The translations under genes and the position numbers were made by a program. From contig JAFTME010000153.1 of assembly GCA_017452545.1 (NCBI GenBank), forward strand, positions 1-51,654: a stretch of 51,654 nt of DNA, given 5' to 3'. Below, piece by piece: positions 1 through 51,654 of the stretch (position 1 is its first letter; each line of letters begins with the position of its first letter). The notes under the pieces are model-generated. The model ran no database searches. It had not been told where the DNA came from and was given only the letters and a program-made list of their open reading frames with translations. This stretch comes from Clostridia bacterium. GTDB taxonomy: Bacteria; Bacillota; Clostridia; Oscillospirales; CAG-272.

Positions 1-303
1 CAGTTCGGTCCCTATCTGTCGTGGGCGTAGGATATTTGAGAGGAGCTGACCTTAGTACGAGAGGACCGGGTCGGACGCACCGCTGGTGCACCAGTTGTAC
101 TGCCAAGTGCATAGCTGGGTAGCCAAGTGCGGATGTGATAAACGCTGAAAGCATCTAAGCGTGAAGCACACCTCAAGATAAGATATCCCTCCAGCTTAGA
201 GCTGGTAAGGTCACTTGAAGACTACGAGTTTGATAGGTCAGAGGTGGAAGCGCAGTAATGCGTGTAGCTGACTGATACTAATAGACCAAGGGCTTGAACC
301 TCC
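1..303 (+). rRNA. rrl: 23S rRNA, 3'-terminal ~300 nt (partial; gene continues upstream of the window)
   Basis: Universally conserved sarcin-ricin region AGTACGAGAGGACCGG at 54-69. Typical 23S tail follows: GCTGAAAGCATCTAAGCG ... CTGATACTAATAGACCAAGGGCTTGAACC. The 3' boundary is approximate. Confidence 0.95.
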
Positions 304-394
304 TAAAGGTTCAAAGTACGATTGATTTCTTGAGTTTCATTCTACAAGGTTTCCTTTGTTCGATTTTCTATGGTCGCAAGACCGTAGAGGGAAC

Positions 395-470
395 GCACCT
401 CTAGCTCAGTTGGTAGAGCAACTGACTCTTAATCAGTGGGTCCGGGGTTCGAGTCCCCGGAGGTGCACCA
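395..470 (+). tRNA. tRNA-Lys (anticodon CTT), CCA encoded
   Basis: A 76 nt cloverleaf was folded by hand. Acceptor GCACCTC/GAGGTGC, D arm GCTC-AGTTGGTA-GAGC, anticodon stem ACTGA/TCAGT with loop CTCTTAA. T arm CGGGG-TTCGAGT-CCCCG, discriminator A, then CCA. Confidence 0.93.
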
Positions 471-590
471 TCACCAAAACGGTTCCCCGAAGGGGAATGG
501 GTTTGGTGATCTACATACCTTCGAAGAACGAGAGATCCGTTAAAGAATTCGAGCATGCGAGAATTCTTTACGCCAAAACGCGTAGCGTTT

Positions 591-616
591 GGCTGGGTTC
601 TGAGTTCCCCGGAGGA
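591..616 (+). repeat. Degenerate copy of the tRNA-Lys T-arm/3' acceptor half
   Basis: GGCTGGGTTCTGAGTTCCCCGGAGGA aligns with tRNA positions 443-466 (CGGGGTTCGAGTCCCCGGAGGT). The blocks GGGTTC, GAGT and CCCCGGAGG are shared, with two 1-nt insertions. Confidence 0.35.
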
Positions 617-651
617 ATTTATATATCGGGATTAACGTCCCGAACCATGAA

Positions 652-769
<118 letters not shown>

Positions 770-771
770 TA

Positions 772-800
772 CGCCAATCCGCGAGGGTTGGCGTTTTTTT
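772..800 (+). terminator. Intrinsic terminator of the rRNA operon
   Basis: Stem CGCCAATCC / GGGTTGGCG with loop GCGA, followed by T7 (794-800). Confidence 0.8.
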
Positions 801-1086
801 GTTCATGCTCTTGCAATTTCTATCAAGATGTGGTATACTGTTAGTGTGCTATGTTCATTTGGAAAATGTTTCTCATGAGGTTAGCAGAAATGAACTTGGA
901 AGAATTTCTCATAAAGTTGTATACAAAGTGGGAGACGCATATGAATATACAAAATATTCGTTAAATGGTCCCGAAACGGTTGCTGCAGCTGTAGGCGTAT
1001 ATTACGGAGCTACAGAAGTAGTTGCTGCATTTCGCTTAATAGCTGACGCTTTGAGAAGTGGTGCTCCAATACCGGTGTTGGAATAA
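799..1086 (+). CDS. Hypothetical small protein; true start uncertain, probably downstream of 846
   Basis: The open frame begins with TTG inside the rRNA terminator T-run, so the true start is likely internal (for example TTG at 859). AT-rich codon usage matches the next ORF. No recognisable motifs. The C-terminal half is hydrophobic (GPETVAAAVGVYYGATEVVAAF). Confidence 0.3.
   Translation: MFMLLQFLSRCGILLVCYVHLENVSHEVSRNELGRISHKVVYKVGDAYEYTKYSLNGPETVAAAVGVYYGATEVVAAFRLIADALRSGAPIPVLE
811..839 (+). promoter_or_regulatory. Sigma-A type promoter for the AT-rich two-ORF cassette
   Basis: TTGCAA (811-816), 17 nt spacer, TATACT (834-839). TGTG sits one base upstream of the -10 (Gram-positive TRTG -16 motif). 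Confidence 0.5.
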
Positions 1087-1117
1087 GTTATATAAGTTCG
1101 TGTTTATGAGGTATATT

Positions 1118-1681
1118 ATGCATTTAACATCAATTGCTACTGTGACATATAATGTCGATTTTAAGCCGCTATTTATTTTTTTGGGAATCGCATTGTTTGT
1201 TTCGATGGTATATGCCCTTATTAATGAGGTGAAACTTCAAGGCATCCCCAAAAAGATGGCTGCCGGTGATTATGTTGGTATCATAAAAAACGGTGAACGG
1301 CTATTGCGTGTATATTCAAAGCATTCATCTAAATCAATTATGCGTAGCGTTGAGTATCTGCATTTTGCCCTTGCAGTTTCATATTTTTCCATGTCTGATG
1401 ATGATCATTTTTTGTTGCACATCAATGCTATGAATGCATTCTCTGACGTAAAAGAATTTTGGTTGGCATTATTTTGCTTGAATAAAGACGATTTGGAAGC
1501 AGCATTCGGACATTATAACCGAATTTCGTGTACGGATGATACTTATATAGTTAAAACATATTTTGAGGCTTATTATGCTTATAAAACGGGCGAAGAAGAA
1601 GCGGCCAAGAGCAAAATGGACGATATATATGAACGGTTGACGCATCCTGTATTGAAGCAGATTGCAAATAATATTCTGTAA
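1118..1681 (+). CDS. Hypothetical membrane-anchored helical protein (one N-terminal TM, all-alpha TPR-like tail); possible immunity-type protein
   Basis: ATG at 1118 lies 5 nt after TGAGGT. TM segment FKPLFIFLGIALFVSMVYALI. The remainder is helix-rich (FEAYYAYKTGEEEAAKSKMDDIYERL). About one-third G+C. Terminator lies directly downstream. Confidence 0.55.
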   Translation: MHLTSIATVTYNVDFKPLFIFLGIALFVSMVYALINEVKLQGIPKKMAAGDYVGIIKNGERLLRVYSKHSSKSIMRSVEYLHFALAVSYFSMSDDDHFLLHINAMNAFSDVKEFWLALFCLNKDDLEAAFGHYNRISCTDDTYIVKTYFEAYYAYKTGEEEAAKSKMDDIYERLTHPVLKQIANNIL

Positions 1682-1698
1682 AAAACATATTCGTTTTT

Positions 1699-1728
1699 CA
1701 GCCACTCCTTCGGGAGTGGCTGTTTTTA
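1699..1728 (+). terminator. Intrinsic terminator
   Basis: CAGCCACTCC-TTCG-GGAGTGGCTG followed by TTTTTAT. Confidence 0.8.
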
Positions 1729-1744
1729 TACCTACAACGCGTGA

Positions 1745-2011
1745 GGTCATGTCCGTCAGTTTACTTATGACGTGATGGGTCGTGTGACGGGCTACACCTG
1801 TCCCGAGGGTACGGTAAGCTACACCTACGACGCCAACGGCAACGTGCTGACCGTTACCGACAGCCACGGCACGATTACGAGAACGTACGATGCGCTCAAC
1901 CGTGTGACGAGCTATACCGACACCTACGGCAAGGTGATCGGCTACGAGTACGGTGCGGTGGGCAACCTTTCTAACAGACGGTTGAATAGGGATCTACCAA
2001 TGGTTGCTTGA
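1745..2011 (+). pseudogene. Orphan RHS/YD-repeat protein fragment (about 75 aa of core repeats, no N-terminus, no toxin tip)
   Basis: Translation FTYDVMGRVTGYTCPEGTVSYTYDANGNVLTVTDSHGTITRTYDALNRVTSYTDTYGKVIGYEYGAVGNL shows consecutive YD repeats. The frame opens right after a TGA at 1742, with no RBS or start context. It decays into unrelated sequence after about 1975. G+C is much higher than in the flanking AT-rich DNA. Confidence 0.7.
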
Positions 2012-2145
2012 TTTTGAAACAAAATTATGCTATAATAAAAAAGCTTTAGGTTTATTATGAATTGAAGCAAAAACGAGTTCAAATGACCGCAAAAAAAAGC
2101 AGAACAATTACTAAAAATAATTTAAAGAAATTTTCAAAAAATGTA

Positions 2146-2174
2146 TTGACATTTATTACAAATTATGATACAAT
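2146..2174 (+). promoter_or_regulatory. Consensus sigma-A promoter
   Basis: TTGACA (2146-2151), 17 nt spacer, TACAAT (2169-2174), in a 230 bp AT-rich intergenic region. Confidence 0.65.
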
Positions 2175-2267
2175 AATGACAGTAAAGGTGCGCACATTTA
2201 CTACATAGTCACTTTAACCAAATAAAGTGGCGAAAAATTGTTCATACTAAACAAAATGGAGGGTACT

Positions 2268-2897
2268 ATGCAAGACCGTTGGGAAAGAGAACAAGACCTC
2301 AAGTACGAAGCTCTGAAAGAAAAAAAGGAAAGGGGGCGTCGGACGATCCGCAACGTCGCAACGCAGATCGGTTTTATTTTGGCTGCCAATGCGGTTGCCT
2401 GGGTTGCATACGCGATGTTTGTTTCTAAGGTCGTCAGCGGCAAAATGTTGGATGGACAGCCGGTGGAAGGAATTGTTCTGACGTTTGCCGCAATTGCTCA
2501 GTTGGCTGTTATCCTGTTTTGTGCACTGCTTTATTTGAAAAACAGTGAGGAAAATCGCTTGATGCTGGCAGCGTCGCGGGAGGAAGGCTTTGGCGCGACG
2601 GGATATTTTGTTTCAACACTTAAGCGTATGGGTTGGGTGCTGCCGGTGGCATATACCGTATTCCAGCTCCCGTTTTTGGGATATTATTCGCTGCTTGGCT
2701 ATGCATACGGTGTGGAAACTATATTCGCGAAGTTTTACACTCCGCAGCTATTCGGTATCAAGCTGATCGGTTCAGGTATGCGATTTGTTGATGCGCTGTT
2801 TGGTACGCTGCTCAACACGCTTGTGCTGGCGCTTATTTACATCGTGGTTATCTTCTTTACGCAGCGTAAGTGGCTGAAGGAACGCATCCGCGGCTGA
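2268..2897 (+). CDS. Hypothetical integral membrane protein (about 4 TM, charged N-terminus)
   Basis: ATG at 2268 follows GGAGGG. Charged N-terminal segment (MQDRWEREQDLKYEALKEKKERGRR), then four hydrophobic segments. No recognised family. Confidence 0.7.
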   Translation: MQDRWEREQDLKYEALKEKKERGRRTIRNVATQIGFILAANAVAWVAYAMFVSKVVSGKMLDGQPVEGIVLTFAAIAQLAVILFCALLYLKNSEENRLMLAASREEGFGATGYFVSTLKRMGWVLPVAYTVFQLPFLGYYSLLGYAYGVETIFAKFYTPQLFGIKLIGSGMRFVDALFGTLLNTLVLALIYIVVIFFTQRKWLKERIRG

Positions 2898-2918
2898 TGC
2901 CTGCACGGGAGGTAACGT

Positions 2919-3536
2919 ATGAATGCACAAATTGAGACTGCTGTCAGAAAAAGCGTGCGAAAAAAGGTGATCTCCCTTTACATCAAGGATATCATCAAAA
3001 GTGCTTTGGTGTGGGGATTGGGAATTCCGTTCTTTTATCTGATCACCAAGGATAATAAAATTCTTTCCGCAAACCCTGTCGGATTGATTGGATGCTATGT
3101 GATTTTGGCTTTGCTGCCGATCGTGCTCTTCCGCTTGTGGCGCATTTTCCGAATCGCTGCTTGGACGGGAAGGGTGATTAAGGTCAACACTACAACGGCA
3201 TTGGTTGAAAACCGTCGAAGAAACGTGGGAATGGTCAATCGCTTGGGCGATATGATGAGAGTTCCGTCCTACGTATTGACCGTGGAGACAGCAGCAGGCA
3301 AGCGCGTCAATCTTGCGATGAACGGGTATTTGTCGGGGCTTGGTATGCAGTACTTGCCCGAGGGCTCGGAGGTCGTGCTTGCTTTTGGCGCGAAATATCC
3401 GTGGAATGCCGCGGGGCTGCCGGAGCGTCCTTATTGTATTTACTGCGGTTACAGCGGTGCTCCGAACGAAATTAACTGTACCGATTGCGGCTGCCGTATG
3501 TTACCGGCACGGCTTTCCGAGAATGAATCTGAATAA
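2919..3536 (+). CDS. Hypothetical membrane protein (2 TM) with soluble domain and C-terminal Cys4 zinc-ribbon-like motif
   Basis: RBS GGGAGG lies upstream. TM segments LVWGLGIPFFYLI and LIGCYVILALLPIVLF. C-terminus CIYCGYSGAPNEINCTDCGC. It starts 21 nt after the previous gene, so it is probably co-transcribed. Confidence 0.7.
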   Translation: MNAQIETAVRKSVRKKVISLYIKDIIKSALVWGLGIPFFYLITKDNKILSANPVGLIGCYVILALLPIVLFRLWRIFRIAAWTGRVIKVNTTTALVENRRRNVGMVNRLGDMMRVPSYVLTVETAAGKRVNLAMNGYLSGLGMQYLPEGSEVVLAFGAKYPWNAAGLPERPYCIYCGYSGAPNEINCTDCGCRMLPARLSENESE

Positions 3537-3542
3537 AAAGAA

Positions 3543-3587
3543 GGGGAGATTGCTTTGCGATGATAAGCAATCTCTCCCGCTTTTTTA
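3543..3587. terminator. Bidirectional terminator hairpin between convergent genes
   Basis: GGGGAGATTGCTT ... AAGCAATCTCTCCC, flanked by A-run upstream and T-run downstream. Confidence 0.7.
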
Positions 3588-3591
3588 TATT

Positions 3592-5574
3592 TTAAGCATA
3601 TTGGTAGAACAGTACGACACCGGTGCGCGGAGGCAGCGTCACGGTAAATCCGTGCTGCAGCTGCTCGGTGGTCAACGTGCGCGTGTTGCCTGTTTCCCGA
3701 TCGATCAACGTGTACGTTTTGCTTTGATGGATACAGGGAAGATGAACCGTGAAGGTGTCCTCTTGCACCAGCGTATTTCGGATCACCTGAACAAAGCCTC
3801 GCTGCTCGGTAGCATTGTCAAATTGCATGGCATACCAGTCGTGCGGATCGCAGCGGCACTCGGTGATGGGATAATAATCGCCGGAGAGCTCAAGGTCGGC
3901 AGCCTCACGCCAAATCGCGTCCATGCGGCGTCCGATATCGTAATGCTCCTCGCTGTCGTTGTAAGTGTACATTGAGGTCAGCGCGGGTGTCAGCGCACAA
4001 TGGAAGGCAAATACGTCCGTCGGTCTGCCGCCGCCCTCATAGGTGCCGTTGGCAGGATTATCCCAGTTCATGTTATGTGCGCGGAAATAGGGAATCCACT
4101 CAAACATTTCTCTGTGTTGCTTTTGCTTGATGGGGTGATGACCGTAGCCAACGTCGGTGTAGTGAAGCGTAACGGCGCGGCGCATGGTTTCCAGATCGTT
4201 GCGGCGACCGCCCGATGCACAGGAGTCGATCCAAAGTCCCGGGTTGCGCAAAATCAGCGAATCCCAGTAGGCAAGATAGCCTTGTGCGTGACGGTTTTCC
4301 AGCATGCCCACGCGGTCGGGGGCTTCGTTCTGCGCCCAGATGGGGGCGGGATCAAAATTGAAATCCTGACGGTAGATGGCAATATGCGACTCCTTGATCA
4401 GCGCATTGACGTGCTCGATCAGCCAATGCAGTGCATCGGGGTTGCCGAGATTCAAAAGACGATCACCGGTAGGATTGCCGTTCTCGTCGCGGTGATACAG
4501 CAGCCAGTCGGGATGCTCGCGCTCCAGCTCCTCGCCACCGCGCACACGCTCAGGCTCAAACCAAACCATCAGCTGTACGCCGTTTTCCTCGCACGCCTTG
4601 CCAAGCGGAGCGAGTCCGTTGGGGAAGCGAGCGGGATCGGGATGCCAGGTGCCCGTGCGGGGCCAGTCGTAGTCGCAGGGATACCAGCCGGCGTCTACCC
4701 ACCAAATATCGGGCTTCATGCCGCGTCGCAGATACTCGTGCAGGGCATTGATCTGGTTTTCCTCGGTTGCACCCGTAAACTCGGGCTTGCCGTCCGCCAT
4801 AAAGTTGTGCAAGCACAGCTTGGAAGGAACGCCTTGTCCGTTCTCACGGGGAAGAATATGCTTGAGGTACCATTGTCTCCACAGGTTGATACCGCGCCAG
4901 GGGGCATTTTCATTGGTGTAGGCCATCAAATTCAAGCGGGGTGTACGGAAGGTCTCCCCCGGACGCAAAACCGTATGGCAGCGATCCTGGCCGCAAAGAA
5001 GGGCAACGCCATCCTCACAGGGTGAGATCTCAGCTGCCCACTTGGTCGGCCAACCAATGGCGGCGCGGATCTCGCGGTCCTCGCCGTGCAGTATCATATA
5101 GGGGAAGGCCCCCTGACAGGAGGTTCCGCTGACAGGCGTCAGGCGGATATCCTGATCAACGGCTTGCTTGAAAAAGTGATAGCCCTCGGGTGTGCAGGTG
5201 TCGCCGTTGCCGTGCTCCAAAACGGGAGAGGGGCAACGCAGCGCACCGCCGATGCGTACGTTGCTGAGTACGGGAGTGTCGGCTTTGCCGCGATTGGTGA
5301 GATAGACGACCCACTCGGTCACGGGAAAATCACGATACTCAAGATGCTCGGCGCGGATGTGCAGACCGTCGGCGTTTTGTCCTTCAATGACATATTGTAC
5401 CATGTTACAGTCAAGCAAGCGATAAGAAACCGTGGGGGAGAACTCCTCAGGAATACCTTGAACGGTGCGATCTCCCAGTTGGAATTGCAGCGGGATTTTT
5501 TCGGGGGTGGTAAATTTAAGAATGTTGGGCAGCAGCGCCATATCGGCGGCGCCGGGGCGGATGGGAGAGATCAT
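3592..5574 (-). CDS. Glycoside hydrolase, GH36-like alpha-galactosidase family (putative)
   Basis: 660 aa. TIM-barrel-type motifs IWWVDAGWY, QLMVWFEPERV and YRQDFNFD (nucleophile-region-like). WIDSCASGGRRNDLETM resembles the clan GH-D CxSGGGR.D motif. RBS GGAGG lies upstream. Family assignment is by eye only. Confidence 0.6.
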   Translation of the reverse strand: MISPIRPGAADMALLPNILKFTTPEKIPLQFQLGDRTVQGIPEEFSPTVSYRLLDCNMVQYVIEGQNADGLHIRAEHLEYRDFPVTEWVVYLTNRGKADTPVLSNVRIGGALRCPSPVLEHGNGDTCTPEGYHFFKQAVDQDIRLTPVSGTSCQGAFPYMILHGEDREIRAAIGWPTKWAAEISPCEDGVALLCGQDRCHTVLRPGETFRTPRLNLMAYTNENAPWRGINLWRQWYLKHILPRENGQGVPSKLCLHNFMADGKPEFTGATEENQINALHEYLRRGMKPDIWWVDAGWYPCDYDWPRTGTWHPDPARFPNGLAPLGKACEENGVQLMVWFEPERVRGGEELEREHPDWLLYHRDENGNPTGDRLLNLGNPDALHWLIEHVNALIKESHIAIYRQDFNFDPAPIWAQNEAPDRVGMLENRHAQGYLAYWDSLILRNPGLWIDSCASGGRRNDLETMRRAVTLHYTDVGYGHHPIKQKQHREMFEWIPYFRAHNMNWDNPANGTYEGGGRPTDVFAFHCALTPALTSMYTYNDSEEHYDIGRRMDAIWREAADLELSGDYYPITECRCDPHDWYAMQFDNATEQRGFVQVIRNTLVQEDTFTVHLPCIHQSKTYTLIDRETGNTRTLTTEQLQHGFTVTLPPRTGVVLFYQYA

Positions 5575-5592
5575 GATGGTTTCCTCCTTGGA

Positions 5593-6480
5593 TCAGTTTT
5601 CATCAAAGCGGACGGATGCTGCCCACTCTGCAATCTTTTCTGTAGATTGGTCTGAGTGATTATGCGTTTTGGCAGAGGTAACAAACTGAAGCAGCCAGAA
5701 GGCGTCGTTTTCCTTGTATACGTAAGACGTATAGTGATAGGTATTTCCGTTTTGTTCGTTGTGATATTCGTACTCGAAATAGGGAAGATCGCCCTGGTAC
5801 TGTAAGGACTGATCGAGGCCTGCATTTTGAATGACCAGTGCGCCGTATTCGTCGAGCGTATACTCACCAAAGCCCTCCAAGAGAGAAAAGCTCTCCTCCA
5901 GAACGATCAGGGCAACGGAGCCGGACTCAAAGCCGGCAGTGAAATTATCGACGGATACTTGCTCAAACCCCTCGGTCAGAGTGATGGTCATATCATTGAC
6001 GGTGAAATTCTTTGGATCGTCGCTTGAGCCAAACAGCGCACCGCTGCCCCGTGCACCGACGATGGCGCCAACGATGGCGCCAACGATGGCTGCAACGATC
6101 AGCACACCAATGCCTTTTTTGTTGCCGTGCTTGCGGTTTTTCCTTGCCTCCTCCGTTTCATTGTTATCAAAACAGAAGGCATTTCCCCTTGCGGGATTGA
6201 ATTTATTTTGACCGGAGAGAGAAATATCCTCACTTCCCTCGGGCAGCTGATACACCTCACTGCCAAAGCCGGCGCTGAGCGTATCCGCGATGACCAGAAT
6301 GCGGACGGCTTGCTCGGGAATTTCAAAGGCTTGCTGTTCGCCGTTTTTGAGCGTTCCCAGCTTGCGGCAGGGAATGTTGTTGATAACGAGCTCGTAGGAG
6401 ATTGGATCTTCTATGTACACCCGCATTTTTCCAAGGCAGGCGACAAAGGTTTTTCGGCGTAGAATAGTCAGCTTTCTCAT
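5593..6480 (-). CDS. Hypothetical single-pass membrane protein
   Basis: 295 aa with RBS AAGGAGAAG. Central TM GIGVLIVAAIVGAIVGAIVGA. No recognised domains. Its stop lies 18 nt before the GH36-like start, so it is likely co-transcribed. Confidence 0.65.
   Translation of the reverse strand: MRKLTILRRKTFVACLGKMRVYIEDPISYELVINNIPCRKLGTLKNGEQQAFEIPEQAVRILVIADTLSAGFGSEVYQLPEGSEDISLSGQNKFNPARGNAFCFDNNETEEARKNRKHGNKKGIGVLIVAAIVGAIVGAIVGARGSGALFGSSDDPKNFTVNDMTITLTEGFEQVSVDNFTAGFESGSVALIVLEESFSLLEGFGEYTLDEYGALVIQNAGLDQSLQYQGDLPYFEYEYHNEQNGNTYHYTSYVYKENDAFWLLQFVTSAKTHNHSDQSTEKIAEWAASVRFDEN
6060..6099. repeat. 12-bp tandem repeat (about 3.3 copies) inside the TM-coding segment
   Basis: CGATGGCGCCAA x2, then CGATGGCTGCAA, then CGAT. 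Encodes (GAIV)n on the minus strand. Confidence 0.8.
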
Positions 6481-6515
6481 GATTTTCTTCTCCTTTTATC
6501 TGCTATAATTGTGGC

Positions 6516-7439
6516 TCAAAGAAAGAAAAATGTGGAAATAAAGCAAAGAATGATGCCAACAGTTGCGCGTTTTCCCGGTTTTTCACGGAAGAGCAGCAGG
6601 CCTGCCAGAGCAGTCAGAATGACGCTACCGCCCGTGACGAGAGGATAGAGCACCGTTGCGGGCAGCTGCGCTGCTCCGATGAGCTGCAGCAGGTACGACA
6701 CACCGTCGACCAATGCGCTTGCGAGTACAATGCCGAGAATGCCCGGTGTAATGCGGATCGGAGCGGGACGGCTTTCGGGAGGTAGCTTTTTGTCGTGCAG
6801 GCGAATGCCAATATAGAGCACGGAAAATACAATGACACGAACGATGGCAGCCAGCATCACGAAGCCCTGCGGTGTGATGGCATCTGCCGCGTTTTCGGGC
6901 AGCTGATGGATCTTTGAGGTGATGCTGACGCAGCCGTTCAGGCAGAAAACAACGGCACACAGCAGGAAAAACAGCTTGGAGCTTTTCTTTTTCTCGTCCG
7001 CACTTTTATTGTCCGTACCGGAGAGAACAATGGATACGATCATCAGCAGCAAGCCGATCAGGCGGAGCGGGGAGAATGCTTCGTCAAGAAACAGCAAGCC
7101 GTAAAAATAAGGAAGCATCATGCCGCCAAGCATCAAAAAGAGTGTGTAAATAGCGATATCACCCATGGAGATGATCTTAAATCCGATGATGGTGTAGCTG
7201 CCGCAGAACAGCGTCATCAGCACTGCCATCAGCAGCGAAAAGGGTGTGATGGGAAAGGAAAACCCGTTCATAAAGCCGTTGATGAAAAAGAATACCACGG
7301 CGGTAAAGGCACCCGTAATGACGTTGAACAGCACGCTGATACGGAACCCTGTGCCTGTGCGGTTCTGATAGATCTTGGTCAGAGAAAAATTGACGGCAAG
7401 ACCAATCACGGCAACAAGAACGAGAAGATAGTATTTCAT
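6516..7439 (-). CDS. EamA/DMT-superfamily transporter (10 TM)
   Basis: Two-fold repeated 5-TM pattern typical of EamA. Start chosen at MKYYLLVLVAV (ATG at 7439) rather than the upstream in-frame codon. Confidence 0.7.
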   Translation of the reverse strand: MKYYLLVLVAVIGLAVNFSLTKIYQNRTGTGFRISVLFNVITGAFTAVVFFFINGFMNGFSFPITPFSLLMAVLMTLFCGSYTIIGFKIISMGDIAIYTLFLMLGGMMLPYFYGLLFLDEAFSPLRLIGLLLMIVSIVLSGTDNKSADEKKKSSKLFFLLCAVVFCLNGCVSITSKIHQLPENAADAITPQGFVMLAAIVRVIVFSVLYIGIRLHDKKLPPESRPAPIRITPGILGIVLASALVDGVSYLLQLIGAAQLPATVLYPLVTGGSVILTALAGLLLFREKPGKRATVGIILCFISTFFFL

Positions 7440-7579
7440 GATGGTGACCTCGCAGAGCGTTTTTTTGTATTTTACCATAAAGCCACGGGGTTGTCAACAA
7501 GAACGGGGGAAGAAATGTAAAAATCCCATTCGTTGCTTGCAACGAATGGGATGGTAACAGGAAGAATGGGGCAGTGCAA

Positions 7580-8284
7580 TCATCGGCGTAGCTGATCGGC
7601 TATGGTCGAAATAAATTTGCGGTTGGTGGTGTCTTGAACGGTATCGCCGAAATAGGCAATGAGGGTATTCACGTCGCCCCTATCCCACGCGATCTCGATG
7701 GCGTTGCGCATCGCACTGCTCACGCGGGCGGCAATGGTTACATGCTGTCGCGCAACGGAAGGATAGAGCTCCTTGGTGACCGAGTTGATGATATCGGGGT
7801 TCTCGACGACCATGAGGATGGCGGTACGGAGGTATTGATAGCCCTTGATATTGGCGGGGATTACAACTTGGTTCATGATTTTTGCAAGACGGTTTTTCAA
7901 CGGGTCATTTTCTTGCTCTAATTGTACGTGAACGGCGATCATCGCAATAAATTCAGAGTTGGTCGGCTTTCCTCTGTTCTCCGTTGTATAACCGAAGTAG
8001 TTGTTGAGAATGTCGATGTCGCCTTGATCCCACGTGACGGAAATGGCATGAGCCATAGCAGACTCCACAAGGGATGGGCGGGTTTGGTGTTTTTTTGCCA
8101 CGAAAGGATAAAGATATTTTGTCATGGCATCGATCAAATCAAAATCTTCTACGGCCAGAAAAATGGCAGTCTTCAAATATTCATAGCCCAGGAGCTTTTT
8201 AGGCACAGCGAGGTCATCCAAGATATCAATGATGTTTTTTTCAATGCGTTCAATGCGGCATTTTTCAAAATATTCCTTAAACAT
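7580..8284 (-). CDS. Receiver-less protein with two tandem Spo0A C-terminal (effector/DNA-binding) domains
   Basis: Start ATG at 8284 lies 5 nt after GGAGG. Domain 1: LGYEYLKTAIFLAVEDFDLIDAMTKYLYPFVAKK...[38 protein letters not shown]. Domain 2: [35 protein letters not shown]...AIEIAWDRGDVNTLIAYFG. Both align along their length with the C-terminal domain of the adjacent Spo0A. Confidence 0.8.
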   Translation of the reverse strand: MFKEYFEKCRIERIEKNIIDILDDLAVPKKLLGYEYLKTAIFLAVEDFDLIDAMTKYLYPFVAKKHQTRPSLVESAMAHAISVTWDQGDIDILNNYFGYTTENRGKPTNSEFIAMIAVHVQLEQENDPLKNRLAKIMNQVVIPANIKGYQYLRTAILMVVENPDIINSVTKELYPSVARQHVTIAARVSSAMRNAIEIAWDRGDVNTLIAYFGDTVQDTTNRKFISTIADQLRR

Positions 8285-8323
8285 AGGAGCCTCCAAAATG
8301 AAAACAGGATAGTTTCTTTATAT

Positions 8324-8352
8324 ATTGTAGCATGGGTTCGCGGATTTGTCAA
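8324..8352 (-). promoter_or_regulatory. Consensus sigma-A promoter of the tandem Spo0A_C gene
   Basis: Minus strand TTGACA (8352-8347), 17 nt spacer, TACAAT (8329-8324). It lies immediately after the spo0A terminator. Confidence 0.65.
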
Positions 8353-8355
8353 CAG

Positions 8356-8385
8356 AAATGCTCCCGACGGGTGTCGGGAGCATTT
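8356..8385 (-). terminator. spo0A terminator hairpin
   Basis: Perfect 13-bp stem AAATGCTCCCGAC / GTCGGGAGCATTT with a 4-nt loop, starting 3 nt after the spo0A stop. The downstream T-tract is weak (TTCTGTT). Confidence 0.6.
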
Positions 8386-8387
8386 CA

Positions 8388-9182
8388 TCAGTGATACATC
8401 TTATACCTGAGCCTCAAATTATCCGCTATCATCGCGATAAACTCGCTATTGGTCGGCTTTCCGCGGTTATTCTGAATGGTATATCCGAAGTAACTGTTCA
8501 GCGTATCCACATCACCTCTGTCCCATGCGACCTCAATGGCGTGGCGGATGGCGCGCTCGACGCGGGATGTCGTGGTGGCATATTTCTTGGCGACGGAAGG
8601 GTAGAGCACCTTGGTGACCGAGTTAATAATGTCGCTGTCACGTACGGTCATAAGTATGGCGGTGCGCAGATACTGGTAGCCCTTGATATGCGCGGGAACG
8701 CCGATCTGATGGATGATCTTGGTGACCTGCGTTTCAATGTCGGGCGTTTTATCATTTTCGTTTTCGTGCGATGCCTCCTTGGCAATGGCAGCATCGGTGC
8801 GAGCGGTTGCAATCTCCTCAATGTGCTTGCAAAGACTGCCCATGTGAATGGGCTTGAGCAGGCAAAGCTCCGCACCTGCGTTGGTCGCTTGGATAAAGAT
8901 GCTTTCGCTGGAGACGGTCGACATCATAATAATGGTGGGCGTGCGATCGGGCGAAAAATCCATGCTGCGAACGGCGCGGAGCACGCCGATGCCGTCCATT
9001 TTGGACAGCCATACGTCGATCAGCACAATGTCGGGATGGTTGCGTGAGATGCGGGAGAGCGCCTCCTCACCGTTGGCTGCTTCCTCAATGTGGCGATAGC
9101 CTGCGTGGATCAGTCCTTCGCGCAACGTTGCACGCTGCGACTGGCTTTCATCTGCGATCAGAATACGAGTGGTATATTCCAT
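8388..9182 (-). CDS. spo0A: Stage 0 sporulation response regulator Spo0A
   Basis: N-terminal receiver (ILIADES...[14 protein letters not shown]). C-terminal signature: [19 protein letters not shown]...[19 protein letters not shown]...[24 protein letters not shown] lies 8 nt upstream. Confidence 0.95.
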
Positions 9183-9221
9183 GGGTTTGTCCTCCGTTTG
9201 TGTTTTTTGGTTACCACCATT

Positions 9222-9250
9222 ATTTTACCATAAATTGGTAAAAATATCAA
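9222..9250 (-). promoter_or_regulatory. Putative sigma-A promoter of spo0A
   Basis: Minus strand TTGATA (9250-9245), 17 nt spacer, TAAAAT (9227-9222). The spacer and -10 are occupied by the TTTTACCA-N5-TGGTAAAA palindrome. Confidence 0.45.
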
Positions 9251-9333
9251 GGTTTTACCAAAAACAAAAATAGACAAACTTTCCCTTGGAAAAATGGTAA
9301 AAATTGACAAATATATCGAATTCCGAGCGGAAA

Positions 9334-9756
9334 TCAATGATTTTCGGGCATTCCGTGGTCATGTTGACAGGGAGCGGTGAAGAAATCTGTCAGATCGACC
9401 TCCCAGATGCCATTCTCTCCCCGGCGAAAACCGATGGCGTGGATCATCTGCTCTCCTGCGGGCTCGGTGTCGCCGTCAAAGCGAGCGTAGTGAATGCCGC
9501 AAAGATCGATGAAATTCAGCGTTCCGCGACCGAGCACAAACAGCGCCTGCTTATCGACCGGGGCGTTCAATACAGGAGCAAGATGACGCAAGCTACCGCC
9601 GTCGGGACCGATTTTGAATTGGCAAATGCCGGCGGGGGCACCGTCGACCTCTGCCTCGTATGCCAGCAGCTCTACGTCGTATTCGACACCGCACAGCGCA
9701 CACAGCGCACGCTGCTGCTCTTTATCTTGAATAGCAAAAACCTTGAGCATGGTCAA
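9334..9756 (-). CDS. Hypothetical protein (140 aa)
   Basis: Its start overlaps the rluB stop by 4 nt (ATGA), so the two are probably translationally coupled. No recognised motif. Confidence 0.6.
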   Translation of the reverse strand: MTMLKVFAIQDKEQQRALCALCGVEYDVELLAYEAEVDGAPAGICQFKIGPDGGSLRHLAPVLNAPVDKQALFVLGRGTLNFIDLCGIHYARFDGDTEPAGEQMIHAIGFRRGENGIWEVDLTDFFTAPCQHDHGMPENH

Positions 9757-10562
9757 TCCTCCTTGTCATTTGTCCGAGGGGGCTTGGGGATGCGGATCTT
9801 GACGCGCGCAGGCGCCTCGGATGCCGTGCCTTTTTGGCGCAGCGCAAGATTTTTCAATGCCTCGACCTCGGTCGGTGCCAGCTTGCGGTACTTGCCCTCG
9901 GGCAGGTGACCGAGCACCAGCGGGCCCATGGCAACGCGCTTGAGCGAGAGAACACGCAGACCGACGGTGTCGCACATCTTGCGGATCTGACGATTTCTGC
10001 CTTCATACAGCGTCATTTCCAGCTCGGTCTGATGCTCCCAGCCGCGCAGAACATTGACCTTAACGGGGCGGATACGATAATCGTCAATGACCATCGGAGA
10101 GGAGAGGCGCTTAAGCTGACGCTCGGTGATCTCGCCGCCGACGGTGACGTGATAGACCTTGGGGAGATGATGACGGGGGTGGGTGAGCAGATTGGCAAGC
10201 TCACCGTCGTTGGTCAGCAGCAAAAGCCCTGTAGAGAACATATCCAAGCGGCCTACGGGATACACGCGCACGCCGAGATCCTCCACGAGCGCGGTAACGC
10301 AGGGGCGGCCTTCCTCGTCTGCGGTGGTGGTGACAAATCCGGCGGGCTTGTGCAGCATGACGGTCACGTGATCGGCGGGGGGCAGCGGACGGACGTGCTT
10401 GCCAAGATAGGTGATCACATCGATATCGGGATCGATCTTCTGTCCGACCGTTGCAGTCGTTCCGTTGACCTGCACGCGTCCTGCGGCAATCTCTGCCTCG
10501 GCAGCGCGGCGGGAGAGCACGCCGCAATCGGTAAAATATTTTTGAATTCTGATTTTTTCCAC
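9753..10562 (-). CDS. rluB: Pseudouridine synthase, RsuA/RluB family
   Basis: N-terminal S4 domain (RIQKYFTDCGVLSRRAAEAEIAAGRVQVNG). Catalytic motif VYPVGRLD. RQIRKM motif present. Confidence 0.88.
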   Translation of the reverse strand: MEKIRIQKYFTDCGVLSRRAAEAEIAAGRVQVNGTTATVGQKIDPDIDVITYLGKHVRPLPPADHVTVMLHKPAGFVTTTADEEGRPCVTALVEDLGVRVYPVGRLDMFSTGLLLLTNDGELANLLTHPRHHLPKVYHVTVGGEITERQLKRLSSPMVIDDYRIRPVKVNVLRGWEHQTELEMTLYEGRNRQIRKMCDTVGLRVLSLKRVAMGPLVLGHLPEGKYRKLAPTEVEALKNLALRQKGTASEAPARVKIRIPKPPRTNDKED

Positions 10563-10593
10563 GTTGGTAAATCCTTAACCTTTCGTTGGGAGA

Positions 10594-11850
10594 TCATGCG
10601 GTGCGGCGAAAGAGCGCACCAAGCAGGGTAAAAAGACGTTGCAGGAGCGAAGGGGAGGGGAGCGTCTCAACGTCGTATAACGGCTGCAGCGGCGTGGAAG
10701 CAATTTGCTCACGCATACCGTCGCCGTTGGTGTCACAGTAAAAGATCAAGCGCCCGATGGGTGCGGTAGCATCGATGGGCGCAAGCGCAAAATGCGGGAG
10801 CTGCACGACACAGGTGATGGCGGCATGATCGCGCGGCAAGGTCACGGCACAGCGCTCCGTTCCCGCCACCAGCACGTATTGCTCCTTGCCGCCGCTGACG
10901 GGCAGCAGCGTTTGATAGCCGCCCACCTCACAGAGCGTGATACGGGAGTAAGAGGAAAAGCCGTAGTCGAGCAGAGCGGTATGGTCACTCCAGTCATCGG
11001 GGGCATTAAGCGTTACGGCGATCAGCGTCAATCCGTCTCGCTCGGCAGCGCTGACCAGGCAGCGTCCGCTTCGCTTGGTATATCCCGTTTTTACGCCGAT
11101 CGCGCCGTCGTAATAGCGCAGCATTTTGTTATGGTTGAGCAGCACGCGTGTACCGACGGCAACCGTTTCCCCACGCGCGTCTGTGGCATCGACCGTGTCG
11201 TCCGGTACGGTGCCCGGCGCGGTCATGTCGCACAGCGGGATGGTCATTTTCTTGGTTGACATAATGCGCTTCAGTGCCGGGTGCGCCAGCGCCGCAGACG
11301 CAATACGGGCAAGGTCGTGCGCGGTGGTATAATGCGCTTCGTCGTCCAGTCCGTGGGGATTGGTGAAATGGGTATCCTTCAATCCCAGCGCAAGGGCCTT
11401 TTGGTTCATCAGATCGGCGAACGCCTCAACACTGTCCGAAACGGCGAGCGCAAGCGCAACCGCAGCATCGTTGGCGGACTCCAGAAGCAATGCATACAGC
11501 AGCTGCTCCACTGTCAACCATTCGTCGGCGTACAGATAGATGGAGGAGCCCTCAACGCCTACGGCACGCTTGTCGATACGAATAGCATCCGTCATATTCA
11601 ACTGCTCGGCAACGATCAGTGCGGTCATGATTTTGGTGGTGCTTGCCATAGGCAGACGTGCGTCCGCGTTGTGCGCGAACAGCACGCGCCCGGTATCGGC
11701 ATCAAGCAGCAGCGCGGCTTGCGCAGACAGGGCAGGGGGCACAACGGCGGCGACGGAGGCAGAGATCGCCCCCGTCGCACCAACGGGTATGATAAGCATC
11801 AAAAGTGCAAGCAAAAGTGCGATCGCGTGGAGCGATTGACGGTGTGACAT
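10594..11850 (-). CDS. dacB: D-alanyl-D-alanine carboxypeptidase (peptidase S11, DacB-like)
   Basis: Signal/TM N-terminus. SxxK motif MASTTKIMT, SxN motif LLESANDAA, and KTGYT box. Confidence 0.88.
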   Translation of the reverse strand: MSHRQSLHAIALLLALLMLIIPVGATGAISASVAAVVPPALSAQAALLLDADTGRVLFAHNADARLPMASTTKIMTALIVAEQLNMTDAIRIDKRAVGVEGSSIYLYADEWLTVEQLLYALLLESANDAAVALALAVSDSVEAFADLMNQKALALGLKDTHFTNPHGLDDEAHYTTAHDLARIASAALAHPALKRIMSTKKMTIPLCDMTAPGTVPDDTVDATDARGETVAVGTRVLLNHNKMLRYYDGAIGVKTGYTKRSGRCLVSAAERDGLTLIAVTLNAPDDWSDHTALLDYGFSSYSRITLCEVGGYQTLLPVSGGKEQYVLVAGTERCAVTLPRDHAAITCVVQLPHFALAPIDATAPIGRLIFYCDTNGDGMREQIASTPLQPLYDVETLPSPSLLQRLFTLLGALFRRTA

Positions 11851-11889
11851 GGCAGACTCCTTCCTTTTTCAGAACAGCGGTACTGAAAA

Positions 11890-11918
11890 AGTATATGGGC
11901 GCAGCCACGCACATATTC
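11890..11918 (-). promoter_or_regulatory. Sigma-E-like (mother-cell) promoter candidate upstream of dacB
   Basis: Minus strand GAATATG, 14 nt spacer, CATATACT. The B. subtilis sigma-E consensus as I recall it is ZHATAXX-14-CATACAHT, giving 6/7 and 7/8 matches. Confidence 0.4.
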
Positions 11919-11926
11919 CCGTCGGA

Positions 11927-12376
11927 TCAGTCCTGTGCCGTTTCCTCGGCAGGAGCGTCCTTGTCCTCGGTATCGTTCTTCTTGAACAGCGTCTTGAGCT
12001 TGGCAAAGATCTCGGGTGCACGTTCGATAGCGGCAGCGATCTGCTCGACCGCATCCGGTGCTGCGGCACTCTGACCCATGTTGATCAGATTGACGTTGCC
12101 CTCTGCGTTAACAACGAGAAAGCCGACGGGGGTAATGGAAAGGCCGGTGCCGCCACCGCCGCCGAAATTCTGACGCTGGGGAGAGTTTTTGCCGTAATAC
12201 TCCAGACCGCCCGTGGTGTAGCCCATGGAGATCTTGGAGATGGGGATAATAGTCGTGCCGACGTCGGTTTTGATGGGCTTGCCGATGATGGTATCGGAAT
12301 CCACCAGTGTGCGCAGGCTCTCAAGCGAGGTCTGAATCATTTCTTCCAGCTTGTTATCGGTGTTTGCCATATACAA
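11927..12376 (-). CDS. ytfJ: Sporulation protein YtfJ (GerW family)
   Basis: TIIGKPIKTDVGTTIIPISKISMGYTTGG ... GGGGGTGLSITPVGFLVV is characteristic of YtfJ/GerW. Confidence 0.85.
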   Translation of the reverse strand: MYMANTDNKLEEMIQTSLESLRTLVDSDTIIGKPIKTDVGTTIIPISKISMGYTTGGLEYYGKNSPQRQNFGGGGGTGLSITPVGFLVVNAEGNVNLINMGQSAAAPDAVEQIAAAIERAPEIFAKLKTLFKKNDTEDKDAPAEETAQD

Positions 12377-12400
12377 AGTTCCTTTCTTTGTAAAAAAGTC

Positions 12401-13153
12401 TTATTTATTGTTGCCCCGTCCTGTTGGGGGAGTGGTTGCAGCTTTTGGGTGTTGCGGCTTACGGGTGGGCTTTCCCGCACGAGCGGCGGTCAAGCGGAGC
12501 AATGCCTTTAGTCCGACGGCAAGCAGCTGCCAGACGAGCAGGCGCAGGCGAAGATCCAGCACGGCGGAGGTCTTTTGCCCTTCAAAGTCGGGAAAAACGC
12601 GGATGCGTTCGGGATGATGCACGTGCAGATTGGAAAACGTGTGCAGGCCCTCCATCAAATAAGCAACGGCAGGGCAGACGGCACCGTATGCGATCGCGGT
12701 GGTGGCGGCATCGCCTGTTGCGACGCGAAACTCCAGCGCGTGCAAATCCACGCGGGCGTAACGAAACAGCGGACCGGGGATCTCACGCAAAAGTGAACCG
12801 ATCATGCTGATCTTTTCGGTCAGAGAGGATTTCTTTTTTTGCGTGCCGCCTTGCGCGGCGGAGGGAGCAGCGCCTCGTTTGGCTGCTGCTTTTGCTTGCC
12901 TTTTGGCTTGCTTTTTTTGCTCACGCAGCATAGCCTTTTGCTCTTGGCGCTTGCGGCGGGCAACGGCACGGGGCGAATAATCCTTTTCGCGGAATATCTT
13001 TTTTGGCTTGGGGTGGCGAAATAGCGGCACGCAAAACGCGTGTGCGCGGATGCTGACGTCGCTCTCGTTCTGCAATTGGATGCGCAGCCGCACGGGGCAC
13101 ATCAGCAAAAGGAGCAGCAGCAAAAGAATTCCGAGCAGAATCTTCCAGACCAT
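12401..13153 (-). CDS. DUF2953-like protein (YtfI-like), membrane anchored
   Basis: N-terminal TM (ILLGILLLLLLLLMCPV), K/R/A-rich low-complexity middle, conserved C-terminal region. It sits upstream of ytfJ, as ytfI does in B. subtilis. Confidence 0.6.
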   Translation of the reverse strand: MVWKILLGILLLLLLLLMCPVRLRIQLQNESDVSIRAHAFCVPLFRHPKPKKIFREKDYSPRAVARRKRQEQKAMLREQKKQAKRQAKAAAKRGAAPSAAQGGTQKKKSSLTEKISMIGSLLREIPGPLFRYARVDLHALEFRVATGDAATTAIAYGAVCPAVAYLMEGLHTFSNLHVHHPERIRVFPDFEGQKTSAVLDLRLRLLVWQLLAVGLKALLRLTAARAGKPTRKPQHPKAATTPPTGRGNNK

Positions 13154-13208
13154 GGGCAGCTCCTTTCTTGCTGTTTGTTTCTTTATATGGGGGGATTGGC
13201 GATCGTTG

Positions 13209-13916
13209 TTATACGGTCAGCGTTGCTGCGTCGGCATCTGCCTCAGCGGGAGCGGTATTCTCCGCTTCTTTATTTGCTTCTCCCTCGACCTGTGCAGCGA
13301 CGGCAAGGGCTTCGGTTGCGGGCAGCTCCTCCAGCGAAGAAATACCGAAAACGCGCAGGAATTTATCGGTTGTGCCGTACAGCATGGGTCTTCCGACTAC
13401 CTCAAGACGGCCGACGGCGTGGATCAGCTCCTTGTCCAGCAGCGAGTTAACGGCGTAGGCGCTGTCAACACCGCGAACCGTATCGATAAAGGTACGGGTA
13501 ACGGGCTGATTGTAGGCAATGACTGCTAAAACCTCCATGGAGGCGGCAGACAGATTACCGCCGCGACGCACACCCAGAACCTCGCGGATATAGGGGGCGA
13601 ACTGCTCACGGGTGCAGATCTGGCAGGTGTCGGGGTACAGCAGCAGTTGAACACCGCGATGTGCCTCGGGTGCGTTGAAGGTGGGCTCCATATGCTCGAC
13701 CAGCGTGCGGACGTCGGAGGCGGTCAGCCCCAGGGCGTCGGCAATTTTCTTGTACGGAACGGGATAGCCCGCTGCAAATAAGATCGCCTCGACTGCAGCC
13801 TCCATATCAGCGACGCTTTGCAGTGCCTCGGCAGGGGTGGCAGAGGAAGAAGCGTCCGTGGACGCGATCGTTTCTCCGGTGGGGACGGACATGGGTTCGG
13901 TCATATCATTGTTCAT
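13209..13916 (-). CDS. scpB: Segregation and condensation protein B
   Basis: VEAILFAAGYPVPYKKIADALG ... SAASMEVLAVIAYNQPVTRTFIDTVRGV ... GRLEVVGRPMLYGTT. Confidence 0.9.
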   Translation of the reverse strand: MNNDMTEPMSVPTGETIASTDASSSATPAEALQSVADMEAAVEAILFAAGYPVPYKKIADALGLTASDVRTLVEHMEPTFNAPEAHRGVQLLLYPDTCQICTREQFAPYIREVLGVRRGGNLSAASMEVLAVIAYNQPVTRTFIDTVRGVDSAYAVNSLLDKELIHAVGRLEVVGRPMLYGTTDKFLRVFGISSLEELPATEALAVAAQVEGEANKEAENTAPAEADADAATLTV

Positions 13917-13933
13917 GCTTGGTCGCCTTTCGT

Positions 13934-14731
13934 TTAGTTGATTTGCCCGTCAGGCTCCTCGGTGTTCTCCGTGGGCTTTTCGGGGGCGGGAGGCTCGTCG
14001 TTGATGACAAAATTGGTATCGATGCGGTGCAGGGAGGTACCGTCGTCGGGGGCATCCACGATCAGGATCTGACGCATCTTGATCAGCTCCAATACGCCGA
14101 GGAAAATGGCAATCATGTCAGGGAGTGAGGTTGCATCGGCAAGCAGCGCTTGCAGCGAGGATTTCTTTTCCTTATTCAGACGGTTGAGAATGCCGACGAT
14201 CTTGAGCTCAACGGGAACGATGGGCTTGCTGATCATGGGGGTAAAGGTGGCACGCTTAGCGTGCGCGATGCTTTCCTGGTATGCATTCAGGCGGCGAATG
14301 GCGGTGCACAGCGAGGTAATCTGCTGATCGGCAACGTAGGTACGGTCGATCGAGATCTCGTCGGTCTCCTTGACCATGCGATGGCGGTGCACCTCGAACA
14401 GCTTTGCCATTTTGACCGCCGCTTCCTTGGCTGCCTGATAACGCAGCAGGGCATCGGTCAGCTCCATGCGGGGATCCTTCTCTTCCTTTTCCTCGCGTGG
14501 CAGCATCATCTTGCTTTTGATATAGATCAGCTCGCTTGCCATGAGCAGAAAGTCGGAGGCGAGCTCCATGTCCATCTGCTCCATGCCTGCGATCGCCTCC
14601 ATGTACTGGTCGCACAGCAGCGCGATGGGCAGGTCGGTGATCTCGATTTTATTCTTTTGTATCAGAGAGAGCAACAGATCCAGCGGACCATTGAAGTTAA
14701 ATTGCTCCAGTTGATAGGTAACAGCTTCCAT
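13934..14731 (-). CDS. scpA: Segregation and condensation protein A
   Basis: FNGPLDLLLSLIQKNKIEITDLPIA ... typical kleisin ScpA, adjacent to scpB. Confidence 0.9.
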   Translation of the reverse strand: MEAVTYQLEQFNFNGPLDLLLSLIQKNKIEITDLPIALLCDQYMEAIAGMEQMDMELASDFLLMASELIYIKSKMMLPREEKEEKDPRMELTDALLRYQAAKEAAVKMAKLFEVHRHRMVKETDEISIDRTYVADQQITSLCTAIRRLNAYQESIAHAKRATFTPMISKPIVPVELKIVGILNRLNKEKKSSLQALLADATSLPDMIAIFLGVLELIKMRQILIVDAPDDGTSLHRIDTNFVINDEPPAPEKPTENTEEPDGQIN

Positions 14732-14749
14732 TGGGGAGGTTGTGCTCCT

Positions 14750-15532
14750 TTACATAAGACCTTGCGAAATGTGATAAAGAATGGAATACAGCTCGCCGTT
14801 GACATTCTGCATTCCCGTGATGCGAAACAGGCAGTCCGACAGGAACTCGACACCGATGCTCAGCGGAACGGTCAAAATTCCGGTCCAAAGCAGGATCAGC
14901 ATGACAATCATGATGATGCGCTCGTATTTCATAATGCCGAAATACCATTTGGTCGGCAGAAATACGTAAAAAACACGCGAGCCGTCCCAGGGCGGAATGG
15001 GGATCAGATTGAACAGCGCATAGCTGAGGTTGAGCACCACGCCGGCGTACAGCATATAAATGAGGACGGCAACAAAGGTAAAGCCGCCGCTGACGGCATA
15101 GGCGCTGCCCGTGAAGGCGGCGCGCAGAATGGCTTGCACGTCGTTCTCGAACACGGCGCTGATGGGAATGAGCGCGAGGCGCAGAACGACAACGAAAACG
15201 ATAGCGAGAAACACGTTGGAGAGCGGTCCTGCCAGCGAGGAGATCGCCATATCACGGCGTGGATTTTTAAAGTTGCGGCTGTTGATCGGTACGGGCTTTG
15301 CCCAACCGATGCGGAAAAACAGCATACAGATAAAGCCGATCGGATCGAAATGCTTGGCGGGATTGAGCGTCATGCGCCCGAGATTTTTTGCCGTAGGATC
15401 GCCCAGACGATACGCTGCGTACGCGTGGCACATCTCGTGGAACGAGAGCGCAATCAGAACGGCGGGCAGCGAGATCAGATAGGAGGGGATCCGACTGATA
15501 AAATCGTATATGGAATTGGACAGGAAGTTCAT
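14750..15532 (-). CDS. Site-2 protease (M50) family membrane metalloprotease
   Basis: HEMCHAYAA (HExxH) in TM context. Multiple TM segments. NLIPIPPWDGS motif. Confidence 0.8.
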   Translation of the reverse strand: MNFLSNSIYDFISRIPSYLISLPAVLIALSFHEMCHAYAAYRLGDPTAKNLGRMTLNPAKHFDPIGFICMLFFRIGWAKPVPINSRNFKNPRRDMAISSLAGPLSNVFLAIVFVVVLRLALIPISAVFENDVQAILRAAFTGSAYAVSGGFTFVAVLIYMLYAGVVLNLSYALFNLIPIPPWDGSRVFYVFLPTKWYFGIMKYERIIMIVMLILLWTGILTVPLSIGVEFLSDCLFRITGMQNVNGELYSILYHISQGLM

Positions 15533-15552
15533 GCTATATCCTCACTTGTGTG

Positions 15553-16161
15553 TCAAAGCTTGACACCGGTGAACTCCGCGATCTTACTCCAGATGGCGGT
15601 TTTTCCTTCGTTTTTCAAGGTGGAGGTAAAGACGATGGGGGTGTCGGGGAGAATGTCGGGATCGCTTGCAAGCGAGAGCTCGCAGGCGCGGCGCTCGGTG
15701 GCGTTGAGCTTATCTGCCTTGGTCGCAACGACCATATAGGGAAGCCCCGTATTCGCCAGATAGCGCAGCATCATGCGGTCGTCCTCGGTCGGTCCGATGC
15801 GGCTGTCTACCAGCTGCAGCACGGCGCAGACGCGGTCAATGCAGGGATTCTTGGTGAAATAGCCATCGGTCAGCGCACTCCATTGCGCCTTGTCCTGCGG
15901 TGCACGCTTGGCGAAGCCGTAGCCGGGCAGGTCGACAAAAAACAGCTTTTTATCGATATTGTAGAAATTGATGGTGATGGTCTTACCGGGCGCCGAGCTG
16001 ACACGAGCCAGGCTCTTGCGACCGAGCAGCAGATTGATCAGCGAGCTTTTTCCCACGTTAGAACGCCCGGAAAAGGCGATCTGAGGAATGGGATCGCCGG
16101 GGAACTGTCGCAGCTGTCCCGCGCTGATCTGCAGATTGATGTTTTGTAAATTCAAAGCCAT
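15553..16161 (-). CDS. engB: Ribosome biogenesis GTPase YsxC/EngB
   Basis: G1 GRSNVGKSS, G3 DLPGYG, G4 TKADK. Sits in the conserved position next to lon. Confidence 0.9.
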   Translation of the reverse strand: MALNLQNINLQISAGQLRQFPGDPIPQIAFSGRSNVGKSSLINLLLGRKSLARVSSAPGKTITINFYNIDKKLFFVDLPGYGFAKRAPQDKAQWSALTDGYFTKNPCIDRVCAVLQLVDSRIGPTEDDRMMLRYLANTGLPYMVVATKADKLNATERRACELSLASDPDILPDTPIVFTSTLKNEGKTAIWSKIAEFTGVKL

Positions 16162-16197
16162 AGGGCAAGCTCCTTTGGAGTTTTGATCGGCTGCTTG

Positions 16198-18636
16198 TCA
16201 GAGCAGCGCGTTTTTGAGAATCTCGGATGCGTGAGAGCAGGGGATAAAGGTGAGATTGTCGCGTGCCAATGCATCGATATCCTCCAGATCACGTTCGTTT
16301 TCAGCAGGAATAAGTACCGTCTTAACGCCGGCGTTGTAGGCTGCCATGGTCTTCTCACGCAGTCCGCCAATGGGCAGGACTCTGCCGCGCAGTGTGATCT
16401 CACCCGTCATGGCAATATCGCGGCGCACGCAGCGACCGGTCAGCGCGCTGACCAGGGCTGTCAGCATGGTCACGCCTGCGCTGGGACCGTCCTTGGGAAC
16501 GGCACCCTCGGGAACGTGAATGTGGATATCCTTTTTCTCGTAGAAATCGGAGGGAATGCCGTATTCGGCGGCGATGGAGCGCGTGTAGGTGATGGCGGCG
16601 CGCGCAGACTCCTTCATCACGTCGCCGAGCGAGCCGGTCAGCTCCAGCTTACCCGTGCCGTCCAGTACAGCGGCTTCAATGCGCAGCATATCGCCGCCAA
16701 GCTCGGTGTAAGCCAGTCCGTTGACGGTACCGACGGCATCCGTCTCGTCAATATGCTCGGGCAACAGCTTGCGAGCACCGAGATACTCCTTGATGTTCTT
16801 GACGCCGACCGTCACGCGACCGACGCCCTCGTCGATCATTTTGCGCGCTGCCTTGCGGATGAGAGAGGCAATGGTTCGCTCAAGATTGCGGACGCCCGCC
16901 TCGTGTGTATAATAGTCGATCAGCTCGCAGATAGCGTCGTCCGTCATGCGGAATTTGGTCTTGTTCAGACCGTGACGCTGCAGCTGCTTGGGCAGCAGAT
17001 GGTGCTTGGCGATGTTGAGCTTTTCCCGTTTGGTGTACATCTTCATCTCGATGATCTCCATACGGTCGATCAGCGGACGGGGAACGGTGTCCAGCGTATT
17101 TGCCGTTGCGATAAACAGGCAGTCGGACAGGTCAAAGGGCAGCTCGATGAAATGATCGCGGAAGGCGCGGTTCTGCTCGCCGTCCAAAACCTCCAGCAGC
17201 GCTGCCGCAGGGTCACCCTGCAGGCTCTCGCTCATTTTGTCGATCTCATCCAGCAGGATGAGCGGGTTGGAGGTGCCTGCCAGCGCGATCGCATTCATGA
17301 TGCGACCGGGCATGGAGCCGAGGTAGGTGCGACGGTGACCGCGGATATCGGACTCATCGCGGATACCGCCAAGAGAAACGCGGACGTACTTGCGCTTCAT
17401 GGCGCGTGCGATCGAGGCGGCAACCGAGGTCTTACCGACACCGGGAGGGCCGACCAGGCAAAGCACCTGGTTTTTCAACTCGGGATGCATCTGCTTGACG
17501 GCGAGATATTCCAAAATACGATCCTTGACCTTGTCAAGCCCGTCATGATCTTCGTCGAGAATACGTTTTGCGGTGGCAATATTGAGGCGATCCTTGCTCT
17601 TTTTGCCCCAGGGCAGGTCAAGGACGGTATCGAGGTAGGTCGTGATCACACCTGCCTCCTGCGAGCCGAAGGGCGTTCTTGCCAGGCGGTCGTTTTCCTT
17701 GAGCAGCTTGGCGCGGGCCTCCTCGGACAGCGGTGCGGACATGATACGCTCCTCATACTTGGCGGTTTCGCTATTGGCGCCCTCGCCCAGCTCGTCCTGA
17801 ATGACGCGGATCTGCTCGCGCAGGTAATATTCCTTTTGATTGCGCGCAAGGTTGGCGCGCACTTTATTTTGAATGTCTGCCTCACAGGCGAGCAGCTCGC
17901 GCTCCGATTCCAGAATGGCCAGCAGCGTTTCCACGCGCTCCATCGGCTCAAAGCATTCCAGAATGGCTTGCTTGTCCTCGCATTTGACCAGCACATTGGC
18001 AGCAATAAAGTCGGAAAGCTGACCGGGATTGCGCATGCCGGCTGCCGTTCGCATCAGCTCCTCCGACGTTGCGGGGAGATAGCGGAGAATACGGGGCAGC
18101 TCACGGTGCAATGCGTGCAGCGCAGCCTGAACGCGAACATCATCGGTGTCGCGCAGCATGATCGCCTTGATCAGTACGTCAGCGCAGGGCATTTCAGCAT
18201 CCATATTCAGCGACAGAACCTGCGCACGGGAGAGGCCCTCGACGATCAGTCGCGCATTTTTTTCGGGCGTGGTGATCAGCTGCTTGATGCGCGCAACGGT
18301 TCCGACACGGTACAGTGCTGCGGATGCGTGCGAGGGACGCTCGCCACCGGCGGCACCGAGCAGGGCAGAGAGCGCGCTGTCGGTATCGGGCTCCTCGCCG
18401 TCTGCCATCATCTGCTCCAGCTGCTCGGCAAGCAGCTCATCCAGCTCGGGCTCGTCACCGGGGATCTCGGTCAAGAGAAGCACGGGCGAGGCGGCATCGG
18501 CTGCGGCACGAGCAATCGCAATATCGCTGTTGTCGGTCAATTCAAAATTCAACAGTGCGGACGGGAAGGCAACGATGCCGCGCAGCGTCAGCACGGGAAG
18601 TGTCATTTTTTCGGCTTTTTCAATGGTATGGGGCAT
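16198..18636 (-). CDS. lon: ATP-dependent Lon protease
   Basis: 812 aa. LON N-terminal domain, Walker [10 protein letters not shown], and protease motif [11 protein letters not shown]. Confidence 0.95.
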
Positions 18637-18688
18637 ATCGTGATCCTTTCGGGGGTGCTTTTGATGGAAAACATTTTGATTTCTTTAC

Positions 18689-18699
18689 ATTATAACACA
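18689..18699 (-). promoter_or_regulatory. Extended -10 promoter candidate for lon
   Basis: Minus strand TGTGTTATAAT (TRTG-n-TATAAT), about 50 nt upstream of the lon ATG. No good -35. Confidence 0.35.
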
Positions 18700-18923
18700 T
18701 TTTCGCTCAATATTCCATAGCAAAATGCACTTTTTTCGGAATTTTACAATTTATATATATTTGTAACACGGTTTCTGCGAAAAAAGCATAAAAAAAGGGG
18801 CACAACAGTGTCCGCAGCCGCAGGGAAGAATATCATAAGCTTGATATTTCGCGGTAACGAAGTATTGTGCCATGAAAAAGCAGGCATGACAGGTCGGGGG
18901 GACTCGCATACGACTGCTTGACT

Positions 18924-18952
18924 ATTATACCGCATTTTGCTCGATTTGTAAA
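18924..18952 (-). promoter_or_regulatory. Orphan near-consensus sigma-A promoter with no CDS downstream
   Basis: Minus strand TTTACA (18952-18947), 17 nt spacer, TATAAT (18929-18924). The about 130 nt downstream ends at a weak stem plus U7 (around 18785-18800). Nothing there looks protein-like. Confidence 0.4.
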
Positions 18953-18962
18953 TTATCAAAAT

Positions 18963-18990
18963 TGACGAATATTGGCGATAAATTTCGTCA
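18963..18990. promoter_or_regulatory. Inverted pair of perfect 0A boxes (TGNCGAA)
   Basis: TGACGAA at 18963-18969 and TTCGTCA (reverse complement TGACGAA) at 18984-18990. These form TTGACGAA-N14-TTCGTCAA, directly upstream of the -35 of the orphan promoter. Confidence 0.4.
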
Positions 18991-19040
18991 AAACACATAA
19001 CAGTGAGAAAATATCCCCTACTTTTTTATTGTTTTTTGAT

Positions 19041-19115
19041 ACATTTTGTCAATGACATTTGTGTCATACGACAAAATGTCGTACAGCGACATGCAGAGCG
19101 CAAAAATGTCGTACA
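19041..19115. promoter_or_regulatory. Cluster of TGTC/GACA palindromes and a 13-bp direct repeat (candidate operator array)
   Basis: ATGACA-TTTG-TGTCAT (19052-19067). TACGACA-AAA-TGTCGTA (19067-19083). AAAATGTCGTACA occurs exactly twice (19073-19085 and 19103-19115), 30 bp apart. Confidence 0.4.
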
Positions 19116-19178
19116 AAAAAGCCGAAACCGGTTCGAAGAGAAAAGAGAAAAAAGATCGAAAAATTTTTCAAAATAGTA

Positions 19179-19207
19179 TTGACAAGCCGCCGGACTTGTG
19201 GTATAAT
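19179..19207 (+). promoter_or_regulatory. Consensus sigma-A promoter of infC-rpmI-rplT
   Basis: TTGACA (19179-19184), 17 nt spacer, TATAAT (19202-19207), with a TGTG -16 motif. Confidence 0.7.
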
Positions 19208-19365
19208 ACCACGGAAAAGGAAGCAGAACCACCGTTCTCACCCTGCCGCACAAGGCGCGCACGGGTCGATAATGAACCACCTCTTTGACGGATTTGACGA
19301 AATGACAAAAAGGAGTGGTCTCGTTCGGTTGGCACTGTGCTTCCCGGACGATTTTTTATTTTTAC
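19208..19365 (+). ncRNA. Probable L20 leader (ribosomal-protein autoregulatory leader) with attenuator terminator
   Basis: About 170 nt structured leader upstream of infC. It ends in the stem TCGTTCGG (19321-19328) / CCGGACGA (19344-19351) followed by TTTTTTATTTTT. This position and architecture match the Firmicute L20 leader. I could not verify the fold itself. Confidence 0.45.
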
Positions 19366-19385
19366 TAATTCGGAGGTACACTGCT

Positions 19386-19901
19386 ATTAGCACGAAAGAA
19401 TTGCTGATTAACGAGGACATCAGAGTCAACGAAGTCAGAGTCACCAGCGCGAAGGGTGAGATGCTCGGTATCATGAGCACAAACGCTGCACTGAAGATGG
19501 CGTATGACAGCGGACTTGATCTCGTTCTGATCGCGCCTCAGGCTACGCCCCCCGTCGCTCGCATTATGGACTACGGTAAGTATCGCTTTGAGTGCGAAAA
19601 GAGAGAAAAGGAAGCAAAGAAAAAGCAGCAGGTCGTGGAGCTCAAGGAGATCCAGCTGTCCTGCAGAATCGATGTTCACGACTTTGAAACCAAGGCGCGT
19701 CAGGCACGCAAGTTCCTGGAGGCGGGTAACAAGGTTCGCGTCGTTATGAAGTTCAAGGGCCGCGAGATGAGTCACCAGTCCATCGGACGCGAGGTTATGA
19801 CTCGCTTCTCCGACACGCTTGCCGATATCGGCGGCTCGGATAAGCCCCCCGTTCTCGACGGACGCTTCATGAGCATGGTGCTTACCCCCGTAAAGAAATA
19901 A
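19386..19901 (+). CDS. infC: Translation initiation factor IF-3 (non-canonical ATT start)
   Basis: (I/M)STKELLINEDIRVNEVRV...PPVARIMDYGKYRFE...VVMKFKGREM. There is no in-frame ATG, GTG or TTG near the conserved N-terminus. ATT at 19386 lies 7 nt after GGAGG. Confidence 0.9.
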   Translation: MSTKELLINEDIRVNEVRVTSAKGEMLGIMSTNAALKMAYDSGLDLVLIAPQATPPVARIMDYGKYRFECEKREKEAKKKQQVVELKEIQLSCRIDVHDFETKARQARKFLEAGNKVRVVMKFKGREMSHQSIGREVMTRFSDTLADIGGSDKPPVLDGRFMSMVLTPVKK

Positions 19902-20029
19902 TTCCCCGGAGCGGCAGGTGCCGCCAGACCACGATTCATCAGCCCCGAGGGGCTTGTATGATAGAGCGCAGCCGTTTACTTTCCTGAGGCGGCTCGGCGC
20001 ACAATTACAACGAAAAGGAGTTTCACAAA

Positions 20030-20224
20030 ATGGGAAAGGTTAAGACACATAAAGCATCTTCCAAGAGATTTAAGGTGACCGGCACCGGTAAGGTTAAGCT
20101 GAGCCACTGCCACCGTCGCCACAAGACCGGTAACAAGAGCGGTAACAAGCTGCGTCAGCTGCGCGGCAGTGCCTACGTTCAGGGCGCTATGGCTGCAAAC
20201 GTCAAGGCGCTGATCCAGAAGTAA
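20030..20224 (+). CDS. rpmI: 50S ribosomal protein L35
   Basis: MGKVKTHKASSKRFKVTGTGKVK... Confidence 0.95.
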   Translation: MGKVKTHKASSKRFKVTGTGKVKLSHCHRRHKTGNKSGNKLRQLRGSAYVQGAMAANVKALIQK

Positions 20225-20251
20225 GTTGACAGAAAGAAGAGGTAGAGAAAA

Positions 20252-20605
20252 ATGGCAAGAGTAAAGGGCGCGATGATGACGCGCAAGAGAAGAAATAAAG
20301 TTCTGAAGGCTGCGAAGGGCTACTGGGGTGCTAAGTCTAAGCACTTCAAGATGGCTAAGCAACAGGTCATGAAGAGCGGCAACTATGCATTTGCAGGCCG
20401 CAAGATGAAGAAGAGAGATTTCCGTAGCCTGTGGATCACCCGTATCTCTGCTCAGGCAAAGGTTAACGGTATGAACTACTCTACGATGATGCACGGTCTG
20501 AAGAAGGCAGGCATCACCCTCAACCGCAAGATGCTGGCTGAGCTGGCAGTTTCCGATAAGGAAGCATTTGCAGCATTGGCAGCACAGGCAAAGGCTGCTC
20601 TGTGA
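20252..20605 (+). CDS. rplT: 50S ribosomal protein L20
   Basis: [30 protein letters not shown]... Confidence 0.95.
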
Positions 20606-20616
20606 TGCTTTTTGAT

Positions 20617-20645
20617 AAAAACCCGGTGAGATGACCGGGTTTTTG
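20617..20645 (+). terminator. Intrinsic terminator after rplT
   Basis: ACCCGGT-GAGATG-ACCGGGT followed by TTTTTG. Confidence 0.8.
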
Positions 20646-20753
20646 TCATACATAGCCCCCGGTGACATTTTGCCGTAAGCGTTGCGAAAAGGGATATTTT
20701 TTGACATTTTCTGTATTTTTTGGGATTTTTTGATGGATAGGAGGCACGTTTTC

Positions 20754-21605
20754 ATGCTGCATATCGAAGAACTGATCACCTCGAAGCAGAACGCTTTGGT
20801 GGTCGAAACGGCAAAGCTTGCTGACCGCAAGCACCGCCGCGCGAGCGGTCTTTTCCGCTTTGACGGCATCAAGCTGGCAGAGGAAGCGTTGCGCAGCGGC
20901 GCACCGCTGGCGGCTGTTTTGCTGCATGAGCAGCGCGCACAGGCTGTGCTTTCCCGTCTTGAAGAGGCAGGACTTTCACTGCCCGAGAGCGCTCGCACCG
21001 TCTGCCTGTCAGATGCGGTTTTTCGACGCTTGAGCGAGGAAAGTGCACCTGAGGGCGTCATTTGCGTTTGCCGCGAGCTGCCCATCCATCAGACCAAACC
21101 GACTCCCGTTATAACGGAGCGGGAACGCATCGTTCTGCTTGAATCGGTGCGCGATCCCTCCAACCTCGGCGCGATCATCCGCAGCGCTGCTGCCTTCGGG
21201 GTTGATCATTTGATCATCAGCGAGGACTGCGCCGATATTTACAATGCCAAAACGGTGCGCGCCTCCATGGGTACGCTGTTCACGCAGCACCTGACCCGCG
21301 TGGCGGCCATCACCGATGCGATCGCCGCGCTGCGCGCGGCAGGTCGACGCACCTTTGCCGCGGCTCTTGACCGCGACGCGTGGCAGCTCGGCTCTTTTGC
21401 CGTGCAAAGCGGTGACTGTGTTGTTATCGGAAACGAGGGACACGGACTCAGCTCCCAAACGATCGCAGCGTGCGATCACAGCGTATTTATTCCCATGACG
21501 GCGAGGGCAGAGTCGCTCAACGCCGCCGTGGCAGCATCGGTGCTCATGTGGGCATTCGGTGCACCCAACTCCGACGAACGGCAGGGAGGTATGAACGATG
21601 TATAA
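20754..21605 (+). CDS. TrmH/SpoU-family RNA 2'-O-methyltransferase
   Basis: Start at the ATG after GGAGGC. SpoU motifs DPSNLGAIIRSA, VIGNEGHGLS and IPMTARAESLNAAVAA. Confidence 0.85.
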   Translation: MLHIEELITSKQNALVVETAKLADRKHRRASGLFRFDGIKLAEEALRSGAPLAAVLLHEQRAQAVLSRLEEAGLSLPESARTVCLSDAVFRRLSEESAPEGVICVCRELPIHQTKPTPVITERERIVLLESVRDPSNLGAIIRSAAAFGVDHLIISEDCADIYNAKTVRASMGTLFTQHLTRVAAITDAIAALRAAGRRTFAAALDRDAWQLGSFAVQSGDCVVIGNEGHGLSSQTIAACDHSVFIPMTARAESLNAAVAASVLMWAFGAPNSDERQGGMNDV

Positions 21606-23037
21606 GCAGGAACAAACCGGACGTCTGTTCTGGATCTGGCTCTCCACTCGTCTTGGTGCGGGCAACCGCCTGTATCCGCTGCTGCTGGAGCGCTTTGGAA
21701 GCGCATATGAGGTGTTTGAGGCTTCGGAGGAGCGTTTGCTTGAGGTGCTGCCCGATCTGACACCCGCACAGCTGCGCGCGTTGACGGACAAGCGCCTGGA
21801 GGATATCTATGCCATTGAGGAGCATTGCCGTCGCAGCGGTGTCAAGCTGTTGACCTACAATGACGCTGCCTATCCGCTCAGCTACCGTTCGCTGACCGAC
21901 CCGCCCCTGCTGCTGTATTATCGCGGCGAGCTGCCTGATCTGCAGAACAAGCTGTGTATTGCTATGGTCGGTACGCGCCGTATGAGTGAATACGGTCGTC
22001 GCATGGCGTATAAAATAGCTTATGAGCTGGCGGCTGCCGGTGTTGTCGTCGTCAGCGGTATGGCGCTTGGCGTGGACAGCGTTGCCTCCTGTGCTGCGCT
22101 GCAGGCAGGCGGCAGTACTGTCGCTATTCTCGGCGGCGGCATTGACGTGCCGTATCCGCCTGAGCACGAAAGTTTTATGGAAATCATCGCCGCTCGCGGC
22201 ACGCTGATCTCGGAGTATGCACCGGGAACGGCGCCCATTGGGTCGCATTTTCCCGTGAGAAATCGTCTGATTAGCGGTCTGTGTCAAGGTACTGTCATCG
22301 TCGAGGCGGCACAGGGCAGCGGTGCTCTGATCACCGCCGACCGTGCACTGCAGCAGGGACGCGACGTTTTTGCCGTGCCTGCCAACGTCGGAGATGCCAA
22401 CGCATCCGGTACCAATCGCCTGATCCGCGACGGCGCACACGTTGCGCTTTGCGCCGATGATATTCTCGGATATTACAAATTTCTGTACGAAAAATCCGTT
22501 TCCACCCGTACTACCGCAGCGCTGGGCGCTCGCTCCGATTACGACGGTGCAGTGCTTGCCCGTATGGGCGTTTACAGCCGTGTGGTGGGCGGATACCTGC
22601 GCGTTCCCGCCGAAGAGGCGGGCAGTGCCGCGATCGCACCGTCGCCCGCTCCTGCAGCGGAGCCGCGTCGTCGTGCGCCTGCCAAGCGCGCCAACGATTC
22701 TAAGCCCGACATGAAGCCGACGCCGAAAGCACCGTCGGAGCGCTCACGCACGGCAGAGCGTACAGCGTCCGTGTCTGCGGCACAGCCCGAGGACAAGAGT
22801 CCTCTGCTCTCGCCTCGCAATGCAGACGATAAGGGAGACCGCTCCTGCGAAGCGGTAGCATCGCTGACCGAGCTGCAGCGCTCGGTGCTGGATGCCATTC
22901 CCGCCGAGGCACCCGTGAGCATTGACAAGCTTAAGCGAATGGGCTTTGCCATGGGTCAGCTGCTCTCCACGCTTTCGGTGCTGGAGATCAAGGGCTTGGT
23001 ACAATCCCTGCCGGGCGGTATGGTCGGCAGACGTTGA
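21598..23037 (+). CDS. dprA: DNA processing protein DprA (Smf) with long low-complexity linker
   Basis: Rossmann-like core VVSGMALGVDSVASCAAL...FPVRNRLISGL...VIVEAAQGSGALITA. C-terminal winged-helix LTELQRSVLDAI...VLEIKGLV. Overlaps the preceding gene by 8 nt. Confidence 0.9.
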   Translation: MYKQEQTGRLFWIWLSTRLGAGNRLYPLLLERFGSAYEVFEASEERLLEVLPDLTPAQLRALTDKRLEDIYAIEEHCRRSGVKLLTYNDAAYPLSYRSLTDPPLLLYYRGELPDLQNKLCIAMVGTRRMSEYGRRMAYKIAYELAAAGVVVVSGMALGVDSVASCAALQAGGSTVAILGGGIDVPYPPEHESFMEIIAARGTLISEYAPGTAPIGSHFPVRNRLISGLCQGTVIVEAAQGSGALITADRALQQGRDVFAVPANVGDANASGTNRLIRDGAHVALCADDILGYYKFLYEKSVSTRTTAALGARSDYDGAVLARMGVYSRVVGGYLRVPAEEAGSAAIAPSPAPAAEPRRRAPAKRANDSKPDMKPTPKAPSERSRTAERTASVSAAQPEDKSPLLSPRNADDKGDRSCEAVASLTELQRSVLDAIPAEAPVSIDKLKRMGFAMGQLLSTLSVLEIKGLVQSLPGGMVGRR

Positions 23038-23113
23038 GCGTTATTTTTGATAGCTTGCCCCGGAATGGGGCTGAACGATAAATTTTTACACAGAAAGGGA
23101 ACCCCGAAACATT

Positions 23114-25414
23114 ATGTCTTATTTGGTTATTGTGGAGTCCCCCACCAAGGTGGGAACCATTAAGGGCTATCTTGGCTCCAATTATCGAGTGATCGCTTCC
23201 AAGGGCCACGTCCGTGATCTGCCCAAGAGCACACTCGGCGTTGATATAGAAAACAACTTTGAACCGCATTATATCAACATCCGCGGCAAGGGTGAGCTGA
23301 TCCGCGACATCCGCAAGGAGGCCAAGGCGGCGACCAAGGTCTTCCTCGCAACCGACCCTGACCGCGAGGGCGAAGCCATTTCCTGGCATCTTGCGGCTGT
23401 GCTGGCGATCCCTGTAGATAAGATCATGCGCGTGTCGTTTAACGAGATCACCAAGACGGCGGTCAAGGCTGCCATCAAATCCCCCCGTCCTTTGGACATG
23501 AATCTGGTCAATGCGCAGCAGGCGCGTCGTATTCTCGACCGTATTGTGGGCTATAAGATCAGTCCGCTGCTTTGGAAAAACGTGCAGAGCGGTCTGAGCG
23601 CCGGCCGCGTACAGTCGGTGGCAGAGCGTTTGGTCGTTGACCGTGAGCGCGAGATCCGCGCTTTCGTTGCCGAGGAGTACTGGACGGTGGATGCTACGTT
23701 GAACGGCCCCGATGATAAAACGTTTGTCGTACATTACGTCGGCGACGAGAGCGGCAAGGTCAGACTGGAAAGCGAGGCCGCGGCAATGACTGTCGCAAAG
23801 GCTGCCGAAAGCAAGCCCTTTACGGTTCGCTCGGTCAAGCGCTCCACCCGCACCAAGCTGCCCGCGCCTCCTTTTACCACCTCCACCATGCAGCAGGAGG
23901 CTTCCCGTAAGCTCGGCTTCCAGTCCCAGCGTATCATGCGCGTGGCACAGGAGCTGTACGAGGGTATCAATCTCGGTGCAGAGAACGGTGGCGCACAGGG
24001 TTTGATCACCTATATGCGTACCGACTCGCTGCGCGTCAGCGCGGAGGCACAGGAGTCCGCTCGCGCCTTTATCTCCGAAAAATACGGGGCAGAGTATTAT
24101 CCCGAAGCCCCTCGCCAGTATAAATCCAAGACACTCTCCCAGGACGCGCACGAGGCGATCCGCCCGGCACGCGTGGAGCTGGAGCCTCAGAAGATCCGCA
24201 AGCTGCTTACCTCCGATCAGTACCGTCTGTACAAGCTGATCTGGGATCGCTTTGTGGCAAGCCAGATGCAGTCTGCGACGCTGTCTGTCATCAGCGTTGA
24301 CCTGAGCTGTGATAAGTATCTGTTCCGCACGGGCGGCTACAGTGTGGTCTTCCCCGGCTATATGGCACTGTACGAGGAATCCGAGGATGAGAGCGTCCGT
24401 CGCCGTGACGCCGAGCCCGACGAGGTCAAGGATGCCCGTATTCCCGACTTGGAAGAGAATATGATGCTGACCTCTGAGGCGGTCGACCCGCAGCAGCACT
24501 TTACCGAGCCCCCCGCACGCTATAACGAGGCGTCGCTGATCAAGTCGCTCGAGGAAAAGGGCATCGGTCGCCCCTCCACCTATACGCCTATTATCACTAC
24601 CATCCTGGAGCGCGGCTACGTCAAGCGCGACGGAAAGGCACTTGTTCCCACGCCGCTTGGCGAGGTGACGACCGGGCTGATGGAAAAGCATTTTCCGACC
24701 ATCGTTGACTACGGCTTTACCGCCGATATGGAAACGCGTCTGGATAACATCGAAAAGGGCGAAACTACCATTGACGACGTTCTCGGCGATTTCTGGGCAC
24801 CGTTTGCCGATCAGCTGAAAAACGCCGAGGAAACGCTGGGCTCGGAGACCGAAAAGGCGCCCGTTGAGGAGACCGACCTGTTTTGCGATAAGTGCGGCAG
24901 CCGCATGATCGTCAAAAAGGGGCGTTTCGGTAAATTCGCTGCCTGCCCCAATTACCCCGGATGCCGCAGCACCAAGCCGCTGACACGTCCCGAGGAAACG
25001 GAGGGCGGCGACGCTGAGGTGGTTGACGGTATGAAGTGCGAGCTGTGCGGCGGTGACGTCGTTGTTCGCTCCGGTCGCTTTGGCAGCTTCTTTGCTTGCG
25101 CAAACTATCCGCAGTGTAAGTTTACCAAGCCGCGGGATAAGGAGATCGGTGTTGATTGTCCCAAGTGCGGCTCGCCACTGGTCAGCAAGCAGGGCAAGCG
25201 AAAGGCTGTGTTCTACGGCTGCTCCAAATATCCCGCCTGCGATTTCTCCTCGTGGGATCTGCCGACCAAGGAAAAATGCCCGAGCTGTGGCGGTATGCTG
25301 TTCCGCAAGAAGGGCAAGGCACTGCTCGTTTGCCACGATACCACCTGTAATTATCAGTGTCCGCTGCCTGCTGCGATGCAGCAGGAGGATGCTCCTACCG
25401 AGGATAACGAATAA
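23114..25414 (+). CDS. topA: DNA topoisomerase I
   Basis: [31 protein letters not shown], active-site region [10 protein letters not shown], and four C-terminal Cys4 zinc ribbons. Confidence 0.95.
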
Positions 25415-25440
25415 TCCAAACGATACGCGGAGTTATCAAT

Positions 25441-26787
25441 ATGCCAATCATTCATATATACGGTGCCGGTCTTGCAGGCTGCGAGGCAGCCTGGCAGGCG
25501 GCGCAAATGGGTGTGTCGGTTCGCCTGTACGAAATGAAACCGCACAAATATTCCCCCGCACATCACACCCCCGGCATGGCGGAGTTGGTTTGCTCCAATT
25601 CGCTGCGCTCGGACAGCGTGACAAATGCGGTCGGACTGCTCAAGGAAGAAATGACGCGCTGCGGCTCGCTGATCATGCAGGCAGCAAGAGCGACGCGCGT
25701 GCCTGCAGGCTCGGCACTTGCTGTCGATCGCACGGCATTTTCTGCCTATATTACCGAAAAGATCCGCAGCCATCCGCTCATTGAGGTGGTCGAGGAGGAG
25801 CGCGTGTCCGTAGATGACGGTGTGATCACCGTCATCGCAACGGGACCGTTGACCTCGGATGCAATGGCAGCCTACATCCGCGACGAGCTGGGCTGCAGCG
25901 GGCTGCATTTCTTTGATGCTGCCGCTCCCATCGTCGATGCTGCGGGCATCAATATGGACGTCGCCTATTATGCATCCCGCTACAACAAGGGCGACGCCGA
26001 TTACATCAACTGTCCCATGACTCGCGAGCAATACGAGGCGTTTTATACCGCGCTGATCGGTGCCGAGGAGGCAACGCTGAAGGACTTTGACCGTGAGCAG
26101 CAAAAGGATCTGACGGTGTTTGAGGGCTGTATGCCCGTCGAGGTGATGGCGCGCCGCGGTCACGATACGCTGCTGTACGGCCCGCTCAAGCCGGTCGGGC
26201 TGGTCGATCCTCGCGTGGGTGAGGAGGCGTATGCCGTTGTGCAGCTGCGCAAGGAAAACAGCGAGGGAACCATGTTCAATCTCGTCGGTTTCCAGACACA
26301 CCTGACCTTTCCCGAGCAGCGCCGTGTCTTCCGTATGATCCCGGGACTTGAAAACGCCGAGTTCTTGCGCTATGGTGTTATGCACCGCAACACATATCTC
26401 AATTCTCCCGGACTGCTGGACCGTACCTATGCTATGATCGATCGTCCCAACATTTATTTTGCCGGGCAGATGACGGGCGTGGAGGGCTACGTGGAGTCCG
26501 CAGGATCGGGTCTGATCGCCGGTCGAAACGCCGCGCGCGCTGCGCTGGGACAGGAGAGGGAAGTGTTTCCCCGCGAAACCATGCTCGGTGCCATGGCGGC
26601 CTACGTCAGTGAGGGAAGCCTTGAGGGTGCGGGACGGTTTGTTCCCATGAACGCCAATTTTGGCATCATTCCCACGCTGGGATATCGCGTCAAGGGCGGA
26701 AAAATGGCAAAATATGAAAAATACGCAGAGCGAGCGCTTGCCGCTCTGGATGGGATGCTGCATCCCACCGTACAACACGAGGAGTGA
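25441..26787 (+). CDS. trmFO: Methylenetetrahydrofolate--tRNA-(uracil-5-)-methyltransferase TrmFO
   Basis: [16 protein letters not shown]...[12 protein letters not shown]...[14 protein letters not shown]. Confidence 0.92.
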
Positions 26788-26792
26788 TATAA

Positions 26793-27848
26793 ATGAGCAT
26801 CAAAATAATCGTTGACGTTATGGGTGGCGATAACGCTCCCGGAGAAACCGTTCGCGGCGTGCTGGCTGCTGCCAAGGAATACGACGCACAGTTTATCATT
26901 GTCGGCGACGAGGCGCAGATCCGTGCCATCGCTGCCGAGGAAAACGCCGATCTTTCCGCCTTTCGCATTGTGCATACCCAAGAGGTCATCACTATGGAGG
27001 ATAATCCTGCCTGCGTTATGCGCGCGAAAAAGGAGTCTTCGATGGCTGTGGCACTTCGCTTGCTTGCCGACGGCGAGGGCGATGCGCTGGTCAGCACGGG
27101 TAACACCGGTGCTCTGTTCACCGGAGCGATGCTGATCGTCAAAAAGATCCGCGGGCTGCAGCGTGCCGGTATTGCAGCCATGGTTCCCGTCAATCCTCCT
27201 GTGCTGGTGCTGGATTCGGGTGCCAACGTTGAGGTCACCGAGGAAAATCTGGAGCAGTTTGCGCAGATGGGCTCGGTCTATATGAAAAAGCTGTACGGCA
27301 TGGAATCGCCTCGCGTCGGTTTGCTCAATAACGGTACCGAGGATTGCAAGGGCACGCCGCTGCAGGTCTCTGCTTATCAAAGACTCGCCGCTTGCCCCGA
27401 CATCAATTTCGTCGGTAACATTGAAGGTAGCATGATCTCCAAGAACTGCTGCGACGTTGTCGTGACCGACGGCTTTACGGGCAATATTACCATCAAGACC
27501 ATTGAGGGTACGAGTAAATTCTTCTTCAAAGAGATCAAGAGCATGTTCAAGTCGGGCATCGGCGGTGCGATCGCGTACCTGCTGCTGAAAAAATCCATCA
27601 GCGACATGAAAAAGCGACTGGATCCCAATGAGATCGGCGGAGCACCCATTCTCGGTGTGTCCAAGCCCGTTATCAAGGCGCACGGCTCGTCCAATGCCAA
27701 GGCGTTCAAAAACGCCATCCGCCAGGCGATCGCCTACGTGTCGACGGACGCGATCGGTGAGATTGCAGACGCTATGCAGGCGTTTGCTGATCGTAAAAAG
27801 GCAGAAAAGCAAGCTGCCGCAGCCGAGAGCGCAGAGCAACAACAGTAA
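26793..27848 (+). CDS. plsX: Phosphate acyltransferase PlsX
   Basis: IIVDVMGGDNAP...ALVSTGNTGAL...DGFTGNITIK. Confidence 0.92.
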   Translation: MSIKIIVDVMGGDNAPGETVRGVLAAAKEYDAQFIIVGDEAQIRAIAAEENADLSAFRIVHTQEVITMEDNPACVMRAKKESSMAVALRLLADGEGDALVSTGNTGALFTGAMLIVKKIRGLQRAGIAAMVPVNPPVLVLDSGANVEVTEENLEQFAQMGSVYMKKLYGMESPRVGLLNNGTEDCKGTPLQVSAYQRLAACPDINFVGNIEGSMISKNCCDVVVTDGFTGNITIKTIEGTSKFFFKEIKSMFKSGIGGAIAYLLLKKSISDMKKRLDPNEIGGAPILGVSKPVIKAHGSSNAKAFKNAIRQAIAYVSTDAIGEIADAMQAFADRKKAEKQAAAAESAEQQQ

Positions 27849-27913
27849 ATGACGCTTCCTTCGCCGCGTATGATGCGCGGTGGGGCAGCATTTGGAAAGG
27901 TTGGGCTTTTTAT

Positions 27914-28630
27914 ATGGCAAATTACCCATTGCCGATGGAGCAGCTGGAGCAAACCGTTGGTCATACGTTCAAGAACCGTGAGGTGCTCTCCCGTGCACTG
28001 ACGCATTCGTCGTATTCCAACGAGATGGGAGTGAATCATCACCATCTGCTCTGCAACGAGCGACTGGAATTTCTGGGCGATTCGGTGCTCTCTATCATCA
28101 CCAGTGAATTTCTGTTTGAGCATTTCAAGGATTGTCCCGAGGGCGACCTGACGCGGATGCGCGCCGATGTCGTCTGCGAGAGAGCCCTTGCAAAATATGC
28201 GGAAAAGATCTCCCTTGGCAGCTATTTGCTGCTGGGGCGCGGCGAGGATCGCAACAACGGCCGTTCCTGCAAGTCTATCATTGCCGATGCCTTTGAGGCA
28301 CTGCTGGCGGCGATGTATCTGGATGCAGGCAAGGCGCGTGTGGCCGAATTTTTGCTGCCGTTTATCAAGGAAGAGATCGAAACGCTCAAGCCGAGCGGCT
28401 TTACCGGCGACTATAAAACGCGCCTGCAGCAGTTCGTGCAGCAAAACGAGGGCGATTTTCTGGAATACGTCACCGTCGGAGAGAGCGGACCCGATCACCG
28501 CAAGGTGTTTGAGGTCAACGCCAAGCTCAATGATAACATCATCGGGCGCGGCACCGGTCACTCCAAGCGAGAGGCAGAGCAGCACGCAGCACGCGCGGCG
28601 CTGGTTCTGTTCGGCATTGAAAAAGAGTAA
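27914..28630 (+). CDS. rnc: Ribonuclease III
   Basis: Signature ERLEFLGDSVL, followed by a C-terminal dsRBD (GPDHRKVFEV...GTGHSKREAEQHAA). Confidence 0.95.
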   Translation: MANYPLPMEQLEQTVGHTFKNREVLSRALTHSSYSNEMGVNHHHLLCNERLEFLGDSVLSIITSEFLFEHFKDCPEGDLTRMRADVVCERALAKYAEKISLGSYLLLGRGEDRNNGRSCKSIIADAFEALLAAMYLDAGKARVAEFLLPFIKEEIETLKPSGFTGDYKTRLQQFVQQNEGDFLEYVTVGESGPDHRKVFEVNAKLNDNIIGRGTGHSKREAEQHAARAALVLFGIEKE

Positions 28631-28635
28631 GCCGC

Positions 28636-29652
28636 GTGCATAAGAACATACCGATTTTTATTCCGCATCTGGGGTGCCCGCACCGCTGTGTGTTCTGTGA
28701 TCAGAAAACCATTTCGGGACACGGTGCTTTTCGCCCGGAGCGCGTGCGCGAGGAGATCGAGGCGGCACTTGCAACGCTTGCGTGCGGAGTGCAGGCAGAG
28801 ATCGCCTATTTCGGCGGCTCGTTTACTGCAATCGATCCTACGTTGATGCACACCTTACTTGCGTTGGCACAGCAGTATGTCGATGCGGGGCGCGTCAGCG
28901 GCATTCGTTTTTCTACCCGCCCCGATGCGCTCAGTGAGTCTTTGCTGGACGCACTTGCCCCTTATACGATTTGTTCGATCGAGCTTGGGCTGCAAAGCCT
29001 GGACGATCGCGTGCTTGCTGCCGCGCAGCGTGGTCATACTGCTGCTGAGGCAGAGGATGCCTGTCGCAGAATTGTCGCACGCGGTTATACGCTGGGTGGA
29101 CAAATGATGCTCGGACTCCCGAAGAGCACTCCCGAGAGCGAGAGAGAAACGGCAAGGCGCATCTGCGCACTCGGTGCGCGTGAGGTGCGGATATATCCCA
29201 CCGTTGTCTTTGACGGCACCCCGCTCGGCACAATGCTTCAGCGCGGAGAGTATCTGCCGCTGACGGTGGAGGAGGCAGTCGAGCGCTGTGCACCGCTGCT
29301 GGATATATTTGAGCAGCATAACGTGCGTGTGCTTCGTATAGGTCTGTGTGAGAGCGAGGGAATGCACGGCGAGCGTGTGCTCGGCGGTGCGCATCATCCT
29401 GCTCTCGGCGAGCTGATCCGCGCACGGCAGTATCTGCGAAAAATGCGAGAGCTGCTCCGCGCTGTCGCTCCCGTAACGGGCGCAGGCATCTGCTTTTTCG
29501 TTGCACCCGGAAAACGCTCACAGGCACTCGGGCAGCATCGTTACAACGCATCGCTTTTATGCGAGGAATTTCAACTATCCCGTCTTGACGTGCGGGAGGA
29601 TGCCGCCTTGAGCGGTACACAAATCACCATATCAACACAGGAGGTGTTGTAA
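28636..29652 (+). CDS. Radical SAM protein (ELP3-like family), GTG start
   Basis: CxxxCxxC cluster motif GCPHRCVFCDQ near the N-terminus. Sits in the conserved rnc-smc position seen in Clostridia. Confidence 0.75.
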   Translation: MHKNIPIFIPHLGCPHRCVFCDQKTISGHGAFRPERVREEIEAALATLACGVQAEIAYFGGSFTAIDPTLMHTLLALAQQYVDAGRVSGIRFSTRPDALSESLLDALAPYTICSIELGLQSLDDRVLAAAQRGHTAAEAEDACRRIVARGYTLGGQMMLGLPKSTPESERETARRICALGAREVRIYPTVVFDGTPLGTMLQRGEYLPLTVEEAVERCAPLLDIFEQHNVRVLRIGLCESEGMHGERVLGGAHHPALGELIRARQYLRKMRELLRAVAPVTGAGICFFVAPGKRSQALGQHRYNASLLCEEFQLSRLDVREDAALSGTQITISTQEVL

Positions 29653-29654
29653 AG

Positions 29655-32600
29655 TTGTATCTGAAATCATTGGAAATGCAGGGCTTTAAGTCCTTTCCCG
29701 ATAAAACCAAGCTGACCTTTGACTCCGACGACGCAAGCCGTGTCCGCATCGGCGCGGGCTCGACGGGCGTTACCGTCATCGTCGGCCCCAACGGCAGCGG
29801 TAAATCCAACATTTCGGACGCGATGCGTTGGGTTTTGGGTGAGATCTCATCCAAAAGCCTGCGCGGTTCCAAAATGGAGGACGTCATCTTTGGCGGCGCG
29901 GACAGCCGTAAGCCCATGAGTTACGCCGAGGTCTCCGTCACCTTTGATAACCGCGACCCAGAGCATAAGCTGGATTGCCCCTACGACGAGGTTACTGTCA
30001 CCCGCCGTTATTACCGTGCGGGCGAGAGTGAGTATTTTATCAACCGTCGCAGCGTTCGTCTGAAGGATATCTACGAGCTGTTTATGAATACCGGTATCGG
30101 TCGTGACGGCTATTCCATCATCGGACAGGGCCGTATCGCCGAGATGGTCTCCCGTAAGAGCGAGGAGCGTCGCTCCATTTTTGAGGATGCGTCGGGTATT
30201 GCCAAATACCGCCATAAAAAGACGGACGCCGAGCGCAAGCTGGCACATGCCGAAGAAAATATGATCCGTCTGCGGGATATATTCGGCGAGATCGAGTCTC
30301 GTGTCGATCCCATGGAAAAGGAAGCTGCCAAGGCAAAGCGCGCCATCGAGCTGCTCAGTGCGAAAAAGCAGGCGGACGTCAGCCTTTGGCTGTACGACAC
30401 CGAGAAGCTGCGCCGTGAGCTGGATCAGGCGGAGCAGGATCTGCAGCGCTCTACCTTCGAGCTGCAGACAGCTGAGGAGTCGGTCGCCTCTATGGAGGAG
30501 CAGAATAACCGTCTGTTCGAGCAGTCGCAAAGCAATAAGATGCAGAGCGAGGAGCTGCTGACCGAGATCCGCGCTCAAACCGAAACCAATCATACATTGG
30601 ATAGTGAATATCGCGTCAAGCAAACCACGATTGAGCATACTCACGAGCTGATCGCCGCAACGCGCGGTACCATGGAAAGCGCCGAGCAATCGATGCGCCG
30701 TGAAATGGACGATTGCACCGCGCACAGACAGAAGATCGCGCTGCTGTCCGACGAGCAAAGCCTTGTCGACGAGCAGCAGACCGAGCTGCAGAACGAGCAG
30801 CGGGAATGCGAGGCGGCGGTTAAGGTGCAGGAGGAGCGCATCGCTACGGCGGGCGAGGACCTTCGTGCGCTGGAGAGCGAGGCGACCGATCTGCGTGTCA
30901 GATTGTCCGTCATTGAAAATGCACAGCAAAACGATGACGGCAAAAACGACACCATGCGCCAGGAGCTGGATCAGTATCTTGCCGTTAGCGCAGAGCTTTT
31001 CAGCCGCATCGAGGAGAAGAAAAAGACGGTGTCCGACTACGACGCCTCTCTTGCCTCGCTGGAGGAGCAAAACACCGCCGAGCAGCAATCGTTGAGCGCG
31101 TTGCGCACCGAGCTGCAAGGCGCGGTCGAGCAGGGTAACGCGACGCAGCTGCGCCGCGATACCATCGTTCAGCGCATCACTACCTATCGCGCCATGGAGG
31201 AGCACTTTGAGGGCTACTCGGGCAGCGTTCGTTACGTCATGAAGCAGTATGCCGAGGGTAAGATCACCGATGCCTACGGTGTGCGCTGCGCGACGATCTA
31301 TGGGCCTCTGTCCAAGCTGATCTCGGTGGAGGATCGCTATATCACCGCCATCGAAACGGCACTCGGCGTGAATTTGCAGAATATCGTCGTTGAAAATGAA
31401 GCTACCGCCAAGGCTGCTATGTATTGCCTTAAGCGCGGAGAGGCAGGTCGTGCGACCTTCTTCCCCCTGACCTCCATGAAGGCATCCACACCGACGCCCG
31501 AAATGAAGGCGGCTGCCGGTGTTGAGGGATATATCGGTGTTGCGGACGAGCTGCTGACGGCAGATCCCAAATTCCGCAACGTCATCTCGTCGCTTCTTGG
31601 CAGAACGATCATCTTTGACAATATCGACCACGCCACCACTATGGCAAGAAGCACCCACTTCCGCGTCCGTGCCGTTACGCTGGACGTACAGCAGATCAAC
31701 GTCGGCGGCTCGTTTACCGGTGGTAGCGTACGTCAGAATAACGGCATTCTCAGCCGTGCCGGTGAGATCAAGCGCCTGGAGACAGAGCTGGTCGAGGTCA
31801 AGGCGGCGCTTGCAAATGCAGAGCAGACCGTTGCCTCGCTGCGTGAGCAGATTGCCGACCGCGAGGATAGCCTGTCTATGCTGGATGAGCAACTCAACCT
31901 TGTTGCCGTGCTTCGCTCCGGTGAGGCAGCAGCCATGGAGCAGCTGATCGCCAAGCGCGATGCCAATGACACGCTTTTGCAAAAGCTCAAGGAGGAATAC
32001 GAGCAGATCACGCAGATGCACGCCCGTTACGAGGAGGAGCTGGAATCGCTTCGTGCCGAGGACGTCGGACTGCAAACGCGCATCTCTGAGATCCGCGCTG
32101 CTCGTGAGGATATGAGCGAACGCCGTGCCGCCCTTGAGGAGCGCTTGGACGAGATCGCTCGTGAGCTGACGGCGCTGTTCGTCCGACTCAGCGCGGTGCA
32201 AAAGGACATTGAAACCGAAAATATGTTCGTCGCTACCTGCGAGGATCGCATTGCCTCCTTTGGGGAGCAGCTGCGCACGCTGCGGGATCGCGACGAGGAA
32301 TATCATCGTCATATTGCTGCTTTGACCGAGGAAATGCGTGCCAACAGAGAGGCGTTTGCCGCAGGCACGCTGCGGCTTGACGGTCTCAACGCGCGTCGTA
32401 AAATGATGGAGAGCGACGGTCTGGCATTTGAGAAAAAGCTCAACGAGCTGGGACGCCGTATGCGCGAAAAGCTGGACGAAAAGGAGCAGATCTCTCGCGT
32501 TCACGTCAGAAACGAAAACAAGCTGGCGCAGCTGCGTGCCGAGCAGGACAAGCTGGCAGGCAAGCTGTGGGAGGACTATGAGCTGACCCGTAACGATGCG

Positions 32601-33326
32601 CTCGCACTCGCTTATCCCGCCGTGACGGCAGAAAACCGTCTGAGTGTGCTTGCACTGCAGACCGAGTGCCGCAACAAACTGCGCGTGATGGGCAGCGTTG
32701 ATCTGGATGCTGTTGAAAAATACACCGAGCTCAAGGCAAGATACGACAAAATGAAGGCGCAGCTGGACGATCTGGAAAGCAGTCGCCGTGAGCTGACGGG
32801 AATCATTACCGGACTTGAAGCGGATATGAAGACCGCCTTTGTGGATGCCTTCAATAAGATCAACGAAAACTTCGGTCGCGTCTTCTCCGAGCTGTTCGGC
32901 GGCGGTAGTGCCGAGCTTTCACTGACCGATCCCGAGAACGTTCTGGAGAGCGGTATTGAGATCAAGGCGGCACCTCCCGGAAAGATCATCAAGAGCTTGA
33001 TGCAGCTCTCGGGCGGCGAGCAGTCGTTTATCGGCGTTGCGCTGTTCTTTGCCATTCTGCAGGTCAATCCCACGCCCTTCTGCATTCTCGACGAGATCGA
33101 GGCGGCGCTGGATGAGGTCAACGTAGAGCGATTGGCGCAGTACATCAAGCGATATTCCGATGGAACGCAGTTTATTATGATCACCCACCGCCGCGGCACA
33201 ATGGCAGCGGCTACCCGCCTGTACGGCGTTACCATGCCTGAGCGCGGCATTTCCAAGGTGCTGGCGCTGGACGTGGAAAGCATTACCAAAGAAAAGGGAG
33301 ATGACTGGAATGGCATTTTTGGATAA
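29655..33326 (+). CDS. smc: Chromosome partition protein Smc (TTG start)
   Basis: 1223 aa. N-terminal Walker A GPNGSGKSN, long coiled coils, hinge. C-terminal signature LSGGEQSF and Walker B FCILDEIEAALD. Confidence 0.95.
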   Translation: MYLKSLEMQGFKSFPDKTKLTFDSDDASRVRIGAGSTGVTVIVGPNGSGKSNISDAMRWVLGEISSKSLRGSKMEDVIFGGADSRKPMSYAEVSVTFDNRDPEHKLDCPYDEVTVTRRYYRAGESEYFINRRSVRLKDIYELFMNTGIGRDGYSIIGQGRIAEMVSRKSEERRSIFEDASGIAKYRHKKTDAERKLAHAEENMIRLRDIFGEIESRVDPMEKEAAKAKRAIELLSAKKQADVSLWLYDTEKLRRELDQAEQDLQRSTFELQTAEESVASMEEQNNRLFEQSQSNKMQSEELLTEIRAQTETNHTLDSEYRVKQTTIEHTHELIAATRGTMESAEQSMRREMDDCTAHRQKIALLSDEQSLVDEQQTELQNEQRECEAAVKVQEERIATAGEDLRALESEATDLRVRLSVIENAQQNDDGKNDTMRQELDQYLAVSAELFSRIEEKKKTVSDYDASLASLEEQNTAEQQSLSALRTELQGAVEQGNATQLRRDTIVQRITTYRAMEEHFEGYSGSVRYVMKQYAEGKITDAYGVRCATIYGPLSKLISVEDRYITAIETALGVNLQNIVVENEATAKAAMYCLKRGEAGRATFFPLTSMKASTPTPEMKAAAGVEGYIGVADELLTADPKFRNVISSLLGRTIIFDNIDHATTMARSTHFRVRAVTLDVQQINVGGSFTGGSVRQNNGILSRAGEIKRLETELVEVKAALANAEQTVASLREQIADREDSLSMLDEQLNLVAVLRSGEAAAMEQLIAKRDANDTLLQKLKEEYEQITQMHARYEEELESLRAEDVGLQTRISEIRAAREDMSERRAALEERLDEIARELTALFVRLSAVQKDIETENMFVATCEDRIASFGEQLRTLRDRDEEYHRHIAALTEEMRANREAFAAGTLRLDGLNARRKMMESDGLAFEKKLNELGRRMREKLDEKEQISRVHVRNENKLAQLRAEQDKLAGKLWEDYELTRNDALALAYPAVTAENRLSVLALQTECRNKLRVMGSVDLDAVEKYTELKARYDKMKAQLDDLESSRRELTGIITGLEADMKTAFVDAFNKINENFGRVFSELFGGGSAELSLTDPENVLESGIEIKAAPPGKIIKSLMQLSGGEQSFIGVALFFAILQVNPTPFCILDEIEAALDEVNVERLAQYIKRYSDGTQFIMITHRRGTMAAATRLYGVTMPERGISKVLALDVESITKEKGDDWNGIFG

Positions 33327-34218
33327 ACTCAAGGCAGGACTTCTGAAAACGAAAAATGCGTTGTTTGGCGGCATTCATACCATGCTCAAGAGCTTTACCC
33401 GTGTGGACGAGGATCTGCTGGACGAGCTGGAGGAGCTTTTGATCTGTGCGGACGTCGGCGTTGGCGCCACCGAGGATATTCTCGATGAGCTGCGCGAGCG
33501 CATCAAGGACGGCAGACTCAAGGAAAAGGAGCAGGTCGTTGACGCGCTGCAGGAGATTCTTGCCGATATGATCGGCGGCGGTGAGCCGCTTCGCTTGGAT
33601 ACTACTCCCTCCGTCGTTCTCGTCATTGGCGTCAACGGCGCGGGTAAAACGACCTCCATCGGTAAAATTGCCAACAGCCTCAAGCGCAAGGGTAAGAAGG
33701 TCGTTGTCGCAGCGGCAGATACCTTCCGTGCGGCGGCAATCGATCAGCTGCAGGTGTGGTGTGACCGCGCAGGCGTGGATATGGTCAAGCAGAGTGAGGG
33801 CTCCGATCCTGCTGCGGTCGTTTATGACGCCATCAATTACGCAAAAAGCAAAAAGGCAGACGTCCTGCTGGTCGATACGGCAGGTCGCTTGCACAATAAG
33901 GTCAATCTGATGAATGAGCTGGCAAAGATCAACCGAGTTATTGATCGTGAGCTGCCCGGCGCCTGCCGCGAGAACTTCCTCGTGCTGGACGCAACCACGG
34001 GGCAGAACGCCGTGCTGCAGGCAAAGGAATTCCGCAATGCAGCCAATCTGACGGGTCTGATCCTGACCAAACTGGACGGAACGGCAAAGGGCGGCATGAT
34101 CATTTCCATTCGCCGCGAGCTGAATATTCCCGTGAAATTCATCGGTGTCGGCGAGAAGATCGATGACATGGAGCCGTTTGACGCAGAGGAATTCGTCACG
34201 GCATTGTTTGAAAATTGA
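33310..34218 (+). CDS. ftsY: Signal recognition particle receptor FtsY
   Basis: MAFLDKLKAGL...VIGVNGAGKTTSIGK...DTAGRL...TKLDGTAKGG. The second ATG is preferred because GGGAG abuts the first one. Confidence 0.92.
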   Translation: MAFLDKLKAGLLKTKNALFGGIHTMLKSFTRVDEDLLDELEELLICADVGVGATEDILDELRERIKDGRLKEKEQVVDALQEILADMIGGGEPLRLDTTPSVVLVIGVNGAGKTTSIGKIANSLKRKGKKVVVAAADTFRAAAIDQLQVWCDRAGVDMVKQSEGSDPAAVVYDAINYAKSKKADVLLVDTAGRLHNKVNLMNELAKINRVIDRELPGACRENFLVLDATTGQNAVLQAKEFRNAANLTGLILTKLDGTAKGGMIISIRRELNIPVKFIGVGEKIDDMEPFDAEEFVTALFEN

Positions 34219-34229
34219 CGGGGTGCGGT

Positions 34230-34829
34230 ATGAAGATCGTATTGGCATCACAGAATAAAAAGAAGATCGTTGAGCTGCGCACGCTGCTTAGCGAATTTAT
34301 CCCGGGAATTGAGATCCTGTCGCTTGCCGACGTGGGTATCACAGGTGATATCGTCGAGGATGGCGACAGCTTCGAGGCAAATGCTCTGATCAAGGCAAGA
34401 GCTGCCGCTGCATCGGGCTATATCGGTGTGGGCGACGATTCGGGGCTTTGCGTTGAGGCGTTGGGCGGCGCACCGGGCATCTATTCCGCAAGATATGCGG
34501 GTGAGCACGGGGATGACGATGCAAATCTGGATCTGGTGCTGGAGCACATGGAGGGAAAGACCGATCGCCGCGCGGCATTCGTTTGCTGCATTGCCTGTGT
34601 TTTCCCCGACGGCAGCGAGCCTATCGTTTGCCACGGTCGCGTGGACGGCGAGCTGCTGTATGCGCGGGATGGTGACGGAGGCTTTGGCTACGACCCCATT
34701 TTCTATTATCCGCCCTTTGGCAAGAGCTTTGGCGTGACGAGCGCCGAGCAGAAGAATACAGTCAGCCACAGAGCGCGTGCCCTTGCGGCGTTTGCCGAGG
34801 CGCTGCGTGACCGACTGCAAAATCATTGA
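34230..34829 (+). CDS. rdgB: dITP/XTP pyrophosphatase (Ham1/RdgB)
   Basis: MKIVLASQNKKKIVEL...EDGDSFEANALIKA...FGYDPIF...SHRARAL. Confidence 0.9.
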   Translation: MKIVLASQNKKKIVELRTLLSEFIPGIEILSLADVGITGDIVEDGDSFEANALIKARAAAASGYIGVGDDSGLCVEALGGAPGIYSARYAGEHGDDDANLDLVLEHMEGKTDRRAAFVCCIACVFPDGSEPIVCHGRVDGELLYARDGDGGFGYDPIFYYPPFGKSFGVTSAEQKNTVSHRARALAAFAEALRDRLQNH

Positions 34830-34846
34830 AACGAAAAGAGATCACT

Positions 34847-35152
34847 ATGAAACTGACAACCAAGCAAAGAGCCTACCTTCGCTCGCTGGCAACGCAGCTG
34901 GACACCATCATGCAGATCGGTAAGGGCGGCGTCGGTGAGGCAATGGCAAAGACTGTCTCCGATGCCCTGGAGGCGCGCGAGCTGATCAAGATGCGCGTGC
35001 TGGAAAACAGCGGCGCCACGCCGCGCGAGATGGCAGAGGAGCTTGCTGAGGCAACGAACGCCGAGGTGATTACCGTCATCGGCAGCAAGATCGTGCTTTA
35101 CCGCGAGGCAAGCGATCCCAAGCGCCGCAAGATCGAGATCCCGAGGGCGTAA
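34847..35152 (+). CDS. yhbY: YhbY-family (CRM domain) RNA-binding protein
   Basis: LTTKQRAYLRSLA...IMQIGKGGV...LIKMRVLE. Confidence 0.85.
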   Translation: MKLTTKQRAYLRSLATQLDTIMQIGKGGVGEAMAKTVSDALEARELIKMRVLENSGATPREMAEELAEATNAEVITVIGSKIVLYREASDPKRRKIEIPRA

Positions 35153-35154
35153 GC

Positions 35155-35766
35155 ATGCGGATCGGTATTTATGGCGGCAGCTTTTCTCCCGTTCATTCGG
35201 GGCACGTTGCCGCAGCAAAGGCGTTTATGGAGCAGATGTGGCTGGATCTTTTGTACATCGTTCCCGCAGGCATTCCTCCCCACAAACAGATCGCAGGCGG
35301 TGCAGATGCATGGCAGCGGCTGAAAATGTGTGAGCTCGCATTTGCCGACATGGAGGGCGTTGTGATCAGCGATATGGAGATTCGTCGCGAGGGCCCGAGC
35401 TATACGGTCGATACGCTGCGCCAGATCTCCCATATGTGCGACGAGGATAGCCGCCTGTTCCTTCTGATGGGGACGGATATGCTTCTTACCTTGGATCGCT
35501 GGGTGCAGCCGGAGGAGATCTTCCGCCTGTCTTATCCCGTTTATATGCGACGGGAGGGCAACGATCCCATTCTCGATTCCCGCATTGTTGCCAAGATCGG
35601 CGAGTATCAGCAAAAATACGGCAAGGTGGTGCGCCGCATCGTCGGAGACCCCGTTGTAGTATCGAGCACGCAGGTGCGTCGTGCGATCGCCGAAGGACGC
35701 AGCATTGACGGTATGGTTCCGCCCGCTGTCGCCGCTTACATCCGTGACCATAATTTGTATGTATAA
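35155..35766 (+). CDS. nadD: Nicotinate-nucleotide adenylyltransferase
   Basis: GIYGGSFSPVHSGHV...PPHK...GPSYTVDTL...ISSTQVR. Confidence 0.92.
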   Translation: MRIGIYGGSFSPVHSGHVAAAKAFMEQMWLDLLYIVPAGIPPHKQIAGGADAWQRLKMCELAFADMEGVVISDMEIRREGPSYTVDTLRQISHMCDEDSRLFLLMGTDMLLTLDRWVQPEEIFRLSYPVYMRREGNDPILDSRIVAKIGEYQQKYGKVVRRIVGDPVVVSSTQVRRAIAEGRSIDGMVPPAVAAYIRDHNLYV

Positions 35767-35787
35767 AAACGAAAGGCAGAAAGCAAA

Positions 35788-36429
35788 ATGAAAAGGGAAG
35801 CGCATAGCATTACCGATAGCACGCTGAATGCGCTGCGTTCCTCGCTTGCGGGCACCATGTCCGAAAAGCGATACGCGCACACCTGCGCCGTCGAGCGCAT
35901 GGCACAGCGGCTGGGCGCGCTCTACTGCCCCGAATGCATCCCCGAGCTGCGTGCGGCAGCGCTGCTCCACGACATAACAAAAGAAGAAAGTTTGCAAAAC
36001 CAATTGCAATTATGCGAGCAATTTGGTATAATGGTATCGGCGCAGGATGTTCTTGCTCCCAAGACCTTCCATGCCAAAACGGCTGCTGCGCGTATCCGGA
36101 GCGACTATCCCGCGTTTGCGACGTCAACCGTCGTGGATGCGGTGCGCTGGCATACCACGGGGCGCGCTGATATGACACTGCCGGAGCAGCTCATCTATCT
36201 TGCCGATTATATCGACGATACCCGTAAATTTGAGGATTGCGTCACGCTTCGCCATATGTTCTGGGATGCGGATCCCGCGGCGATGGACGAGCAGGCGCGA
36301 TTGACGCATTTGCGCCGTGTGCTGCTTTGCTCGTTTGATATGACCATCCGTTCTCTGATCGAGGACGGTGCGCCTATCAGCGAGGATACCTTCCACGCGC
36401 GCAATTACTTGCTGCTTCAGCTTGCCTGA
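35788..36429 (+). CDS. yqeK: HD-domain protein YqeK (bis(5'-nucleosyl)-tetraphosphatase family)
   Basis: RYAHTCAV...AALLHDITKE...HTTG. Sits in the conserved position after nadD. Confidence 0.85.
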   Translation: MKREAHSITDSTLNALRSSLAGTMSEKRYAHTCAVERMAQRLGALYCPECIPELRAAALLHDITKEESLQNQLQLCEQFGIMVSAQDVLAPKTFHAKTAAARIRSDYPAFATSTVVDAVRWHTTGRADMTLPEQLIYLADYIDDTRKFEDCVTLRHMFWDADPAAMDEQARLTHLRRVLLCSFDMTIRSLIEDGAPISEDTFHARNYLLLQLA

Positions 36430-36479
36430 GGGGGCAAGGGCTTACATATTCCTACTATACAAAGGAGTTTGTAAGTCTT

Positions 36480-37577
36480 ATGAAACGAAAATTGACGGTC
36501 ACCGCCTTGGTGGTTCCTCTTCTGATCGCCGCGCTGCTGCTGATTCCCCTGCTGGGAGCCGCCGTTGTCGGTGAGCACCGCTACGAGCGGCATCATCCTG
36601 CCTATACCGGGCACCTGCGTGCACGGCTGCTGGGGGATGAGGAGTGGCTCGCGCAGGCGGACAGAGAGGAGCTTGCTGTGGGAGGAGAGAGTGGCGTGAT
36701 CAACGTACTGGTTCTCGGACGCGACCGCGCGGCCGGCTTGACCGACGTGATGATGCTGGTATCGCTGGATGCAAACAATCAAGCATTGCGCGTATTGCAG
36801 CTGCCCCGCGACACTTACGCCGATTATACCTCCGCTTCTTATAAAAAGCTCAATGCCGCCTACGCCAAGCTTGGGGGCAGAGGGCTGGTTGAATTTTTAA
36901 ATCACCATATGGGCATCCCCGTGGATCGCTACGTCTGCATCGATCTTTCCGTGTTCGGAGAGGTCGTGGATAGCATTGGCGGCGTCAAGGTCAACGTTCC
37001 TGCCGATATGGATTATGATGACCCGGCGCAATCGCTGCACATCCATCTCAAGGCAGGGGAGCAGGTGCTCAACGGTGAGCAGGCGCAAATGTTTGTTCGC
37101 TTCCGTTCGGGCTATGCGCTGGCAGACGTCGGACGGATGGACGCACAAAAGCTGTTTTTATCCTCGCTGGCGAGTCAGCTTAAAAGCAGTATGACGGCAT
37201 CACGGGCAATCGATCTTGCCTGCAGCTGCTTCGGCAAGGTCAAGACCGATCTGACGCTGCGGGAGTGTGTTTCCTGTGTCAAATCGCTCATGAGCGTGGA
37301 GCTCTCCTCCATGCATATGGCAACATTGCCCGGCGCATCTGCTGAACCGCGGGGTGGCGGCGCGTGGTATTATATTCTCAACCGTGCCGCAACCGAGCAG
37401 CTTTTGACGGATACCTTTGGGCAGCACGTAGCCTTTGATCCCGACGGTGTGTTTACCAATGCCAAAAAAAGCGGCTACGAGGCCATCTATCGCGCTCCCG
37501 CTGAGCGCTATCTCCCGCGCACACACAATGCGGAGGAGATGCTGAACGGATCTCTTGAGATCCAAAGAATCTCGTGA
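36480..37577 (+). CDS. LytR-CpsA-Psr (LCP) family protein
   Basis: N-terminal TM. INVLVLGRDRAAGLTDVMMLVSLD...LQLPRDTY...RFRSGYALADVGR. Confidence 0.85.
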   Translation: MKRKLTVTALVVPLLIAALLLIPLLGAAVVGEHRYERHHPAYTGHLRARLLGDEEWLAQADREELAVGGESGVINVLVLGRDRAAGLTDVMMLVSLDANNQALRVLQLPRDTYADYTSASYKKLNAAYAKLGGRGLVEFLNHHMGIPVDRYVCIDLSVFGEVVDSIGGVKVNVPADMDYDDPAQSLHIHLKAGEQVLNGEQAQMFVRFRSGYALADVGRMDAQKLFLSSLASQLKSSMTASRAIDLACSCFGKVKTDLTLRECVSCVKSLMSVELSSMHMATLPGASAEPRGGGAWYYILNRAATEQLLTDTFGQHVAFDPDGVFTNAKKSGYEAIYRAPAERYLPRTHNAEEMLNGSLEIQRIS

Positions 37578-37652
37578 AATTTCATTCTCTCTCGCTGCGA
37601 CTGCTGCGGGAAGAGAATACATATAACATCAAACGAAAGGAAACATAGTGGA

Positions 37653-38099
37653 ATGTACGATAATATTTTGATCCCTCATACCGATGCAGATGCCGTTCTC
37701 TCGGATGAAGAATATGCCAAGCTTCCCACGCTGGCAGGACAGACGCCCGAGGCCCTGGCAAACGCCATCGCTGAGGTGCTGGACAGCCGTCGCGGCAAGG
37801 ATGTCAAGGTGATCTGCGTGGAGGATAAAACCGAGATTGCAGAGTATTTTGTGCTGTGCACGGGTAATTCCAGCACACACGTAAAGTCGCTCATGGGCGA
37901 GGTCGAGCACAAGATCGCGCTGCGTGGCGTTGAGCCCCATCACGTCGAGGGCAGAGATAACAGCGCTTGGATCATCGCGGATTACAGCCACGTGCTGGTT
38001 CATGTGTTCAGCCGTGAGGCGCGCGAATTTTATAATCTGGATAAGCTGTACGGTGACGGATACTCCCCCAAGACTGAGGGTACGATGCTTGCCGACTGA
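37653..38099 (+). CDS. rsfS: Ribosomal silencing factor RsfS
   Basis: AEYFVLCTGNSSTHVKSL...WIIADYSHVLVHVFSREAREFYNLDKL. Confidence 0.9.
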   Translation: MYDNILIPHTDADAVLSDEEYAKLPTLAGQTPEALANAIAEVLDSRRGKDVKVICVEDKTEIAEYFVLCTGNSSTHVKSLMGEVEHKIALRGVEPHHVEGRDNSAWIIADYSHVLVHVFSREAREFYNLDKLYGDGYSPKTEGTMLAD

Positions 38100-38143
38100 T
38101 TATAATAAAATTTCTTATATAGACAGAAAGGAACCGATCTCCG

Positions 38144-40546
38144 ATGAAGTACAATGTTTCTGAGATTGAAAGCAAATGGCAAAAGAAATGGGATGACGCA
38201 GGCGTGTTCTGCGCCAAGGACGGTGACCCCCGCAAGAAGTTTTATGCGCTGGTCGAGTTCCCGTATCCCTCCGGTGCAGGTATGCACGTAGGTCATATCA
38301 AGGCCTATTCCGGACTGGAGGTCATCTCCCGCAAGAGAAGAATGCAGGGCTATAACGTCCTGTTCCCGATCGGCTTTGACGCTTACGGTCTGCCCACCGA
38401 GAACTATGCCATCAAGACGGGCATTCATCCCCGTCAAGTCACGGATAAGAATATCGAGAAATTCTCCTCGCAGCTGCGCCGCGTCGGCTTTTCCTTCGAT
38501 TGGAATCGCGTGATCGACACCACGCAGGAGGATTATTATAAGTGGACGCAGTACATATTCCTCAAGCTGTTTGAGAATGGTCTTGCGTTCCGTGATACTG
38601 CGCTGGTCAACTATTGCCCTACCTGTAAGGTCGTTCTCTCCAACGAGGACTCGCAGGGCGGCAAGTGCGACATCTGCCACAGTGACGTTATCCAGAAGTC
38701 CAAGGACGTCTGGTATCTGCGCATCACCGAATATGCGGATAAGCTGCTGCAGGGGCTGGATACGGTCGACTATCTGCCTAACGTTACCCAGCAGCAGGTC
38801 AACTGGATCGGTAAGTCCACCGGTGCGTTCGTCAACTTTACCGTTGCCGGCACCGAGGAAACGCTGCGCATCTATACCACCCGTTGCGATACGCTCTTTG
38901 GTGTAACCTTTATGGTCATCGCTCCCGAGCATCCTCTAATCGATCAGATGGCGGATCGCATCAACAACATGGATGCCGTGCTCGCTTATCGCGCCGAGTG
39001 TGCCAAGAAGACTGAGTTTGAGCGTACGCAGCTGGTCAAGGATAAGACGGGTGTTTGCCTTGACGGCTTGCGCGCAGTCAATCCCGTCAACGGCAAGGAG
39101 ATCCCCATCTTCATTGCAGACTACGTTATGATGGGCTACGGCACGGGTGCCATTATGGCAGTTCCCGCGCATGACGAGCGCGACTGGGCGTTCGCAAAGA
39201 AGTTTGGCGTTGATATCGTCGAGGTTATCAAGGGCGGTAACATCGAGGAGGGCGCCTATGCAGGCGACGGTGAGATGGTCAACTCCGATTTCCTCAACGG
39301 CTATACCAACAAGAAGGACTCCATTGCCCGTATGCTCGAATACCTCAAGGAAAAGGGCATTGGCGAGATGGGCGTTCAGTATAAGATGAAGGACTGGGCA
39401 TTCAACCGTCAGCGTTACTGGGGTGAGCCCATTCCGATCGTACACTGCCCTAAGTGCGGCATGGTTCCCGTACCCTATGAGCAGCTGCCGCTGCGCCTGC
39501 CTAACGTCACCGAGTTTGCCCCCGGTGAGGGCGGCGAGAGCCCGCTGGCAAAGATCGAGGAGTTCGTCAACTGCGAGTGCCCCAAGTGCGGCGGTAAGGC
39601 GCGCCGTGAGACCGACACCATGCCCCAGTGGGCAGGCTCGTCCTGGTATTTCCTGCGCTATATCGATCCCAATAACGATAGCTGCATCGCCGATCCCGAA
39701 AAGCTGAAGTACTGGCTGCCCGTTGACTGGTATAACGGAGGCATGGAGCACGTAACCCGCCATATGATCTACTCCCGCTTCTGGCACCACTTCCTGTACG
39801 ATATTGGTGAGGTTCCCACTGCAGAGCCCTACGCCAAGAGAACGGCACAGGGTCTGATCCTGGGTCCCGACGGTGAGAAGATGAGTAAGTCCAAAGGCAA
39901 CGTCGTTGACCCCAACGAGGTCGTTGACGTGTACGGAGCAGATGTTCTGCGTACCTATATCCTGTTTATGGGCGATTACGGCAGTGCGGCTCCCTGGTCG
40001 GAAAATGGCGTTAAGGGCTGCAAGCGCTTCCTTGAGCGCTTTGCCGATGCTTACGATCTTATCAGCGGTAAGCCCATGTCTGCAAAGCTGGAGTCTGCGA
40101 TCCACAAGACGGTCAAGAAGGTGTCCGAGGACCTTGAGGAGATGAAGTTCAATACTGCCATCGCTGCAATGATGGGTCTGCTCAACGACATCTACGCTGA
40201 GGGCAATATCACCAAGGACGCTTACAATATGCTGGTGCGTCTGCTTTGCCCCATCGCGCCTCACCTTTGCGAGGAGCTGTGGGAGACCATGGGCGGCAAG
40301 GGCTTCTGTGCGCTGGCACCTTGGCCCGAGTACGACGAGGCGAAGACGATCGACGCTGAGATCGAGCTGCCTGTTCAGATCAACGGTAAGGTGCGCGGAA
40401 AGATCACCGTCGCAGCCGACGCTGCCAAGGAGGATATTCTTGCCGCAGCCAAGGCAAATGCTGGCGTCGCGGCTGCCATCGAGGGCAAGACTCTGATCAA
40501 GGAGATCCTGGTTCCCGGCAAGCTGATCAGCTTGGTCGTAAAATAA
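38144..40546 (+). CDS. leuS: Leucine--tRNA ligase
   Basis: 800 aa. HIGH-type motif PYPSGAGMHVGH and KMSKS motif present. Confidence 0.96.
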   Translation: MKYNVSEIESKWQKKWDDAGVFCAKDGDPRKKFYALVEFPYPSGAGMHVGHIKAYSGLEVISRKRRMQGYNVLFPIGFDAYGLPTENYAIKTGIHPRQVTDKNIEKFSSQLRRVGFSFDWNRVIDTTQEDYYKWTQYIFLKLFENGLAFRDTALVNYCPTCKVVLSNEDSQGGKCDICHSDVIQKSKDVWYLRITEYADKLLQGLDTVDYLPNVTQQQVNWIGKSTGAFVNFTVAGTEETLRIYTTRCDTLFGVTFMVIAPEHPLIDQMADRINNMDAVLAYRAECAKKTEFERTQLVKDKTGVCLDGLRAVNPVNGKEIPIFIADYVMMGYGTGAIMAVPAHDERDWAFAKKFGVDIVEVIKGGNIEEGAYAGDGEMVNSDFLNGYTNKKDSIARMLEYLKEKGIGEMGVQYKMKDWAFNRQRYWGEPIPIVHCPKCGMVPVPYEQLPLRLPNVTEFAPGEGGESPLAKIEEFVNCECPKCGGKARRETDTMPQWAGSSWYFLRYIDPNNDSCIADPEKLKYWLPVDWYNGGMEHVTRHMIYSRFWHHFLYDIGEVPTAEPYAKRTAQGLILGPDGEKMSKSKGNVVDPNEVVDVYGADVLRTYILFMGDYGSAAPWSENGVKGCKRFLERFADAYDLISGKPMSAKLESAIHKTVKKVSEDLEEMKFNTAIAAMMGLLNDIYAEGNITKDAYNMLVRLLCPIAPHLCEELWETMGGKGFCALAPWPEYDEAKTIDAEIELPVQINGKVRGKITVAADAAKEDILAAAKANAGVAAAIEGKTLIKEILVPGKLISLVVK

Positions 40547-40560
40547 TTCAAAATTATGAT

Positions 40561-40604
40561 TGCGCAAAAAGGGTAAAGCGCAAATGCCTGCCTTTTTTGC
40601 GCGA
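40561..40604 (+). terminator. Hairpin after leuS (possible terminator)
   Basis: GCGCAAAAAGG ... CCTTTTTTGCGC long stem. There is no separate T-tract after it. Confidence 0.4.
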
Positions 40605-40652
40605 TTTCATGAAAAAAGTTAGCAAAATCCAAGAAAAAAGCTGCGAAAGCTA

Positions 40653-40681
40653 TTGACAAATACTACAAAATCGTGTATAAT
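40653..40681 (+). promoter_or_regulatory. Consensus sigma-A promoter of rpsU
   Basis: TTGACA (40653-40658), 17 nt spacer, TATAAT (40676-40681). Confidence 0.7.
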
Positions 40682-40747
40682 ATACGGGTGATTTCCCCAA
40701 GATGAGCAAATGTCTCTTGGAAATGCGAGGGGAGGGAAAAAGAAACC

Positions 40748-40924
40748 ATGGCTGAAGTTAGAGTTAAGGAAGGCGAGTCTTTGGACAGCGCTCTTCGCCG
40801 CTTTAAGCGTCAGTGCGCTCGTTCCGGTGTTCTTGCTGAGCTCCGTAAGAGAGAGTGCTACGAAAAGCCCAGCGTAAAACGTAAGAAGAAGTCTGAGGCT
40901 GCAAGAAAGCGCAAGTATAAGTAA
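40748..40924 (+). CDS. rpsU: 30S ribosomal protein S21 (58 aa; below the ORF-track cutoff)
   Basis: Hand translation gives [68 protein letters not shown] lies upstream. Confidence 0.93.
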
Positions 40925-40938
40925 TATGCTTTGCCAGA

Positions 40939-40967
40939 GCAGGTGCCGTTTCGGCACCTGCTTTTTG
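40939..40967 (+). terminator. Intrinsic terminator after rpsU
   Basis: GCAGGTGCC-GTTTC-GGCACCTGC followed by TTTTTG. Confidence 0.85.
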
Positions 40968-41005
40968 CTTTATATGATGAGAGAAAATATATTTTCTCTT
41001 TTTTA

Positions 41006-41034
41006 TTGACATTTATCCGAAAATATGATATAAT
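41006..41034 (+). promoter_or_regulatory. Consensus sigma-A promoter
   Basis: TTGACA (41006-41011), 17 nt spacer, TATAAT (41029-41034), with a TGA extended -10. Confidence 0.7.
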
Positions 41035-41086
41035 CATAATACCGAAGGTGGAGTATTCCGCTAAATTGTAGAAAGAGGTTTATATC

Positions 41087-41320
41087 ATGAAAAGCTTGAT
41101 TAACGCAATGGATAATCTTCCTAAGCTCATTAAGTTGATTCTCTGCATCCCTGCTGTCGCAATCGTTTGGATGATCTATCGTTTGTGCTGTAGTTTGGAT
41201 AAGGGCAATGTTGTTGGTATCGTACTTGCAATCGTATTGCTCTTTGTCGGTATTCCTTTCATGTGGCTGATCGATTTGGTCTGCATTTTGCTCGGTGGTA
41301 GAGTTTGGTGGATTGACTGA
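41087..41320 (+). CDS. Hypothetical small membrane protein (77 aa, 2 TM)
   Basis: Has its own consensus promoter, an RBS (AGAGG) and a terminator. TM segments LIKLILCIPAVAIVWMIY and VVGIVLAIVLLFVGIPFMWLI. Confidence 0.7.
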   Translation: MKSLINAMDNLPKLIKLILCIPAVAIVWMIYRLCCSLDKGNVVGIVLAIVLLFVGIPFMWLIDLVCILLGGRVWWID

Positions 41321-41331
41321 TATTTTTACAT

Positions 41332-41365
41332 AAAAAACGCTGTGCATCCGCACAGCGTTTTTTAT
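41332..41365. terminator. Bidirectional terminator
   Basis: AAAAAACGCTGTGC-ATCC-GCACAGCGTTTTTTATTT lies between convergent genes. Confidence 0.85.
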
Positions 41366-42304
41366 TTACAGCACCTGTTGATAAACCTCGTTTTTCGGTA
41401 CGCCGCGGTCATGTGCGGCAGCCTTGATGGCGTCGTTTTTACGCATACCCTGCGCCATGTAGTGCTCTACGTGCTCGGGAACGGACATACTTGCCCAAAA
41501 GGCATCCTCGGTGCATTCCTTCTCCGATGCTCCCTCAATAACCAATACGTATTCGCCGCGAGGATCGTTTTCCTCATAATGCGCGATCGCCTCGGCGAGC
41601 GTCAGTCGCAGGATTTCTTCGTTTTTCTTGGTCAGCTCGCGGCAAAGCGCCACGCGGCGGTCGGGACCAAAGGCGGCGGCAAGGTCGGTAAGTGTTGCGC
41701 GCAGCTTGTGCGGTGCCTCGTGCAGCAGCATGGTGCGCACCTCGCGTGCCAATACGGCAAGGCGCTCGCGGCGCTCTGCCTTATTGGTGGACAAAAAGCC
41801 CTCAAAGCAAAAGCGCCCTGTCGGAAGCCCGGAAAGCGTCAGTGCGTCAATCCCGGCACAGCAGCCCGGAACACCCGTGACGGGGATCCCGTTTGCTGCA
41901 CATAAAACGACCAGATCCTCTCCCGGGTCGGAGATCGCAGGTGTTCCGGCGTCGGTGATCAGTGCACAGGATTCTCCCGCTGCAAGACGGGCGACGATCT
42001 CCTCGCCGCGCTCTCGCTTGTTGTGCTCAAAATACGACACCAGCGGCTTGGTGATGCCGAGATAGGTCAGCAGTCGCACCGAGTTTCTCGTGTCCTCTGC
42101 GGCAATAAAATCGACCTCTGCGAGCGTTTTGATGGCGCGCAGCGACAGATCGTCCAGATTGCCGATGGGGGTGGCAACCAGATACAGCGTACCGCCCTCG
42201 ATCTTGTTTTTATCCTCGCGTGCAGTTCCGATTAGCGACGCGAGCGAGCCCTCCTCACCGCCTGCATCGGGGTGGGGAAGTGCCGTTTGCTTAAAGGAGC
42301 TCAT
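41366..42304 (-). CDS. rsmI: 16S rRNA (cytidine1402-2'-O)-methyltransferase RsmI
   Basis: GTLYLVATPIGNLDDLSLRA...IAAEDTR...ITDAGTPAISDPG. About 38 aa N-terminal extension if the first ATG is used. Confidence 0.88.
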   Translation of the reverse strand: MSSFKQTALPHPDAGGEEGSLASLIGTAREDKNKIEGGTLYLVATPIGNLDDLSLRAIKTLAEVDFIAAEDTRNSVRLLTYLGITKPLVSYFEHNKRERGEEIVARLAAGESCALITDAGTPAISDPGEDLVVLCAANGIPVTGVPGCCAGIDALTLSGLPTGRFCFEGFLSTNKAERRERLAVLAREVRTMLLHEAPHKLRATLTDLAAAFGPDRRVALCRELTKKNEEILRLTLAEAIAHYEENDPRGEYVLVIEGASEKECTEDAFWASMSVPEHVEHYMAQGMRKNDAIKAAAHDRGVPKNEVYQQVL

Positions 42305-42391
42305 GGTATAGACCTACCTTTCTTTGGGAGATAGCAACATTTTCCTCCGTATTTGCATACAATGGAATACCAACCGTAGGAGGAACGTCAG

Positions 42392-42955
42392 ATGGCAATT
42401 AAGATCTACATAGATCAAGGACATAATCCCGTCAACCCCAACGCAGGAGCGGAGGGCAACGGGCTGCGTGAGCAGGATATCGTTTATACCATCGGGCAGG
42501 AGCTTGCCGCGCTGCTGCGCGCCAACGGAAACTTCGATGTGCGTCTTTCCCGTCCTACGCCCGATACGCAAGTAGGCACCTCGCTCACCACCAGCCTGAC
42601 CACTCGTGTGCAGGAGGCGAATGCATGGAATGCCGATTATTTCATCAGCCTGCATACCAACGCCTCCGATCTGTCCGCTGCCAGCGGCAGCGAGGCATAT
42701 GCCTACGCCCGTCCGTCTGAGGCGTTTACGTTGGGAGAGCATATTCTGGAGCAGCTTTCTGCCGTTACAGGGCTGCCCAATCGCGGAATGCGTGTGCGCA
42801 CCAATCTGTACGTGCTGCGCCGCACCGCCATGCCTGCCGTGCTCGTTGAGCTCGGATTTATCACCAATCCCGGAGATGCAGCGCTCATGTCGCAGCAGCC
42901 GCAGCTGTTTGCGCAGGGCGTATATCGTGGGATCTTACGGTATCTTGGGCTGTAA
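42392..42955 (+). CDS. N-acetylmuramoyl-L-alanine amidase (Amidase_3, CwlD-like), no obvious signal peptide
   Basis: IYIDQGHNP...ANAWNADYFISLHTNAS...LYVLRRTAMPAVLVELGFITNPGDA. Confidence 0.85.
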   Translation: MAIKIYIDQGHNPVNPNAGAEGNGLREQDIVYTIGQELAALLRANGNFDVRLSRPTPDTQVGTSLTTSLTTRVQEANAWNADYFISLHTNASDLSAASGSEAYAYARPSEAFTLGEHILEQLSAVTGLPNRGMRVRTNLYVLRRTAMPAVLVELGFITNPGDAALMSQQPQLFAQGVYRGILRYLGL

Positions 42956-42960
42956 TGGAG

Positions 42961-45054
<2,094 letters not shown>

Positions 45055-45201
45055 TTACCAATTTTTCGTGACTTTGTCAATGCCGAACGAAAAAATATAA
45101 CATTTTGAACGAAAAAGAGGGCTCGTAAGAGAAAAATATTACCGCAAAAATGTGCATCTTGCACGAATGTTGAACAAAATTTTAATTTTTCATAGAAGAT
45201 A

Positions 45202-45230
45202 TTTACAAGCCGCCGAAACTGTGGTATAAT
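45202..45230 (+). promoter_or_regulatory. Sigma-A promoter of hpf
   Basis: TTTACA (45202-45207), 17 nt spacer, TATAAT (45225-45230), with a TGTG -16 motif. Confidence 0.65.
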
Positions 45231-45301
45231 AAAAGCGGAAAGGGAAGAGGTTTTCCTTGAGCTTTCCGATATCCAATTCTTCAACTAAAGGAGGAAATAC
45301 C

Positions 45302-45826
45302 ATGAAATTGAACGTAATCGGCCGCAAATTGAATGTCTATGAGGAAACCAAGACGTTAATTGCCAAGAAATTGGAGAAGCTGGATAAGTTCTTTGCCGAA
45401 GAAGGCGAGGCAACGGTGACCTTGTCTCGCAAGCGCGGCGTTTCCACCATTGAGGTTACCATCAATGCCGGCGGCACGCTGTTCCGCAGTGAACAGGATG
45501 CAGATGATTTCCGTGTGGCACTGGATCGCTGTGTGGATATCATCGAGCGTCAGATCCGAAAGAACAAGACGCGCCTTGCCAAGCGCCTCCGCACCGCGGT
45601 CGTTCCCGATATGGTCGCTTTTTCCGAGGAGGAAGAAGACGAGGAGCTGCTGATCCGTACCAAGGAATTTTCCGTTAAGCCCATGTCCGTTGACGAGGCG
45701 ATCCTGCAGATGAACCTGCTTGGTCACGATTTCTATGTGTATGCCGATGACGGCGACGGCAAGATCCACGTTGTTTACCGTCGTAAGGACGGCAACTACG
45801 GTCTGATCATCCCGCATACGGATTGA
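45302..45826 (+). CDS. hpf: Ribosome hibernation promoting factor (long HPF)
   Basis: ATG follows AAAGGAGG. MKLNVIGRKLNVYEETKTLIAKKLEKLDKFF.... C-terminal dimerisation domain KPMSVDEAILQMNLLGHDFYVY...VVYRRKDGNYGLI. Confidence 0.92.
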   Translation: MKLNVIGRKLNVYEETKTLIAKKLEKLDKFFAEEGEATVTLSRKRGVSTIEVTINAGGTLFRSEQDADDFRVALDRCVDIIERQIRKNKTRLAKRLRTAVVPDMVAFSEEEEDEELLIRTKEFSVKPMSVDEAILQMNLLGHDFYVYADDGDGKIHVVYRRKDGNYGLIIPHTD

Positions 45827-45866
45827 TCCTTCTTGCAAGTTTAACGAATGGAAGATGTAATAAAAT

Positions 45867-45913
45867 GCCCCTGCGGAATGTATGTCTATATGCGCCGCAG
45901 GGGCGCTCTTTTG
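45867..45913 (+). terminator. Intrinsic terminator after hpf
   Basis: GCCCCTGCGG ... CCGCAGGGGC followed by GCTCTTTTG. Confidence 0.7.
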
Positions 45914-46019
45914 CCGATTTGTTGCTTGCTCTTGGGGCTTTTTGTGAAAAAGAACGATTTTTTGCTTAACAAGCACCGCTTTTTCGGTGTTTTGAAAATG
46001 AAAGTTTTTTCTTCCGTAC

Positions 46020-46048
46020 TTGCATTTTTATTCACGGTGTGATATAAT
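46020..46048 (+). promoter_or_regulatory. Sigma-A promoter of asd
   Basis: TTGCAT (46020-46025), 17 nt spacer, TATAAT (46043-46048), with GTGTGA upstream of the -10. Confidence 0.55.
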
Positions 46049-46126
46049 ATATGCTATATTGGTCCATGCATTATGCGTTGGAATTTGTTGATGCGCGGCA
46101 CAGACTGCGCAGAAAGGTTGTTTGCT

Positions 46127-47203
46127 ATGGAAAAGAAGAGAGTTGGTATCGTTGGCGCGACCGGTATGGTCGGTCAGAGATTTTTGACGCTGCTGGACGG
46201 TCACCCTTATTTTGAGGTGACTGCGCTTGTAGCAAGCCCCCGTACGGCAGGCAAGCCCTACGCCGAGGCTGTGGGCGACCGCTGGAAGATGAGCACCCCC
46301 ATTCCCGCAGGCATGGGCGAGATGATCGTTATGGACTCCTCCGATATCGCTGCCGTTAAGGAAAAGGTTGATTTCGTGTTCTGCGCCGTTGATATGAAGA
46401 AGGACGAGGTCAAGGCACTGGAGGAGGCATATGCCAAGGCGGAAATCCCCGTCGTTTCCAATAACTCCGCTAACCGCTGGACGCCCGACGTGCCCATGGT
46501 CATTCCGGAAATCAATGACAATCACTTTGCCGTTATCGAGGCACAGAAGAAGAGACTTGGTACCAAGCGCGGCTTTATCGCTGTTAAGCCCAACTGCTCC
46601 ATCCAGTCCTATGTTCCCGCACTGACGCCTCTGCGTGAGTTTGGCATTGAGTTGATCGTTGCTACCACTTATCAGGCGATTTCGGGTGCAGGTAAAACCT
46701 TCAAGGATTGGCCCGAAATGATCGACAACGTCATTCCTTACATCGGTGGCGAGGAAGAGAAGAGCGAGCAGGAGCCGCTGCGCGTTTGGGGTAAGGTTGA
46801 GGACGGCACGATCGTCAAGGCCGATGCTCCGCTGATCACCACGCAGTGCATCCGCGTTCCCGTTTCCGACGGTCATACCGCTGCCGTGTTTGTCAAGTTC
46901 AAGAACAAGCCCACCAAGGAGCAGATCCTGGACGCATGGGCAAAATTCTCGGGCAAGCCCCAGGAGCTGGGTCTGCCTCATGCACCCGAGCAGTTCATCA
47001 CCTATTTTGAGGAGGATAACCGTCCTCAGGCAGCCCTCGACCGCGATATTTACGGCGGTATGGGCGTGACGGTCGGCAGACTGCGCGAGGATACCTATTT
47101 TGACTATAAGTTTGTTTGTCTGTCTCACAACACGCTGCGCGGCGCAGCCGGCGGCGGTCTGCTGACGGCAGAGCTGCTGTATCGTCTGGGTTACTTTGAT
47201 TGA
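46127..47203 (+). CDS. asd: Aspartate-semialdehyde dehydrogenase
   Basis: MEKKRVGIVGATGMVGQRF...KPNCSIQ (active-site Cys)...SHNTLRGAAGG. Confidence 0.92.
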   Translation: MEKKRVGIVGATGMVGQRFLTLLDGHPYFEVTALVASPRTAGKPYAEAVGDRWKMSTPIPAGMGEMIVMDSSDIAAVKEKVDFVFCAVDMKKDEVKALEEAYAKAEIPVVSNNSANRWTPDVPMVIPEINDNHFAVIEAQKKRLGTKRGFIAVKPNCSIQSYVPALTPLREFGIELIVATTYQAISGAGKTFKDWPEMIDNVIPYIGGEEEKSEQEPLRVWGKVEDGTIVKADAPLITTQCIRVPVSDGHTAAVFVKFKNKPTKEQILDAWAKFSGKPQELGLPHAPEQFITYFEEDNRPQAALDRDIYGGMGVTVGRLREDTYFDYKFVCLSHNTLRGAAGGGLLTAELLYRLGYFD

Positions 47204-47205
47204 TA

Positions 47206-47241
47206 GAAAAGAGCTGTTCCTTTACGGAACAGCTCTTTTTT
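47206..47241. terminator. Bidirectional terminator
   Basis: AAAAGAGCTGTTCC-TTTAC-GGAACAGCTCTTTTTT lies between convergent genes. Confidence 0.85.
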
Positions 47242-47250
47242 ATCATGGAA

Positions 47251-48348
47251 TCAGCGATAGCGCTGCTCCTTGAGTATCATGTTGATCACATTGCCGATGC
47301 GCTCTGCCATCAGGGCAAAGCCGTGGTCGTTGGGGTGGCAGCCGTCAACGGTACAGTCGCCTTTGTCGTAGGTGCTGCCGAAAAAGCTCTCACCGTCGAT
47401 AAAATAAAGATTGCGATCGCCTTGTGCGATTCCCTCCATAAAGTGATCGTGAATGATCTTACGACGTGCGATACAATCTTTGGTCAGAAAATCAGGCTTG
47501 CTGATCATGATGTACGGCAACTCCGGATGAGTGGCGCGGACGGTTTGATACAGATTGCGATGCGTGTGGTCGAGATAGTCGAGGGAGGGTGCGTTGTGGT
47601 CGTAGTCCGAAACAAAAATCAGCGGATCGAGTGTTGCCATATAATTGACGATGGCATCCTCTGCCTTTCCGTTGCCCGAAAAGCCGAGGTTGATATGATC
47701 GACATTCAGTCGACGGGAGATCATGTTCTGATAAGACAGTCCGGGGCGGCTGGCGCATCCGCCCTGCGTGATCGAGCTACCGTAATAAACGATTGGTTTG
47801 TCGTAGGTATATGCCAACCCTGAGGCTACCTGTGCCCCCTCTTGCAGTCCGATATAAAGCTGATCGACGTTGTCGTACAGCGGGAAGTGAATGGTATAGC
47901 TGCGAAGCACGCGCTCTCCAAGATCGATCCATGCCTCAAATTCACCGCCCGTAAAGCTGTAATCCGGTGGCAGAACACCACGGAAATAACTGCCCGCCGG
48001 GGTATCGATGTACAGATCAAAGCCGGAGACGCCGCTGGTTGGCATATGGTACATGGGATGAACGGCCGGCATTTTTACTTTAATGGCGATATATGAGGAA
48101 TCGGTAGAGAAGCGGACGCGCCCTCCTGCGGTAAACGCATTCAGCGCATTGACACCGTCGCTCGTGTTTTTGGCAATCTCGGGCGGCATACGAAGAAAGC
48201 AGGTATCCCTTGACGCTTTTTGAAGCCCGTACAGCTGTATGGGAGGCAGTGCTGCGTCGTAGAAAGCAATGTCCTGTTTGGGAATATTGGTGGAGAGCTT
48301 GAGATTGGTATCAAGATCTTCGGTTTTGAATGCTTTGGGTGTCATCAT
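47251..48348 (-). CDS. SGNH/GDSL-family hydrolase (carbohydrate esterase-like) with N-terminal beta domain
   Basis: Block I VYYGSSITQGG, block V DGCHPND. 365 aa. Confidence 0.75.
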   Translation of the reverse strand: MMTPKAFKTEDLDTNLKLSTNIPKQDIAFYDAALPPIQLYGLQKASRDTCFLRMPPEIAKNTSDGVNALNAFTAGGRVRFSTDSSYIAIKVKMPAVHPMYHMPTSGVSGFDLYIDTPAGSYFRGVLPPDYSFTGGEFEAWIDLGERVLRSYTIHFPLYDNVDQLYIGLQEGAQVASGLAYTYDKPIVYYGSSITQGGCASRPGLSYQNMISRRLNVDHINLGFSGNGKAEDAIVNYMATLDPLIFVSDYDHNAPSLDYLDHTHRNLYQTVRATHPELPYIMISKPDFLTKDCIARRKIIHDHFMEGIAQGDRNLYFIDGESFFGSTYDKGDCTVDGCHPNDHGFALMAERIGNVINMILKEQRYR

Positions 48349-48391
48349 GTCGGTTAGGTGCCTTTCTTGCTGAGCAAAGTGATTTTTTTAT

Positions 48392-48421
48392 ATTATACCA
48401 CACTTCTCGGGAAGGTGTCAA
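48392..48421 (-). promoter_or_regulatory. Sigma-A promoter of the SGNH hydrolase gene
   Basis: Minus strand TTGACA (48421-48416), 18 nt spacer, TATAAT (48397-48392), with a TGTG -16 motif. Confidence 0.55.
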
Positions 48422-48459
48422 CCGTCATCCGCCGACGGAAAATAAATATTGATATAAGG

Positions 48460-48490
48460 AACGGGAGTCGATCTTACATCGACTCCCGTT
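48460..48490 (-). terminator. Terminator hairpin of the feo operon
   Basis: Perfect 13-bp stem AACGGGAGTCGAT / ATCGACTCCCGTT. The downstream tract is only moderately T-rich. Confidence 0.6.
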
Positions 48491-48499
48491 CGGTGTTGT

Positions 48500-48691
48500 T
48501 TATTGAGGATTATTTGTATGATCCTCGGCTTTTTGTGGAGAGGACACGGAGCAGCAATGGGAAGCACACGTAGCGCTGTACGGACAACCGATGCATTTTT
48601 GACCGCGCTTCTTTGCCCGGATGATATAGCCGATAGCACCGCCCACGATCAATCCAATGATGGCAATAATAATAAAATCAATTCCTCCCAT
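48500..48691 (-). CDS. FeoB-associated Cys-rich small membrane protein
   Basis: 63 aa. N-terminal TM IIIAIIGLIVGGAIGYII followed by CIGCPYSATCASHCC. Lies immediately downstream of feoB. Confidence 0.8.
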   Translation of the reverse strand: MGGIDFIIIAIIGLIVGGAIGYIIRAKKRGQKCIGCPYSATCASHCCSVSSPQKAEDHTNNPQ

Positions 48692-48718
48692 GATGACACC
48701 GCCTTTCTATGTAAAATA

Positions 48719-50737
48719 TTATGCCTTCAGTGCGTATTCCGCCTTGATCTCTTTGTTCTTTTTAATGATCAGCGCAGTCAGGATCGCAGCGATGAATGCG
48801 ACGATCGCCCAACCGACGATGGGCATCCAAGCGGAGCCAAAGCTGCCGGCGGTAAACAGTGTACCAAAGAAGAATACGAGGAAGCCGATGGTATAGCCGA
48901 CAGAGAACTGCAGACCGATGCCTGCCCACAGCCACTTACGGCTCTTGATCTCGGCGTTCATCGCGCCGATCGCAGCGAAGCAGGGAGGAGTAAACAGGTT
49001 GAACATCAAAAATGCAAGACCGGCAACGACCGAGATACCGCCCATATTGGCAGCGGAGATTGCACCCACAGCCTCAAGATCCTCGTTGATGAGCTCTTCA
49101 AACATGAATACGGTTGCCAGCGTAGAAACGACACACTCCTTGGCGATAAAGCCGGTGACGGCCGCGGCAGCCAGCTGCCAAAGCGCCACGCCAACGATCG
49201 GGGCAATGATGTAAGCGATGGGGGTTGCGATGGTAGCGAGAATGGAGGTGGAAGGATCCTCGACAGCGTGGAAGGTCCAATCGTAGGTCTGCATCATGTA
49301 AACGATAAAGTTGCAGACCAGGATAATGGTACCTGCCTTTACAATGTAAGCCCAGCCTCTCTGGCACATGGACTTGAATGCACGCCAGAGTGAGGGTGCC
49401 TTGTACTCGGGAAGCTCAATGATAAAGAAGGATTTTCTTGCCTTGTGGCCGGTCAGCTTATTGATCAGCAGGGCACAAAGGAGAATGATGACGATACCGA
49501 CAAAGTACATGACGGTTCCGACCCACTCTGCCTCGTTAAAGAATGCACCGGCAAAGAGCGAGATGACGGGAAGCTTTGCGCCGCAGGGCATGAAGGGCGC
49601 CAGCATTGCCGTTGCTCTTCTCTCACGCTCGTTTCTGATGGTGCGGCAAGCCATAACGCCGGGGATGGCGCAGCCGGTACCGATAACGAAGGGAATGACC
49701 GACTTACCGGAAAGTCCGACCTTCTTGAAGATCGGATCAAGAACGACAGTTGCACGTGCCATGTAACCGCAATCCTCCAGCAGCGCGATCAGGAAGTACA
49801 TGATCATGACCAGCGGCAAGAAGCCAACGACGGCAGCAACGCCCTCAATGATACCCTCCAGCACGATGGCCTGGAGAATGTCGTGTGCGCCTTCCATCCA
49901 GCCGGCAACGATTTCCTTAAACCAGCCGATGCAATCGACCAGACCCCAAAGATGCGTCTCGCCGATGTCAAGACCCTCGGAGAGCCAAGCGCCGGGACCT
50001 GCCTGCGAGATCCAGAACACCGCCCACATAACGAGCGCAAAGATCGGAATGCCCAGCCATTTGTTGGTCAGAATGGCATCGATCTTATCCTGTGCGTTTC
50101 TGTTCTTGGTGAGAACCTTTCTGCTTTCAACAGCCTTTACGACCTGATTGACAAACTCAAAGCGCTTTCTGTCGGCTGCGACTACGACGCTCTTGTCGGA
50201 CAGGTCAATATCGCCCTGAGAATAGGGAGCCTTTTGCTCCTTGCCGATCACGGCAACAGCAGCTGCAACGACGTCCTTCAAACCGTCACCGGAGGTGGAG
50301 GTCGTATCGATGACGGGGCAACCGAGCTTTTCAGCCAGCAGTTTGGTATCGATCTTGGTTTCTTTCTTCTTGTTAATATCTGCCTTGTTGAGGGCTACGA
50401 CCATAGGAATGCCCAGTTCCAACAGCTGCGTCGTAAAGAACAGGCTGCGAGATAGATTGGTTGCATCGACGATGTTGATGATCGCATCGGGATGCTCGTT
50501 TTTGACGTACGAGCTGGTGATACTCTCCTCGGAGGTGAAGGGCGACATGGAATATGCACCGGGCAGATCCACCGCAATCAGTTCTTCGCCACCTGCGTAG
50601 TAGCTTTTTTTGATGGGGCATTCTTTCTTTTCAACAGTGACACCTGCCCAGTTGCCGACTTTTTCATTTCTGCCGGTCAGAGCGTTGTACATGGTGGTTT
50701 TTCCGCTATTGGGATTACCTGCCAATGCAATTCTCAT
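48719..50737 (-). CDS. feoB: Ferrous iron transporter FeoB
   Basis: N-terminal G domain IALAGNPNSGKTT, DLPGAYS and NKAD. Large polytopic permease domain. Confidence 0.95.
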   Translation of the reverse strand: MRIALAGNPNSGKTTMYNALTGRNEKVGNWAGVTVEKKECPIKKSYYAGGEELIAVDLPGAYSMSPFTSEESITSSYVKNEHPDAIINIVDATNLSRSLFFTTQLLELGIPMVVALNKADINKKKETKIDTKLLAEKLGCPVIDTTSTSGDGLKDVVAAAVAVIGKEQKAPYSQGDIDLSDKSVVVAADRKRFEFVNQVVKAVESRKVLTKNRNAQDKIDAILTNKWLGIPIFALVMWAVFWISQAGPGAWLSEGLDIGETHLWGLVDCIGWFKEIVAGWMEGAHDILQAIVLEGIIEGVAAVVGFLPLVMIMYFLIALLEDCGYMARATVVLDPIFKKVGLSGKSVIPFVIGTGCAIPGVMACRTIRNERERRATAMLAPFMPCGAKLPVISLFAGAFFNEAEWVGTVMYFVGIVIILLCALLINKLTGHKARKSFFIIELPEYKAPSLWRAFKSMCQRGWAYIVKAGTIILVCNFIVYMMQTYDWTFHAVEDPSTSILATIATPIAYIIAPIVGVALWQLAAAAVTGFIAKECVVSTLATVFMFEELINEDLEAVGAISAANMGGISVVAGLAFLMFNLFTPPCFAAIGAMNAEIKSRKWLWAGIGLQFSVGYTIGFLVFFFGTLFTAGSFGSAWMPIVGWAIVAFIAAILTALIIKKNKEIKAEYALKA

Positions 50738-50804
50738 AAAATGTACTCCTTTTGTAATTGGAATTGGTATTTTTACAGCCGGGGCTGTGAAAAATCAAAT
50801 TGAG

Positions 50805-50820
50805 GTTAGCAGCTGCTAAC
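50805..50820. promoter_or_regulatory. Perfect 16-bp palindrome GTTAGCAGCTGCTAAC in the feoA-feoB spacer
   Basis: The sequence is its own reverse complement. It shares the half-sites GTTAGC/GCTAAC and N4 spacing with the site at 51126-51143. Confidence 0.5.
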
Positions 50821-50870
50821 TGCTGATCAAAAAAATAATCCAATCGGACTATTTTTTGCTTTTTCGGGCA

Positions 50871-51083
50871 TCAAACGACGATGGCGTCAGCCAGATCGTT
50901 GTCAATGGTATATCTGCCGTCCTTGATGGAAACAACGCAGCCACCCTTCAGTCGGGAAACGACCGTAATGGGCTCACCACTGTAGCAGCCCAGAGAAAAC
51001 AGAAAAGCATCCAGCTCTTCATCATCAGTTTCAATGCTCTTGATGATATACTCTTTTCCTTCCTCAGCAGTACGCAGTGTCAT
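50871..51083 (-). CDS. feoA: FeoA family protein
   Basis: 70 aa SH3-like FeoA (LRTAEEGKEYIIKSI...GEPITVVSRLKGGCVVSIKDGRYTI). Confidence 0.9.
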   Translation of the reverse strand: MTLRTAEEGKEYIIKSIETDDEELDAFLFSLGCYSGEPITVVSRLKGGCVVSIKDGRYTIDNDLADAIVV

Positions 51084-51125
51084 AGCAGTTCATCTCCTGT
51101 ATGCGGTGATCCGTGAATATACGTG

Positions 51126-51143
51126 GGTTAGCCTTCGCTAACC
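51126..51143. promoter_or_regulatory. Inverted repeat GGTTAGC-CTTC-GCTAACC at the predicted feoA transcription start
   Basis: 7-bp arms with a 4-nt spacer, starting about 7 nt downstream of the feoA -10 hexamer. Confidence 0.5.
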
Positions 51144-51149
51144 TTGTAT

Positions 51150-51178
51150 ATTATATATCGATTTGCTGTAATTGTCAA
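51150..51178 (-). promoter_or_regulatory. Consensus sigma-A promoter of feoA-feoB
   Basis: Minus strand TTGACA (51178-51173), 17 nt spacer, TATAAT (51155-51150). Confidence 0.65.
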
Positions 51179-51267
51179 GAGGGTTAAGAAAAATTTTTCA
51201 AAAAAGGCAGAAAAAACAGAGAATTTCGTTTGCGATGAAAAAAATTGTGAAAATTGCAAATGCAGAC

Positions 51268-51302
51268 AAAAAACCGTCCCGAGGAAATTTTCCTCGGGAC
51301 GG
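51268..51302 (-). terminator. Intrinsic terminator of ppdK
   Basis: Minus strand CCGTCCCGAGGA-AAATT-TCCTCGGGACGG followed by TTTTTTG. Confidence 0.85.
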
Positions 51303-51339
51303 GGCATATAGGTCAATTCAAATCCTTTATAAGGTCGAA

Positions 51340-51654
51340 TTACTTCAGCGCTGCCTGTGCTGCTGCCAGACGTGCGATCGGCACGCGGAAGGGAGAGCAG
51401 GAAACGTAGTCAAGACCCAGAGTATGGCAGAACTCAACGGATGTGGGGTCACCACCGTGCTCACCGCAGATACCGATGTGCAGCTTCGCGTTGTTTGCGC
51501 GGCCATCCTTGCAAGCCATGCCCATCAGCTTACCAACACCGGTCTGGTCGAGCTTAGCGAAAGGATCGTTCTCGAAGATCTTGGTGTCGTAGTAAGCGTT
51601 CAGGAACTTACCTGCGTCATCGCGGGAGAAGCCGAAGGTCATCTGCGTCAGGTC
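51340..51654 (-). CDS. ppdK: Pyruvate, phosphate dikinase, C-terminal end (partial; continues beyond the window)
   Basis: The frame is open to the window edge. [18 protein letters not shown]...[45 protein letters not shown] is the PEP-utilising C-terminal signature of PPDK. Confidence 0.9.

Follow-up and report, generated by a model that had tools for sequence, protein, structure and literature searches.

The window, the 51,654-nucleotide stretch of DNA from an uncultured Clostridia bacterium analysed here, carries directly downstream of spo0A a gene for a receiver-less protein in which two copies of the Spo0A effector domain are fused in one chain. The gene is real and, judging from its signals and from comparison with its orthologs, looks expressed and selected. 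Its product (the tandem protein) probably represents a new type of auxiliary regulator rather than a simple Spo0A mimic. In the reading that we favour, to which we assign a probability of roughly 45%, it is a functional, phosphorylation-independent regulator beside Spo0A, in which the C-terminal domain (copy 2) would bind DNA, with an altered specificity, and the N-terminal domain (copy 1) would serve as a protein-contact module; what we infer is the binding to DNA, the part played by copy 1, and a connection, if any, with sporulation. The features of the region are listed in Table 1.

Table 1. Features of the spo0A region; positions are those of the window.
Feature	Coordinates	Strand	Basis and remarks
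Tandem gene (family A), 234-aa receiver-less protein	7580..8284	-	ORF list, from ATG; Pfam Spo0A_C twice
spo0A proper, Response_reg + Spo0A_C, 264 aa	8388..9182	-	Pfam, TIGR02875
Copy 1, aa 13-123	7916..8248	-	Spo0A_C profile domain limits; acidic, rewritten helix-turn-helix surface, helices E and F kept
Copy 2, aa 128-234	7583..7903	-	Spo0A_C profile domain limits; basic, loop deletion, shortened C-terminus
spo0A intrinsic-terminator hairpin	8355..8386	-	RNA fold; 14-bp stem, 4-nt loop, then T-rich tract entering the -35 hexamer
Sigma-A-type promoter, TTGACA-17 nt-TGnTACAAT, extended -10	8324..8352	-	Consensus matches 11/12
GGAGG RBS	8290..8294	-	Read from sequence; ATG at 8284 is 5 nt downstream
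Terminator-like hairpin after tandem gene, 13 pairs and T-run	7523..7552	-	Terminator scan

The initial annotation had described a protein with two full Spo0A effector domains and no receiver, and profile searches bear this out. Pfam detects two Spo0A_C stretches (E 6.3e-64) and no Response_reg match, and our own REC profile is blank as well; the peptide strings quoted in that annotation are all present in the sequence. The reading frame of 702 nt is intact, its product begins with MFKEYFEK, and the limits of the two copies were set with a Spo0A_C profile built from 100 true Spo0A proteins. The neighbouring gene encodes a normal Spo0A, with both Response_reg (E 1.5e-22) and Spo0A_C (E 1.8e-46) in Pfam and a score of 279 bits on TIGR02875. 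On the same model the tandem protein scores 243 bits against a curated cut-off of 200 bits; this score is the sum of two partial matches, and the NCBIfam match spans profile positions 147-259 only. Its clearing of the TIGR02875 cut-off is thus an artefact of two copies adding up. Annotation pipelines may misname such proteins Spo0A, and genome surveys that count spo0A by TIGR02875 will miscount.

A compact two-domain fold is predicted with confidence. The AlphaFold2 model, based on 37 diverse multi-copy proteins, reached a pLDDT of 93.9 and a pTM of 0.90, with all five models at 92 or above. It replaced an earlier model from only the 10 closest tandem proteins (mean pLDDT 65); a mixed alignment of tandem proteins and full-length Spo0A, in which the receivers fell against copy 1, was left unused for modelling. 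Each domain fits the Spo0A effector fold, superposing on 1LQ1 or 1FC3 with a target-normalised TM of 0.84-0.92 and an rmsd of 1.4-2.4 A (Foldseek), and the Foldseek matches included no solved structure covering both domains. In the model, helix F of copy 1 extends to residue 125 and an Asp-Pro precedes helix A of copy 2, which begins at residue 128, so that the two domains would be joined almost rigidly.

The DNA-reading surface of both copies departs from that of Spo0A, as the initial annotation had claimed for the recognition helices. Residues are numbered here as in B. subtilis Spo0A, via an alignment with 1LQ1, and compared with 100 true Spo0A proteins. Positions 210-221 are 100% conserved in these 100 sequences; the window protein lacks the invariant motif and reads SLVESAMAHAIS in copy 1 and ARVSSAMRNAIE in copy 2. 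In particular, position 214 is arginine in 108 of the 109 single-domain sequences scored and serine in both window copies, and across the tandem families A, B, and C (see below), 21 of the 22 domain copies carry another residue in place of R214. By sequence comparison R214 is a near-invariant residue of the recognition helix, and the paper on structure 1LQ1 reportedly found that it contacts bases in the 0A box.

Copy 1 has been altered further, losing K171, R211, R217, and E221 in addition; its substitutions in the window are K171L, T208R, T209P, R211L, R214S, R217A, and E221S. Ten derived residues of copy 1 (A165, K177, F181, D191, A192, M193, H205, P209, S214, and S221) are fixed in all four orthologs, which points to a new conserved surface and not to drift. 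Copy 1 is also acidic, with a net charge of -6 and a pI of 4.9 in the window and values of -1 to -6 and 4.9-6.1 across the orthologs; copy 2 carries +2 to +5 against +3 to +5 for Spo0A_C, and the whole tandem protein is slightly acidic (pI 6.1). Helix F and helix E (227-240), the latter of which is the sigma-A-activating region according to B. subtilis genetics, are largely retained in copy 1 and in most copy-2 orthologs.

Copy 2 keeps K171 (or R), R211, R217, and E221 in four of four orthologs; at position 214 it has S, N, or C, and position 213 is variable. The copy 2 of the window is the most derived of the orthologs. It carries E213S, R214S, and H218N in the recognition helix and D230N, N233I, S234A, and Y238D in helix E, a clean 12-nt in-frame deletion has removed four residues of the conserved NRGKP loop, helix F is substituted and partly lost, and the tail is shortened by small indels. 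The loop deletion, the changes in helix F, and the shortened tail could represent decay. The recognition helix itself is not a sequencing error, since a protein fragment from another sample (P0009) has the same one.

According to the sequence comparison, the duplication is old, not recent. Copies 1 and 2 are 56% and 58% identical, respectively, to the effector domain of the adjacent Spo0A and 41% identical to each other; at the nucleotide level, their best local alignments with spo0A reach 69-74% identity. A neighbour-joining tree built from the domains groups the four copy-1 sequences in one clade and the four copy-2 sequences in a second, which adjoins Spo0A proteins of the same organism group. 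That each copy forms a single clade across the orthologs argues for one fusion event before the family-A lineages split. The proposal of the initial annotation that the neighbouring spo0A was duplicated locally thus holds in a distant sense only: the fusion antedates the divergence of lineages that show 80% identity between their Spo0A proteins and 37-75% between the neighbouring genes.

Both copies are, by pairwise comparisons (NG86), under purifying selection, yet evolve faster than the effector domain of Spo0A. The dN/dS of the whole tandem gene against its orthologs is 0.11-0.24, that of copy 1 0.13-0.21, and that of copy 2 0.08-0.29, compared with 0.03-0.09 for the Spo0A effector domain of the same genomes; the dN of the tandem gene is 2-14 times that of this domain, with dS near saturation in several pairs. 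In one ortholog (locus L010) the start codon has become ATA and an extra T (a 1-nt insertion) in a T-run shifts the frame, defects that reflect either real decay or an error in the metagenome-assembled genome (MAG). The GC content of the tandem gene is 47%, that of the window 54%.

A survey of related loci found the same gene, in the same position downstream of spo0A and with the same promoter, in three further contigs of uncultured gut Clostridia (L010, L011, and L015). Proteins with the MFKEYFE... N-terminus constitute family A, which comprises the window protein, P0003, P0005, P0006, and the fragment P0009 (81% identical to the window protein), and the gene lies directly downstream of spo0A in four of the four family-A loci retrieved. 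Its neighbours in the window are spo0A, rluB, dacB, ytfJ, scpB, an EamA transporter gene, and lon, in synteny with another MAG; gene order is shared with L010 from scpB to the tandem gene at 37-80% protein identity (Spo0A 80%, tandem protein 66%, neighbouring genes 37-75%). The distribution is patchy. A second Spo0A_C was absent from the 3 kb downstream of spo0A (less in a few cases) in all 80 loci of related species, close relatives included, so that the tandem gene is dispensable and often lost, and in a Spo0A tree its carriers are interspersed with non-carriers.

In a word-indexed search of 5.8 billion proteins, approximately 12 tandem proteins stood above the bulk of ordinary Spo0A matches. 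Family B (N-terminus MMKxYNENSSEINEK...) has two or three copies of the domain and occurs in contexts other than next to spo0A: one locus is surrounded by a MazF/PemK toxin, a STAS protein, and a SASP gene, and another by an LRR protein and a divergent 137-aa single Spo0A_C-like protein. A third type (L014) adjoins a phage-type HNH/AP2-like gene. A DNA pattern that spans the joint of the two domains matched once in the window, against an expected count of 0, and, across the genomes of 185,579 species, in two contigs only; no match was found in JGI metagenome contigs or in IMG/VR. As this pattern fits only family A/B/C-like sequences, its counts understate the wider class. A scan of IMG/VR with a protein pattern from P0007 returned nothing, and the exact window protein is absent from the contig index. 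The 14 phage-record matches to a family-B tandem protein all fall within a one-domain span, and the three inspected are full-length receiver-plus-effector Spo0A genes on unverified virome scaffolds, neither truncated nor tandem.

The gene also has expression signals of its own. The initial annotation had placed a TTGACA-17-TACAAT promoter and a GGAGG ribosome-binding site (RBS) after the spo0A terminator, and this arrangement was confirmed and is conserved in the three further loci. The terminator hairpin starts 2 nt past the spo0A stop codon (-26 kcal/mol, z = -6.25, RNA fold) and is kept in all four loci, and it is not among the calls of the consensus terminator scan. The putative promoter consists of TTGACA (8352-8347) and TACAAT (8329-8324), which lie 17 nt apart, and has TG at -15/-14 (TGcTACAAT); it stands at the identical position in L010, L011, and L015, and the RBS of the orthologous loci is GGAGG or GGGGG. 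The order of terminator, -35 hexamer, extended -10 hexamer, RBS, and ATG is common to these three loci, which come from different samples, and such positional conservation argues that the signals are not a chance match. No 0A-like box is conserved across the four orthologous promoters.

In the favoured reading, the tandem gene would go back to an ancient duplication and fusion within a narrow clade of uncultured gut Clostridia, and would since have kept its place directly after spo0A and a sigma-A promoter of its own. Copy 2 is the likely DNA-binding module, given its basic charge and the retention of most basic and polar helix-turn-helix residues; as R214 (and in the window also E213 and H218) is gone, it should read a sequence different from the canonical 0A box or read that box loosely. 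Copy 1 has lost four to six of the basic and polar helix-turn-helix residues, while its new surface is conserved among the orthologs and helices E and F remain. It would most likely make protein-protein contacts, with RNA polymerase sigma-A, with an adjacent bound Spo0A, or with copy 2. The tandem protein would thus act alongside Spo0A and would be no stand-in for Spo0A~P.

It is unlikely, in our estimate, that neither copy binds DNA and that the protein works by protein contacts alone, for example by titrating sigma-A region 4 or RNA polymerase with the helix-E surfaces that remain or by binding Spo0A, as an anti-activator or a partner. The retention of helices E and F in copy 1 and most copy-2 orthologs while the recognition helices changed would be consistent with such a role, as would the slightly acidic character of the whole protein. 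However, the Spo0A-like positive charge and the basic residues of copy 2 would be needless in a pure decoy, and helix E of the window's copy 2 is degraded.

The initial annotation had proposed that the covalent double effector mimics or competes with Spo0A~P, binding adjacent canonical 0A boxes, unphosphorylated, as a single-chain tandem dimer. In the isolated C-terminal domain of B. subtilis Spo0A and in the sad67 allele, inhibition is lifted once the receiver is taken away, so constitutive activity is to be expected of a protein that consists of effector domains alone; these are laboratory constructs with one domain and a wild-type recognition helix, unlike the tandem protein. The isolated C-terminal domain binds legitimate Spo0A targets without phosphorylation (PMC3485338), and the nearly linker-free, helix-to-helix joint in the compact predicted model would also suit a mimic. 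For two other proteins with several Spo0A_C domains, P0125 and P0133, all copies of which keep the scored recognition residues, this mode of action is plausible. In the window protein, however, R214 is serine in both copies, copy 1 is acidic (net -6 versus +5 for Spo0A_C) and is devoid of K171, R211, R217, and E221, and copy 2 lacks the four NRGKP-loop residues and part of helix F. Moreover, the window has TGTCGAA twice against 7 expected occurrences, hence no enrichment, and the orthologous promoters share no 0A-like box. A simple mimic does not fit this combination, and we consider it more doubtful still than the non-DNA-binding modulator.

Least probable of all is that the gene is a decaying leftover of the old duplication, without function in the source organism at present. 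The lost start codon and frameshift in L010, the patchy distribution, the elevated dN, the loop deletion and truncated tail of copy 2, and the lower GC content could all be read in this way. Against decay stand the uninterrupted reading frame, dN/dS values well below 1 for either copy (also when the window is one of the pair), the conservation of the RBS and the consensus promoter, the copy-2 recognition helix shared with fragment P0009 of another sample, and the compact, confidently predicted fold.

Spo0A itself (TIGR02875; 1LQ1, 1FC3) is among the closest known systems. Both domains of the tandem protein belong to the Spo0A_C family, share its six-helix fold with a target-normalised TM of about 0.9, and are 56-58% identical to the effector domain encoded by the adjacent gene. 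The tandem protein differs from Spo0A in having no receiver or phospho-acceptor, two effector domains per chain, a replaced R214 in both of them, an acidic copy 1, and a gene under its own sigma-A promoter. A further comparison is offered by AraC-family regulators of the MarA/Rob type, in which two helix-turn-helix modules in one polypeptide bind DNA as a monomer and contribute unequally; this is an analogy only, as fold and ancestry are unrelated to those of the Spo0A_C tandem.

Truncated, receiver-less spo0A homologs have been described in human-gut phages and proposed to bypass host signals (Schwartz et al., mBio 2023, PMC10294663; compare phrog_24603). They resemble the tandem protein in having an effector without a receiver and in their proposed independence of the host phosphorelay, and PHROGs contains a 111-position Spo0A_C family. 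Of the features that define these homologs, the window protein shares the effector-only composition; it is neither phage-encoded nor of a single domain. The published alignment covers a single effector domain of virome origin (PMC10294663), whereas the window protein has two fused domains and its gene is chromosomal, lying between rluB/dacB/scpAB-type genes and an EamA transporter gene with conserved synteny to spo0A. Extra spo0A paralogs occur in Clostridiales (Galperin et al., bioRxiv 10.1101/2022.02.25.481979), and a paralog, Cthe_3087, is described for C. thermocellum (PMC3804516). The paralogs resemble the tandem gene in being extra spo0A-derived genes in some Clostridia, and the passages on them in both sources mention neither their domain architecture nor a tandem effector arrangement.

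The initial annotation had also put forward that no characterised protein is known to have this architecture. This stands with respect to the searchable literature on Spo0A_C/PF08769, its paralogs, and its truncations, in which no description of tandem Spo0A effector proteins was found; sequence databases, however, hold at least 40 clusters of proteins with several Spo0A_C domains. In an exhaustive HMMER search with a tandem profile against 1.84 billion representatives (50% identity), followed by domain counting, 40 representatives among the best 150 matches had 2, 3, 4, or 5 Spo0A_C domains. The proteins with 2-5 copies among those retrieved number 51, and only four of them also bear a receiver. 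Every one of the 40 representatives is unnamed across the sources and derives from a MAG or a metagenome. The recognition helices vary within this set, many without the full Spo0A residue set; in P0125 and P0133, every scored recognition residue is intact in all copies, and the genes for these two sit among housekeeping genes. The class, delimited in the present analysis and not in the searchable literature, comprises polypeptides with at least two Spo0A_C domains and usually, as in the window protein, no receiver; the position directly downstream of spo0A, the conserved promoter, and the orthologous copies 1 and 2 place the window gene in family A. We tentatively consider it possible that the window gene belongs to an unrecognised class of receiver-less proteins with 2-5 Spo0A effector domains in uncultured Clostridia, some in mobile-element-like contexts, which would provide phosphorelay-independent control of Spo0A-governed decisions. 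Members with intact recognition residues would each read an array of 0A boxes with one chain, whereas others, including that of the window, would serve as regulators with new targets or as Spo0A partners.

In Firmicutes, the start of sporulation is considered to depend on the phosphorylation of a single regulator, Spo0A. A protein transcribed on its own and composed of the Spo0A output alone would act on, or beside, the Spo0A regulon without the phosphorelay, a mode of action so far proposed only for the single-domain phage homologs. The combination of one DNA-binding-like copy with one repurposed copy, both without R214, suggests a route by which the output domain of a master regulator may be recycled into a new factor. 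The carriers of the tandem gene are gut commensals, whose transmission is affected by sporulation.

The tandem protein (7580-8284) scores 243 bits against NCBIfam TIGR02875, the Spo0A equivalog model with a cut-off of 200 bits, and it passes this cut-off because two partial matches are summed. The receiver-less protein would probably be named Spo0A by automated annotation. The G+C content of the gene is 47%, compared with 54.3% for the window and 53.8% for spo0A. In its ortholog at locus L010, ATA is found where the ATG start is expected, and a T-run with one extra T shifts the frame after approx. 42 codons. Its promoter and RBS are both preserved. Either the gene became a pseudogene recently, or the MAG consensus is in error.

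Proteins with two to five Spo0A_C domains form at least 40 clusters at 50% identity (among retrieved proteins P0121-P0239), none of which has a name. The class includes an 849-aa protein with five copies and one of 1003 aa with three copies. Four members combine a receiver with two effector domains. The three-copy P0125 and the two-copy P0133 keep all scored Spo0A recognition residues, and their genes lie among housekeeping genes (loci L102 and L105). Full-length spo0A, encoding receiver and effector, is also present on three scaffolds labeled 'Bacteriophage sp.' (L099-L101: MT835504.1, MT835737.1, and MT835715.1). These unverified scaffolds come from human fecal viromes and may be bacterial DNA that entered the virome data, or sequence flanking a prophage.

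Words resembling the 0A box occur at 18960-19120, in the lon-infC interval, among them the palindromic ACGACAAAATGTCGT. They may be regulator sites. In the ORF at 19059-19901, the IF3 domains begin only at residue 117; therefore, much of 18960-19120 is a long leader. At the contig start, a tRNA gene is placed between the 23S and 5S rRNA genes (1-768).

Coordinates of features in the window and at retrieved loci
Feature	Position	Strand	Record
23S rRNA, 3' end	1-301		window (contig start)
tRNA-Lys(CTT)	395-470		window
5S rRNA	652-768		window
lon	16198-18636	-	window
Inverted pair TTGACGAAA + TTTCGTCAA	18962-18991		window
AAAATGTCGTACA, two copies spaced 30 nt	19073 and 19103		window
Tandem-gene ortholog	5874-6606		L010 (JAZLCA010000015.1, GCA_045613985.1)
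Family-B/C tandem or triple Spo0A_C genes	1283-3674		L016
	208-4362		L012
	3535-5245		L014

The genomic contexts of the family B and C loci, two other multi-Spo0A_C groups, differ from that of family A, to which the tandem protein belongs. One locus carries genes for a MazF/PemK toxin, a STAS (SpoIIAA-like) protein, and a SASP; another, those for an LRR protein and for a divergent 137-aa protein that resembles a single Spo0A_C domain; and a third, a phage-type HNH/AP2-like gene. Such loci may represent sporulation-related genes carried as mobile cassettes.
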